Assembly: GCA_934095965.1 (NCBI GenBank)
Contig: CAKOKR010000003.1
Span: forward strand, 1 to 52,903
Direction of reading: 5' to 3'
Origin: an uncultured Bacilli bacterium
GTDB taxonomy: Bacteria; Bacillota_I; Bacilli_A; RF39; UBA660
DNA length: 52,903 bases
Part shown: positions 1 through 52,903 of the stretch, in pieces
Layout of the letters: the number at the start of each line of letters is the position of its first letter
Position numbering within the stretch: position 1 is the stretch's first letter
Translations under genes and position numbers: made by a program
Notes under the pieces: generated by a model
The model's input: the letters and a program-made list of their open reading frames with translations, nothing else
What the model was told of the DNA's origin: nothing
Database searches by the model: none

Positions 1-38
1 TAATAATAACGCTATTAAAGAAAAGGAGAAATTATATT

Positions 39-161
39 ATGAAAAGAACATATCAACCAAATAAAAGAAAAGCAGCTAAAAAACATGGATTTTTTGCTCG
101 TAAAAACACTGATATTCTAAATAATCGTCGTAGAAAAGGACGCAAAGTTTTATGTAAATAA
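39..161 (+). CDS. rpmH: 50S ribosomal protein L34
   Basis: Not in the ORF track (40 aa). ATG at 39 follows a GGAGA RBS. Hand translation is [40 protein letters not shown], the conserved L34 sequence. It lies directly upstream of rnpA. Confidence 0.92.
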
Positions 162-186
162 AAACCACTTTAATGTGGTTTTTTTC
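161..186 (+). terminator. Rho-independent terminator after rpmH
   Basis: Hairpin AAAACCAC-TTTAAT-GTGGTTTT followed by a T-run. Confidence 0.7.
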
Positions 187-200
187 CTAAACAAGGTATT

Positions 201-536
201 ATGAAAAGAATTGAAATGGTTAAATCTCATGAGGATTTCCATGAGATAATTAATAGTGGAAACAAACTTAAAGGAAAATATTCAATAGTATTTTATAAAG
301 AAAAAGAATTTATAAAACCTAACTTTGGTATTGCCGTAGGTAAAAAGTTAGGAAATGCTGTTGTAAGAAATAAATTTAAACGACAATTTAGAAATATTGT
401 AGATAATAACAGATTTCTCTTTAAAAATAATCGTAATTATATTATAATGATTAAAAGGGAAGCAAATAATGCTTCATATAATGATTTACAAAATGATTTA
501 GTAAAAACATTAAGAAAGGAAAATCATGAAAAATAA
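201..536 (+). CDS. rnpA: RNase P protein component
   Basis: 111 aa basic protein with the motif KKLGNAVVRNKFKRQFR (RNR motif). Conserved position between rpmH and yidC. Confidence 0.9.
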   Translation: MKRIEMVKSHEDFHEIINSGNKLKGKYSIVFYKEKEFIKPNFGIAVGKKLGNAVVRNKFKRQFRNIVDNNRFLFKNNRNYIIMIKREANNASYNDLQNDLVKTLRKENHEK

Positions 537-1566
537 ATTAATGATCATAACGCTAATAAGTGTATTGTTATTAACTAGTGGATGCGGTAGTAATAAATAC
601 ATTAAAGATAAAGACAACAAAATAGTAACATATGAAGAAACAGGTCAAATGCTTGAAAAAGATATTGTATGTTTACCTGAAAAAGATGGAGAATTATATA
701 ACATATATAAAGAATATAAAGACCAATTAAATGTTGACTTTGATGAATTACCATCATGTGATAGTTTTAAAGTTAATTCAAATGAATCAACTGGTCTATG
801 GGAATTTCTATTTGTAAAACCATTAGCATTCCTTATTCTTGCATTAGGCAAGTTAGTAGGTAATCTAGGTATTTCTTTAATTTTAATTGGTTTAGCAATT
901 CGTATTATTTTGTTACCATTTACAATTAAAAGTACAAAACAAACAATGAATATGAAAAAGGCTCAACCTGAAATAGAAAAAATAGAAAGAAAATATCGCA
1001 ATAGAACAGATAATGAATCATTAATGGCAAAAAGTCAAGAAACAATTCTTGTATATAAAAAATACAAAGTAAATCCAATGGTTGGTTGCTTAATGTCATT
1101 CATTCAACTTCCATTATTCTTTGCTTTCTTACAAGCAATTTATAGAACACCAGCAATATATGAAGAAACACTTCTTACATATAACTTAGGTATGACTCCA
1201 CTAGTGGGAATTAAATCTGGTAACTATCTATATTTATTATTACTAATACTAATCGCAGTATCAACATATTTTTCATTCAAACAAACAATGTCTCAGGCTG
1301 GAACACAATCACCTGAAGCTGCAAAACAAATGAAAATAATGTTATATGTTATGTTATTTGTTATAACTTATGCATCAATGACACTTCCAACTGCATTAGC
1401 ATTTTACTGGATAATAACATATGCATTTATCGCAGTACAAAATATAATAATTAACTTAGTAAATAATAAAGACTTAACTAATAAAAAGGATAAAACTAAT
1501 AAAAAAGATAAAATAAAAGATAAATTAGTTAAGAAAGAAGGTATGAAGTATGGAAAAAATAATTAA
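526..1566 (+). CDS. yidC: Membrane protein insertase YidC/SpoIIIJ (lipoprotein type)
   Basis: Lipobox LLTSGCG, multiple TM segments and a basic C-terminal tail. rnpA-yidC-jag synteny. Confidence 0.9.
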   Translation: MKNKLMIITLISVLLLTSGCGSNKYIKDKDNKIVTYEETGQMLEKDIVCLPEKDGELYNIYKEYKDQLNVDFDELPSCDSFKVNSNESTGLWEFLFVKPLAFLILALGKLVGNLGISLILIGLAIRIILLPFTIKSTKQTMNMKKAQPEIEKIERKYRNRTDNESLMAKSQETILVYKKYKVNPMVGCLMSFIQLPLFFAFLQAIYRTPAIYEETLLTYNLGMTPLVGIKSGNYLYLLLLILIAVSTYFSFKQTMSQAGTQSPEAAKQMKIMLYVMLFVITYASMTLPTALAFYWIITYAFIAVQNIIINLVNNKDLTNKKDKTNKKDKIKDKLVKKEGMKYGKNN

Positions 1567-2155
1567 AGAAGGAAAAACTGTTGAAGAAGCAATTAAGAAA
1601 TTAATGGAAGAAAATAATCTTTCAAAAGAAGAATTTCTTTATACATCAACAGTAAAAAAAGGAAAGTTATTTCAAGGAACAATCTATGAAGTAACAGCTT
1701 TCTTAAAAAGTGATATTAACAATGAATTAAAAGAATTCATAAGAAAACTTGTTGAAAACGTGGGTCTTGAAGTAAGTATTGAAGTTACCAACAAAGATGA
1801 CAGATTAACAATTAGATTATTTTCAAATAAAGATAAGATTTTAATTGGTCGTGAAGGAGCAACACTTAAAGCAATTGAAACTATTGCAAAACAATATATT
1901 CAAAATACAACAGGAATATATTACAAATTTAATTTAGATGTGTCAAACTATAAAGAAAAGAATCAAAAAAGATTAGAATGGTTAGCTAAGAAAACTGCTA
2001 AAGAAGTCGTAGAAACAAAAATGCCTGCTTCTCTAGATAATATGACGTCATATGAAAGAAGAATTATACACAATATATTAACAGACTTTAAAGGAGTTAA
2101 AACAGAAAGCGAAGGCGAAGAGCCAAATAGACACGTTGTTATTAAGCCTCTATAA
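1550..2155 (+). CDS. jag: Jag/KhpB RNA-binding protein (KH + R3H domains)
   Basis: KH-like LIGREGATLKAIE and R3H-like SYERRIIHNIL. Follows yidC as in Bacillus. Confidence 0.85.
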   Translation: MEKIIKEGKTVEEAIKKLMEENNLSKEEFLYTSTVKKGKLFQGTIYEVTAFLKSDINNELKEFIRKLVENVGLEVSIEVTNKDDRLTIRLFSNKDKILIGREGATLKAIETIAKQYIQNTTGIYYKFNLDVSNYKEKNQKRLEWLAKKTAKEVVETKMPASLDNMTSYERRIIHNILTDFKGVKTESEGEEPNRHVVIKPL

Positions 2156-2171
2156 AGAGGCAATTTTTTTT
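2146..2171 (+). terminator. Rho-independent terminator after jag
   Basis: GCCTC-TATAAA-GAGGC hairpin overlapping the stop codon, then a T-run. Confidence 0.65.
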
Positions 2172-2283
2172 GCAAAATAAATACAAGTTATACTAAATAT
2201 AAGTGTAGATTGTTTCTAATATAAGAAGTACTTATTTAAAATATAAATTATTATTGTAAAATTATTTATGGAAGGAATAATCT

Positions 2284-2616
2284 ATGGAAAATTTAAGAAT
2301 TATCAGAGAAAAGAGAAACAAAAGTCAATTAAATGTAGCTATCAGCATCGGAGTTACTCAAGAAGCCATAAGCATGTATGAATCAGGTCAAAGTTATCCC
2401 AAGGTAACAACTTTAATAGATTTAGCCAATTACTTAGGAACAAGTACAGATTATTTACTAGGTTTAACAAATGATGATACTCCCATAAAATATATGAATA
2501 AAACATTAAATAAAAAAGAACAAGAATTAATGGATATGTTTATTTATATGAAAAGCGAAGATCAATTAAAACTCATAGGTTATGCAGAGTCTTTAAAGGA
2601 TAAAGTTAAAAATTAA
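2284..2616 (+). CDS. XRE-family helix-turn-helix transcriptional regulator
   Basis: N-terminal SQLNVAISIGVTQEAISMYESGQSYP is a typical Cro/C1 HTH. Inserted between jag and mnmE. Confidence 0.75.
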   Translation: MENLRIIREKRNKSQLNVAISIGVTQEAISMYESGQSYPKVTTLIDLANYLGTSTDYLLGLTNDDTPIKYMNKTLNKKEQELMDMFIYMKSEDQLKLIGYAESLKDKVKN

Positions 2617-2696
2617 TTAATTTATACTTGGGATTTAATGTAGCTAAAAAATGTCGCCAAAAATACCCTTTATATTTAATCAAATGTATGTTATAA

Positions 2697-2723
2697 TACT
2701 TCCGATGAAAGGAAGTATTTTTT
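2697..2723 (+). terminator. Hairpin plus T-run immediately upstream of the mnmE start; overlaps the mnmE RBS
   Basis: TACTTCC-GATGAAA-GGAAGTA then TTTTTT then ATG. An extended -10 (TGtTATAAT, 2689-2697) abuts the 5' arm. The role is ambiguous: terminator of the XRE gene or an RBS-sequestering structure. Confidence 0.45.
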
Positions 2724-4067
2724 ATGGATGATACAATATGTGCAATATCAACTGCTATAAATGGTGCAATATCCATTGTTCGTTTAAGTGGATCAGAATC
2801 TATCAACATCGTAAATAGTATTTTTACTGAAAAAATAACAGATGAATCACACAAAATTTATTATGGTCATATTAAAGATGAAGATGAAGTAATAGATGAA
2901 GTACTCATCATGGTTATGAAAAGTCCAAGGACATATACAACAGAAGATATCGTTGAAATAAATTGCCATGGAGGAATAACAACCACTAATAAGGTATTAG
3001 AATTACTTTTAAAAAAGGGAGCAAGACTTGCTGAACCTGGTGAATTTACAAAAAGAGCTTATTTAAATGGAAGAATAAATCTCCTTGAAGCAGAATCTGT
3101 TAACGACTTAATAACAGCAAAAACGGATGCAGCTAGAAAACTAGCAATAAATAATGTAGATGGTAAGTTAAGTAAAAAAATATCTAACTTAAGAGAAAAA
3201 ATAGCAAAAATACTCGCAAACATTGAAGTGAATATTGATTATCCAGAATACACTGATGAATTAGATGTAACAAATGAATTAATGCATGATTACCTAACAG
3301 ATATAAAAAAAGATTTAGATGCTTTAGTAAATGGAGCTAAAAACGGAAGACTTATTAAAAATGGTGTAAATGTTGCAATTATTGGTAAACCAAATGTAGG
3401 TAAAAGTAGCATATTAAATAGTTTATTAGATGAAGATAAAGCAATAGTTACGAATATTCCGGGTACAACGAGAGATATCGTCGAAGGAACAATTACAATA
3501 GATGGCGTTGCAATTAATTTAATAGATACTGCAGGTATAAGAAAAACAGATGATTTAGTAGAACAAATCGGGGTAGAAAAAAGTGAAAAAACTGCAGATA
3601 ATTCAGATATAATTTTATTTGTTTTAAATAATAATGAAGAATTAACTAACGAAGAAGAAAGTATGTTAAAAAAATATAATTCAGATAAACTAATATTATT
3701 TATTAATAAAACAGATTTAGAAAAGAAATTAATTGTACCTAATTATATCAAAGATGTTATATATGGTAATACAATTGAATTAAATGGTTTAGATGAATTA
3801 AAAAATAAGATATCAGATAAATTAAATTTAAAAAATGTAATAAATAAAGATATGAGTTATTTATCGAATGTCAGAGAAATAGATTTAGTTAATAAAGCTA
3901 GTGATTCTTTAAAAAGTGCTCAAGAAAATTTAGGTGCTGGATTTCCTGTTGATGTTGTTGAAATTGATTTAAAAAATGCTTGGGATTATCTAGGTGAAAT
4001 AATGGGAATGAGTTATAAAGATGAATTAGTAGATAAAATATTTAGTAATTTTTGTCTAGGAAAGTGA
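2724..4067 (+). CDS. mnmE: tRNA modification GTPase MnmE
   Basis: G1 GKPNVGKSS, G3 DTAGIR and the C-terminal FCLGK motif. Confidence 0.95.
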   Translation: MDDTICAISTAINGAISIVRLSGSESINIVNSIFTEKITDESHKIYYGHIKDEDEVIDEVLIMVMKSPRTYTTEDIVEINCHGGITTTNKVLELLLKKGARLAEPGEFTKRAYLNGRINLLEAESVNDLITAKTDAARKLAINNVDGKLSKKISNLREKIAKILANIEVNIDYPEYTDELDVTNELMHDYLTDIKKDLDALVNGAKNGRLIKNGVNVAIIGKPNVGKSSILNSLLDEDKAIVTNIPGTTRDIVEGTITIDGVAINLIDTAGIRKTDDLVEQIGVEKSEKTADNSDIILFVLNNNEELTNEEESMLKKYNSDKLILFINKTDLEKKLIVPNYIKDVIYGNTIELNGLDELKNKISDKLNLKNVINKDMSYLSNVREIDLVNKASDSLKSAQENLGAGFPVDVVEIDLKNAWDYLGEIMGMSYKDELVDKIFSNFCLGK

Positions 4068-4075
4068 GGTTAAAT

Positions 4076-5944
4076 ATGTATGATATTATAGTAGTAGGTG
4101 GTGGACATGCCGGAATTGAAGCAAGTCATATTGCTGCAAAATTAGGTAAAAAAACATTATTAGTAACAGGTAATATTAATAATATAGGTGATATGCCATG
4201 TAATCCTTCAATAGGTGGAACAGCAAAGGGTATAATAGTAAGAGAAGTAGATGCCCTTGGAGGATTAATGGGTAAAGTTGCAGATAAAACTCACTTACAA
4301 ATAAAAATGTTAAATAATTCAAAAGGACCTGCAGTAAGAAGCTTAAGAGCTCAAGCAGATAAAGTTACATATCCAAAAAAGATGCAAGAAATATTACTGA
4401 ACATGCCTAATTTAACAGTTAAAGAATCACTAGTAGAAGATTTAATTGTAGATAATAACAAAGTTAATGGAGTAATACTTGAAAATGGGGAAAAAATTGA
4501 AGGAAAAACTGTTATTTTAACAACAGGTACTTATTTACGTGGAAATATTTTAGTGGGCAGTAAAAATACTCCCGGAGGACCTCACGGAGAGAAAAGAAGT
4601 AATTATTTATCAACAAAATTAAAAGAATATGGTTTAAAAATAATTAGATTAAAAACAGGTACACCTCAAAGAATTAAAAAAGATTCCATAGATTTTTCAG
4701 TAATGGAAGAAGAAAAGGGAGATAATACATTCTGGACATTTTCCTATGATGATGAACCATCTTATAAAATCGAAGACCAAAAATCATGTTACCTTTTATA
4801 TACCAATGAAAATACTCATCAAATAATCAGAGATAATTTAACTAAATCTGCAATGTATGGTGGTTATGCAACTGGAGTTGGTCCAAGATATTGTCCATCA
4901 ATCGAAGATAAAATTGTAAGATTTAAAGATAAAGAAAGACATCAATTATTCCTAGAACCAGAAAGCTTGTATTATGATGATTGGTACTTACAAGGTTTTT
5001 CAACAAGTATGCCTGAAGATGTTCAAGAAAAAATGGTTCATAGTCTTCATGGATTAGAAAATGCTGTAATAAGTAAATATGCTTATGCAATCGAATATGA
5101 TGCAATAGATCCATTACAAATAAAACCAAGTTTGGAAAACAAAATATTAGAAAATTTATTTACTGCAGGACAAATCAATGGAACAAGTGGTTATGAAGAA
5201 GCTGCAGGTCAAGGAATTATCGCAGGTATAAATGCCTCATTAAAAATAGATAATAAAGAACCATTAGTTTTAAAAAGAAGTGATGCATACATCGGTGTAT
5301 TAATTGATGACTTAGTAACAAAAGGAACAATTGAACCATATCGTATGCTTACATCACGTGCAGAATTTCGCCTTATTTTAAGACATGATAATGCAGATTT
5401 AAGACTTAGACATTATGCAAAAGATATTGGTACAATTACTGATGAACAATATCAAAAATTAATTGAAAAAGAAAAAAATATAGAAAACTTAACAAATTAT
5501 TTAAAAGAAAATACACTTCATTTAACTGAAGAAGTAAAAGAAGTATTTCATATGAGTAACTTAAATGTTCCATTAACAGGTTTATCTTTTTATGATTTAT
5601 TAAAAAGACCTGAAATAAATATGGAATTTGTAAAAAACTTTATTGAAATAAATTATAATCCATTAGTTATTGAACAAGTAGAAATAAATGCTAAATATCA
5701 AGGATATATCAATAAGGCTTTAAAAGAAGTAGAAAAGCTTGAACGTATGGAAGAAAAACAAATACCAGATGATATTAATTATGACTTAGTAACAAACTTA
5801 GCAAGTGAAGCAAAACAAAAATTATCAAGTATTAGACCAAAAACAATAGCACAAGCATCGCGTATCAGTGGTGTAAATCCCGTAGATATTTCAGTATTAA
5901 CTATATATTTAAAGAAAGAATATGGTAAAAATGACAATAGATGA
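4076..5944 (+). CDS. mnmG: tRNA uridine 5-carboxymethylaminomethyl modification enzyme MnmG (GidA)
   Basis: FAD-binding MYDIIVVGGGHAGIEA at the N-terminus. ATG at 4076 follows a GTGAGG RBS, so the track start at 4052 is probably an upstream extension. Confidence 0.95.
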   Translation: MYDIIVVGGGHAGIEASHIAAKLGKKTLLVTGNINNIGDMPCNPSIGGTAKGIIVREVDALGGLMGKVADKTHLQIKMLNNSKGPAVRSLRAQADKVTYPKKMQEILLNMPNLTVKESLVEDLIVDNNKVNGVILENGEKIEGKTVILTTGTYLRGNILVGSKNTPGGPHGEKRSNYLSTKLKEYGLKIIRLKTGTPQRIKKDSIDFSVMEEEKGDNTFWTFSYDDEPSYKIEDQKSCYLLYTNENTHQIIRDNLTKSAMYGGYATGVGPRYCPSIEDKIVRFKDKERHQLFLEPESLYYDDWYLQGFSTSMPEDVQEKMVHSLHGLENAVISKYAYAIEYDAIDPLQIKPSLENKILENLFTAGQINGTSGYEEAAGQGIIAGINASLKIDNKEPLVLKRSDAYIGVLIDDLVTKGTIEPYRMLTSRAEFRLILRHDNADLRLRHYAKDIGTITDEQYQKLIEKEKNIENLTNYLKENTLHLTEEVKEVFHMSNLNVPLTGLSFYDLLKRPEINMEFVKNFIEINYNPLVIEQVEINAKYQGYINKALKEVEKLERMEEKQIPDDINYDLVTNLASEAKQKLSSIRPKTIAQASRISGVNPVDISVLTIYLKKEYGKNDNR

Positions 5945-6650
5945 GTTTATAAATAATACAAAATTACTTGGTATTGACGTAACTAAGGAACAACTTGATA
6001 AACTAAATACTTATGCATCATTTTTAATGGAATATAATGCTCACACAAATTTGACTGCTATAAAAAAAGTTGATGAAATATATTTAAAACATTTTTTTGA
6101 TAGCTTAACTTTAACAAAGGTCATTGATTTAAATACATGTGATAATCTCCTTGATATTGGTTCAGGTGCAGGTTTTCCAGGAATGGTACTAAAAATATTT
6201 TTTCCAAATCTAAAGGTAACATTATTAGATTCGAATAACAAAAAAACAACATTTTTAAAAGAATTAGCTAAAAAAATAAATGTTGATAACATCGAAGTTA
6301 TCAACACTAGAGTGGAAACTCTTTCAAAAGAAAGATTAAATTATTTTGATGTCGTAACAGCTAGAGCAGTAACAAATATGACCATTTTAACAGAACTTGC
6401 AATGCCTTTGGTAAAAAAAAATAAATATTTTATAGCTCTAAAGGGAAGTAATAAAGAAGAAATAACTGATGCAGAATACGCAATAGAAAAAATGAATGGT
6501 AAAATAGAAAAAATAGAAAGTTTTGAACTTTACAACGATGCAGGAATGAGAAATATCATAAAAATAAAGAAAACAGATGAAACTTTAAGTAAAGATTTAA
6601 GACCATATGAAAAAATTATAAAAAAGCCATTGCAAAAAAAACTTAAATAG
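5922..6650 (+). CDS. rsmG: 16S rRNA m7G527 methyltransferase RsmG (GidB)
   Basis: SAM-binding LLDIGSGAGFPG. Follows mnmG. Alternative start at 5931. Confidence 0.9.
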   Translation: MVKMTIDEFINNTKLLGIDVTKEQLDKLNTYASFLMEYNAHTNLTAIKKVDEIYLKHFFDSLTLTKVIDLNTCDNLLDIGSGAGFPGMVLKIFFPNLKVTLLDSNNKKTTFLKELAKKINVDNIEVINTRVETLSKERLNYFDVVTARAVTNMTILTELAMPLVKKNKYFIALKGSNKEEITDAEYAIEKMNGKIEKIESFELYNDAGMRNIIKIKKTDETLSKDLRPYEKIIKKPLQKKLK

Positions 6651-6673
6651 GGTATGATTATATAAGATAAGGG

Positions 6674-7801
6674 TTGATATATGTGAATAATAAAATTGAA
6701 AATACTATATTACAAGTTCCTATCGAGGACATAATTCCTAATCGTTTTCAACCACGATTAGCTTTTGATGATGCATCACTTCAAGACTTAGCTTCATCAA
6801 TTAAACAACATGGAATTATTCAACCTCTTGTTTTAAGAAGAAAAAATGACAAGTATGAAATAATTGCTGGAGAAAGAAGATATAAAGCTGCAAAACTAGC
6901 AGGACTTGCATCAGTCCCAGCAATAATTTCTAATTTAGATGATAATGCATCTGCAGAAGTTGCAATTGTTGAAAACATTCAAAGAAAAGATTTAACAGCA
7001 ATCGAAGAAGCAAAATCATATCAAGCACTTTTAGACAAAGGTTATATGACTCAAGAAGAATTAGCTAGAAAAATGGGATTATCACAATCAGCTATATCAA
7101 ATAAATTACGTTTATTAACATTAGATGAATCAGTTCAAAATGCTATTTTAGAAGGAAAAATTTCTGAAAGACATGCAAGAACTTTATTAAAAATATCTAA
7201 TCATGAAAGTCAAAAAATGTTATTAAATAAAATAATTAATGAACGTCTTACAGTTAAACAACTTGAAGATGAAATAAAAAGTATAGAAAATAGCGAGGTT
7301 AATATGGAACAAGAAGAAGTACCTATTATAAATAATATGCCTAATATAAGTAATGTTGTTAATAATGCTATTGACATAAATAGCTTAAATAAACCAGAAC
7401 AATTAGAAGAATTAACAATTGATGATAAAAAAGAACGAAAGGTAGTTACACCAGAAACATTTTTTTCAAATCCTGAAAAGATGCCAAATAAATTCTTTAA
7501 CTTCCTTGAAGATTCTGCAGCAAACATGGATATCGAAGAAGTACCACCAACAATAGTAACTTCACAACCTGAAGTTAAAAAACAAGAAAATTTAATTAAC
7601 AACACAGAAAATATTGAAATGCTTGATGATTTCTTTATTCCTACAGAAAAGAGTAATATTCCAGTTCAAAATGAATACTTAGATACAGTTATAAAAACAG
7701 TTCGTGGATTAAACTTTGATTCAGATAAAGTATCTATGGAAGAGATAAACTTACCAACAGAATATGTAATAACAATCAAAATTAAAAAAGATAAAATTTA
7801 A
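6674..7801 (+). CDS. parB: ParB/Spo0J/Noc-family DNA-binding protein with a long C-terminal extension
   Basis: ParB box IIAGERRYKAAKLAG and HTH TQEELARKMGLSQSAISNKLRLL. Non-ATG start (TTG 6674 or GTG 6683). No parA/soj is adjacent. Confidence 0.8.
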   Translation: MIYVNNKIENTILQVPIEDIIPNRFQPRLAFDDASLQDLASSIKQHGIIQPLVLRRKNDKYEIIAGERRYKAAKLAGLASVPAIISNLDDNASAEVAIVENIQRKDLTAIEEAKSYQALLDKGYMTQEELARKMGLSQSAISNKLRLLTLDESVQNAILEGKISERHARTLLKISNHESQKMLLNKIINERLTVKQLEDEIKSIENSEVNMEQEEVPIINNMPNISNVVNNAIDINSLNKPEQLEELTIDDKKERKVVTPETFFSNPEKMPNKFFNFLEDSAANMDIEEVPPTIVTSQPEVKKQENLINNTENIEMLDDFFIPTEKSNIPVQNEYLDTVIKTVRGLNFDSDKVSMEEINLPTEYVITIKIKKDKI

Positions 7802-7803
7802 GT

Positions 7804-7828
7804 GGCTAGATAATCTAGTCATTTTTTT
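7804..7828 (+). terminator. Rho-independent terminator after parB
   Basis: GGCTAGA-TAA-TCTAGTC hairpin followed by a T7 run. Confidence 0.65.
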
Positions 7829-7921
7829 GATAAAATTTATTTTACAAATTTCCATTTGCCTGTCCTAATTAATATAGGAAAGAAAAGAATGATGCAATAA
7901 AAATTAATAAAATAAACAATC

Positions 7922-7953
7922 AAAAATGACTAGAGAGGAATCTAGCCATTTTT
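7922..7953. terminator. Bidirectional terminator; serves the minus-strand gene 8000-8317
   Basis: A-run, TGACTAGA-GAGGAA-TCTAGCCA hairpin, T-run. Its arms are an inverted copy of the 7804-7828 hairpin arms. Confidence 0.55.
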
Positions 7954-7999
7954 GAGTCATACAACTGTTTCGTAGGAATTATAAGATTTTTCGATTACT

Positions 8000-8317
8000 T
8001 TAAAGTTTTATAAACTCATCTAAGTTAAAATCATAGATAGAGATTATATCATCATTAAAGTTAATCTCAGTGAAATTATCCATAACATGATAATCAAGAT
8101 TATCAAGACTCAATTTTAATATTACTTCATATTGAGGAACCACATTCATTCTGCTACATTTAAGTGATGAGTCTTTTTCAGTATCAAAAAAGAATAACAA
8201 ATTTTTATCAGTAAGCATAATATTAACTAATAATTTTCTGTTTCCAAAACTAACTAAAACTTGTTCCTTTTCATTAATAGCATGTTCATTATCTTTTAAA
8301 AAATCATAATTATACAT
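8000..8317 (-). CDS. Hypothetical protein (105 aa)
   Basis: Intact ORF with its own downstream terminator. No recognisable motif. Confidence 0.4.
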   Translation of the reverse strand: MYNYDFLKDNEHAINEKEQVLVSFGNRKLLVNIMLTDKNLLFFFDTEKDSSLKCSRMNVVPQYEVILKLSLDNLDYHVMDNFTEINFNDDIISIYDFNLDEFIKL

Positions 8318-8399
8318 AACTCCACCTATCTAAATTATATAACAATAATATTCATATGTCTATATAATTATTATATTACTTTGTAAAATTTTACATGAA

Positions 8400-10340
8400 C
8401 TATTCACCACTCATTACATATTGTTCCGGGCTAACCCCAGGTTCTGATCCTTTAACAAAATAATATAAAGCAGTTTTACTATTTGTTTTTGGTACATTTC
8501 CAGTAACAGCATCTAATGGAATAGCAATAACATTTTTCGGTGTTTCATACCAATTATCTTTATCTTTTGTAGCATCTTCTATTACTTCTGCCCATATTTT
8601 TTTTGCTTGATTTCGAACACTTTTATCGCATTCTCTATTATCATCATAACCCATCCACATCATAACAAGAGCATCCGGATTATAACCAACAATCCAATAA
8701 TCTGTATTTGTTGAACCAGTTTTAATGGCATATTTATGTGTTAAACTTCCTGCAATATTAAGAGCTGTAGGTGTTGTATAATCTACAAAAGCATCATTTG
8801 TTGTACTAGTTAATGCTTCATTTAATATATAAGTATAATTTGGATTAATTACTAATTCTTTCTTATCTTCATGTTCATACAAAATATTACCATCTAAATC
8901 AGTTACTTTTCTAATAAAATATAAATCTTTTTTATAACCTCCGGTTGCAAAAGTGTTATAACCAGTTGCAAAATCAATTATATTTATTTCACTAGTACCT
9001 AAAGGAAGTGATGCAACACTTTGTAAAGACTCATTAATTCCAGCTCTTTTTGCAACATCAATCATTTTATCAACCCCCAAAAATAAATTAGTTTTAACAG
9101 CATAAATATTATCAGATAAACTTAAAGCAGCCTCCATAGTAATCTCTTTACTTGCATAAATATTTCCAGCATTAGATGGTGAATAAGTTTTGCCATTAGA
9201 TAAATTAAAAGTAGTTTCTTCACTTCTAAAAGTACTTGCCATAGTCATATTATTCTCAAGTGCAGCATAATACAAAAATGGTTTCATCGTCGACCCTACT
9301 TGTCTTTTACTTTTTAAAGCTCTGTTATATTGGCTCTTAGCATAATCTATTCCTCCAGTTAAAGCTCTAACTTCCCCAGTCTGTGGATTTACAACTACAC
9401 TAGCAACCTGTACCTCATCGTCATTTTTTTTAGCTAATATAGCATCTTCCATATTTTTTTGCATATCCATATCTAAACTAGTATATATTTTTAACCCACC
9501 AGAATTAATCAAAGATGTTGGTATTTCTTTTATATTATTAAGTTCATTTAATACAGCTTCTTGATAATACATAACCATTTGTAAATTATTTGTTTTATTT
9601 TGCCCATAAATATTTAATTTTTCTTTATATAGATTATTATAAGTACCCTCATCAATATAATTATTATTAAGCATAGACTTAGCAACAATTTTTGCTCTTT
9701 TTACTGCAGCATCATAATTACTAACAGGATTATAACCCGCTGGATTTTTAGGTATTCCTGCAAGCATAATAGCTTCCTCCAAAGAAAGTTCATTTGGTTT
9801 TTTATTAAAATAATAACTAGCAGCATTAACAATACCCATATTACCTTGCCCATAATTAATTGTATTTAAATAACCCTCTAAAATAGCATCTTTATCATAA
9901 TGTACTTCAAGTTCTAAAGTTAAAAATGCCTCATCTATCTTTCTTTTCCAAGTCTTATCAAAATCTAAATAAAGATTTTTAATATATTGCTGTGATATAG
10001 TTGAAGCACCTTGAACAATGGAACCTCTTTTAATATTAGTAACCATTGCTTTTGCAATTCTTAAATAATCAAACCCATGATGTTCATAAAAATTTTTATC
10101 TTCTACACTTACTACAGCATCAACTAAATAAGGACTTATATCACTTAAATTTGCCCATTCATTACTTCTAGAACCTTGATATAATAACTCATCTTTATTA
10201 TCATATATATATAAACTTCCACTTTTTTTTAAATCAAGTTTTGGACTCAAATAAGCATAAGTATATAAACCTATTAAAATTATTACAAAAGATATAAATA
10301 AAAATATCATTGATTTAAAACAAAATCTCATTATTTTCAA
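8400..10340 (-). CDS. Class A penicillin-binding protein (glycosyltransferase + transpeptidase)
   Basis: GT51 motifs EDKNFYEHHGFD and GASTISQQ. Transpeptidase motifs STMKP (SxxK), SLSDN (SxN) and KTGST (KTG). N-terminal TM anchor. Confidence 0.9.
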   Translation of the reverse strand: MKIMRFCFKSMIFLFISFVIILIGLYTYAYLSPKLDLKKSGSLYIYDNKDELLYQGSRSNEWANLSDISPYLVDAVVSVEDKNFYEHHGFDYLRIAKAMVTNIKRGSIVQGASTISQQYIKNLYLDFDKTWKRKIDEAFLTLELEVHYDKDAILEGYLNTINYGQGNMGIVNAASYYFNKKPNELSLEEAIMLAGIPKNPAGYNPVSNYDAAVKRAKIVAKSMLNNNYIDEGTYNNLYKEKLNIYGQNKTNNLQMVMYYQEAVLNELNNIKEIPTSLINSGGLKIYTSLDMDMQKNMEDAILAKKNDDEVQVASVVVNPQTGEVRALTGGIDYAKSQYNRALKSKRQVGSTMKPFLYYAALENNMTMASTFRSEETTFNLSNGKTYSPSNAGNIYASKEITMEAALSLSDNIYAVKTNLFLGVDKMIDVAKRAGINESLQSVASLPLGTSEINIIDFATGYNTFATGGYKKDLYFIRKVTDLDGNILYEHEDKKELVINPNYTYILNEALTSTTNDAFVDYTTPTALNIAGSLTHKYAIKTGSTNTDYWIVGYNPDALVMMWMGYDDNRECDKSVRNQAKKIWAEVIEDATKDKDNWYETPKNVIAIPLDAVTGNVPKTNSKTALYYFVKGSEPGVSPEQYVMSGE

Positions 10341-10481
10341 GTGCTATCACCTAAGTATTATTATGATGCAAAATTAAAATTAATATGCAAAATAATAATT
10401 CAAAAATTTATTATGTAAAAAACACTATACATTTATTAGAAAGTTTGTTATAATATGTGAGAAAAAAAGAGGTGACTAACC

Positions 10482-10814
10482 ATGAAAATTGATTGGAAAC
10501 TACTTGATAATGGAGAAGTTGTTATCGATGAAGTGGATAAAATAACTAAATTTGAAAATAATACTATTTATTATGAAGATGAATTTGGACTTCATGTGGT
10601 AGATAGAACAAACAGGATTTATGAACGAAGATGCCCAGATGATACATTTCGTGTTGATTTTAAAAATAATTTATTAACAGTATCATTTGGGAGCAATAAT
10701 TTAAAATATGATATAAAAACAAATTATGAAGAAATAGATGAATTAATAAAACTTACTTATGAACTAGGTAATGAACAAAAACAAATAATTATAAAAAGGA
10801 AAGAGGAAATATGA
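10482..10814 (+). CDS. Small conserved protein, DUF1934/YwiB-like
   Basis: 110 aa, overlaps the argS start (ATGA). B. subtilis ywiB occupies the same position upstream of argS. The assignment rests on synteny and size only. Confidence 0.55.
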   Translation: MKIDWKLLDNGEVVIDEVDKITKFENNTIYYEDEFGLHVVDRTNRIYERRCPDDTFRVDFKNNLLTVSFGSNNLKYDIKTNYEEIDELIKLTYELGNEQKQIIIKRKEEI

Positions 10815-12418
10815 AAAATATATTAATTGATGAAATAAAAAAAGTATTAAATGAATTAGAAATTAGTGATGTTGATGTTGAAATAAGTAAACCAGCACAA
10901 GCTGAAAATGGAGACTTTTCAAGTAATATTGCTATGAAACTTGCAAAGAGTTTAAGAAAAAATCCAATGGAAATAGCAAATATGATAGTTGAAAAAATAA
11001 ATAATGAAAATATTAAGAAGGTTGAAGTAAAAGCACCAGGTTTTATTAACTTCTTTGTATCAAAAGAATATTTACTTGAAAATATTAACAAAGTATTAGA
11101 AGAAAAAGAAAATTATGGAAGAAGCAATATTGGTAATGGACAAAAAATAAATATTGAATTTGTTAGTGCTAATCCAACTGGTATACTTCACTTAGGTAAT
11201 GCTCGTGGGGGTGCTTATGGTGATTCCCTTGCTAGAATAATGCGTTTTTGTGGTTTTGATGTAACTACAGAATATTACATTAATGACTTAGGTAGTCAAA
11301 TTACTAACTTAGGTTTATCAATCATAGCTCGTTATAAAGAAATATGTGGACTTCCATTTGAAATGCCTGAAAATGGGTATTATGGAAAAGAAATAATTGA
11401 CATAGCACAAAAATTATATGATGAACATAAAGATACATATTTAGAAAAAGATTTAGATTACTTTAAAAAATTAGGTACTGATGAAATGGTTGGTCATATC
11501 TTTGATGACTTAAAAGAATATAGAATTGAATATGATGTTAAAACAAGTGAAAAAGCTTTATCTGAAAAATATAATTTAATGGATGTCGTAGGTATTTTAA
11601 ATAAAAATGGATATACTTATGAAGCAGATGGAGCAACTTGGTTTAAATGTAGTGCTTTATTTGATGATAAAGACCATGTTTTAATCAAAGAAGATGGAAA
11701 TGCAACTTACTTCTTACCTGATATAGCATATCACATGGATAAAGTTAATCGTGGATTTGATAAAATGATTGATATATTCGGAGCAGACCACCATGGTTAT
11801 GTTGCACGTTTAAAAAGTAGTGTAAAAGCTCTAGGTAATGATCCTGAAAAACTAGAAGTTAAATTACTACAATTAGTAAGACTTGTAGAAAATGGTGAAG
11901 TTGTTAAAATGAGTAAAAGAACAGGTAAATCAGTTACTTTAAAAGAATTAATTGATGAAGTCGGAGTAAATGCTGCAAGATATTATTTTTCAAAATATAG
12001 CTTAGATACACAAATGGATTTTGACTTAAATCTAGCAAAAAGTAAGTCAAACGAAAACCCAGTTTTCTATGTAAGTTATGCTTATGCAAGAATTTGTTCA
12101 ATATTAAATTCACAACAAATTGACAAAAAATGTGAAAAATATATTGCAATTAATGACGATACATCATATAATGTTTTAGAAAAAGTTTATGAATTCCCAG
12201 AAGTTGTTAAAACTGCAGCAACAAAAGAGTTGCCACATTTAATAACTAATTATGTATATGAATTAGCTAGTTTATTCCATATGTACTATGCTAAAAAACG
12301 TGTACTAACTGATGATGAAGAAGAAACTTTAGAAAATTTGAATTTAATTAAATGTGTTAAACAAACATTATTTAATGCTCTAAATTTAATCGGGGTTATC
12401 CCACCAGAACAAATGTAA
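10811..12418 (+). CDS. argS: Arginine--tRNA ligase
   Basis: HIGH-type motif HLGNARG and KMSKS-type motif KMSKRTG. 535 aa. Confidence 0.95.
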   Translation: MKNILIDEIKKVLNELEISDVDVEISKPAQAENGDFSSNIAMKLAKSLRKNPMEIANMIVEKINNENIKKVEVKAPGFINFFVSKEYLLENINKVLEEKENYGRSNIGNGQKINIEFVSANPTGILHLGNARGGAYGDSLARIMRFCGFDVTTEYYINDLGSQITNLGLSIIARYKEICGLPFEMPENGYYGKEIIDIAQKLYDEHKDTYLEKDLDYFKKLGTDEMVGHIFDDLKEYRIEYDVKTSEKALSEKYNLMDVVGILNKNGYTYEADGATWFKCSALFDDKDHVLIKEDGNATYFLPDIAYHMDKVNRGFDKMIDIFGADHHGYVARLKSSVKALGNDPEKLEVKLLQLVRLVENGEVVKMSKRTGKSVTLKELIDEVGVNAARYYFSKYSLDTQMDFDLNLAKSKSNENPVFYVSYAYARICSILNSQQIDKKCEKYIAINDDTSYNVLEKVYEFPEVVKTAATKELPHLITNYVYELASLFHMYYAKKRVLTDDEEETLENLNLIKCVKQTLFNALNLIGVIPPEQM

Positions 12419-12436
12419 AGTAAGGAGAATGATTTT

Positions 12437-12874
12437 ATGAAGCTAAAAGATATACCTAAGGAAGAACTAGAACTAATGGGGTATGACGATATTGCTTTAT
12501 TAATACTACAAGAAAATGGCAAGAAAATGAAATTGCATGATATATTTGCAAAAGTATGTCAAGTTCTTGGATTACCAGAAGAAACCGTAGATAATGAAAT
12601 AATGGATTTCTTTGAACAAATGTCAATCAATAAAAAGTTTATCATGTTAGATAAAGGTTTTTGGGATCTTCAAACAAGACATAAATTAGATATCGTATTT
12701 GAAGATGAAGAAGAAGATGATTTAATGGAAGAAGACGAAGAAAACAATGATGACATTGAAAATGAAGAAGAAGACGAATTATTCTACGATGAAGATGATG
12801 ATACTGTAGATGATACAGATGATGATTTAGCAGACTTAATGGTAGTTGATGATTTAGAAGAAAGCAATATGTAA
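12437..12874 (+). CDS. rpoE: DNA-directed RNA polymerase delta subunit
   Basis: Globular N-terminal domain of about 90 aa followed by an extremely acidic D/E tail, as in the Bacillus delta subunit. Confidence 0.8.
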   Translation: MKLKDIPKEELELMGYDDIALLILQENGKKMKLHDIFAKVCQVLGLPEETVDNEIMDFFEQMSINKKFIMLDKGFWDLQTRHKLDIVFEDEEEDDLMEEDEENNDDIENEEEDELFYDEDDDTVDDTDDDLADLMVVDDLEESNM

Positions 12875-12913
12875 CAATTAAATATTTATTTTTAAAAAGA
12901 AAGCGAGGATAAA

Positions 12914-13978
12914 ATGTTTAATAGATTAGATGCAATCGAAGAAAAATATAATGAATTAACTACTAAATTAAGTGATCCAGAAGTATTAAGTAATTTTAAT
13001 CAAGTTAAAGAATTATCTAAAGAACATAGTGATTTAGAAGAAACTGTTAAAACATATCAAGCTTATAAACAAGCAAAAAATAATTTAGAAGAAGCAAAAA
13101 TGATGGTGGAAGACCCAGATTTAAAAGAAATTGCTTTGGAAGATGTTGAAAATTTAACAAAAGAAATAGATAGATTATATCATGAACTTGAAATATTACT
13201 AGTACCTAAAGATGAAAATGATGGTAAGAATGTAATAATGGAAATAAGAGGAGCTGCTGGAGGAGATGAAGCAAATATCTTTGCTGGTGACTTATTTAGA
13301 ATGTATTCTTATTACGCAGAAAAAAATGGCTGGAAAATTGAAGTTATTCACCAAATTGAAGGTACAAGTGGAGGTTTTTCCCAAATTGAATTCATGGTAA
13401 AAGGAGCTAATGTATATAGCAAATTAAAATATGAAAGTGGTTCTCATAGAGTTCAAAGAGTACCTGTAACAGAAACCCAAGGAAGAGTACATACATCAAC
13501 ATCAACTGTACTTGTTATGCCTGAAGTAGATACTGTAAATATTGATATTAAAGAAAGTGATTTAAAAATAGATGTATATCATTCAAGTGGTGCTGGTGGA
13601 CAATCAGTTAATACTGCCAATTCAGCAGTTCGTATAACTCATGTTCCAACAGGCGTAGTGGTAACTTGTCAAACAGAAAGAAGTCAACTACGTAATAAAG
13701 AAAGAGCAATGCAACTTCTTAAAATCAAAATAAATGATGAATTAATGCATGAACAAGAAAGTGCTATCGGAGCAACAAGAAAATCAAAAATAGGTTCCGG
13801 AGATCGTTCTGAAAAAATAAGAACATATAACTATCCACAAAATAGAGTAACTGATCATAGAATCAATTTCTCAACAATGTCTTTAGATAGAGTTATGGAT
13901 GGAGAATTAGAACCTGTTATTGAAGCGCTTATAAATGAAGATTTAAAATTAAAATTAGCTGGAATGTCTTTAGAATAA
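12914..13978 (+). CDS. prfA: Peptide chain release factor 1
   Basis: PVT tripeptide (RF1 PxT class) and the GGQ motif in SGAGGQSVN. Confidence 0.95.
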   Translation: MFNRLDAIEEKYNELTTKLSDPEVLSNFNQVKELSKEHSDLEETVKTYQAYKQAKNNLEEAKMMVEDPDLKEIALEDVENLTKEIDRLYHELEILLVPKDENDGKNVIMEIRGAAGGDEANIFAGDLFRMYSYYAEKNGWKIEVIHQIEGTSGGFSQIEFMVKGANVYSKLKYESGSHRVQRVPVTETQGRVHTSTSTVLVMPEVDTVNIDIKESDLKIDVYHSSGAGGQSVNTANSAVRITHVPTGVVVTCQTERSQLRNKERAMQLLKIKINDELMHEQESAIGATRKSKIGSGDRSEKIRTYNYPQNRVTDHRINFSTMSLDRVMDGELEPVIEALINEDLKLKLAGMSLE

Positions 13979-13991
13979 GTCCAGCTTTTTT
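13957..13991 (+). terminator. Putative terminator overlapping the prfA stop
   Basis: AGCTGGA ... TCCAGCT 7 bp stem with a 16 nt loop, followed by TTTTTT. Confidence 0.5.
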
Positions 13992-14010
13992 AGGTATAGA
14001 AATGTATTTT

Positions 14011-14562
14011 ATGAAAAGAAAACTATTAATAATAATTATATTGCTGTTATCAACAATAATACTAGTAAAATCAAATATGAATAAAGATATCAAATTTAAT
14101 TATCATCCAGTATTAAATATGTATGATATGTCTACTCCAGAAAAAGCAGTTGGTGCTGTAGATTATATTTTCGTAGCAAAAATTAATTCTATCAAAAAAA
14201 CTTTATATAGTGATTATGAACCATACACAGTGTACAACATAACTATATTAGAAAACATAAAAGGTAATTTATTAACAGATATAACATTAACTCAAATGGG
14301 AGGAATTTTCAAAAATAAAAAAGAATACATATTACCAAGTGATACCAAATTACTAAAACAAGGAAAAACTTATTTAATACTTGCATATGTACCAGAATAC
14401 AATGGGGATTTACAAATTAATAGCAATTATAACTACATAGAACTTAATGATTCTAAAGATGAATTAATAACAAGATATCAACAAGCATATGAAAATGAAG
14501 AAGTACCAGAACAAAAGAAAGATAGCTTTATATCAAAATATGATATTTCATTAAATCAATAA
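14011..14562 (+). CDS. Signal-anchored hypothetical protein
   Basis: N-terminal MKRKLLIIIILLLSTIILV hydrophobic segment. No known motif. The track start at 14002 is an alternative. Confidence 0.5.
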   Translation: MKRKLLIIIILLLSTIILVKSNMNKDIKFNYHPVLNMYDMSTPEKAVGAVDYIFVAKINSIKKTLYSDYEPYTVYNITILENIKGNLLTDITLTQMGGIFKNKKEYILPSDTKLLKQGKTYLILAYVPEYNGDLQINSNYNYIELNDSKDELITRYQQAYENEEVPEQKKDSFISKYDISLNQ

Positions 14563-14590
14563 ATATGTGTTAAGTAGCATCTCTGTTCTA

Positions 14591-14619
14591 TTGACTTTTC
14601 AAAATATATTCTGTATATT
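14591..14619 (+). promoter_or_regulatory. Sigma-A-type promoter for the AAA+/vWA module
   Basis: TTGACT, 17 nt spacer, TATATT, with TG upstream of the -10. Confidence 0.55.
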
Positions 14620-14640
14620 ATAGTTGGAGTGATGATAAAA

Positions 14641-16491
14641 ATGAATGATTTAGAAATTAATTTATTATCTATTGAACAAATATTTAGAGATGAAAAATAT
14701 ATATTTGACAGTTACGGATATGATATATCAAACACAGATTTATCTATTTTAACAGGTGCATATGTATATTTTGGTGCATTAGCACGTGGTTGGTATTGGA
14801 CTCAAAATATCAGCGGAAATGAAAAAATAGGTTGCATAAATAACAAAGGTGAAATGGTTCCTACTTCAAGTTTTCTTCGTAGAGGTACGATACGTCCAGT
14901 TCTATCATCTACTGAACTTTTAACAAATGGAACTTTAAAAAGAGATACTACAATAACTGGAGTAGATATCGTTGAATTTGGTGAATATCCTCAATATGCG
15001 GCACCATCAAGTATGCAACAAATACTAGAAACAGAATTTTCCAAAGGACTTAAAAAAACTGGAAATACTTATACATTCGATGGTAACAAAAATCCTGATT
15101 ATTATTATAAATTTATGCCAGTAACTTATGATGAATATGAGTTTGGTGAAAAAAAATATATTCGTATTAAAGCTCAAGCTTATAAAGATTGTTTTGAACT
15201 TTCAAATGGTATTAAGTATTTAAATGATAACCATGTCTGGGTTGAAGTTACTCCAGTTAAATGGCTAGTTGATAATAAAAATGGATTGTTAATATCAACG
15301 CGTGGGTTAGCTTCAGGTATAAGATATGCTGGAAATGGTGCACCAGACTTAAAATATAGTACATCTGAAATGAAAGAATATCTTGATAAATATATGTTAC
15401 ATGATTTAACACAAAATGTGGTATTCATTAAAGCAGATGATATGAATAAAGAAAGAGAATCAACAAATGTAAAAGTAAAAAGAAATTCATATGGATTATC
15501 ATTTGATAATGTCAGTGAAGAAGATATAATAAAAGGAGCTATTGAAAGTGGTGTAGCGGTATTTTTACATGGTCCATCATCCGAAGGTAAATCTGCCAGA
15601 GTAAAACAAATAGATCCAACATGTGAAATAATATACTTACGTAATGCATCTCCTGAAAGTTTAAATGGTAAAAGTGTTTATAATGCAAGTACCGGAGAAA
15701 TGATTGATGTTAAACCATCATGGCTTAAAAAACTTGAAGCTAAATGTGAACAAGAACCAGAAAGACTTCATGTATTATTTTTAGATGAAATAACAAATGC
15801 TTTGCCAAGTATCCAAGGTATAGCATTCAATATAGTTTTAGATAGAGAAGTAAATGGAATATGGAAATTACCAGATAATGCTAGAATTGTTGCTGCCGGA
15901 AATGACATGAAAGATTCTTTAGCAGCTAACCAATTAGCGGAACCTTTATTTAATAGATTTGCACATGTATATATCAAAACAACAACTGAAAGTTGGTTAA
16001 AGTGGGCAAGTGAAAATAATATTCATCCAGCAATTTATGCATATATTGCATATAAAAATGGTGAAACATTAAGAAGTAAATATGATGGTGAATTTCCAAA
16101 TGCAGATCCTAGAAAATGGGAAATGGCTTCAAAAATGCTTTATAAAACTCAAAATCCAAAGATGCTAAGAGCTCTAGTTGGTGAAGATATAACAAATGAA
16201 TTTGTAAAATTTTGTAATCAAAGAGTAATAACTCTAGATGATGTATTAAATGGAAACTATGATGAATTAGAAATAGCAGCACTAAACACTGCTGAAAGAT
16301 ATGCAACAACAATGGGATTATCTCGTGTAGATGAACAAAACTTAGAAAAAGTAATAAATTTTACAGAAATGTTAGGAAACGAATTTAAAGCAATTTTTTA
16401 TGCATTATGGACTCATGGTGATGAAAAAAGATTAGAAATAATAGCTGAAGCAAAACTTGCTGAAGCAGAAGTGGGAGGTAAAAGTCTATGA
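14641..16491 (+). CDS. AAA+ ATPase (MoxR/AAA_5-like) with an N-terminal FGEYPQ-motif domain of about 260 aa
   Basis: Walker A GPSSEGKS, Walker B HVLFLDE, sensor IVAAGND and arginine region PLFNRF. The N-terminal part has the motifs GWYWTQN, IRPVL, FGEYPQ and VKWLVDNKNGLLIS. ATG 14641 lies 11 nt after a GGAG RBS, and the track start is 14629. Confidence 0.75.
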   Translation: MNDLEINLLSIEQIFRDEKYIFDSYGYDISNTDLSILTGAYVYFGALARGWYWTQNISGNEKIGCINNKGEMVPTSSFLRRGTIRPVLSSTELLTNGTLKRDTTITGVDIVEFGEYPQYAAPSSMQQILETEFSKGLKKTGNTYTFDGNKNPDYYYKFMPVTYDEYEFGEKKYIRIKAQAYKDCFELSNGIKYLNDNHVWVEVTPVKWLVDNKNGLLISTRGLASGIRYAGNGAPDLKYSTSEMKEYLDKYMLHDLTQNVVFIKADDMNKERESTNVKVKRNSYGLSFDNVSEEDIIKGAIESGVAVFLHGPSSEGKSARVKQIDPTCEIIYLRNASPESLNGKSVYNASTGEMIDVKPSWLKKLEAKCEQEPERLHVLFLDEITNALPSIQGIAFNIVLDREVNGIWKLPDNARIVAAGNDMKDSLAANQLAEPLFNRFAHVYIKTTTESWLKWASENNIHPAIYAYIAYKNGETLRSKYDGEFPNADPRKWEMASKMLYKTQNPKMLRALVGEDITNEFVKFCNQRVITLDDVLNGNYDELEIAALNTAERYATTMGLSRVDEQNLEKVINFTEMLGNEFKAIFYALWTHGDEKRLEIIAEAKLAEAEVGGKSL

Positions 16492-16883
16492 CAGAAGATA
16501 AAAAAGAATTATTATTTTCATATATAAAAGCTAATGTAGCACCCATACTTGTGAACTTTATAACAAGTAAAGATGTTAAAAATACTATAGTGTTACCTGC
16601 ATCAATTTCATCAAATAAATTAAATGGTCACTATGAAGAAACAGAGTTTTTACCTCCAGAGTGGCTAAGAGAAATCCTAAACTCAAAAGATGCAAAAGTA
16701 TTAGTAATTGATAACATAGATTCTATCTCTAAAGAAGAACAACTAAAGTTTAGTGAACTTTTAGAACATAGAAAAATATCAACATTTAACCTACCAGATA
16801 ACTGTGTAATAATTGTTACTGCTAAAAATATAAATAAAGATACAATAAATGAAGAAATATTTTCATTACTAGCACGTATCTAA
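16488..16883 (+). CDS. Walker-A-less AAA-like paralog (131 aa)
   Basis: ATGA start/stop overlap with the ATPase, preceded by a GGGAGG RBS. KVLVIDNIDSISKEEQLKFSELLEHRKISTFNLPDNCVIIVTAKN aligns by eye with HVLFLDEITNALPSIQGIAFNIVLDREVNGIWKLPDNARIVAAGN of the upstream ATPase. No GxxxxGK[ST] motif, and DE is replaced by DN. Confidence 0.55.
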   Translation: MTEDKKELLFSYIKANVAPILVNFITSKDVKNTIVLPASISSNKLNGHYEETEFLPPEWLREILNSKDAKVLVIDNIDSISKEEQLKFSELLEHRKISTFNLPDNCVIIVTAKNINKDTINEEIFSLLARI

Positions 16884-16892
16884 GGATAAATT

Positions 16893-18173
16893 ATGAAATA
16901 TGATATTGAAGGATTAAAAAGAAAAATGCTTGTTAAGTATCCATTCTTTGGAAGTGTAGTTGCTAATGTTTCATATAAAGAAGATACTACTATAGAAACT
17001 GCATCAACTGATGGAAAAACAATCTATTATAATCCAAACTTTTTAGAGTCTCTTAATGTCTCTGAACAGACATTTATTTTTGCACATGAAGTTTGTCACA
17101 TAGCATTCAATCACATATTAAGAAGTGAAGGAAAAGATGAATACACCTGGAATATTGCAACTGATGGAGTTATCAACCAATTTTTAAAACTTGATGGATT
17201 AGAAATGGTCGAAGGTGGTGTTGATATTAAAGATGCAATTAACTATGATGCCGAAGAATTTTATGAAAAACTAATAAAAGAAAAAGAGCAACAACAAAAT
17301 GAACAAAGCAATAATGAAAAAACAAGTTCTGAAAATAACAAACAAAATAATCAAAGTAGTGATAAAAAACAACAAGCTGGACACGATTCACACAACATGT
17401 GGAAAGATGCTATAAAAAAATTTAAAGAAGAAACGTCTTTAACTGAACAAAAAAAACAAATCAAAGAAAAACAAGAACAAACTAAAAAAATGGGTGAAAA
17501 AGATTCATTCAAAGAAAATCTTGCTGAGAAAAAAAGAGAACTTGAAAAGTTAAAAAGAGAAATATTAAAAGAAGTATCACAAAGGGGTAAAACATCAAAT
17601 AGTGTTATTAGAACTATTAATGATATAGGTAAATCAAAACCAATAGTTGATTGGCGATACATTTTAAAAGAAGCAATAACTTATAATGCTGATTGGTCTT
17701 ATAAAAATGCGGAAATTGAAGATGGTGTTATATCTGCTAATCTAGAAGAACAACCTCATCCAGAAACAGAAATATTACTTGATACAAGTGGCTCAATCAG
17801 TGACTTCTTACTTCGTGGTTTCTTACGAGAATGTAAAAATATATTACATACTTCTAGATTAAAAGTAGGTTGTTTTGATACAAAATTTTATGGTTTTCAC
17901 GAAATAAGAACAGAGCAAGATATAGAAAACATGCAATTTGAAGGTGGCGGAGGAACTGACTTTAATATCGCAGTTAATTCATTTACTAAAAGAGTAGAAA
18001 ACAAAATAATATTTACTGATGGGCATGCTCAAATGCCTGATACTCCAATTGATGCTATATGGATAGTTTTTGGTTTTGAAAAAATAAGACCTAAAGGTGG
18101 CAAAGTAATATATATTTCGCCACAAGATTTAGATAAATTGTATACAAATGAACTTCAAGGAAGATCCAGATAA
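16893..18173 (+). CDS. Putative zinc metallopeptidase + vWA domain protein (DUF2201-type)
   Basis: N-terminal half has ASTDGKTIYYNP and FAHEVCHIAFNH (HExxH). A low-complexity K/E/Q linker follows. C-terminal half has the MIDAS-type motif LLDTSGSIS. Confidence 0.8.
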   Translation: MKYDIEGLKRKMLVKYPFFGSVVANVSYKEDTTIETASTDGKTIYYNPNFLESLNVSEQTFIFAHEVCHIAFNHILRSEGKDEYTWNIATDGVINQFLKLDGLEMVEGGVDIKDAINYDAEEFYEKLIKEKEQQQNEQSNNEKTSSENNKQNNQSSDKKQQAGHDSHNMWKDAIKKFKEETSLTEQKKQIKEKQEQTKKMGEKDSFKENLAEKKRELEKLKREILKEVSQRGKTSNSVIRTINDIGKSKPIVDWRYILKEAITYNADWSYKNAEIEDGVISANLEEQPHPETEILLDTSGSISDFLLRGFLRECKNILHTSRLKVGCFDTKFYGFHEIRTEQDIENMQFEGGGGTDFNIAVNSFTKRVENKIIFTDGHAQMPDTPIDAIWIVFGFEKIRPKGGKVIYISPQDLDKLYTNELQGRSR

Positions 18174-18186
18174 AGAAAGGAAAATA

Positions 18187-18906
18187 ATGAAACCAGATTA
18201 TATAAGTAAACCAGATTGGGACATATTAACAAGTAAATATTCTAAAGAAGAATTAAATAATTTATTATCTTCTGGGGTATCACCCCAGTACTTAATTGGT
18301 AATGTTGAATTTTTAAATACAACAATTACCATAGATAAAAGAGTATTAATACCAAGATTTGAAACAGAAAACTTAGTTGATAAAACAATAAGATATGCAT
18401 CTAACTTGTTTAATAAAACGATAAATATAATTGACTTAGGAACGGGTTCTGGATGTATTGCTATAGCACTTAAAAAAAATCTAGATGCAAACATAACAGC
18501 ATTAGATATCTCTAGTGATGCACTAGAAGTCGCAAAACAAAATGCTATACTTAATAACACAGATATTATATTTGTTAATCAAAGTATGACAGAACCTCTA
18601 AAGAATAACTATGATATAATTATATCAAACCCACCATATATTCCATATGATGGATATGTTGAACAAATAGTAAAGAATAATGAACCATCCCTTGCATTAT
18701 ATGCAAGGGATAATGGTCTATACTTCTACAAGTATATTTTAAATAATCATTTAAAAAACTTAAATAGGCCAGGGTTAATAGCATTTGAAATCGGAGATAA
18801 TCAAAGACAGTCTCTAGAACCTCTAGTAGACAAATTAAATCTAAAATATAGCTTTGAAAAAGATTTACAAGGTTTAGATAGATATTTATTTATATTTAAT
18901 GAATAA
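18187..18906 (+). CDS. prmC: Release factor glutamine methyltransferase PrmC (HemK)
   Basis: SAM motif DLGTGSGCIA and catalytic NPPY. ATG 18187 is preferred over the track start 18148, which overlaps the upstream gene. Confidence 0.9.
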   Translation: MKPDYISKPDWDILTSKYSKEELNNLLSSGVSPQYLIGNVEFLNTTITIDKRVLIPRFETENLVDKTIRYASNLFNKTINIIDLGTGSGCIAIALKKNLDANITALDISSDALEVAKQNAILNNTDIIFVNQSMTEPLKNNYDIIISNPPYIPYDGYVEQIVKNNEPSLALYARDNGLYFYKYILNNHLKNLNRPGLIAFEIGDNQRQSLEPLVDKLNLKYSFEKDLQGLDRYLFIFNE

Positions 18907-18947
18907 GACATATGGGTTTCACCCATTATCTATACAGGTGATAAATT

Positions 18948-19454
18948 TTGAAAAAAATAATTATAGTTTTATTCATAATAACATTATTAGTAATATTTAC
19001 AACAAGTGAAGAAAAAGTAATAATACCTGAAAATGCAATAAGATTTAGAATTATAGCAAATAGTAATAACTTATCTGATCAAGAAGAAAAAATAAGAATA
19101 AAAAATGAATTAGAACCTGTTATAAGTGATATATTAAATAAATCAAATAATATCGAAGAAAGTAGATTAAATATAAAGAGTAATCTACAAAATATTAACA
19201 ATATAATTAATAAGTATAATACAAATTATAATGTTAATTATGGTATAAATTATTTTCCAGAAAAAACATATAAAGGAGTAACTTATAAAAGTGGAGATTA
19301 TGAATCATTAGTAGTTACTTTGGGTGATGGTTTAGGTGATAATTGGTGGTGTGTATTATTTCCACCATTATGTTTAATCGAAGCAAATAAAGAAGATTAT
19401 GATGAAATAACGTACACTTCATACATAAAAGAATTAATAGCAAAAAGTAACTAA
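18948..19454 (+). CDS. spoIIR: Stage II sporulation protein R
   Basis: Signal peptide, IRFRIIANSN, and DNWWCVLFPPLC near the C-terminus, all typical of SpoIIR. TTG start after an AGGTGA RBS. Confidence 0.8.
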   Translation: MKKIIIVLFIITLLVIFTTSEEKVIIPENAIRFRIIANSNNLSDQEEKIRIKNELEPVISDILNKSNNIEESRLNIKSNLQNINNIINKYNTNYNVNYGINYFPEKTYKGVTYKSGDYESLVVTLGDGLGDNWWCVLFPPLCLIEANKEDYDEITYTSYIKELIAKSN

Positions 19455-19484
19455 ATAAGCAAGATTAACATCTTGCTTATTTTA
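19455..19484 (+). terminator. Rho-independent terminator after spoIIR
   Basis: ATAAGCAAGAT-TAAC-ATCTTGCTTAT perfect 11 bp stem followed by TTT. Confidence 0.75.
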
Positions 19485-19569
19485 GTGTAGTATTTTTAAA
19501 TATTATTAAATTATGAAAATAATATAAGTTATTCACAAGTTAATAACATATAATTAAAAGGGTGATTAC

Positions 19570-20103
19570 ATGCAAGAGTTTATATCATTGTTATTAATCG
19601 GAGTATCTTTATCTATGGACACATTTTCTTTATCATTAAGTCTTGGCTCTATATCTAAAACTAATAAATATCTAAAAGTATTTCCATTTCTTGTAGGTAT
19701 ATTTCACTTTTTTATGCCATTGTTTGGAAACATACTTGGTATAACTATAATGAATACATTTAATATTGCAAGTAATATTGTACTTGGTTTAGTATTAATT
19801 GCCCTAGCAGTTAATCTAGCAATTCACTATTATAAAGAAGAAAATGTAAATCTAAATCTAAATTTATTAAGTGTATTATTTCTCGCATTTAGTGTATCAA
19901 TAGATTCTTTTACCGTAGGTCTTGGTATTAGTGATATTACAACTAAACATTATTTAGCAAGTTTTATCTTTGCAATATGTAGTTTTACTTTTACCACAAT
20001 TGGTTTGTTAATTGGTAAGTATTCTTTTAAAGTAATTGGCAAATATGCAAGTTTATGTGGTATTATTTTATTACTCATACTTGGTATATTCTACCTTATT
20101 TGA
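19570..20103 (+). CDS. mntP: Manganese efflux pump MntP family (DUF204)
   Basis: Six-TM protein with the duplicated motifs SLSMDTFSLSL and SVSIDSFTVGL. Confidence 0.75.
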   Translation: MQEFISLLLIGVSLSMDTFSLSLSLGSISKTNKYLKVFPFLVGIFHFFMPLFGNILGITIMNTFNIASNIVLGLVLIALAVNLAIHYYKEENVNLNLNLLSVLFLAFSVSIDSFTVGLGISDITTKHYLASFIFAICSFTFTTIGLLIGKYSFKVIGKYASLCGIILLLILGIFYLI

Positions 20104-20173
20104 CACTTATTAACAACAATAAATAGTAAAATAATTGATATTGTGTTATAATCAAGAAAAGGAAGTGAGTACT

Positions 20174-20620
20174 ATGGATACAATGATGATTGCAATAATA
20201 GTTATAGCTGTATTAGCATGCTCAGTTATTATTTTTGTTATATTATCTATATTTAATCCAAAATTTCAAGGCAAAATGATGAGTAAACAAATAAAGTCAG
20301 TTAAACATATGATGGATTATAGTAAAGATGATTTAAAAGAATTAATGAAAACAACTGCTAAAACAGAGACTATAGCTGAAAAAGAGATACTTGATGAAAA
20401 TGAAGAAATAATGTCTAGCAACGAAAAAAGGAAAGCAAATATTAAAAAAGAAAGTATTGAAGTAACAGCTAGAGCTATAAAAGATGGATTAACAAGTAAT
20501 AAAATATATTGCAGATATTGTGGTACTTCCATAGAAAGTGACTCTAGATTTTGTAAAAATTGTGGTACTTCCATAGAAAGTGACTCTAGATTTTGTAAAA
20601 ATTGTGGTAAAGAACAATAA
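20174..20620 (+). CDS. Membrane-anchored zinc-ribbon protein with a duplicated CxxC unit
   Basis: ATG 20174 follows an AAAGGAAGTGAG RBS. N-terminal TM segment. The C-terminus is YCRYCGTSIESDSRFCKNCGTSIESDSRFCKNCGKEQ. Confidence 0.6.
   Translation: MDTMMIAIIVIAVLACSVIIFVILSIFNPKFQGKMMSKQIKSVKHMMDYSKDDLKELMKTTAKTETIAEKEILDENEEIMSSNEKRKANIKKESIEVTARAIKDGLTSNKIYCRYCGTSIESDSRFCKNCGTSIESDSRFCKNCGKEQ
20517..20609 (+). repeat. Perfect 42 bp tandem repeat, 2.2 copies, in frame
   Basis: ATTGTGGTACTTCCATAGAAAGTGACTCTAGATTTTGTAAAA occurs at 20517-20558 and 20559-20600, followed by the partial copy ATTGTGGTA. Confidence 0.95.
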
Positions 20621-20641
20621 ATTACCATAAAATTTAAAGAG

Positions 20642-21904
20642 GTGGGAATTTTGAAAAGAATTATTATTGAGGGTAATAGACCTTTAAGTGGAAAAATTAA
20701 AATAGGTGGAGCAAAAAATAGTGTTGTTGCCTTAATACCAGCATCTATAATGGCAGATGGGAAAGTTCATATAAGTAATGTTCCAAATATATCTGATAAA
20801 GATGCATTAGTAGATATATTAAAACATTTAAATGTATCAGTATTAACAGAAAAAGATAGTATGACTATTGATGCAAGCAATTTAAATAACAAATTAATAA
20901 CAGAAGAATTAAGTAATAGATTAAGAGCATCATATTATTTTATGGGAGCTTTACTTGCAAGATTTAAACATGTAGAAATGTTTTTTCCAGGTGGATGTAA
21001 TATTGGAACACGTCCCATTAATTTACATTTAAAAGGCTTTGAAAGTCTTGGTGCTAAAGTAATTAAAGAAGAATCAAAATATATAATAACTGCAGATGAA
21101 TTAAAAGGTGCAGACATATACTTAGATTTTGCATCAGTAGGAGCAACAATAAATATCATGTTTGCAGCATCAATGGCAAAAGGAATAACTACAATAAATA
21201 ATGCAGCAAGAGAAGCAGAAATATCTAACATTGCAGAATTACTTAATAACATGGGTGCCAAAATAAAAGGAGCAGGAACAGAAAAAATAACTATTGAAGG
21301 TGTTCCAAAACTTCATAGTGCAGAAGTTAAAGTTATACCAGATCGTATTGAAGCAGGAACATATATTATAATGGGAGCCCTACTCGGAGATAATCTAGAA
21401 ATAGATGGAATGGTTCCTGAACATAATATACTACTTTTAAATAAACTTCAAGAAATGGGTGTAAGTTTTGAAATTAAAAATCATAAAATAATATTAAATA
21501 AAATAGATAGATTATTACCAACTAATGTAAGAACTAGTGAATATCCAGGTTTTCCGACTGACCTTGGTCAACCAATATCTGTGTTATTAACACAAGCCCA
21601 AGGTACTTCTCTTTTTGAAGAAACAATCTGGGAAAATAGAATGGGACATGTTAAATATTTAAATATGATGGGTGCTAATATAGAAACTACAGGTATGCGT
21701 GCAAGAATTACTGGACCAACTAAATTACATGGAACAGAAATATCTGCAACAGATTTAAGAGCAGGTGCTGCCTTAGTAACTGCAGGTCTAATCGCAGATG
21801 GAACTACAGTTATAAATAATGCAGATTATATATTAAGAGGTTATGAAAGAATTATTAACAAACTTTCTAAAGTTGGTGCTAATATTAAGATAGTTGAAAT
21901 ATAA
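20642..21904 (+). CDS. murA: UDP-N-acetylglucosamine 1-carboxyvinyltransferase
   Basis: Active-site region FPGGCNIGTRPINLHL. 420 aa. GTG start at 20642, with TTG 20651 as an alternative. Confidence 0.9.
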   Translation: MGILKRIIIEGNRPLSGKIKIGGAKNSVVALIPASIMADGKVHISNVPNISDKDALVDILKHLNVSVLTEKDSMTIDASNLNNKLITEELSNRLRASYYFMGALLARFKHVEMFFPGGCNIGTRPINLHLKGFESLGAKVIKEESKYIITADELKGADIYLDFASVGATINIMFAASMAKGITTINNAAREAEISNIAELLNNMGAKIKGAGTEKITIEGVPKLHSAEVKVIPDRIEAGTYIIMGALLGDNLEIDGMVPEHNILLLNKLQEMGVSFEIKNHKIILNKIDRLLPTNVRTSEYPGFPTDLGQPISVLLTQAQGTSLFEETIWENRMGHVKYLNMMGANIETTGMRARITGPTKLHGTEISATDLRAGAALVTAGLIADGTTVINNADYILRGYERIINKLSKVGANIKIVEI

Positions 21905-21929
21905 TGTAAAGAGAAATCTTTACATTTTT
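21905..21929 (+). terminator. Rho-independent terminator after murA
   Basis: TGTAAAGA-GAAA-TCTTTACA followed by TTTTT. Confidence 0.75.
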
Positions 21930-21945
21930 ATTTTACGGAGGAACT

Positions 21946-22635
21946 ATGAAAAGAAGATATAAGTTAATTATTATCATTAGTATTGGCATTATCTTAACAA
22001 TTTTTATTAATAGTTTAAAAGTAACATCTAAAATATCTTTAGTTGCTCTAGGAGATGGCTTTAGTGAAGGTATGACTCCATATAATGTCGCAGGTATAAG
22101 TTATAATGATTATCTAAAAGAATTATATCTTAGGGATAATAACTTAGATGATTATAATCATGAATTTACCGAAGAACATTTAACTACTCACATGTTAAAT
22201 GAAATAATATCTAATAATAAAAAAGGTAAATTAACTAGTTTACCAATAAAACAAGTACTTGCTAAAGCAGATTTAATAACTATATCTATTGGTTTAAATG
22301 AATTTGCAGAAAAATCTTTTTTAGAAAAAATAAATAAAGACATGATAGATTCTTATTTAGATGAAATAAATATTTTATTTTCATCTATCAGAGAATTCTA
22401 TCAAAAAGATATAGTATTTATTGGGTTATACCCAGCTGTCAACTTTAAAAAAAGTGACGTAATAGAAGTAAATTCTAAATTAAAACTATTATGTGGTAAA
22501 TATAATATTAATTTTTTAGATATATTAGCTTTATCACTAAAAAAAGATTATTACCTAGAAGATAATAGTTATTACTTGAATTATAAAGCTCATGAACAAA
22601 TAGCTACTTTAATTTATGATATGTATAAAAAATAA
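21946..22635 (+). CDS. SGNH/GDSL-like hydrolase family protein, membrane anchored
   Basis: N-terminal TM segment and block I-like VALGDGFSEG. The assignment is weak. Confidence 0.5.
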   Translation: MKRRYKLIIIISIGIILTIFINSLKVTSKISLVALGDGFSEGMTPYNVAGISYNDYLKELYLRDNNLDDYNHEFTEEHLTTHMLNEIISNNKKGKLTSLPIKQVLAKADLITISIGLNEFAEKSFLEKINKDMIDSYLDEINILFSSIREFYQKDIVFIGLYPAVNFKKSDVIEVNSKLKLLCGKYNINFLDILALSLKKDYYLEDNSYYLNYKAHEQIATLIYDMYKK

Positions 22636-22663
22636 TTACAAATTTCGCTTCTTATGATATAAT
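22636..22663 (+). promoter_or_regulatory. Sigma-A-type promoter with an extended -10
   Basis: TTACAA, 16 nt spacer, TGaTATAAT. Located directly after the SGNH gene stop and directly before the G+C-rich island. Confidence 0.6.
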
Positions 22664-22667
22664 TCGC

Positions 22668-22768
22668 GTGATTCTAAAGGTTCGTACCGTGCGTTCCGCG
22701 TGTATGTTGAAGGCCGTGTTTTACTAGACCGTGTCGACAGTATGAACGACTTGCACCCAACATTTTTT
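22668..22768 (+). ncRNA. Candidate small structured RNA of unknown class (orphan G+C-rich island)
   Basis: About half G+C by hand count (49 of 96 nt for 22665-22760) in a very AT-rich region. Promoter immediately upstream. Long-range stem ATGTTG..GG (22704-22713) with CC.CAACAT (22756-22763), followed by TTTTTT. Internal hairpins GTCG/CGAC and CCGTGCG-TTC-CGCGTGG. No downstream + strand gene. Confidence 0.45.
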
Positions 22769-22880
22769 CTAACTTCATCTGTTCAATATGCATCAAGTGA
22801 TGGAACAATTTTTAATCCAATTAGATTGAAAATTTAATAAAGAGAGTAAACTTTTAACAAGGAATGCTCTTTTTTAATAC

Positions 22881-22925
22881 ATAAATAAAGAAGCAAAGGT
22901 GTTACTCTGTAACTTCTACCTTTGC
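22881..22925 (-). terminator. Terminator of the minus-strand RHH gene
   Basis: GCAAAGGT ... ACCTTTGC 8 bp stem spanning the stop codon, followed on the minus strand by a U-rich tract. Confidence 0.6.
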
Positions 22926-23099
22926 CTCTTCTTCCATGTTTTCAAGAGAATACTTTACACACTCATTAATTAATCTATTAACAGTTATATTATTTTTAAT
23001 AGATAACTCTTCTAATTTATCAGCTAAACTACGTTTAATACGAATAGTTTTAGTAACAGTACTCTCTTCATTAACTTTTGGAATTGTAAATTTTTTCAT
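22902..23099 (-). CDS. Ribbon-helix-helix (CopG/Arc/MetJ-like) DNA-binding protein
   Basis: MKKFTIPKVNEESTVTKTIRIKRSLADKLEELSIKNNITVNRLINECVKYSL has a beta-strand then two-helix pattern. Start at 23099 follows an AGAGGGA RBS. The track start 23156 is likely an extension. Confidence 0.6.
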   Translation of the reverse strand: MKKFTIPKVNEESTVTKTIRIKRSLADKLEELSIKNNITVNRLINECVKYSLENMEEEAKVEVTE

Positions 23100-23279
23100 A
23101 TGTTGTTCCCTCTTCTTAATCATATCAAATAAAAAAGTATTGAGAAAGTAACACAATTTTGATTACAAATTGTATTACTTGTGATAAAATATAAATATAA
23201 TAACAAAAAATTAATATAGTCATCATAAAATGCCAAAATATTTATTAATAATTTGTTATATTAAAAAGGGTGTATTAAT

Positions 23280-23423
23280 ATGAAGAAAATAATATTAAGT
23301 ATTATATCTATATTTATTATAATTACTATTTTAATTGTTGATAACTCTAAAGTTATCAATAAAGAAGATAATAATAAAATAAAAGTTAATAATAATTTAT
23401 TATGCATAATGTTAGAACCATAA
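23280..23423 (+). CDS. Possible 47 aa signal-anchor-only ORF, possibly a gene remnant
   Basis: Hand translation is MKKIILSIISIFIIITILIVDNSKVINKEDNNKIKVNNNLLCIMLEP, after an AAGGGTG RBS. Not in the ORF track. Confidence 0.25.
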   Translation: MKKIILSIISIFIIITILIVDNSKVINKEDNNKIKVNNNLLCIMLEP

Positions 23424-23492
23424 GATAATGGTGGAGAGTATCAAACATTAACATAAAGTCATGTAAAATTAATAAAAAGTGTTAAAAGTAAC

Positions 23493-23520
23493 TTGCTTAT
23501 TGTATAAAATATGGTATAAT
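23493..23520 (+). promoter_or_regulatory. Sigma-A-type promoter of rpmE
   Basis: TTGCTT, 16 nt spacer, TGgTATAAT. Confidence 0.55.
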
Positions 23521-23577
23521 AGGTTAGAAAAACGAATTACTATGCCATGGATATGGTATGGCGGAAGGAGAGAATAT

Positions 23578-23790
23578 ATGAAAGCAAATATCCATCCAGA
23601 AGTTAAAGATGCTACTGTAACTTGTGCTTGTGGTGCTACATTCAAAACTAAATCAGTTAAAGAAAAAATTGATGTAGAAATTTGTAGTGAATGTCATCCA
23701 TTCTATACAGGAACACAAGGAAAAGCTAAGAAGACTGGAAACATTGAAAAATTCAATAAAAAATTTGGTTTAGATAAAGAACAAAACTAA
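23578..23790 (+). CDS. rpmE: 50S ribosomal protein L31 (zinc-binding type A)
   Basis: MKANIHPE N-terminus, CACG ... [10 protein letters not shown] cysteine motifs, GGAAGGAGAG RBS. The track start 23479 is an upstream extension. Confidence 0.9.
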
Positions 23791-23818
23791 TGCATTTGTT
23801 CTTTTCTTATGCACAATA

Positions 23819-24208
23819 TTAATTTAAAAGATATAATATAATTACTTTAGTGGCAATTATATTATTGATTTTATGTAAAATAAAATAGAAAAGATAGAAT
23901 AATAATAAAGTTATAAGACCACCAAAAAATATAAAAGAAAATGCAGTTCTAGTAATTCTATAGGCAATATACCAACATACAGTAAATACTAAACTAATAA
24001 AAAGATATTGAAGCAATAAAACTAATATAACAAGAAATGTATTAAAAGAAAATGTTAAAGCAGAAATAACTATATATAACTTAAAAGCCAAAACAATTGC
24101 CGATAATAAAAAAAATAACAAGAATCCTCCCAGAAAACCTTTTTCTTCAAATAATTTGCGTAAAAATAATAATAACGCTATACCAATTATTACAGATAAT
24201 ACATTCAT
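23819..24208 (-). CDS. Hypothetical polytopic membrane protein
   Basis: 129 aa, about four hydrophobic segments, no motif. Confidence 0.45.
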   Translation of the reverse strand: MNVLSVIIGIALLLFLRKLFEEKGFLGGFLLFFLLSAIVLAFKLYIVISALTFSFNTFLVILVLLLQYLFISLVFTVCWYIAYRITRTAFSFIFFGGLITLLLFYLFYFILHKINNIIATKVIILYLLN

Positions 24209-24346
24209 AAACTCAACTCCTATTTTTAAAAAAATTATATCATAGATAAGTGGGGAAGTAAATATAATATATTATCATAAATTAAATAACAACGATCTTA
24301 AAAAAATAGACATTAAGAATAAATTTTAGTATAATTATAAAAGGAG

Positions 24347-24802
24347 ATGATTATTATAAAAATATTTTTAGGATTTGACCATCAAGGAGTTAAAGTAAAA
24401 GATGAAATAATAAACTATTTAAACGAAAATGGGTTTAACGTATCTGTATGTCCATTTGAAAATGATGAAACAGATGATTATCCAGATTTTGCAAAATGGG
24501 TATGTGAAAATGTTTTAAATGAAAAAGGATTAGGAATCCTTGTATGTGGTTCTGGTATAGGAATGTCTATATGTGCCAACAAAGTAAAAGGAATATATTG
24601 TGCCAGAGTAGTAGATGGAAATGATGCCTTTACTGCTAAAAATCATAATGGTGCCAATGTAATAGCATTTAGTTCAAACATTAACACAAGTGAAATCCAC
24701 AATATAATTGACAACTTTGTTATGACCAAAGAACCAACCGAAGAAAGACATTTAAGAAGAATAGAAAAAATAAAAGAAATGGAAAATAACTATGCAAATT
24801 AA
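24347..24802 (+). CDS. rpiB: Ribose-5-phosphate isomerase B (RpiB/LacAB family)
   Basis: LVCGSGIGMSICANKVKGIYCARV and NGANVIAF motifs. About 150 aa. Confidence 0.85.
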   Translation: MIIIKIFLGFDHQGVKVKDEIINYLNENGFNVSVCPFENDETDDYPDFAKWVCENVLNEKGLGILVCGSGIGMSICANKVKGIYCARVVDGNDAFTAKNHNGANVIAFSSNINTSEIHNIIDNFVMTKEPTEERHLRRIEKIKEMENNYAN

Positions 24803-24977
24803 ATTAATATTATATATCTTTTTTACCTTTCTTAGTTTATTTGGTTTCTCAGGAATAAACTATGATGGCTTTATTAAAAAAGGAAGGGTAATCGAAGCTA
24901 AAGTACTTGTAATGGTTTTAAGTTTTGGTTTTGGTTATTTACTAACAAACTTTGTCATAGATTTTATAAATCTATAA
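24792..24977 (+). CDS. Small two-TM membrane protein (YwzB/DUF1146-like by size and synteny)
   Basis: 61 aa with two hydrophobic helices. Overlaps the rpiB stop. Confidence 0.4.
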   Translation: MQIKLILYIFFTFLSLFGFSGINYDGFIKKGRVIEAKVLVMVLSFGFGYLLTNFVIDFINL

Positions 24978-24988
24978 TATAATGTATC

Positions 24989-25900
24989 ATGAAAAATAAA
25001 CATTTAATTATAATCATAATTATATTATTTGCTATATCAATTATAAGTAGTCCCAGAAAGACTACTTCTTTTAATAATGTAAAAAAACCTATTAAAGAAG
25101 AAATAATGTTAAATGTGTTAGATAAAAAGACTAATGAAATAATTAAAATTAACCTAGAAGATTATGTAATTGGTGTAGTATCCGGAGAAATGCCAGCATC
25201 TTTTAATGAAGAAGCCTTAAAAGCCCAAGCAATAGCATCAAGAACCTATGCTATATTTAAATTAAATAATAATAATGGTAAATCTTATGACTTAGTAACA
25301 GATATAACAAACCAAGTATATTTAAATAGTGAAGAACAACAAAATCTATGGAAAGAAAACTATGAAAAGTATCATGATAAAATAAGTAAATGTGTTAAAG
25401 ATACCGAAGGATTAGTTATGAAATATAATGATGAAGTAATAGCTAGTTATTATTTTGCTTATTCAAACGGACAAACTGAAAATGTAGAATATGTCTTCGG
25501 TGAAACAAAAGACTATTTAAAAAGTGTAGAATCAAATGAAGGAATAAACATAACTAATGAAGTAGTTATGTCAAAAAAAGATTTTTGTAATAAACTAAAT
25601 ATTGAATGTAACGATATTTTAATAACTAACAAGTTACTAACAAAATCCAATCGTGTAGAAAAACTTGATATAAACGGAAAAACTTTTAATGGAACAGAAA
25701 TTAGAAAACTACTTAATTTAAAATCCACAGACTTTGACATACAATATAATGATAATGTAACTATTACCACCAAAGGATATGGTCATGGAGTTGGAATGAG
25801 TCAATACGGAGCAAATTACTTAGCTAAAAATGGAAAAACATATGAAGAAATACTAAAATATTATTATCAAAATATAAATATTAGTAAAATAAATGTATAA
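24989..25900 (+). CDS. spoIID: Stage II sporulation protein D (lytic transglycosylase, SpoIID/LytB domain)
   Basis: EALKAQAIASRTYA and GYGHGVGMSQYGA motifs. N-terminal anchor. Confidence 0.85.
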   Translation: MKNKHLIIIIIILFAISIISSPRKTTSFNNVKKPIKEEIMLNVLDKKTNEIIKINLEDYVIGVVSGEMPASFNEEALKAQAIASRTYAIFKLNNNNGKSYDLVTDITNQVYLNSEEQQNLWKENYEKYHDKISKCVKDTEGLVMKYNDEVIASYYFAYSNGQTENVEYVFGETKDYLKSVESNEGINITNEVVMSKKDFCNKLNIECNDILITNKLLTKSNRVEKLDINGKTFNGTEIRKLLNLKSTDFDIQYNDNVTITTKGYGHGVGMSQYGANYLAKNGKTYEEILKYYYQNINISKINV

Positions 25901-25942
25901 AACAAAATAAATGCAACCATACTTTAATTAGGATGGTGAAAT

Positions 25943-26581
25943 ATGAAAAACAAAAGATTAAGAAGTTTTGTATTACCAACAGTATACATCATGGTAATAA
26001 GTGTATTATTTATAAGTATATCATTTTTAGCAAATAACCTAGGACACAATATTGAATATGGCAACATGTCAGTTAGCACATTAGATGATAATACTACACC
26101 TGTAATAAAAAATGAAGAAAACATATTACAAAGTATTATTGAAAAACCATATGTCAGTAGTAATGTTTCTATTGCCAAATCATTTTATGACATGACGGAT
26201 GATGCTAAAAAACAAGAAGATTCACTAGTATACTACCAAAATACTTATTTACAAAATAGTGGAGTACTTTACGAATCAACAGATCCATTTGACATTAAAG
26301 CATCATACGACGGTAAAGTAACTAATGTTTCCAGTGATGACATTCTAGGAAACTATGTAGAAATTACCCACAATGAAAAACTAAAAACAGTATACTACAG
26401 TCTAAGTGAAGTAATAGTAAAAAAAGACGATGTTGTTTTAAGTGGTGATGTAATAGGTAAAAGTGGTACAAACAAATTAAGTAATAACTCCAAAAATTCC
26501 TTATTATTTGAAGTATATTATAATGGTTCTGCAATAGACCCAGAAGATTTCTACAACATGAATATTGATGATTTAAAATAA
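25943..26581 (+). CDS. SpoIIQ-like membrane protein with a degenerate LytM/M23 domain
   Basis: N-terminal TM segment. C-terminal GKVTNVSSDDILGNYVEITHNEKLKTVYYSLS ... GDVIGKSGTN ... LLFEVYYNGSAIDPEDF. The HxH position reads LLF. Sits between spoIID and spoIIID. Confidence 0.6.
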   Translation: MKNKRLRSFVLPTVYIMVISVLFISISFLANNLGHNIEYGNMSVSTLDDNTTPVIKNEENILQSIIEKPYVSSNVSIAKSFYDMTDDAKKQEDSLVYYQNTYLQNSGVLYESTDPFDIKASYDGKVTNVSSDDILGNYVEITHNEKLKTVYYSLSEVIVKKDDVVLSGDVIGKSGTNKLSNNSKNSLLFEVYYNGSAIDPEDFYNMNIDDLK

Positions 26582-26592
26582 CATAAAACCTA

Positions 26593-26630
26593 CCTCTTAA
26601 TAATATACTTTATTAAGGGGTTGTTTGGTT
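26593..26630 (+). terminator. Hairpin plus U-rich tract between the spoIIQ-like gene and spoIIID; the 3' arm contains the spoIIID RBS
   Basis: CCTCTTAATAA-TATACT-TTATTAAGGGG, 11 bp including one G-U pair, followed by TTGTTTGGTT. Confidence 0.55.
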
Positions 26631-26631
26631 A

Positions 26632-26886
26632 ATGAATAAAGATATTAAAAAAAGAGTTTTAAGTGAAGCAAGTCACATTTTAAATACAAAAGAAACAATA
26701 AGAAAGACTGCAGACAGGTTCAATGTCTCAAAAAGCACAGTACACACAGATCTATCCGAACGTCTAAGTGAAATTGATAAAAATCTAAAAAAAGAAATCG
26801 ATGACATATTTTTATATCACGATAAAGTAAAACACATTCGTGGTGGTGAAGTAACAAAACAAAAATACAAAAGGAATAATTTATGA
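26632..26886 (+). CDS. spoIIID: Stage III sporulation protein D (mother-cell transcription factor)
   Basis: 84 aa. HTH TIRKTADRFNVSKSTVHTDL and C-terminal HIRGGE, as in SpoIIID. Confidence 0.85.
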   Translation: MNKDIKKRVLSEASHILNTKETIRKTADRFNVSKSTVHTDLSERLSEIDKNLKKEIDDIFLYHDKVKHIRGGEVTKQKYKRNNL

Positions 26887-27482
26887 AAACGAATAACATA
26901 GTATATTTAACAGATGAATACATATATTTAAAAAATAAAAAGAAAAAAGACATAATAAGGTATAATATAAATGATGGAATAATTTCTTGTGGAAAAATCT
27001 CTAACATTAAAAATTTCATCAAAACATATGAAAAGTTATTAAATGAATTTCATTTAAATAACTCTTTATTCGGTGATACCATCAAAATTATAGTATTACC
27101 TTCATATTTACAATCAGAAATAAACATGTTAAAAAACATATTCATGGTATTTAACTATCGTAAAATAATCATAGAAAAAGAAATAAAGTATTTTAAATTA
27201 TCAAGTAATAATGCATATATTAATATTTACAACAATTATTTATCTATTTGTTACCTAGATGAATTTAAAAAAATAAATAATTTATATATAGAAACAAAAT
27301 TATTTAAAACTGAACAAGATTTAATGAAATATTTAAAATATATATTATATCCCAAAGAAATTTATTTACTTGGTTTTGGCACATTAATAAACACAATATT
27401 TAATGAATTAGAAAATAAAACAGATTTAAAAACATACCTATTTTCCAATCATGAAACCTATATTTTAGATAAATCAAAATAG
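26883..27482 (+). CDS. Hypothetical protein (199 aa), translationally coupled to spoIIID
   Basis: ATGA overlap with the spoIIID stop. No recognisable motif. Very N/K/I-rich. Confidence 0.45.
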   Translation: MKTNNIVYLTDEYIYLKNKKKKDIIRYNINDGIISCGKISNIKNFIKTYEKLLNEFHLNNSLFGDTIKIIVLPSYLQSEINMLKNIFMVFNYRKIIIEKEIKYFKLSSNNAYINIYNNYLSICYLDEFKKINNLYIETKLFKTEQDLMKYLKYILYPKEIYLLGFGTLINTIFNELENKTDLKTYLFSNHETYILDKSK

Positions 27483-27565
27483 AAATGTCGAACTTTGTCG
27501 GACGATTTTTGTTGCATTATTCTTCCATATGTGTTAAAGTTTAAATGTAGGAAGGAGTGAGTGTA

Positions 27566-27784
27566 ATGATGCAAGGCAAAGTAAAGTGGTTTAACAACGA
27601 TAAAGGTTATGGCTTCATTGAATATGATAAACTATCAGATATCTTTGTACATTATTCTGCAATAGTAAAAGAAGGCTACAAAACATTAAATGAGGGTGCT
27701 ATAGTTGATTTTAAATTAATTGAAACTTCAAAAGGTTTACAAGCAATTGATGTTGTGGAACATGAAATGACTACTATTAAGTAG
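27566..27784 (+). CDS. Cold-shock domain protein
   Basis: GKVKWFNNDKGYGFI (RNP1) and DIFVHYS (RNP2). ATG 27566 follows a GGAAGGAG RBS. Confidence 0.85.
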   Translation: MMQGKVKWFNNDKGYGFIEYDKLSDIFVHYSAIVKEGYKTLNEGAIVDFKLIETSKGLQAIDVVEHEMTTIK

Positions 27785-27793
27785 TTTTTTTTC
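27770..27793 (+). terminator. Rho-independent terminator after csp
   Basis: ACTACT-ATTA-AGTAGT followed by a T8 run. Confidence 0.65.
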
Positions 27794-27832
27794 TTTTTTT
27801 GTGGTATTATAATTATAGGAAGGTGATAAGTT

Positions 27833-28366
27833 TTGAAAATAAGTATTCGTGGTGATAAATTAACAGTCACTAAATCAATGAAAGAATACATAACAGAAAA
27901 GTTAGGAAAGCTAGATAAGTATTTTGAAAGTCCTAAGGATACTGAGTGTAAGGTCTTAATTAAGGTCAAGAACCAAGATCAAAGTATTGAAGTTACAGTA
28001 CCAACTAGTAGATTTACTTTAAGAGCAGAAGAAAGGCATCCTGACCTTTATGCAGCAACGGACTTAGTTATTGACAAACTAGAAGGCCAAATTCGAAAAA
28101 ATAAGGCTAGACTAGGGAAGAAATATCGCGATGTTCCTAAATTTGAAATGAGTTTTGATTTTGATGTTTCAGATGAAGAAGAAAATGATGAAAAAATCAT
28201 AAAAAGAAAAGAAATGGAAATGAAACCAATGGATGAAGAAGAAGCTTTAATCCAAATAGAATTATTAAATCATGATTTCTTCGTATTTAAAAACATCGAT
28301 GAAGATTGTGTATCCGTTTTATACAAAAGAAAAGACGGAAGCTATGGTATAATAAACGTTAAATAA
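27833..28366 (+). CDS. hpf: Ribosome hibernation promoting factor, long form
   Basis: MKISIRGDKLTVTKSMKEYITEKLGKLDKYF N-terminal domain, linker, and a C-terminal dimerisation domain (FFVFKNIDEDCVSVLYKRKDGSYGII). TTG start after an AGGAAGGTGA RBS. Confidence 0.9.
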   Translation: MKISIRGDKLTVTKSMKEYITEKLGKLDKYFESPKDTECKVLIKVKNQDQSIEVTVPTSRFTLRAEERHPDLYAATDLVIDKLEGQIRKNKARLGKKYRDVPKFEMSFDFDVSDEEENDEKIIKRKEMEMKPMDEEEALIQIELLNHDFFVFKNIDEDCVSVLYKRKDGSYGIINVK

Positions 28367-28371
28367 CAAAA

Positions 28372-28408
28372 GCACTAAGTGAAATATAATTTCATTTAGT
28401 CTTTTTTT
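28372..28408 (+). terminator. Rho-independent terminator after hpf
   Basis: CACTAAGTGAAAT-ATA-ATTTCATTTAGT stem with one mismatch, followed by a T7 run. Confidence 0.75.
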
Positions 28409-28444
28409 GCAAAAAATTTGTCGAAATTTGTCTATACAAAAGTA

Positions 28445-28473
28445 TTGACAATAAAACTCGCATATGTTATTCT
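28445..28473 (+). promoter_or_regulatory. Sigma-A-type promoter upstream of the secA leader
   Basis: TTGACA, 17 nt spacer, TGtTATTCT. Confidence 0.6.
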
Positions 28474-28480
28474 AAATTTT

Positions 28481-28640
28481 ATCAGGGAGGCAGTACCATG
28501 AAAAAAATAAAAAATGAATAAAAACAAGTAGGGTCGGCAGGATCCGAATCTGGTCTGTGGAGGGAGAAATCCCTGCGAAGCAGAAAAACTCTGCTGTGAG
28601 GCAGCGTAACAATTGAAAAAGTCTTTTTCTTTTCAACTAG
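28481..28640 (+). promoter_or_regulatory. Long structured secA leader: 7-codon mini-ORF plus a G+C-rich RNA element
   Basis: AGGGAGG RBS then ATG AAA AAA ATA AAA AAT GAA TAA (28498-28521). The G+C-rich block 28529-28607 has 45 of 79 G+C by hand count. It contains helix CGGCAGG/TCTGCTG, helix TCTG/CAGA, and an apical AGGGA-GAAA-TCCCT hairpin with a GNRA loop. TCCCTG can alternatively pair with the CAGGGA of the mini-ORF RBS. Only a weak all-A/U hairpin precedes a second extended -10 (TGgTATAAT, 28644-28652). Confidence 0.5.
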
Positions 28641-28676
28641 TTATGGTATAATACATCTTAAGGAGAAATGATAAAA

Positions 28677-31166
28677 ATGAATTTTATAAAAAAATTATTA
28701 GACAGTGAATATAAAGAATTATGTCGCTTTGAAAAATTGGCTCAAGAAATTGAAAGTCTTGAACCTGAAATGCAATCTCTAAAAGATGAAGATTTTAAAG
28801 ATAAGACTTTAGAATTTAAAGCTATGCTGGAAGATGGAAAAACTCTAGATGATATAGTTGTTCCCGCATTTGCACTAGCTCGTGAAGCAGCGTACCGTGC
28901 AATCGGCGAAAAGCCTTTCCATGTTCAAATACTAGGTGGTTTAGCAATCCATTATGGAAATATCGCTGAAATGAAAACTGGTGAAGGAAAGACTTTAACA
29001 ACTATCTTACCAGCATATTTAAATTCACTAAGCGGTAAGGGTGTTCATGTAGTAACAACCAACGAATACTTATCAAGCCGTAACGCAGAATGGATGCGTC
29101 CAATTTACAATTTGTTAGGTGTATCTGTAGGAGTAAATATCAGAGAATTATCACCAAAGGAAAAGCAAGAAGCATATAATGCAGATATTACTTATTCAAC
29201 AAATAATGAAGTTGGATTTGACTATTTACGTGATAACATGGTAGTAAGACGTGAAGACAGAGTTCAACGTGGACTTAACTTCTGTATCATCGATGAAGTT
29301 GACTCAATTTTAATCGACGAAGCACGGACTCCGTTAATCATAAGTGGTGGACAATTTAACACAAATAGTTTATACATCGAAGCAGATCGTGTTGCCAAAA
29401 GACTAAAAGAAGAAGATGACTATACAATTGATTTAAAAACCAAGAGCGTATCACTAACAGCAGATGGTAGTAAAAAGGTCGAAAAGTTGCTAAACATAAC
29501 AAACCTTTATGATTTAGATAACACAAACCTAGTACACCACATTAATCAAGCTCTAAAAGCAAATTATGGTTTTAAAAAAGATATCGACTATGTAGTTGAC
29601 AATGATGCAATAATAATCGTTGATCCATTCACAGGTCGTCTAATGCACGGAAGACAATACTCTGAAGGATTACATCAAGCCATCGAAGCAAAAGAAGGTG
29701 TTACAATCAATACCGAAACTAAGACAATGGCAACGATTACCTTCCAAAACTTATTTAGAATGTATAACAAATTATCAGGTATGACTGGTACTGCCAAAAC
29801 TGAGGAAGAAGAATTTAGAAATATCTATAACATGTACGTTATTAGAATACCTACGAATAAACCTGTAATCCGTGAAGACCTACCAGATTTAGTATACTCT
29901 GGTGAAAACGGAAAATATAAAGCAATAATTAATGTAATCAAAGAAATACATGCAAAACATCAACCGATTCTAATCGGTACAATTTCCGTAGAATCAAATG
30001 AAAAATTAAGTAAATTACTTACCAAAAACGGATTAAAGCACGAAGTATTAAATGCAAAAAACCACGAAAGAGAAGCTGAAATTATCGCACATGCCGGTGA
30101 AAAAGATGCAATTACACTAGCGACAAACATGGCTGGACGTGGAACAGATATCAAACTTGGCGAAGGTGTTCGTGAAATCGGTGGATTATATGTAATAGGA
30201 ACTGAAAGACACGAATCTCGTCGTATCGATAACCAATTACGTGGTCGTTCAGGTCGTCAAGGAGATCCAGGAACTAGTCAATTCTTCGTATCATTCGAAG
30301 ATGACTTAATGCGTAGATTCGGTACAGAAAAAATAAAGAACATGTTAATCAGCATGGGTATCGAAGATGACCAAGCAATTCGTTCAAAAGCATTAACCCG
30401 TAGCATAGAATCAGCTCAAAAAAAGGTCGAAGGAAATAACTTTGATTACAGAAAAAGCCTTCTTGACTATGACAACGTTTTAAATGAACAAAGAGAAATA
30501 ATATATGCAAAACGTAATGAAATTTTAGATAACGAAAGCATCCATGATAGCATTATCGAAACATTTAAAAATACAATTATTAACTTGGTTGACAGCCATA
30601 TTCCACCAGAAAATATGCTAACAGAAAATGACTTAGCAGAAATCGCAGAATATGTAAACACAAACTTCTTAAAGAACCAAGACTTAAATCCAAAGGCTCT
30701 CGAAGGAATGAAAGAACAAGAAGTAATTGATTATCTAAGTGAACAAGTTATCAAAGACTATGAAAAGAAAATGATTTCCTCACCACTCATGAATGATTTT
30801 GAAAAAGCAATCTCCCTTCGTGTAATTGATACAAGTTGGGTAGACCACATGAGTGCAATGGAACACTTAAAAGAAGGTGTTGGTTTACGTGGATACGGAC
30901 AATCAAACCCAGTTCAAGTCTACACAATGGAAGGATTTGAAATGTTTGATAATCTATTAAACAAAATAGATAACGATATTGCACTATTCTTATTAAAAGC
31001 AGAAGTTCGTCAAAATATCGAAAGAAAACAAACCCTAAAGGGAACAGCAAATGATGGAAAAGAAAAAATAAAAAAAGAACCAAAAAGAGTTAGCCACAAG
31101 ATAGGACGTAATGACCCATGCATTTGCGGCAGCGGTAAAAAATACAAAAATTGCTGTGGAAAATAA
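28677..31166 (+). CDS. secA: Preprotein translocase ATPase SecA
   Basis: Walker A MKTGEGKT, DEAD-like DEVDSILIDEARTPLIISG, and the C-terminal zinc motif CICGSGKKYKNCCG. Start at 28677, or 28668 as in the track. Confidence 0.95.
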   Translation: MNFIKKLLDSEYKELCRFEKLAQEIESLEPEMQSLKDEDFKDKTLEFKAMLEDGKTLDDIVVPAFALAREAAYRAIGEKPFHVQILGGLAIHYGNIAEMKTGEGKTLTTILPAYLNSLSGKGVHVVTTNEYLSSRNAEWMRPIYNLLGVSVGVNIRELSPKEKQEAYNADITYSTNNEVGFDYLRDNMVVRREDRVQRGLNFCIIDEVDSILIDEARTPLIISGGQFNTNSLYIEADRVAKRLKEEDDYTIDLKTKSVSLTADGSKKVEKLLNITNLYDLDNTNLVHHINQALKANYGFKKDIDYVVDNDAIIIVDPFTGRLMHGRQYSEGLHQAIEAKEGVTINTETKTMATITFQNLFRMYNKLSGMTGTAKTEEEEFRNIYNMYVIRIPTNKPVIREDLPDLVYSGENGKYKAIINVIKEIHAKHQPILIGTISVESNEKLSKLLTKNGLKHEVLNAKNHEREAEIIAHAGEKDAITLATNMAGRGTDIKLGEGVREIGGLYVIGTERHESRRIDNQLRGRSGRQGDPGTSQFFVSFEDDLMRRFGTEKIKNMLISMGIEDDQAIRSKALTRSIESAQKKVEGNNFDYRKSLLDYDNVLNEQREIIYAKRNEILDNESIHDSIIETFKNTIINLVDSHIPPENMLTENDLAEIAEYVNTNFLKNQDLNPKALEGMKEQEVIDYLSEQVIKDYEKKMISSPLMNDFEKAISLRVIDTSWVDHMSAMEHLKEGVGLRGYGQSNPVQVYTMEGFEMFDNLLNKIDNDIALFLLKAEVRQNIERKQTLKGTANDGKEKIKKEPKRVSHKIGRNDPCICGSGKKYKNCCGK

Positions 31167-31180
31167 GTAGATTATAACAT

Positions 31181-31218
31181 AGGTGTCATCAATAAATACT
31201 TTGCTGACACCTTTTATT
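31181..31218 (+). terminator. Rho-independent terminator after secA
   Basis: AGGTGTCA ... TGACACCT 8 bp stem followed by TTTTATT. Confidence 0.7.
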
Positions 31219-31251
31219 AAACAAATATACAAAAAGAAGAAAGTGATTAAA

Positions 31252-31713
31252 ATGAAAAAAGAAAGAGAAAAATTTTTATCATCAATATATATAATTATCA
31301 AAAATGAAAACGGAGAAATCCTTTTACAAAGAAGACAAGGTACAAAACTATGGCCTGGATTTTTTGCACTGCCAGCTGGTCACATAGATGAAGGTGAAAA
31401 TGCATACGAAGCATTAATACGTGAAGCAAAAGAAGAATTAAACATAAAAATTGATACAAACAACATAGTTGATACATTCGCGGTTAACAGAAAAAATAAA
31501 TCATTGCCACCATACTATGATGTGTACTTTGAAATAAATAAATACGATGGTAAAATAACTATCAATGAACCAGAAAAATGCAGTGAATTAATCTGGGCAG
31601 ATATCAACAACTTACCAACAGACATGATAACTTTTGAAAAAGAAGCAATAAATAATAATTTAAAAGGTATAAAATTTAGTGTAACATATGCAGATAATGA
31701 AGAAAAATTTTGA
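31252..31713 (+). CDS. Nudix hydrolase
   Basis: Nudix box GHIDEGENAYEALIREAKEELNI. The start at 31252 lies downstream of the secA terminator, whereas the track start 31183 spans the terminator. Confidence 0.8.
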   Translation: MKKEREKFLSSIYIIIKNENGEILLQRRQGTKLWPGFFALPAGHIDEGENAYEALIREAKEELNIKIDTNNIVDTFAVNRKNKSLPPYYDVYFEINKYDGKITINEPEKCSELIWADINNLPTDMITFEKEAINNNLKGIKFSVTYADNEEKF

Positions 31714-31731
31714 GTAGTGAGGTGTTGCAAA

Positions 31732-32541
31732 ATGAATACAAAAACAAAATATAAAATATGTAGCAAACAATTAAGTAGTGATTTAGATGTAATAATTCAA
31801 GCTTTTATTAATACTTATGGAACTGAGTATTCAGATTTTATCATTAATAGATTTAAAGAACTAAAGATTATTTGGTATGATGATGAAATACAAAATTATA
31901 GCAATATAAATGATATAATAGAAACCTCTTTACCAAAAGAAATTATAGATGAATACTTAAAGAAATATAAAGAGAAATGTTTTTCACAAAGTGCTTTTCT
32001 TGCTGAATTAGATGTTTTAGTTTTACCTTTATCATATAATATAACCCATATAATTCACGAAATGAATCATATGATTAGTAGCCATGTTTTATCAAAAAAT
32101 CCATTAAGAATAATAAGTGGTTTAAGTACAATAACAGAACAAAATGATGGAGTGGTATCCAATGACAGTGATTTAAATGAAGTAATAAATCAAAAAATAA
32201 CAATAGATATTTTGGAAGAACTAAAAAAAATAGGTATAGATTTAAAAGTATCTTCATCTTGGCAAGAACGTCTATTTCCATTAGTTAATTTATTTTACAA
32301 AACATTTAAAGATGAAATAAAGAAAATATATGTTACCGGTGATTTATTATCTTTTGTTAAAAACATCGGAGAACAATCCTATATCGAATTTACTCAAATT
32401 ATGTTTTTAAAATGTTTTAAAGCACGCAGAAAAATCACAAAAGGCGAAACTCAAATTGTTTCTAACGATGACGTAAAACAATTAGAAACATTAGTGTTTA
32501 TGATGAATGAAACTAGAAATCAACAAAATATAAAAAGATAG
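31732..32541 (+). CDS. Hypothetical protein with an HExxH motif
   Basis: ITHIIHEMNHMISSH. ATG follows a GTGAGGTG RBS. No other recognisable feature. Confidence 0.45.
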   Translation: MNTKTKYKICSKQLSSDLDVIIQAFINTYGTEYSDFIINRFKELKIIWYDDEIQNYSNINDIIETSLPKEIIDEYLKKYKEKCFSQSAFLAELDVLVLPLSYNITHIIHEMNHMISSHVLSKNPLRIISGLSTITEQNDGVVSNDSDLNEVINQKITIDILEELKKIGIDLKVSSSWQERLFPLVNLFYKTFKDEIKKIYVTGDLLSFVKNIGEQSYIEFTQIMFLKCFKARRKITKGETQIVSNDDVKQLETLVFMMNETRNQQNIKR

Positions 32542-32602
32542 AAAAAATTAAGTGGTAGTACATGAAACTATTCACTCTAACAAATAAATAAGGAGGTTAA
32601 AA

Positions 32603-33172
32603 ATGAAAATCATATTAGGTTCTAAAAATCCATCAAAAGCAAATGCAATAAAATTAGCAATGGAATCTATCGGATATAATGATATAATAATAACACCAAT
32701 AGATGTTCCATCCCAAGTTAGTTCAAAACCAATTAATGAAGACACTCTAATCGGAGCTCAAAATAGAAATAAAAATTTATATAAATACTGTCAAGAAAAC
32801 AACATTGATTTTGACTTATTAATAAGCATCGAAGGTGGTTATGAACAAGTTAATAACATATATTTTATTGTAACTTATGCTTCAATCATAGATAATAAAA
32901 ATAACGAATTTATTGGAAAATCTCAAGGATTACAAATTTCTAAGGCAATGTTTGAATGGGTAAGTAATGGCAACTCATTAAATAAAGTAATTGAATCAAT
33001 CATAGAAAATAGTGAAAACAAAAAAGCAAATGGTATATCAGGTTATTTAACAAATGGATTTTATAAAAGAGACATATTTGATAGAAGTGCCATCATAAGT
33101 GCATTAGAATCATATATAAATTACAATCAAAGTTATCAACAATTAGAAAGAAGTTTAATAAAGACAAAATAA
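32603..33172 (+). CDS. Non-canonical purine NTP phosphatase, YjjX-like (inosine/xanthosine triphosphatase family)
   Basis: By-eye alignment to the recalled E. coli YjjX sequence: ILGSKNPSKANAI, VPSQVSSKPINEDTLIGAQNR, ISIEGG and GISGYLTNGFYKR. Confidence 0.7.
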   Translation: MKIILGSKNPSKANAIKLAMESIGYNDIIITPIDVPSQVSSKPINEDTLIGAQNRNKNLYKYCQENNIDFDLLISIEGGYEQVNNIYFIVTYASIIDNKNNEFIGKSQGLQISKAMFEWVSNGNSLNKVIESIIENSENKKANGISGYLTNGFYKRDIFDRSAIISALESYINYNQSYQQLERSLIKTK

Positions 33173-33193
33173 TAATTATCGGAGGTTTTGGTA

Positions 33194-33892
33194 ATGAAAA
33201 TAACAAATGAAAAAGAAGTAACACAAATAATAATTGATTTAATTAATAAATTACATCCAGTTAAAACACCACGAATAGATTTAAACATTCCAAGTTTCAA
33301 AATGCCAGCAACAGATATAATAATAAATTTGGTAGAAGAAGATAACTTGCCATACACATTTATTAACATACTTGATGGAACCCAAAGTTTCAAAGAAAGC
33401 ATAGAACAAGGAAAAATATTAATATCAAATTATCTAGATAATAACACTCTAAAAGAATTAATAGACTTCTTATTTTTAAATTTTCCCATAATATACAACT
33501 TTAATGTAAATGAAAATTCCTTATCTTTAGACTTTTCTTTTTCTAAAAACAAAGATTTTTTAAAAACACCAGGTTTGTCACTAGAAAGCCTAAATTTAGA
33601 AATTAATATTAATGATTTAAAATTAAAACATCAACTAACGAATTATCTAATATTTATAATGAACACATATTACAATGAATTAAAACAAACCTCATTTTGG
33701 CAAGAAAATATGCAAAAATATAAGGAAAAATTAATATTAGAAATGGAATATAAATTCATAATGGGTTTTCTATCTCATTTAAATGAAAATGAAATAAGAA
33801 AATTGCTTGTTAATATAAATAATGAAAGATTCATAGAAATAATGAATAACATGAATTCAAAAGAAACAAAATTAGAAAGATTATTACCTTAA
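33194..33892 (+). CDS. Hypothetical protein (232 aa)
   Basis: ATG follows a GGAGG RBS. Last gene before a strong terminator. No motif. Confidence 0.4.
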   Translation: MKITNEKEVTQIIIDLINKLHPVKTPRIDLNIPSFKMPATDIIINLVEEDNLPYTFINILDGTQSFKESIEQGKILISNYLDNNTLKELIDFLFLNFPIIYNFNVNENSLSLDFSFSKNKDFLKTPGLSLESLNLEININDLKLKHQLTNYLIFIMNTYYNELKQTSFWQENMQKYKEKLILEMEYKFIMGFLSHLNENEIRKLLVNINNERFIEIMNNMNSKETKLERLLP

Positions 33893-33893
33893 A

Positions 33894-33926
33894 TTGTTGA
33901 TAACTACATAGTTATTAACAATTTTT
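33894..33926 (+). terminator. Rho-independent terminator ending the Nudix operon
   Basis: TTGTTGATAAC-TACATA-GTTATTAACAA stem with one mismatch, followed by TTTTT. Confidence 0.7.
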
Positions 33927-33955
33927 AAATTCAAAAAAATTAATCTTCAAATTAC

Positions 33956-33984
33956 TTGACAATGAATACATATTTTTCTATAAT
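33956..33984 (+). promoter_or_regulatory. Consensus sigma-A-type promoter
   Basis: TTGACA, 17 nt spacer, TATAAT. Confidence 0.65.
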
Positions 33985-34016
33985 AGTGCATACACGTTAA
34001 GAAGGAGAGATATAAA

Positions 34017-34487
34017 ATGAACACAGAAAAAAATATTAAATTAAAAGTAGTAAATACTTATAGCAAAGGATTCGATTCAGTAAAAAATGAAGAAACAAGT
34101 CCATTAGTTATAAATCTTCCTGAAGATAAGTACACTGAACTAATTAATGGAAACCTAAAATTTGAAGTTTATGAAACAAACGAAGAATTTAATCAATATT
34201 TATTCAACATCTATGTTGGCGAAGTATACACATTCGGACAAATGAGAAAAATGTATCCAATGTTTACATTTTCTGAAGGAATGAGTTGGTTAGAACTATC
34301 AGTTATTAATGATGAAACTCCATGTGTATTCTACAAGGATGTTTACAAAAAATATGTACTTCTTGCAAAATTAAATCCAGAAGATTTAGTAGTAAAAGAC
34401 AACCTAGAATTACAAAATTTATTAGAAAATCTAGCAATGGAATTAGAAAATCCAGAACAAACAATGTCAAGAACACGAAATATTTAA
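34017..34487 (+). CDS. Hypothetical protein (156 aa)
   Basis: AGGAGAG RBS and its own promoter. No motif. Confidence 0.4.
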   Translation: MNTEKNIKLKVVNTYSKGFDSVKNEETSPLVINLPEDKYTELINGNLKFEVYETNEEFNQYLFNIYVGEVYTFGQMRKMYPMFTFSEGMSWLELSVINDETPCVFYKDVYKKYVLLAKLNPEDLVVKDNLELQNLLENLAMELENPEQTMSRTRNI

Positions 34488-34567
34488 TAAACTTAATCAA
34501 AAAAGCTTTTAGTTATACCTCATCCATGATATAATTAGTACGTTAAAAAAATATTCAGAGGTGTAAA

Positions 34568-36775
34568 ATGGAAAGCAGTAAAAAATATTATAAAGATTTA
34601 AATATAATCCGATTAGTAGCGTGTATCGCAGTACTATTTTATCACCTTGGTCTATTAAAAGGTGGTTATTTAGCTGTATGCACTTTCTTTGTATTAACTG
34701 GTTATTTATCCGTAGTATCATCATTTAATAAGAAACCCTTTTCAATAAAAGAATATTATAAAAATAGATTAATTAAAGTATATATTCCGTTAGTGATTGT
34801 AGTATTCATAACAATCGGAGTAACATCATTTTTTAAAAATGTTTACTGGATAAGCCTTAAAAATGAAACTACATCAGTACTACTGGGATACAACAACTTT
34901 TGGCAGATTAGTGCTAACTTAGATTACTTTGCAAGACATGTTGATTCACCATTTATGCACCTATGGTATATTGGAATTCTTCTACAATTTGAATTAATAT
35001 TCCCATTCCTATTTAAATTACTAAAAAAATCTGGTGAAAAAATAGATAAACTAATGCCTTGTATAATTCCGTTAGTGTTTGCCACTGCAAGCATCATCTA
35101 CTTTTTAATAGCATCTCATTCATCAAATATCATGAATGCATACTATAACACATTTGCAAGGTGTTTCTCGATATTCTTCGGAGTATCACTAGGATTTATT
35201 CATTCATATTATAAACCATTAATACCAGAAAAAATAAAGAAAGGAGGATTATCGAAAGTATTATTCTATATTTATCTTGGAATTTCCCTAATCTTATTTA
35301 TATTTGTAAAATCAACATCAAATCTTTTTACAATAAGCATGATTTTAGTAACTCTTATCTCATGTCGTCTTATAGATTATGGAACCACTAACAAGTCTGA
35401 GTTAAATATTTTTGATAAAATAGTAAAAAGAGTATCAGATATTAGTTATGAAATATATTTAATTCAATATCCGGTAATTTACTTATCACAATATATTAAC
35501 ATTAATCATCACTTGAAAACGCCTTTAATAATTATAGTTACAATAATACTTTCATATATATTAAATATGGCTACAAGAAAAAGAAAAAAAATTAAAGTTA
35601 CTGGTATCATTTTATTAATTGTTATCATCGGAGCATCGACATTTGGAGCTTACAAATACATAACAGTAAAAAATCATCAAAAGGAAATGAAAGAACTCGA
35701 AGCAGAACTCGCAGAAAATGCAAAAATTATGGAAGAAAAACAAAAGGAGTATCAACAAATAAAACAACAAGAAGAAGATGACTGGACAAAAGAATTAGAA
35801 AAGTTAGAATCTGAAGCAAACTATGAAGAACTAACCAAGGCTTTACCAGTAACATTCATCGGTGACTCAGTAATGCTCGGAGCAATGAACAATTTACATG
35901 AAACTTTCCCAAATAGTTATTTTGATTCAAAAGAATCACGTTCAACATACGTAGGTTATCAAATAATCAGTGAATTAAAGGAAAATAACAAACTTGGTGA
36001 CCCAGTGGTTATCCATCTTGGAACAAATGGTGATTGTAGAAACGGTTGCAAAGAAAAAATAATGGACCTTTTAACAGATCGAACAGTTTTCTGGATAAAT
36101 ACAACAAATATGCCAAGTGTTAATGAAAGCCTAAATGAGTTATCAACAAAATATTCTAACCTTCACATCATTGATTGGTACACATTATCACAAGGACAAA
36201 AAGATTGGTTCTATTCAGATGGAATACATCTTCCCCCAAAAGGTAGAAAAGAATATACAAATATTGTTTACAATGCAATATATAATGTATACAAAGATAC
36301 TTTTAAAACTAAAAAGGAAGAATTAATCAAGGAACATAAAGAAGAATTAAAAAATAAAACAACTTTTTATGGGAATGATATCCTCTTTTATAACTTCGAA
36401 GCGATTCAAACAAACTTCAGCGATGCAAAATTTGAAGTTAAGAAAGACTTTAGTTATTTAGATTTAAAAGAATCAATTGAAAAATCTATCAAAGAAGATA
36501 CATTATCTAAAAAAATAGTAATAGCTTTTGATAATTCAACAGTAATATCTACCAAAGAATATCAAGAATTAATTGAACTTTGTAAAGATAGCAAATTATA
36601 TATTGTATCAAGTGGAAAACCTTTAGATAGTTTATCAAAATATGATAATGTTGAAGTAATAAATTTCTATAGTAAAATTCAAAAGAAAAAAGATTATTTA
36701 ATGGCGGATGGAATTCATTTAACAGAAAAAGGTAATGAAGCTTTACTAACATTATTAGATAAAAAATTAAATTAG
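34568..36775 (+). CDS. OatA-like O-acetyltransferase (acyltransferase-3 membrane domain + SGNH domain + extra C-terminal domain)
   Basis: N-terminal LNIIRLVACIAVLFYHLG and about 10 TM segments. Coiled-coil linker. SGNH block FIGDSVMLGA ... YSDGIHLPPKG. A second partial copy ends in MADGIHLTEKG. Confidence 0.8.
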   Translation: MESSKKYYKDLNIIRLVACIAVLFYHLGLLKGGYLAVCTFFVLTGYLSVVSSFNKKPFSIKEYYKNRLIKVYIPLVIVVFITIGVTSFFKNVYWISLKNETTSVLLGYNNFWQISANLDYFARHVDSPFMHLWYIGILLQFELIFPFLFKLLKKSGEKIDKLMPCIIPLVFATASIIYFLIASHSSNIMNAYYNTFARCFSIFFGVSLGFIHSYYKPLIPEKIKKGGLSKVLFYIYLGISLILFIFVKSTSNLFTISMILVTLISCRLIDYGTTNKSELNIFDKIVKRVSDISYEIYLIQYPVIYLSQYININHHLKTPLIIIVTIILSYILNMATRKRKKIKVTGIILLIVIIGASTFGAYKYITVKNHQKEMKELEAELAENAKIMEEKQKEYQQIKQQEEDDWTKELEKLESEANYEELTKALPVTFIGDSVMLGAMNNLHETFPNSYFDSKESRSTYVGYQIISELKENNKLGDPVVIHLGTNGDCRNGCKEKIMDLLTDRTVFWINTTNMPSVNESLNELSTKYSNLHIIDWYTLSQGQKDWFYSDGIHLPPKGRKEYTNIVYNAIYNVYKDTFKTKKEELIKEHKEELKNKTTFYGNDILFYNFEAIQTNFSDAKFEVKKDFSYLDLKESIEKSIKEDTLSKKIVIAFDNSTVISTKEYQELIELCKDSKLYIVSSGKPLDSLSKYDNVEVINFYSKIQKKKDYLMADGIHLTEKGNEALLTLLDKKLN

Positions 36776-36800
36776 ACTTATTAATAAATAGGTCTTTTTT
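36774..36800 (+). terminator. Rho-independent terminator after the OatA-like gene
   Basis: AGACTTATT-AATA-AATAGGTCT followed by TTTTT. Confidence 0.7.
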
Positions 36801-36826
36801 ATTAAATAAATTTTCAAACAAATGTA

Positions 36827-36855
36827 TTGACAATATTTCAAACATATGTTATGAT
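36827..36855 (+). promoter_or_regulatory. Sigma-A-type promoter of the ABC-F gene
   Basis: TTGACA, 17 nt spacer, TGtTATGAT. 22 of 29 positions are identical to the promoter at 28445. Confidence 0.6.
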
Positions 36856-36931
36856 AAAAACACTTTTAAAAAATTACTTGTTAAACAGGTTGATATATAT
36901 TATAATAAACAAAAAGGAAGGAGGGTTATTC

Positions 36932-38557
36932 ATGAAAATAGATAATTTGTGCATGTCTTTTGGAACTCAAGTTATTTTTGATAATGCTTCATTCCAAGTT
37001 AATAACAATGATAAAGTGGGTATAATCGGAGTAAATGGTGCAGGTAAATCAACATTATTAAATATATTATTAGGTAATTTAACTCCGGATAGTGGAACTA
37101 TTAAATTAGATACCAAAATAAAAATTGGATACTTGCCTCAAGTTATAATGGATGATGTAGAAAACAAAGATGAAACTGTATTTGATTATCTTCTTGAAGG
37201 AAGACCAATAAAAAATTTAAAAAAAGAACTCGAAGATTTATACCAAACTATTTCAACAATAGATAATGATTATGAATTAAAAAAATATTATAAAAAAATT
37301 AATAAAGTAAGTGAATTACTAGAATACTATGATGAATATAATGCAGAATCAATACTCCTTAAAATAATAAGTGGGATGAATATAAATGATGAATTACTAG
37401 ATTTAAAATTAAACGATATATCCGGTGGTCAAAAATCAAAAATTGCATTTGCAAGATTATTATATAGTAACCCAGAAATACTTTTACTAGATGAACCAAC
37501 CAATCACTTAGATTTAGATACAAAAGATTATATAATTGATTACTTAAAAAAATATCATGGAATTATTCTAGTTATTTCCCATGACACAGAATTCTTAAAT
37601 GAAGTTACTAACAAAACTTTATATGTTGATAAAATAAAACATGACATTACAATTTATAATGGTAACTATGAAAAGTATCAAAAGATAAAACAAGAAAGAG
37701 ACTTAGCAAAGAAAAGATTATATGATCGTCAAATTAAAGAAGAAGAAAAATTAAAAAACATTATTGCAAAATACATTGGTGGCAATGAAAAGAAAGCAAA
37801 TATTGCAAAAGATAGAATTAAAAAATTAGAAAGATTACAAAAAGAAAAAGTAACACTTGAAAAAAATAATAAATATACAAGATTTAATATTCAAATAAAT
37901 AGACCAAGTTATAGCATTCCAATAAAATGTAATAATCTTACATTTGGTTATGATGAAGATAATTTATTATACCAAAATTTAAACTTTGATTTATCACGCG
38001 GAGAAAAACTACTAGTTGTAGGTGAAAATGGTATTGGTAAGACAACACTTTTAAGATTAATAATGGGATACTTAAAACCAATCGAAGGTAGTATTGAAAT
38101 AACAGATAAAACTGATATAGCATATTATGCACAAGAACATGAAATATTAGATACAAATAAAACAATTCTTAATAACTTTAGAAATTTTGGATTAGCAGAT
38201 TATGAAATACGAAGAGTGCTTGGTAGTTTCTTATTTTCTGGAGATGATATTTACAAAAATATAGAAGTTTTATCACCAGGTGAACGAAGTCGTGTTGCAT
38301 TAGCAAAAATATCTTTAAGTGGTGCTAATACTTTATTACTAGATGAACCAACTAATCATTTAGACCCAATGACCCAATCAATAATTGCTGATACTTTTAA
38401 AAATTACAAAGGAACTATGTTAGTAGTTTCACACAATCTAGATTTTGTAGATAATCTTGGAATAAATAGAATGTTACTTTTACCAAGTGGAAGAATTACA
38501 TATTATGATAGAGACATAGTTATGCATTATGAATTAGATGATGAAGAAATTTTATAA
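36932..38557 (+). CDS. ABC-F family ATPase (two ABC domains, no TM domain)
   Basis: Walker A GVNGAGKST and GENGIGKTT. Signatures ISGGQKSKIA and LSPGERSRVA. K/E-rich interdomain linker. ATG 36932 follows a GGAAGGAGGG RBS. Confidence 0.85.
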   Translation: MKIDNLCMSFGTQVIFDNASFQVNNNDKVGIIGVNGAGKSTLLNILLGNLTPDSGTIKLDTKIKIGYLPQVIMDDVENKDETVFDYLLEGRPIKNLKKELEDLYQTISTIDNDYELKKYYKKINKVSELLEYYDEYNAESILLKIISGMNINDELLDLKLNDISGGQKSKIAFARLLYSNPEILLLDEPTNHLDLDTKDYIIDYLKKYHGIILVISHDTEFLNEVTNKTLYVDKIKHDITIYNGNYEKYQKIKQERDLAKKRLYDRQIKEEEKLKNIIAKYIGGNEKKANIAKDRIKKLERLQKEKVTLEKNNKYTRFNIQINRPSYSIPIKCNNLTFGYDEDNLLYQNLNFDLSRGEKLLVVGENGIGKTTLLRLIMGYLKPIEGSIEITDKTDIAYYAQEHEILDTNKTILNNFRNFGLADYEIRRVLGSFLFSGDDIYKNIEVLSPGERSRVALAKISLSGANTLLLDEPTNHLDPMTQSIIADTFKNYKGTMLVVSHNLDFVDNLGINRMLLLPSGRITYYDRDIVMHYELDDEEIL

Positions 38558-38612
38558 AACTATTTAAATAAATTAAACTTTATGTTATTATTAATATAAG
38601 GAGATGATGTTT

Positions 38613-39701
38613 GTGAAAAAGAAAGAAACAATTTTAAAAATAAGTGCCTTTATAGTACTTATCATCGGAGTAATTGCAGTAGCAGTAAAAAAAGAAAACA
38701 ACAAACCTATTAAAGAGACAAAAGGTGTAACAGTCATACCAACAATGTATGATGAAATAACTAAAGACACAGCATGGAGTCCAACATTCCAACTAGTTTG
38801 GAATGACTTAAAAAATGAAGTTGTAGAACAAGATATAGTATTTAAAAATAAAAACAAAGCGGTAGAAAATCTTAATAAAGAATACTTTACTAAAGACATG
38901 ATATCAGATGAATATTATTATAAAAATTATGGACTTAAAACGTTAAAACTAAAAGAAGAAATTGAAAAAGGTATCAAAGAAAAATTTAATCAAGAAAGTG
39001 ATATCTTAAATGATTTTAGTTGGAATGAAGAAGATTTAAATAATTTTGAATCAAACACAAAAAGATATTTCTTTTACTCAATGTTATACCGTGAGTTTGA
39101 ATATGAATATAAATTTAAAGAACTAGATAATGGACCATTTAATGATAAAGAAAATATTAGATACTTTGGCATAACAAATAAATCAAATAAAAAAGTAAGA
39201 TCACAAATCAGTGTGTTATTTTATAACAACTCAGATGAATTTGCAATATCAGTTAAGACTAAAAATAATGATGAAGTAATTTTTTATAAAAATCCAAACG
39301 GAGATACATTTGCAACAATTTATGAAAATTTATTAAAAAATAAAGAAGAATACACAGGAAGCAGAAATATGTCAGATGAAGATACATTCAAAGCACCATA
39401 TATTGATTTTAAAGTAAAGCAAGAATACAAAGATTTAGAAAATAAAACATTTTTAGCAAAAGATGGTGATGAATGTGAAATATATCAAGCACTTCAAAGT
39501 ATTGAATTTAGATTAGATGAAACTGGTGGTAAAGTAAAAAGTGAAGCAGCAATGGATATGACAAAAACAGTGAGTTATGGACCAAACGATATAAGATATT
39601 TTAATGTTGATAATACATTTGCATTATTTATTAAAGAAGAAAATAAAGATGTACCATACTTTGCCTTAAAGGTTGATGATATAACAAAATATCAACAATA
39701 G
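38613..39701 (+). CDS. Serpin-like protein, membrane anchored (tentative)
   Basis: The C-terminal LDETGGKVKSEAAMDMTKT ... FNVDNTFALFIKEENKDVPYFALKVDDI resembles the serpin hinge/RCL and the C-terminal F-x-x-D-x-P-F-L-F motif. N-terminal TM segment. GTG 38613 lies 10 nt after an AAGGAG RBS. Confidence 0.45.
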   Translation: MKKKETILKISAFIVLIIGVIAVAVKKENNKPIKETKGVTVIPTMYDEITKDTAWSPTFQLVWNDLKNEVVEQDIVFKNKNKAVENLNKEYFTKDMISDEYYYKNYGLKTLKLKEEIEKGIKEKFNQESDILNDFSWNEEDLNNFESNTKRYFFYSMLYREFEYEYKFKELDNGPFNDKENIRYFGITNKSNKKVRSQISVLFYNNSDEFAISVKTKNNDEVIFYKNPNGDTFATIYENLLKNKEEYTGSRNMSDEDTFKAPYIDFKVKQEYKDLENKTFLAKDGDECEIYQALQSIEFRLDETGGKVKSEAAMDMTKTVSYGPNDIRYFNVDNTFALFIKEENKDVPYFALKVDDITKYQQ

Positions 39702-39754
39702 TAATTTAAAAATAAAATCTATTATGATATAATTTATATAAGGAGATGAATAAA

Positions 39755-41017
39755 ATGAAAATACCTTTTAAAAGAGGAAATATACTACTTCCTAAAAATA
39801 CAGATATGACAAAATGGAGTGTAGTAGCTTGTGATCAATATACAAGTGAACCAGAATATTGGGCTGATGTTGAAAAAATCGTCGGAGATAATCCTTCAAC
39901 ACTAAAATTAACATTACCAGAAATATATCTTGAAGAAGAAAATGTTCAAGAAAGAATTAATAATATTAATGAAAATATGAAAACATTAATGGATGGAGAT
40001 TTCTTTAAAGAATATAAAGATAGCATGATATATTTACGAAGAACTCAAAAAGATGGGAAAGTTCGTGAAGGTTTAATGGGAATCGTTGACCTTGAAGGTT
40101 ACAATTATGAAGTTGGCAGCCAAACCCCAATCAGAGCAACTGAAAAAACAGTTATTGAAAGAATTCCACCACGTGTTAAAATCAGAGAAAATGCAACATT
40201 AGAACTTCCACATATTATGATTTTAATTGATGATGATAAAAAAGATATTATTGAATCACTAAAAACAAAAGTAAATGAAAATGATGTTGTTTATGATTTT
40301 GATTTAATGAAAGAAGGGGGACACATCAAAGGATATTCACTTAATAATGATGCAATGGATGAAATTGATAAAAAGTTAGAACTTTTAGCAGATAAAGAAA
40401 CATTTGAGAATAAATATAATGTGAAAGACAAAGGTGTTTTACTATTTGCAATGGGAGATGGAAATCATTCACTAGCAACAGCCAAGGCTTGTTATGAAAA
40501 CTTAAAGAAAACAATGAGTGAAGAAGAATACTTAAATAACCCAGCTCGTTATGCTTTAGTGGAACTTGTAAATCTTCATAGTGATGCTTTAGAATTCGAA
40601 GCTATCAACAGAGTTGTATTTGATACAAATCCAGAAAATTTAATAAAAAAATTAAAAGAATATTATATTATTAACAAAGAAGGAAACGGCGAAAAATTTG
40701 AAATAATAACAAAAGATAAAGATGAAATTTGGTATATTGAAAATCCAAAATCAAATATTTCTGTTGGTTCAATTCAAATATTCCTAGATGAATACCTAAA
40801 AGAAAATGCTGGAAAAATAGATTATATTCATGGTGAAGAAGTAACTAAAGAATTAACTCGTAAAAATGATAAGAATGTAGGTTTTATATTTGATGCAATG
40901 CCAAAGAGTGAATTATTTAAAACAGTTATTTTAGATGGTTCACTTCCAAGAAAAACTTTCTCAATGGGTCATTCATATGACAAGAGATATTATCTTGAAG
41001 CAAGAAGGATAAAATAA
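39755..41017 (+). CDS. DUF1015-like conserved hypothetical protein (tentative)
   Basis: MKIPFKRGNILLP ... VVACDQYTSEPEYW N-terminus recalled from DUF1015-type proteins. About 420 aa. Confidence 0.5.
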   Translation: MKIPFKRGNILLPKNTDMTKWSVVACDQYTSEPEYWADVEKIVGDNPSTLKLTLPEIYLEEENVQERINNINENMKTLMDGDFFKEYKDSMIYLRRTQKDGKVREGLMGIVDLEGYNYEVGSQTPIRATEKTVIERIPPRVKIRENATLELPHIMILIDDDKKDIIESLKTKVNENDVVYDFDLMKEGGHIKGYSLNNDAMDEIDKKLELLADKETFENKYNVKDKGVLLFAMGDGNHSLATAKACYENLKKTMSEEEYLNNPARYALVELVNLHSDALEFEAINRVVFDTNPENLIKKLKEYYIINKEGNGEKFEIITKDKDEIWYIENPKSNISVGSIQIFLDEYLKENAGKIDYIHGEEVTKELTRKNDKNVGFIFDAMPKSELFKTVILDGSLPRKTFSMGHSYDKRYYLEARRIK

Positions 41018-41026
41018 TTACTAAAG

Positions 41027-41053
41027 ATGTAGATTAGTTTCTACATTTTTTTT
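41027..41053 (+). terminator. Rho-independent terminator
   Basis: ATGTAGA-TTAGTT-TCTACAT followed by a T7 run. Confidence 0.75.
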
Positions 41054-41158
41054 AATATTTACATTTAAATTTCACAAAATATTGTTAGAATCCCTCATAT
41101 AGAAAGTGATTATATGTAAATTTAATTACATAATAAAAAACATAAATATTTCAAGGAG

Positions 41159-41543
41159 ATGAAAAAAATTAAAAGAAAAAACAAAAATATTATAATGGTA
41201 ATTCTTATTGTATTAACTATTTTATCTATAGGATTTATAATGTATTATGCTAAAAATAATGTTGAAACTAATAATAATCAAATGGTGGAACCGGGTAATA
41301 TGAATAGTGATAACACAAATTCACCGGATAAATCTGATGATGACATCAAACTCATATTTCGAAGGCTCAATCAATAGTGAAAATATTGCAAAAAGTATAA
41401 TTTTGAAATTAAATAAATCATCAAAAATTAAACTAACCAAGGATACAATTGTTACCTCATTAGTTGATGAAGATACAACATACTCAAATATAGATTTAAA
41501 TAGCTATAAGTTGTATGTAAATAATGTTGAATTAACAAAATAA
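41159..41543 (+). pseudogene. Small secreted/anchored protein gene apparently split by a frameshift
   Basis: ORF 41159-41377 encodes a signal anchor plus an N/S/D-rich linker. ORF 41307-41543 is in the +1 frame, has no RBS, and continues as ...SYFEGSINSENIAK.... The two overlap by about 70 nt. Confidence 0.35.
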
Positions 41544-41628
41544 ATGTAAAGTGAAGTCGATTGAATGTAAATCACTTTACTTTTTTTTTATATTGTGATA
41601 AAATCGAATTATAGAAGGAGTTGATAAC

Positions 41629-43365
41629 ATGAAAAATATTAAAAAAATTCTTATACTTTTTGTAGTATCACTAATGATGATTACTAACGTAAAAGCTGCA
41701 GAAACATTACAAGGAAAAATAGACAACAATGAACAAAATATAATCTTAGATAAAAATTATGAAGAAACAATCAAGATTAATGAAAATCAAAACGTAATGA
41801 TTGACTTAAATGGTTACACATTAACATCACCACAAATCGAAGATTTAGGAACATTAACCATTAAATCTTCAAAAGATGGCGGTAAAATAATTATAACGGA
41901 TTCTATTTATGTAGGAGATTATGTTAAAGATAAAAATGATAAGATAACAAGAACAATTAAAGCTAAATTTATTTTAGAAAGCGGAAAAATTGAAACTGGT
42001 GATTACGGTGTATATTGTATGTCTGGAAGTACTGCAATAATTAATGGAGGAGAAATTGTATCAAAACTAGCTCCATTAACAGGAAATAATACAACAGGTG
42101 CAATGAATTTTGAGATAACTGGAGGAACATTAACTGCAAAATATGGACCAGCAATTTATATGCCAGGACCTATATCATTAAAAATTTCCGGAGGAACATT
42201 TAATGGTGGAGTTTCACTAAGAATGGGAAAAGTTAACATTTCCGGAGGAACATTTAATGCCATTTCTTCAGATATTGATGATGTAAAAGAATTCTATAAT
42301 TATAGTGGTAATGCTTGGTTACAAGATGCCTTATATGTATTCGGAGGAACTTACACAACAGATATTGAAGGAGAAACAAATATCTTAGATCTTAACATAA
42401 CTGGAGGAACATTTATTAACACAAACAATCAAGGTAGTGCAATTGCAATTTATGACTTAGGAAAAGTTGCTCAAGAAATGAAAGTAAATATTTCTGGCAA
42501 TACAAAACTAATAACAAATGCAACAAGCCGTAATGCTTTCGATGTTTTAACATTAACTGATGAAGGTGTTACAAATATAAAAGAAGGATATAATAATCCA
42601 AAATACATTGGTAAAGTAAAAACTACCATAACTGGAGGAACATATTCAAGTAGTGTTGCAAAATACTTAGACAAAGATTATACAGAAACTTTAGTAAATA
42701 ACACATATGTTGTTGGCAGTAAAAAACTAAGTGTTGAAGCTCCGACAATTGATGAAACTAAAAAAGTAACTGAAGTAATTATCGGAGTTAAATCTGCAGA
42801 TGATTACATTGAAGATTTAGCAAAAGCTATCAAAGATGGAAAAATTGAAATTGATGGAATAAGCCCAATGGTTATTGTAACAATTAACAAAATGGAAAAA
42901 AATCAATTATCTATAGATATATCTGAATCTATTTCTAAAATAGCACAAGATAAAAAATTAAATTTAACAAATTACTTTGATATAACTCTAAATGTAGAAA
43001 ATTCTGCAACTAATGAAATTGTTGGAACACTTTCAAGTTTATCAAAAGAAATAGTATTTAATATTGCTATTCCAGATGAATTATTAAATACAAATAAGGA
43101 TTATAAGAGAGTATATTATATTATTAGATATCATGATAATAAAGCAGAAATCATTGAAACAATACTAAATGGTAATGTTTTATCATTTGCTAGTGATAGA
43201 TTCTCAACATATGCCCTTGCATATGAAGATAAAAAAATCGTAACTGAAGAAAATCCAAAAACAGCAGATGATGTTGTAATTGATATCATAGTTGGCGGAA
43301 TATCAGTTCTAGGTTTATGTTTATCAATGAAATCACTTAAAAAAAGACATGATTTATTAAGCTAG
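41629..43365 (+). CDS. Cell-surface protein with beta-helix-like GGT repeats and a sortase-type C-terminal sorting signal
   Basis: Signal peptide ending in VKA-AE. Six or more I(T/S)GGT(F/L/Y) repeats. C-terminal NPKTA, then a hydrophobic segment, then a KSLKKRH tail. Confidence 0.65.
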   Translation: MKNIKKILILFVVSLMMITNVKAAETLQGKIDNNEQNIILDKNYEETIKINENQNVMIDLNGYTLTSPQIEDLGTLTIKSSKDGGKIIITDSIYVGDYVKDKNDKITRTIKAKFILESGKIETGDYGVYCMSGSTAIINGGEIVSKLAPLTGNNTTGAMNFEITGGTLTAKYGPAIYMPGPISLKISGGTFNGGVSLRMGKVNISGGTFNAISSDIDDVKEFYNYSGNAWLQDALYVFGGTYTTDIEGETNILDLNITGGTFINTNNQGSAIAIYDLGKVAQEMKVNISGNTKLITNATSRNAFDVLTLTDEGVTNIKEGYNNPKYIGKVKTTITGGTYSSSVAKYLDKDYTETLVNNTYVVGSKKLSVEAPTIDETKKVTEVIIGVKSADDYIEDLAKAIKDGKIEIDGISPMVIVTINKMEKNQLSIDISESISKIAQDKKLNLTNYFDITLNVENSATNEIVGTLSSLSKEIVFNIAIPDELLNTNKDYKRVYYIIRYHDNKAEIIETILNGNVLSFASDRFSTYALAYEDKKIVTEENPKTADDVVIDIIVGGISVLGLCLSMKSLKKRHDLLS

Positions 43366-43386
43366 GTCGAATATCCTAGCTTTTTC
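43361..43386 (+). terminator. Rho-independent terminator
   Basis: GCTAGG-TCGAATAT-CCTAGC followed by TTTTT. Confidence 0.7.
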
Positions 43387-43398
43387 TTTTAAAAACAC

Positions 43399-43427
43399 TT
43401 GATTAACAAACGTATATATATTATAAT
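43399..43427 (+). promoter_or_regulatory. Sigma-A-type promoter of prfB
   Basis: TTGATT, 17 nt spacer, TATAAT. Confidence 0.6.
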
Positions 43428-43482
43428 TTATTTACTGGCAAAAAAAGTGAGTGTTTTTGATTTTCCAAGAAAGGAAGAAACT

Positions 43483-44572
43483 ATGCAAAAAGAAGAATTG
43501 TTAATAAAATTAACAGAATATAATAATACTTTAAGTGACCTCGGGAGGTATCTTTGACTTAGAAGCAAAGGAAAAGAAAATAAAAGAATTAGAAGAAGAA
43601 CAAACCAAGGAAGATTTTTGGCAAAATATTGATAAAGCTAACGAAGTTAATAAAGAGTTATCAAACTTAAAAAAAGAATTATCTCTATATAGTGATTTAA
43701 ATAAACAAATTAATGAAGGTTTAGAATTATTAAATAGTGATGTTGATAACGATATTATTTTGTTGATAAGCGAAGAGTTATCAACACTAAGTAGCAAAAT
43801 AAATGACTTAGAAACAGCTGTTACCCTAAGCGGAGAATTTGATTCATTAAATGCATATTTAGAAATTCATCCCGGAGCTGGAGGAACTGAATCATGTGAC
43901 TGGGCAAGCATGCTCGAGAGAATGTATCAAAGATTTTGTGAAAAATATAACTACAAGTGGGAAATAATTGATGAACAAAAAGGTGAAGAAGCAGGTATAA
44001 AAAGTGTAACTTTAAAAATAAACGGAGATTATGCCTATGGTTATTTAAAAAATGAAACTGGTGTTCATCGTTTAGTTAGAATATCACCATTTGATGCCGG
44101 AGCAAGAAGACATACATCATTTGCATCAGTAAGTATCATGCCAGAGATAAAAAAAGAAATTAACATTGAAATCAAAGAAAATGATTTAAAAATTGATGTA
44201 TATCATTCTAGTGGTGCCGGAGGTCAATCTGTAAATACAAGTAATTCCGCAGTAAGAATTACCCATATTCCAACTAAAACAGTAGTTACTTGTCAAAATG
44301 AAAGAAGTCAACTAAATAACAAAGAACAAGCAATGAAAATGTTAAAGAATAAGTTATATATGATTGAACTAGAAAAAGAAAGACAAAAAACAAATGAATT
44401 AAAAGGTGAATCATCAAGTATCAATTTTGGAAGCCAAATAAGAAGTTATATTTTAGAACCTTATAAAATGGTGAAAGATCATCGAACTAATTATCAAAGT
44501 AATGAACCTGAAAAAATATTAGATGGTAATATAATGGATATGCTTGTATACAATCTAAAGGAGCTAAAATGA
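43483..44572 (+). CDS. prfB: Peptide chain release factor 2, requires a programmed +1 frameshift: join(43483..43554, 43556..44572)
   Basis: ORF0 is MQKEELLIKLTEYNNTLSDLGRYL followed by an in-frame TGA. The +1 frame continues DLEAKEKKIKELEE.... SPF tripeptide (RISPFDAG) and GGQ (SGAGGQSVN). Confidence 0.92.
43543..43558 (+). promoter_or_regulatory. prfB +1 frameshift site
   Basis: GGGAGG TAT CTT TGA C: an internal Shine-Dalgarno-like element 3 nt upstream of the slippery CTT followed by TGA C. Confidence 0.9.
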
Positions 44573-45882
44573 ATAAAGAACTAGAATTTTTAAAAGAAAA
44601 TATTAATAAAAATGACATAGTTGTAGTAGCTTGCAGTGGTGGACCAGATTCAATGTGCTTATTAAGCTTAGTAAATGAAATAAAGAATGAATTAAACTTA
44701 AAAATAATTGTTGCTCATGTAAATCACAAATTAAGAGTTGAAAGCGAAGAAGAAAAAGAAATGGTAGAAAACTATTCAAAAGAAAATAACTTAATATTTG
44801 AATTACTTGAAATAAATAAATACACTAATAACAAATTTAGTGAAGATGATGCCCGAAAAAGAAGATATGATTTCTTTGATGAATTAATAAAAAAATATAA
44901 TGCAAAGATTTTATTAACAGCACATCATGGTGATGATTTAATTGAAACAATATTGATGCGTTTAACTCGTGGAAGCAATTTAAGTGGTTACATAGGAATA
45001 AAAATGATTAATAAAAATGATGAATATAAAATTCTAAGACCATTATTAAGTACTACAAAAGATAATATTTTGGATTACTTAAATAAAAATAATATTCCAT
45101 ATCGAATTGATAAAACAAACGAAGAATTGGAACATACAAGAAATAAATATCGTCATTATATATTACCATTTTTAAAAAAAGAAAATAACAAAGTTCATGA
45201 AAAATACTTGAAATTTTCAAAAGAATTAATAGAATATGATAATTTTGTTAATACTTATATTATAAATAATAAATTTATTGTGGATAATTCAATAGTTATT
45301 AACAAAATAAAGGATGAAAGTGATTTTATCAAAAGAAAAGCTCTAGAATTACTAATTAAAGAAATTCAAAAAAAAGATTTATTTGATATATCTGATGAAC
45401 AAATGAAAAATTTAATGAAGTTATACACATTAGATAACAAATCAATTGATTTAAATAACAACTATCAAGGAATAAACAGCTATGGAAAGATTTTGATATT
45501 AAAGAAAAATGATAAAGTATTAAATAAAGTTTTATTAGACAAAGATATGAAATTATCAGATTATTACTTTTATTATAATGATGAGACTAAAAAAGATAAC
45601 ACAAATTCATGTATATTATTAAATAGTAATGAAATAAAACTTCCTTTGTATATAAGGTCATTTGATAATGGTGATAGAATAGTTGTTAAGAATTTAAATG
45701 GTAGTAAAAAAGTAAGTGATATTTTTATAGATAATAAGGTGCCAAAACATAAAAGAAGTACTTATCCCATCCTAGTTGATGCAAATAATACCATTTTATG
45801 GGTACCAAATCTAAAAAAATCACAATTTTCTAAAGACATTTCCGAAAAATATGATATAATAATTAAATGTGAGGCAAGGTGA
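44569..45882 (+). CDS. tilS: tRNA(Ile)-lysidine synthase
   Basis: PP-loop VVACSGGPDSMCLL. ATGA overlap with prfB. Confidence 0.9.
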   Translation: MNKELEFLKENINKNDIVVVACSGGPDSMCLLSLVNEIKNELNLKIIVAHVNHKLRVESEEEKEMVENYSKENNLIFELLEINKYTNNKFSEDDARKRRYDFFDELIKKYNAKILLTAHHGDDLIETILMRLTRGSNLSGYIGIKMINKNDEYKILRPLLSTTKDNILDYLNKNNIPYRIDKTNEELEHTRNKYRHYILPFLKKENNKVHEKYLKFSKELIEYDNFVNTYIINNKFIVDNSIVINKIKDESDFIKRKALELLIKEIQKKDLFDISDEQMKNLMKLYTLDNKSIDLNNNYQGINSYGKILILKKNDKVLNKVLLDKDMKLSDYYFYYNDETKKDNTNSCILLNSNEIKLPLYIRSFDNGDRIVVKNLNGSKKVSDIFIDNKVPKHKRSTYPILVDANNTILWVPNLKKSQFSKDISEKYDIIIKCEAR

Positions 45883-45890
45883 ATAATTAA

Positions 45891-47825
45891 ATGAATACAA
45901 AAATGAAAAAAAATAACAATTTAAAAAATTTATTACCCTACATAGTTTTAATGGCAGTAATTGCTTTTGTGCTACTTGCACTAAATATGCAAGGAACTAC
46001 AGTAAAAGAACTAAAGACAGGGGAATTAATTTCTGAATTAAAAGAAAATAATGTAACAGAAATAACTGTTACTCCACAAAGTAACAAAAGCATTTATGTA
46101 ATTGAAGGTAGATTAGAAGGATATAAAAAATCTGAAAAATTTACATCAAAAGTTGTTGCTGGTGAACTAGATACAGTTCTTGAACTTATTAATGAAAATA
46201 ATGTTAAAGAATATGATACTAATCCAGATCCAGGTGAAAATATTATTCTTTATTTAGCAGTTAATGTATTACCTTTATTATTAATGGTAGTAATAATGTA
46301 TATTTTATTTACAAAACTAGCTAATTCAAATAAGAACTCAATGGATTTCGGTAGAAGCAAAGCTAGATTAAGTAATGATTCTGATAAGAAAAGTTTCAAA
46401 GATGTAGCGGGATTAAAAGAAGAAAAAGAAGAAGTTGAAGAATTAATAGACTTCTTGAAGAACCCTAAAAAGTTTGAAAAAATGGGAGCAAGAATTCCTA
46501 AAGGAGTATTATTAGTAGGTCCTCCAGGAACAGGTAAAACTTTACTTGCTAAAGCTATTGCTGGTGAAGCTAATGTACCATTCTTCTTTATAAGTGGTTC
46601 AGATTTCGTTGAATTATTTGTAGGTGTCGGAGCATCACGTGTTCGTGATATGTTCAAAGAAGCAAAAAGAAATGCCCCATGTCTAATATTTATAGATGAA
46701 ATTGATGCTGTAGGTCGTCAAAGAGGAACAGGTCTTGGTGGTGGACATGATGAAAGAGAACAAACCCTTAACCAATTATTAACTGAAATGGATGGTTTTG
46801 GTGAAAATGAAGGCATCATTATTATTGCAGCTACAAATAGACCAGATGTTTTAGACCCAGCTCTACTTCGTCCAGGTCGTTTCGATAGACAAGTAACAGT
46901 AAGTCTACCAGATGCTAATGAACGTGAACAAATTTTAAAGGTTCATGCTAAAAATAAAACATTAGGTAAAGATGTTAATTTAACAAATTTATCTTTACGT
47001 ACACCAGGTTTCTCTGGAGCAGATCTAGAAAACTTACTAAATGAAGCTGCACTTCTTACTGTTCGTCGTAATAAACATGCCATAACAATGGATGAAATCG
47101 ATGAAGCAACAGATAGAGTTTTACTCGGACCTGCTAAAACAACAAGAAAAATTACAGATAAAGAAAAGAAACTTGTTTCAATCCATGAAGCGGGACACGC
47201 TGTAATTGGTATAAAGTTAGAAGATGCTCAAGAAGTTCACAAAATTACAATTATACCTCGTGGTATGGCAGGTGGATACACAATGATGCTTCCAAAAGAA
47301 GAAAAAATTGCTGTCATGACTAAAGATGAATTGTTAGCTCAAATCACTGGCTTACTAGGTGGTCGTGTAAGTGAAGAAATGTTCTTACATGAAATTTCAA
47401 CCGGAGCAAGTGATGACTTCAAAAAAGCAACACGTATTGCAAGAAGTATGGTTACTGAATATGGAATGAGTGATTTAGGTCCAGTTCAATATGAGGAAAA
47501 GAGTGAAAATGTCTTCTTAGGAAGAGATTATGCTAAATCAAGAGATTTCTCAGATCAAGTAGCTTTAGAAATTGATGAACAAGTTCGTAAAATTATCGAG
47601 GATTGTTATGAAAAAGCTAAAAAGATTATTGGCGAAAACAAAGACTTAATCTTTGCCCTAAGTGATGCATTAATGCAATATGAAACAATTACTAAAGAAC
47701 AAATTGAATCTATCGTAAAAACTGGTAAGATTAAACCTATCGAAGAAAGCGAAGAAGAAAAACAAACTGAAGTTAAAGAAGATCCAAATAAAAAAGTAAA
47801 GAAAAATAAGGAAGAAAATAAATAA
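45891..47825 (+). CDS. ftsH: ATP-dependent zinc metalloprotease FtsH
   Basis: Walker [12 protein letters not shown] region, and zinc site HEAGHAVIG. Two N-terminal TM segments. Confidence 0.95.
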
Positions 47826-47871
47826 ATGTTGCAAAGTTTGTAAACTTGTGATAAATTAATAAAGAACGGAT

Positions 47872-48099
47872 GTGTTAAATATGTTAGAAAATATATTACT
47901 TGTAGTATCTGTATTATTAATTGCTATAGTTCTTTTACAAGGAAATAAAGCAAGTGATGCAGGTTCAATTATAACTGGTGGAAATGAAAATTTATTTGGT
48001 CACCAAAAAGAAAGAGGATTAGAACTTGTTGTAACAAGATTAACAATGATTCTAGGAATACTTTTCTTTGTAATATCTTTAGTATTATTCTTAAAATAA
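47872..48099 (+). CDS. secG: Preprotein translocase subunit SecG
   Basis: 75 aa with two TM segments. LLQGNKASDAGSIITGG is typical of SecG. Upstream of rnr-smpB as in Bacillus. Alternative ATG at 47881. Confidence 0.75.
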   Translation: MLNMLENILLVVSVLLIAIVLLQGNKASDAGSIITGGNENLFGHQKERGLELVVTRLTMILGILFFVISLVLFLK

Positions 48100-48125
48100 A
48101 GTTGAAACATACTTTATTTTTTTTT
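48094..48125 (+). terminator. Rho-independent terminator after secG
   Basis: AAATAAAGT-TGAAACAT-ACTTTATTT followed by a T-run. The stem is A/T-rich. Confidence 0.6.
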
Positions 48126-48164
48126 ATCAATAATGTATAATAATACTAATGATAGGAGACGCGT

Positions 48165-48512
48165 ATGAAAAGAAATGGATTTACATTAATTGAAATACTA
48201 GTTGTTATAGCTCTTTTAGCAGCAGTTTCTGTAACGGTCGGAGTGAGTATGACAGGAATGACACAAAGAGATAATGAAAAAAAGATAAAAGAATATCAAA
48301 CAACAATTGAAAATGCAGCATGCGTATATGCTGAAGTTAAGAATATGACATCTAATACAACAGTGACAATTGGAACACTTTTAGATGAAGGATATTTAAG
48401 GAAAAACTTAACAAATCCATCAACAAAAAATAATATAGAAGAAGAAAGGACGAAAAGAGTAACTATCAAATGGATAAATAATGAAAAAAAATGTGAATTT
48501 AAGACTAGTTAA
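48165..48512 (+). CDS. Type IV prepilin-like / ComGC-like pseudopilin
   Basis: Class III signal MKRNG-FTLIEILVVIALLAAVS, with Gly at -1 and Glu at +5. 115 aa. Confidence 0.75.
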   Translation: MKRNGFTLIEILVVIALLAAVSVTVGVSMTGMTQRDNEKKIKEYQTTIENAACVYAEVKNMTSNTTVTIGTLLDEGYLRKNLTNPSTKNNIEEERTKRVTIKWINNEKKCEFKTS

Positions 48513-48549
48513 ATTTATTTAAATATGATATACTTTATGTGTGATAAAT

Positions 48550-48906
48550 ATGAAAGATAAAAAGCGGGTTCAAACAATTTTATTAATTTTAATTGGGGTT
48601 ATTGCGATTATACTAGCTATCGTTTTAATTTTTGGTGGCTTAAAAGATAAAAGTGTAAAGAAATATTACAATGAAGTAGAAAAAGCAGCATGTAAGTTAG
48701 CAGAAGATGAAAATTATAATGAAGTATTATGTGATGCATTTAAAAACTTATGTAAAGTAGATTTTGAAAAGTTAATTAACCGAGAATACATCGATAGTAA
48801 TTTAATAAATCCAATAAACAAAAAGAAAATTAGTGAAGATACTAAAAGTTATGTACAAGTATCTTGGAAGGACGAAAAGATGGTTTGTACTTATAAAGAA
48901 GGTTAG
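48550..48906 (+). CDS. Paralog of the pilin globular domain with an uncleaved-type TM anchor
   Basis: Shares the pattern KK..Y...E.AAC..AE ... L.NP..K..I.E ... V.W...K..C.(F/Y)K with 48165-48512. It lacks the G-FTLIE cleavage motif. The start is uncertain (GTG 48541 or ATG 48550). Confidence 0.45.
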   Translation: MKDKKRVQTILLILIGVIAIILAIVLIFGGLKDKSVKKYYNEVEKAACKLAEDENYNEVLCDAFKNLCKVDFEKLINREYIDSNLINPINKKKISEDTKSYVQVSWKDEKMVCTYKEG

Positions 48907-48911
48907 ATTGG

Positions 48912-51029
48912 ATGAAAGAAAAAATAATTGAAGCACTAAAAGACTGTACAAAAGCTCAAACATTAAATGATATTAATAGAAAATTACATATGAATTCCAT
49001 GCAAGAAATTGAAGAAATGGAAAATGTTTTGAATGCCTTGGTGGAAGAAGGAATAGTTCACAAATCAAAAAAACATGAATACATTCTTATGGAAAATACA
49101 AAAGCCCTTAAAGTGGGGATTTTGCGTATTAATAAAAATGGCAATGGGTTCGTAGATGTTAAAGATGGAGAAGATATATTTGTTTATAAAACAGACTTAA
49201 TGGGAGCAATTCACGGAGATTTTGTTGAAGTTGAAATAACTTCAAAATTAGATGACCCAGATCCATCTGGAGTAATTAGACACATTTTAAAAAGAGATTT
49301 AAAATATGTTGTCGGAGAAATGATTGTTGTTAACAAAAAATTATCATTTAAACCAGATGATGAAAAATTAAATGTAGCATTTAGAATAACTAAAGAAAGT
49401 ATGAAAGGTTGTGTTGAAGGGCACAAGGTAGTAGTAGCAATATTAAAAGAAATAAGAGATAGAGTTTTTCTTGGTAAAATAGAAAAAATAATTGGACATA
49501 AAAATGATCCAGGTGTAGATATCTTAACAATAGCTGCTAAGCATTCAATAGATCCAGTCTTTAGTAATGCTGTAATTGAAGAATTAAAACATATACCTGA
49601 TGAAGTAAGTGAAAAAGAACTCATCGGAAGAAAAGACTTAACAAATGAAATAATTTTTACAATAGATGGTGATGATACAAAAGATATTGATGATGCCATA
49701 AGTGTAAAGAAAAATGGTGAAAACTATGAACTAGGAGTACATATCGCAGATGTATCAAACTATGTTAAAGTTGGAACAGAACTATATGAAAGTGCATTTA
49801 GCCGTGGAACATCAAGTTATTTAGCTGATACTGTAATACCTATGATACCACATCAATTATCAAATGGTATTTGTTCCCTAAATCCGGAAGTTATACGTTT
49901 AACTATAAGCTGTGTTATGCAAATAAATAACAAAGGAAAAGTAGTAGACTATGAAATATTTCCATCATTTATTAAATCAAGAAAACAAATGACTTATAAA
50001 AATGTCAACAAGATTCTAGATGAAAATATTATACCTGAAGGCTATGAAGAATTTGCAGATACTTTAAAATTAATGCATGAACTAGCTAAGATTTTACGTG
50101 CTGAAAAAGTAAGCCGCGGATACATTGACTTTGGAATTGATGAAGCTAAAGTAGTTCAAGATGAAAATGGTAAAGCAATAGATATAGTAAAAAGAGTTCA
50201 AGGAACTGGTGAAAAGTTAATCGAAGACTTTATGATAGCAGCTAATGAAACAGTAGCAACTCATATAAGTAACATGGATCTTCCATTTATTTATCGTGTT
50301 CACGATTTACCAAATAGTGATAAAATCGAAGATTTCAGCAATCTATTAAAACAACTTGGATATCATTTAAATGTCAACATGAATTCCCTAACTCCAAAAA
50401 CTATGCAACAAATTCTAGATGAACTAAGGGATAAAGATGAATTTATGATTTTATCTGATATGCTTTTAAGAAGTATGAAAAAAGCTATATATAGTACCAA
50501 CAATATTGGTCACTTTGGACTTGCAAGTAAAAACTATACTCATTTTACAAGTCCAATAAGAAGATTCCCAGATTTAACTGTTCATAGATTATTAAGAACA
50601 TATCTTTTTGAAAATAGAATCGATATGGAAACTATTAATTTCAATGCTAAATATTTAATTGATGTTGCCGAACATTCTAGTGAAACTGAAGTAAATGCTA
50701 TCGAAGCAGAACGTGAAGTATTAGATATGAAAATGGCTGAATATATGGAAAGTCATATTGGTGAAGAATATGATGGAATTATCAGCGGAGTAACTAACTT
50801 TGGTTTATTTATTGAACTATCAAACCTAGTTGAAGGTCTAGTTCACATAAGTACTTTACCAGGTTATTTTGAACACGTACCAGAAATGTTATCTTTAGTA
50901 AGTAGTGATAAAAAAACAAAATACCGCATCGGAGATAAAGTAAGAGTTAAAGTTATCAACGCTAATAAGGATCAAAAAATAATTGATTTTGAATTAGTAA
51001 AGGAAGATAAAGATGGAAATAAAAAATAA
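48912..51029 (+). CDS. rnr: Ribonuclease R
   Basis: RNB catalytic region (FTIDGDDTKDIDDAISV, HFGLASKNYTHFTSPIRRFPDL) and a C-terminal S1 domain (YDGIISGVTNFGLFIEL). Confidence 0.9.
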   Translation: MKEKIIEALKDCTKAQTLNDINRKLHMNSMQEIEEMENVLNALVEEGIVHKSKKHEYILMENTKALKVGILRINKNGNGFVDVKDGEDIFVYKTDLMGAIHGDFVEVEITSKLDDPDPSGVIRHILKRDLKYVVGEMIVVNKKLSFKPDDEKLNVAFRITKESMKGCVEGHKVVVAILKEIRDRVFLGKIEKIIGHKNDPGVDILTIAAKHSIDPVFSNAVIEELKHIPDEVSEKELIGRKDLTNEIIFTIDGDDTKDIDDAISVKKNGENYELGVHIADVSNYVKVGTELYESAFSRGTSSYLADTVIPMIPHQLSNGICSLNPEVIRLTISCVMQINNKGKVVDYEIFPSFIKSRKQMTYKNVNKILDENIIPEGYEEFADTLKLMHELAKILRAEKVSRGYIDFGIDEAKVVQDENGKAIDIVKRVQGTGEKLIEDFMIAANETVATHISNMDLPFIYRVHDLPNSDKIEDFSNLLKQLGYHLNVNMNSLTPKTMQQILDELRDKDEFMILSDMLLRSMKKAIYSTNNIGHFGLASKNYTHFTSPIRRFPDLTVHRLLRTYLFENRIDMETINFNAKYLIDVAEHSSETEVNAIEAEREVLDMKMAEYMESHIGEEYDGIISGVTNFGLFIELSNLVEGLVHISTLPGYFEHVPEMLSLVSSDKKTKYRIGDKVRVKVINANKDQKIIDFELVKEDKDGNKK

Positions 51030-51441
51030 GAAAGCATACTTTAATTACTTTATCATAGATACTAAAGAAGCAGGTATTGTGCTTGTTGGAACAGAAATAA
51101 AATCTGTTAAAAAAGGTTCAGTTAATTTAACTGATAGTTATGTTAGAATAAAAAATAATGAAGCATATGTCATAAACATGTTTATTGATAAATATGATGA
51201 AGGTAGTATCTTTAATCATGAACCAACTCGTGAAAGAAAGCTTTTACTTCATAAAAATGAAATTAAAAAATTACACGAATTAATAGTACGAGATGGATAT
51301 ACTTTAATACCTTTAAAAATATATTTAAAGGATGGTTATGCTAAACTTGAAATAGGCATTTGTAAAGGTAAAAAGTTATATGATAAAAGAGAAACTATAA
51401 AGAAAAGAGATTTAGAAAGAGAACAAAAATATCGGAGGTAG
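51013..51441 (+). CDS. smpB: SsrA-binding protein
   Basis: KKAYFNYFI ... GIVLVGTEIKS ... ERKLLLHK motifs. Follows rnr. Confidence 0.9.
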   Translation: MEIKNKKAYFNYFIIDTKEAGIVLVGTEIKSVKKGSVNLTDSYVRIKNNEAYVINMFIDKYDEGSIFNHEPTRERKLLLHKNEIKKLHELIVRDGYTLIPLKIYLKDGYAKLEIGICKGKKLYDKRETIKKRDLEREQKYRR

Positions 51442-51444
51442 TAA

Positions 51445-52512
51445 ATGAAATCACTAAAAATTAAAATTGGTAAAGATAAAAATAAATTATTTATAGGAAT
51501 TGGACTTGTTGTTATTTTAATACTTGGTGTAGTGGCTTTTATATTATGTAAAGATAAAAAGGAAGATAAACCTAAAAATGATTCACCTGATGTAATAGTA
51601 AAAGATAATACAACACCAAAGAAACTAAAAATAGTTGATGAAAATAGTACTTCAAGACCATATGCAGTTATGATTAATAATATTAATGTTGCAAGACCAT
51701 TACAAAGTGGTTTACAAGATGCTTATATTATGTATGAAATAATTGTTGAAGGTGGAATTACAAGATATATGGCACTATTTATGGATCAAAATACTGCACG
51801 TATTGGTTCAATTCGTAGTGCAAGACATTATTTTATTGATTATGCTTTAGAAAATGATGCAATTTATGTACATCATGGACAAAGTCCCCAAGCACAAAGA
51901 GACTTCAGTGCCCTTGGAGTAGATAGAATTGTGGTTGATAACACAAAAACAGGATGGAGAGATAAAACTCTAAATGTATCAAGTGAACATACATTATTTA
52001 CAAGTATTGAAAAATTAAATACTGGTCTTGGTAATAAAAGAACAACTAGAAAAGGTAATTTGTTATTAAATTATAGTATCGATGAAATTAATTTATCTGA
52101 AATGGAAGGTAGTTCTAAAGCTGATAATGTTTCAATTAGATATTCAAGTGGAATGGTATCAAGTTATACATATGATGCAGAACATCAATACTATTTAAGA
52201 AGTGTAAATGGCAAAGCTCACACAGATTATGTAACAAAAGAACAATATCATTTTAAAAATATAATTACATATCAAGTTAAAAACTATACATTAAATGATG
52301 GTGAAAATAAAGGTCGCCAAGACGTAGAAAATGTAGGTTCAGGAACTGGATATTACATAACTGATGGTTATAGTATTCCAATTAAATGGAGTAAATCATC
52401 AAGAAGTGAAAAAACAAAATATTACTTCACAAATGGTGAAGAACTAAAAGTTAATGATGGAAACACATTTATTCAAATTCAACCACTTGGAGAAACATTA
52501 ACCATAAATTAA
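51445..52512 (+). CDS. DUF3048/YerB-like exported protein
   Basis: N-terminal anchor. RPYAVMINNINVARPLQSGLQDAYIMYEIIVEGGITRYMALF is recalled as the DUF3048 core. Confidence 0.65.
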   Translation: MKSLKIKIGKDKNKLFIGIGLVVILILGVVAFILCKDKKEDKPKNDSPDVIVKDNTTPKKLKIVDENSTSRPYAVMINNINVARPLQSGLQDAYIMYEIIVEGGITRYMALFMDQNTARIGSIRSARHYFIDYALENDAIYVHHGQSPQAQRDFSALGVDRIVVDNTKTGWRDKTLNVSSEHTLFTSIEKLNTGLGNKRTTRKGNLLLNYSIDEINLSEMEGSSKADNVSIRYSSGMVSSYTYDAEHQYYLRSVNGKAHTDYVTKEQYHFKNIITYQVKNYTLNDGENKGRQDVENVGSGTGYYITDGYSIPIKWSKSSRSEKTKYYFTNGEELKVNDGNTFIQIQPLGETLTIN

Positions 52513-52521
52513 GGAGGAAAC

Positions 52522-52815
52522 ATGACAGGTTTTATTAGTTTTATAACAGAACATTACTTAATATTTGATATTATTACTATATTTTTAATATTTTCTTTAA
52601 TAGGTTATTTTGTTAATTTAAAAAAAGAAAAAAAGAGTGATTTCAAACTTGATGAAAATATGGTGAATAATAATTATGTAAATACATCAAATAGTTTTCA
52701 AATGAATATGTCAAATGAAAGTACTGTTGAAACTGGAATAAATCAAAATGTTTCACTACAAGATTATGTTAATAAAACAGCTAATATTAAGAATAATGAA
52801 AATAACAACATGTAA
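52522..52815 (+). CDS. Hypothetical single-TM protein
   Basis: 97 aa, one hydrophobic segment, N-rich tail. Confidence 0.35.
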   Translation: MTGFISFITEHYLIFDIITIFLIFSLIGYFVNLKKEKKSDFKLDENMVNNNYVNTSNSFQMNMSNESTVETGINQNVSLQDYVNKTANIKNNENNNM

Positions 52816-52840
52816 ATAAAGGGGTTTGAAGTGATAAAAT

Positions 52841-52882
52841 AAAAGTAGACACAAAAAAAGAATGTGATCTACTTTTATTTTT
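52841..52882 (+). terminator. Rho-independent terminator
   Basis: AAAAGTAGACACA ... TGTGATCTACTTTT imperfect stem followed by ATTTTT. Confidence 0.6.
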
Positions 52883-52903
52883 GTTATAATTTAAATAAGG
52901 AGA

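Follow-up and report, generated by a model that had tools for sequence, protein, structure and literature searches.

A horizontally acquired ATPase–peptidase cassette at the prfA–prmC junction of an uncultured Bacilli bacterium, best read as a variant of DGR-linked MoxR/vWA conflict systems

In an uncultured Bacilli bacterium, a gut Firmicute, prfA and prmC are separated by a 4.2-kb block of DNA. What this block encodes, how it came to lie there and what it might do were examined in a stretch of 52,903 nucleotides (hereafter the window), in which all features described below lie on the forward strand. An earlier note, made from the letters alone, had proposed that an AAA+ ATPase, an AAA paralog lacking Walker A and an HExxH peptidase-vWA protein form a self-contained sensor/protease module inside the prfA–prmC operon; the features and motifs that it listed are all present.

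An insertion at the prfA–prmC junction

The block is flanked on the left by prfA, encoding release factor 1 (12914–13978; Pfam PCRF E = 2.2e-72, RF-1 E = 2.9e-40), and on the right by prmC (18187–18906; Pfam MTS/PrmA). In three species with the same gene order, prmC follows prfA directly, at a distance of 0–27 nt (prfA orthologs of 90%, 86% and 82% identity), and the prmC start, ATGAAACCAGATTATATAAGT, is the same in these empty-site orthologs. The block (13979–18186) is therefore a lineage-specific insertion, in agreement with the note; rather than being a fixture of the junction in all relatives, the cassette is found at this site only in the two closest relatives of the window copy. A hairpin with a T-run covers the prfA stop codon (13957–13991; RNA fold dG -11.4 kcal/mol, z = -1.95), and the left boundary of the insertion lies just 3′ of it. 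Because relatives without the insertion (L084 and L085) carry the same hairpin, it is ancestral: the note was correct about its presence, but the structure predates the insertion and was not produced by it.

The first open reading frame of the block encodes a signal-anchored protein of 183 aa (14011–14562; alternative start 14002) that matched no Pfam, PHROG or PADLOC family. It is lineage-specific cargo, matched only in L007 (95%) and L005 (52%, a degraded remnant called as 57 aa); as it was not found at the remaining cassette-bearing loci, it falls outside the conserved cassette. The gap 5′ of the ATPase gene contains a promoter-like site, TTGACT-17-TATATT (14591–14619), with 10 of 12 consensus matches. 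The sequence that had been read as a promoter is present, but it is indistinguishable from shuffled background: this AT-rich stretch holds 35 such sites against 50.7 expected from shuffled sequence, with no enrichment, and beyond its intergenic placement the match carries no statistical weight. At the opposite end, the last cassette gene stops only 13 nt 5′ of prmC, suggesting that the cassette and prmC are probably co-transcribed. In the window organism, the junction of an essential operon has been split, and expression of prmC most likely relies on transcripts that run through a foreign module.

Architecture of the three-gene cassette

The block was acquired horizontally. Across 80 loci only three gene families recur (the ATPase, a small gene and a DUF2201 gene), so that its core is a self-contained cassette, as the note had supposed. 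The ATPase gene (14641–16491; alternative starts 14629 and 14632) encodes a product predicted to be cytoplasmic. Its C-terminal module (residues ~291–616; 15511–16491) contains Walker A GPSSEGKS (residues 311–318; 15571–15594), Walker B VLFLDE (residues 378–383; 15772–15789) and PLFNRF (15943–15960); K317 is invariant in a 16-sequence alignment, and D382 and E383 are invariant among six closer homologs. The top Foldseek matches of this module were NorQ (9qh4 and related entries) and CbbQ2 (6l1q), with a probability of 1.0 and a target TM-score of ~0.62, and the protein matched phrog_1297 with E = 1.4e-49. All Pfam AAA models fell below threshold for the window protein (AAA_5, 14.9 bits against a cut-off of 22), and AAA_5 was matched by 17 of 37 family members (best E = 3.1e-6). 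Plasmid genes annotated "MoxR family ATPase" align to it at 24–30% identity, and the adjoining vWA/MIDAS partner typical of the MoxR class is found two genes downstream. The modelled fold and the PHROG match, in line with the AAA+ call of the note, indicate that the C-terminal half is a MoxR-class AAA+ module. Its closest solved relatives, from the NorQ/NorD and CbbQ/CbbO pairs, are maturation chaperones and not immune proteins, a point that speaks against a conflict role.

The N-terminal domain (residues 1–262; 14641–15426) is a predicted DUF6273-like ligand-binding domain. Its AF2 model is confident (pLDDT 92.5, pTM 0.91), and a search of this fold against the PDB, C-lectin DGR targets included, gave no match; the best hit in the viral library BFVD was a DUF6273 protein (weak, E = 0.027). 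The window domain has no Pfam match, its assignment to DUF6273 (PF19789) being below threshold, and 4 of 37 family members match DUF6273 (best E = 7.8e-6). Artificial permutation of the sequence P0149 extended coverage of the DUF6273 profile to positions 5–169, compared with 126–169 in native order; this weak evidence suggests that the domain is possibly a circularly permuted DUF6273 with its variable segment first.

The small gene (16488–16883, 131 aa) is preceded by a GGGAGG ribosome-binding-type signal (16473–16478) and overlaps the ATPase gene through an ATGA stop/start (16488–16491). Residues 7–131 of its product align to ATPase residues 295–443 (hhalign probability 95.1%, E = 3.2e-8), bearing out the suspected paralogy. 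The product lacks a P-loop, has DN in place of the Walker B DE and has lost the NRF arginine; it is predicted to be a catalytically dead copy of the α/β core of the neighboring AAA+ motor. The gene was found at 64 of the 80 loci.

The DUF2201 gene (16893–18173) encodes a zincin-like DUF2201_N peptidase domain, a K/E/Q-rich linker and a DUF2201 vWA-like domain. Both domains scored above the Pfam cut-offs, upholding the peptidase-vWA call (DUF2201_N, PF13203, E = 8.6e-38, 130.9 bits against 23.2; DUF2201, PF09967, E = 1.1e-12, 48.6 bits against 26.4), and the protein matched phrog_1314 with E = 1.7e-64. The peptidase region, which carries HEVCH (17085–17099), also matches selecase MJ1213 (PDB 4qhf; E = 0.0025), and the vWA-like domain carries the MIDAS motif DTSGS (17781–17795). 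Among homologs, HExxH is present in 60 of 65 and DxSxS in all 65. The product is accordingly a predicted HExxH peptidase with a vWA/MIDAS domain. Our literature search for the DUF2201 peptidase-vWA family and its phage homologs turned up no experimental study.

Diversification and spread of the cassette family

At no fewer than 11 related loci, a reverse transcriptase (RT), an Avd protein and a template repeat (TR) lie directly upstream of the ATPase gene, constituting a diversity-generating retroelement (DGR). The TR is located between avd and the RT gene, and its paired variable repeat (VR) corresponds to ATPase codons ~72–105. Over 11 loci, 119 of 127 TR/VR mismatches fall at TR adenines (binomial p = 5e-52), and in population sequences (64%-identity group) the entropy peak coincides exactly with the VR patch, which is hypervariable. 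The reverse transcriptases are RVT_1 proteins with LGNQSSQ and YMDD motifs; the Avd-like protein matched bAvd with E = 1.4e-5, below the gathering score. Adenine-biased mismatches together with population hypervariability identify the N-terminal domain as the DGR target: in relatives, it is hypermutated by the retroelement. Since a surface patch of ~25 residues is rewritten in many relatives, the domain would be a recognition module whose specificity is selected to change, in keeping with the sensor that the note had guessed at in the N-terminal fusion. Across hosts from diverse Firmicutes, the AAA half is 74–86% identical, compared with 30–41% for the N-half.

The equivalent segment of the window protein (residues 64–88, GCINNKGEMVPTSSFLRRGTIRPVL; 14830–14904) aligns with the VRs of L023, L036 and L001. 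Decay has affected the GC-rich 3′ end of the repeat, and no hypervariability was seen in this patch among 43 same-species variants. Within the 52.9-kb window, tblastn detected neither RT nor Avd nor c8, and a TR-like repeat is likewise absent. In the window copy, the retroelement was lost or never present, and the recognition domain would be of a single, fixed specificity. What this copy does now may not be what its DGR-equipped relatives do, a point that also counts against a conflict role.

The architecture belongs to a large family, with 336 clusters (50% identity) scoring E < 1e-30. The N-terminal fusion and the pseudo-ATPase that the note considered non-standard are real, but they are not a one-off. 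The cassette occupies more than 50 unrelated chromosomal sites. At L036, it travels with a DGR in a mobilizable element that encodes a Mob_Pre relaxase and a large serine recombinase and adjoins cdaA-ybbR. PADLOC (PADLOC-DB v2) matched no component (nothing better than E = 0.015); among 147 non-redundant flanking genes, many were housekeeping genes and known defence systems were not clearly enriched. Both results speak against a conflict role.

Relation to known systems and possible function

Among the closest described systems are the DGR-linked MoxR/vWA conflict systems (PMC7159879, PMC10907252). The VMAP "ternary" systems (Kaur et al. 2020, PMC7159879; Dore et al. 2024, PMC10907252) likewise encode a MoxR-class AAA+ ATPase beside a peptidase and a vWA protein; one of their cytoplasmic components has a lectin-like binding domain that is hypermutated by a DGR; and they are patchily distributed and horizontally mobile. 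The cassette differs from them in that the variable domain sits at the N-terminus of the MoxR ATPase, where they have it on the vWA protein or on a stand-alone CLec target; a zincin is fused to the vWA domain (DUF2201), whereas theirs is a trypsin- or caspase-type peptidase on the VMAP protein; and a dead AAA+ paralog makes up the third component, no VMAP protein being present and no window protein having a Pfam match to VMAP-C. The cassette is found in gut Bacilli and Clostridia with small genomes instead of in multicellular cyanobacteria, actinobacteria or purple sulfur bacteria, and the window copy lacks the DGR. A 2017 system, as summarised in PMC10907252, also joins a DGR-variable lectin-like domain to an AAA ATPase in one polypeptide, and that summary gives no DUF2201 partner.

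Computational work had already noted a MoxR and metallopeptidase-vWA pair in phages of the jumbo and N4-like kinds (Iyer et al. 2021, PMC7824862; PHROGs 1297 and 1314), with the same two families adjacent and in the same order. The phage ATPases, however, have no N-terminal binding domain, dead paralog or DGR link, identity is just 22–33%, and virion assembly is the role proposed there. In gut phages, DUF6273 is a documented DGR target domain of the C-lectin-like type (PMC10743442, PMC11792537). Those targets (tentaclins, Mtd-like; also bioRxiv 10.1101/2024.10.15.618418) share the avd-TR-RT layout and an apparently homologous VR-bearing segment, which has the WW[TS]...G...RP[AV]L motif and maps to a β-hairpin with loops, and DGR-less target copies are also known in phages; unlike the predicted cytoplasmic, AAA+-fused and, on weak evidence, apparently permuted domain described here, they are receptor-binding or decoration proteins that work outside the cell and contain Ig-like domains. 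NorQ/NorD, CbbQ/CbbO and RavA/ViaA likewise combine an AAA+ fold with an adjacent vWA/MIDAS partner, but they have fixed metabolic clients, lie next to the client genes and lack a peptidase domain, a variable N-domain and a dead paralog. Because such pairs and DGR-linked conflict systems are known (PMC7824862, PMC7159879, PMC10907252), the note's "undescribed system" holds for this particular variant and not for the wider class. The cassette is best read as a new variant of DGR-linked MoxR/vWA conflict systems; its own conflict role is inferred from its resemblance to the DGR-diversified sensors of MoxR/vWA systems (PMC10907252, PMC7159879).

Because the ATPase head is hypermutated in relatives, the cassette is likely to be a programmable system for recognition and proteolysis inside the cell. 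Overall, we lean, with modest confidence, towards a horizontally acquired cassette of a recognition ATPase, a dead paralog and a protease/vWA partner acting in conflict. The ligand bound by the N-domain would be a protein, with an invading phage or another mobile element as its most plausible source; the AAA+ ring would cooperate with the vWA/MIDAS partner in the manner of other MoxR-vWA pairs, possibly modulated by the dead paralog; and the HExxH peptidase would cut either the captured target or a downstream effector.

A different role, that of a dedicated MoxR-vWA maturation chaperone for a host complex (cf. NorQ/NorD, CbbQ/CbbO, RavA/ViaA), with the peptidase as a processing enzyme and the N-domain as a fixed substrate adaptor, appears distinctly unlikely. 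The NorQ and CbbQ2 structural matches, the adjacent vWA/MIDAS gene and the purifying selection and invariant N-domain of the window lineage agree with it, but the cassette is absent from syntenic sister species, no recurrent client gene lies near its many sites, and an adaptor that is DGR-hypermutated in relatives poorly fits a fixed housekeeping client. It is also unlikely that the cassette favours a phage or mobile element over the host (host takeover, anti-defence, or assembly of particles or transfer complexes), the window copy being a stranded remnant. Homologous pairs do occur in several hundred phage records (473 matches for the DUF2201 protein and 723 for the AAA half, many in N4-like (Schitoviridae) or jumbo phages), both window proteins have strong PHROG matches, a virion-assembly chaperone role has been proposed for such pairs (PMC7824862), and a mobilizable element carries the version with the DGR. 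Yet in homologs from phages and plasmids the shared part is confined to the AAA half (22–31% identity), the N-domain being absent, and the fused form (N-domain plus AAA) was found in only 1 of 2.9 million viral contigs. Moreover, the pair sits among replication and not structural genes in N4-like phages, most cassettes lack structural or transfer genes, and the window genes are under purifying selection at a chromosomal site with no remaining element genes.

That constraint bears directly on the possibility that a chance insertion left behind a passenger without function, now in decay, as the lost DGR, the decayed VR end and the degrading signal-anchored ORF of L005 might suggest. All three window ORFs are intact with every catalytic motif kept; dN/dS lies at 0.14–0.31 in the AAA half, in the small gene and in DUF2201, close to the 0.25 of prmC, indicating that all three genes are under purifying selection; and 43 strain variants are 86–100% identical to the window protein (42 at ≥94%), with no truncations among those listed. 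We consider a decaying passenger very improbable.

The great majority of DGR targets are either extracellular or serve phages in receptor binding, and their variable regions are C-terminal (PMC8144416); the proposal of DGR-diversified cytoplasmic "antigen sensors" has so far been based on large multicellular bacteria (PMC10907252). On the favoured conflict reading, the cassette would extend the cytoplasmic-sensor idea to small-genome, unicellular gut Bacilli and Clostridia, and would give biological context to the DUF2201 peptidase-vWA family and its widespread phage homologs. With three compact genes, a variable domain fused to the ATPase and a protease effector, it should be experimentally tractable. 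More tentatively, and with doubts outweighing our confidence, it may represent a previously unrecognised class of programmable immune/conflict system in gut Firmicutes, in which a DGR-retargetable lectin-like receptor fused to a MoxR motor passes invader proteins or an activation signal to a vWA-tethered zincin, the dead paralog acts as regulator, and the window copy is a fixed-specificity version co-expressed with the translation-termination operon. Such a retargetable receptor, motor and protease would be akin to an antibody-guided AAA+ protease.

Genes and insertion at the prfA–prmC junction

The open reading frames and motifs described in the earlier note were all recovered at their positions. 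Downstream of prfA (12914–13978) lie a signal-anchored ORF (14011–14562) and the three genes of the cassette: the ATPase gene (14641–16491; motifs GPSSEGKS, VLFLDE and PLFNRF), a small gene of 131 codons (16488–16883), whose start overlaps the ATPase stop codon (ATGA) downstream of a GGGAGG motif, and the DUF2201 gene (16893–18173; motifs HEVCH and DTSGS). prmC starts at 18187. A 7-bp hairpin followed by a T-run spans the prfA stop codon (13957–13991; dG −11.4 kcal/mol, z = −1.95). The promoter proposed upstream of the ATPase gene is present as a sequence match (TTGACT-17-TATATT, 14591–14619), although the AT-rich sequence here yields no excess of promoter-like sites (35 found versus 50.7 expected). 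The window has the low GC content of a Firmicute (~27%), with no anomaly in GC content or base composition along the inserted block and no tRNA genes. Its ATPase gene is 97% identical to that of Clostridium sp. CAG:609, a human-gut MAG.

We compared the window with the contigs surrounding prfA orthologs of 90%, 86% and 82% identity. Gene order is the same in all of them, both to the left of prfA (parB, PBP, a 110-aa ORF, argS and a 145-aa ORF) and from prfA onward (prfA, prmC, spoIIR, mntP, a Zn-ribbon protein and murA), and the prfA-to-prmC gap in every ortholog contig measures only 0–27 nt. Given these empty sites, the conserved gene order and the position of prmC directly after prfA, the 4.2-kb block (13979–18186) is a lineage-specific insertion, in agreement with the earlier proposal. 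In the junction alignment, the prmC start ATGAAACCAGATTATATAAGT is kept between the window and the empty sites. The hairpin and T-run at the prfA stop also occur in the empty sites, indicating that they are older than the insertion. Neither direct nor inverted repeats were found at the insertion boundaries. The block is common only to the two closest relatives, the CAG:609 reference locus (L007) and locus L005. The signal-anchored ORF is reduced to a decayed remnant of 57 codons in L005 and, besides L007, is absent from every other cassette-bearing locus; it does not belong to the conserved cassette unit.

Two relatives with 90%-identical prfA (L082 and L083) carry a different insertion (7895–10045) between prmC and spoIIR, comprising a 115-aa ORF, an HTH protein that faintly matches Peptidase_U49 (Lit-like) and a PemK toxin; in this clade, the prfA–prmC–spoIIR stretch thus seems to be a hotspot for insertions. 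In L007, two ORFs of 216 and 310 aa (12746–14562), absent from the window, lie between spoIIR and mntP, a further strain-level variation of the neighborhood. A Zn-ribbon protein of the window (20135–20620) contains the motif CGTSIESDSRFCKNCG in exact tandem duplication.

Proteins of the cassette

The peptidase-vWA assignment of the third protein is borne out by Pfam profiles (DUF2201_N, E = 8.6e-38; DUF2201 vWA-like, E = 1.1e-12); selecase MJ1213, a minimal zincin, is a further match of its peptidase region. Of 65 homologs, 60 have HExxH and all 65 have the DxSxS MIDAS motif. For the ATPase, the AAA+ call is supported by a PHROG 1297 match of its MoxR-class C-terminal half (AAA half; E = 1.4e-49) and by the AF2 model (pLDDT 79.6), whose best matches are the MoxR ATPases NorQ and CbbQ2 (probability 1.0), whereas Pfam and NCBIfam returned only sub-threshold AAA matches for the window protein. 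A PDB sequence search with the same protein gave no useful match. Walker A K317 is invariant in a 16-sequence alignment; Walker B D382/E383 is invariant among the 6 closer homologs and degenerate in some distant ones.

All 131 aa of the small protein align to ATPase residues 295–443 in profile–profile comparison (probability 95.1%, E = 3.2e-8), consistent with its earlier description as an AAA paralog devoid of Walker A. The P-loop is gone, the Walker B DE is changed to DN and the NRF arginine is missing. The small protein is a dead paralog of the ATPase's own α/β core. In a subclade with the Clostridia Zhenpiania hominis and Lentihominibacter among its members (L064, L066–L068, L070–L072, L074, L075, L077, L079–L081), the ATPase is directly followed by DUF2201 without the small gene, so this paralog is a clade-specific addition.

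[quoted passage not shown] Foldseek found no fold match to this model in the PDB, including the C-lectin targets of diversity-generating retroelements (DGRs) (best E = 0.05). In a viral structure library, the best match was a weak one to a DUF6273 protein (E = 0.027, probability 0.6), and the Pfam DUF6273 profile matched 4 of the 37 family members (best E = 7.8e-6). DUF6273 is a C-lectin-like DGR target of gut phage ‘tentaclins’ and Faecalibacterium prophages, in which the variable repeat (VR) lies at the C-terminal end (PMC10743442, PMC11792537, bioRxiv 10.1101/2024.10.15.618418); in the cassette N-domain, by contrast, the VR segment comes first. Swapping the halves of one homolog extended the DUF6273 profile match from 126–169 to 5–169, with wider coverage in only one of the four proteins and no gain in score. 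The swap weakly suggests that the N-domain could be a circular permutation of DUF6273. In the predicted model, the VR-equivalent residues 64–88 form a β-hairpin, a loop and a strand, the hairpin resembling that described for tentaclins.

DGR targeting in relatives and the family of the window copy

In 17 related loci, a reverse transcriptase (RT) of ~350 aa lies directly upstream of the ATPase (RVT_1, E = 5.8e-18); it contains YMDD and, as a DGR-type motif, LGNQSSQ. A bAvd-like protein (E = 1.4e-5) is encoded ahead of the RT, and a template repeat (TR) of 80–100 nt located between avd and RT has its VR partner at ATPase codons ~72–105. Eleven loci combine a full-length RT with a recognizable TR/VR pair; in these, 119 of 127 TR/VR mismatches fall at TR adenines (binomial p = 5e-52), adenine making up only ~30% of TR bases. 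By comparison, L001–L004 have a truncated RT of 187 aa and show a mixed pattern of mismatches, as expected of an inactivated, decaying DGR. Independent support comes from 77 population variants (a ~64%-identity group), in which the entropy peak is confined to residues 83–99; sites in this patch take as many as eight different residues and lie between G, R and P scaffold positions that do not vary. The N-domain in these relatives is therefore a DGR target. Six DGR-bearing cassettes carry a 162–177-aa protein before avd (cluster c8; for example L036 5293–5826 and L023 5303–5791), which has no Pfam match and is a candidate for a further accessory factor of the DGR.

No RT, Avd or TR was found in the window, and its VR-equivalent (nt 14830–14904) has lost the GC-rich 3′ block of active VRs. 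Among 43 same-species variants, no hypervariable patch was seen. Relative to L005 and L007, dN/dS is 0.14 for the AAA half, 0.18–0.31 for the small gene and 0.22 for DUF2201, comparable with prmC (0.25); the ATPase N-half is higher (0.25–0.44). The low dN/dS, the lack of a hypervariable patch and the missing RT, Avd and TR together point to a functional, DGR-less copy with fixed specificity. Synonymous divergence from L007 across 14641–16491 is 0.023 in the ATPase N-half and 0.176 in the C-half, which suggests a recent recombination breakpoint inside the gene.

The window copy led us to a compact and widespread family of DGR-targeted, putative sensor-ATPase-protease cassettes of gut Firmicutes. 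A search of 1.84 billion cluster representatives returned 336 clusters at E < 1e-30, many of them full-length including the N-domain. The related-locus scan, which covered one genome per species and was built on a 6-sequence alignment, yielded 75 distinct loci, mostly from uncultured gut Bacilli or ‘Tenericutes’ and some from Clostridia such as Zhenpiania hominis. When all ORFs were clustered, only three families recurred: the ATPase (80 loci), DUF2201 (75) and the small protein (64). The flanks are otherwise unrelated, with 194 Pfam families among 147 non-redundant neighbors and none in more than four; they contain housekeeping genes plus integrases, IstB and Mob_Pre. Across related taxa, the AAA half is 74–86% identical, compared with only 30–41% for the N-terminal half.

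In L036 and L024, the cassette lies within an integrative mobilizable element inserted beside cdaA-ybbR and carrying a Mob_Pre relaxase, HTH regulators, a large serine recombinase and a Bro-N protein. Although the three-gene cassette itself encodes no recombinase, it is found at more than 50 different sites in chromosomes, often amid housekeeping genes. Several loci (L017, L028, L040–L042, L045, L055) contain tandem arrays of 2–5 ATPase paralogs per cassette with N-domains 4–25% diverged, and three copies in L045 are identical across their first 450 nt. Such arrays may take the place of DGR diversification, unless they are assembly artefacts.

Proposed role and comparison with known systems

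The earlier interpretation of a self-contained, ATP-driven sensor/protease module is supported and is extended by the DGR targeting of the N-domain in relatives. From the observed anatomy, mobility and DGR targeting in relatives, we infer a possible mechanism. The N-domain, which lacks both a signal peptide and transmembrane segments, would be a cytoplasmic ligand-recognition module. The MoxR ring would act together with the vWA/MIDAS partner, in the manner of NorQ-NorD or CbbQ-CbbO. Cleavage of the captured protein, or of an effector, would fall to the fused zincin, and the dead paralog would modulate ring assembly or activity. Arguments for a conflict role of the cassette are its association with DGRs, a distribution that is both patchy and mobile, and an analogy to DGR-diversified MoxR/vWA sensors (PMC10907252, PMC7159879). 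This reading is weakened by the absence of PADLOC matches to the cassette proteins and by flanks that, across the 147 neighbors, show no clear enrichment for a defense-island context.

The cassette differs from the DGR-linked MoxR/vWA ‘ternary’ systems in the position of the variable domain, in the peptidase type, in its lack of a VMAP protein and in the biology of its hosts. Large DGR surveys describe C-terminal VRs and mostly membrane-anchored cellular targets (PMC8144416). The DUF2201 Pfam families appear sporadically in one DGR-neighborhood supplement, where they are not discussed as a system (PMC10053308), and we found no description of the cassette in the searchable literature.

Jumbo phages have been noted to carry a MoxR and metallopeptidase-vWA pair, for which a role as a virion-assembly chaperone has been proposed (PMC7824862). 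Our searches also recovered the pair from several hundred phage records; many of these phages are N4-like, and there it adjoins replication genes. Unlike the cassette ATPase, the phage ATPases have no N-domain, and the fused form occurs in only 1 of 2.9 million viral contigs. We tested whether phages or plasmids commonly carry the fused cassette and rejected this possibility. In the N4-like Vibrio phage SBP1 (L006, 4314–7056), the MoxR and DUF2201 genes are separated by an inserted HNH endonuclease gene. PHROG 1314 is in fact the DUF2201 peptidase-vWA family, and its label ‘HNH endonuclease’ is probably a propagated mis-annotation.
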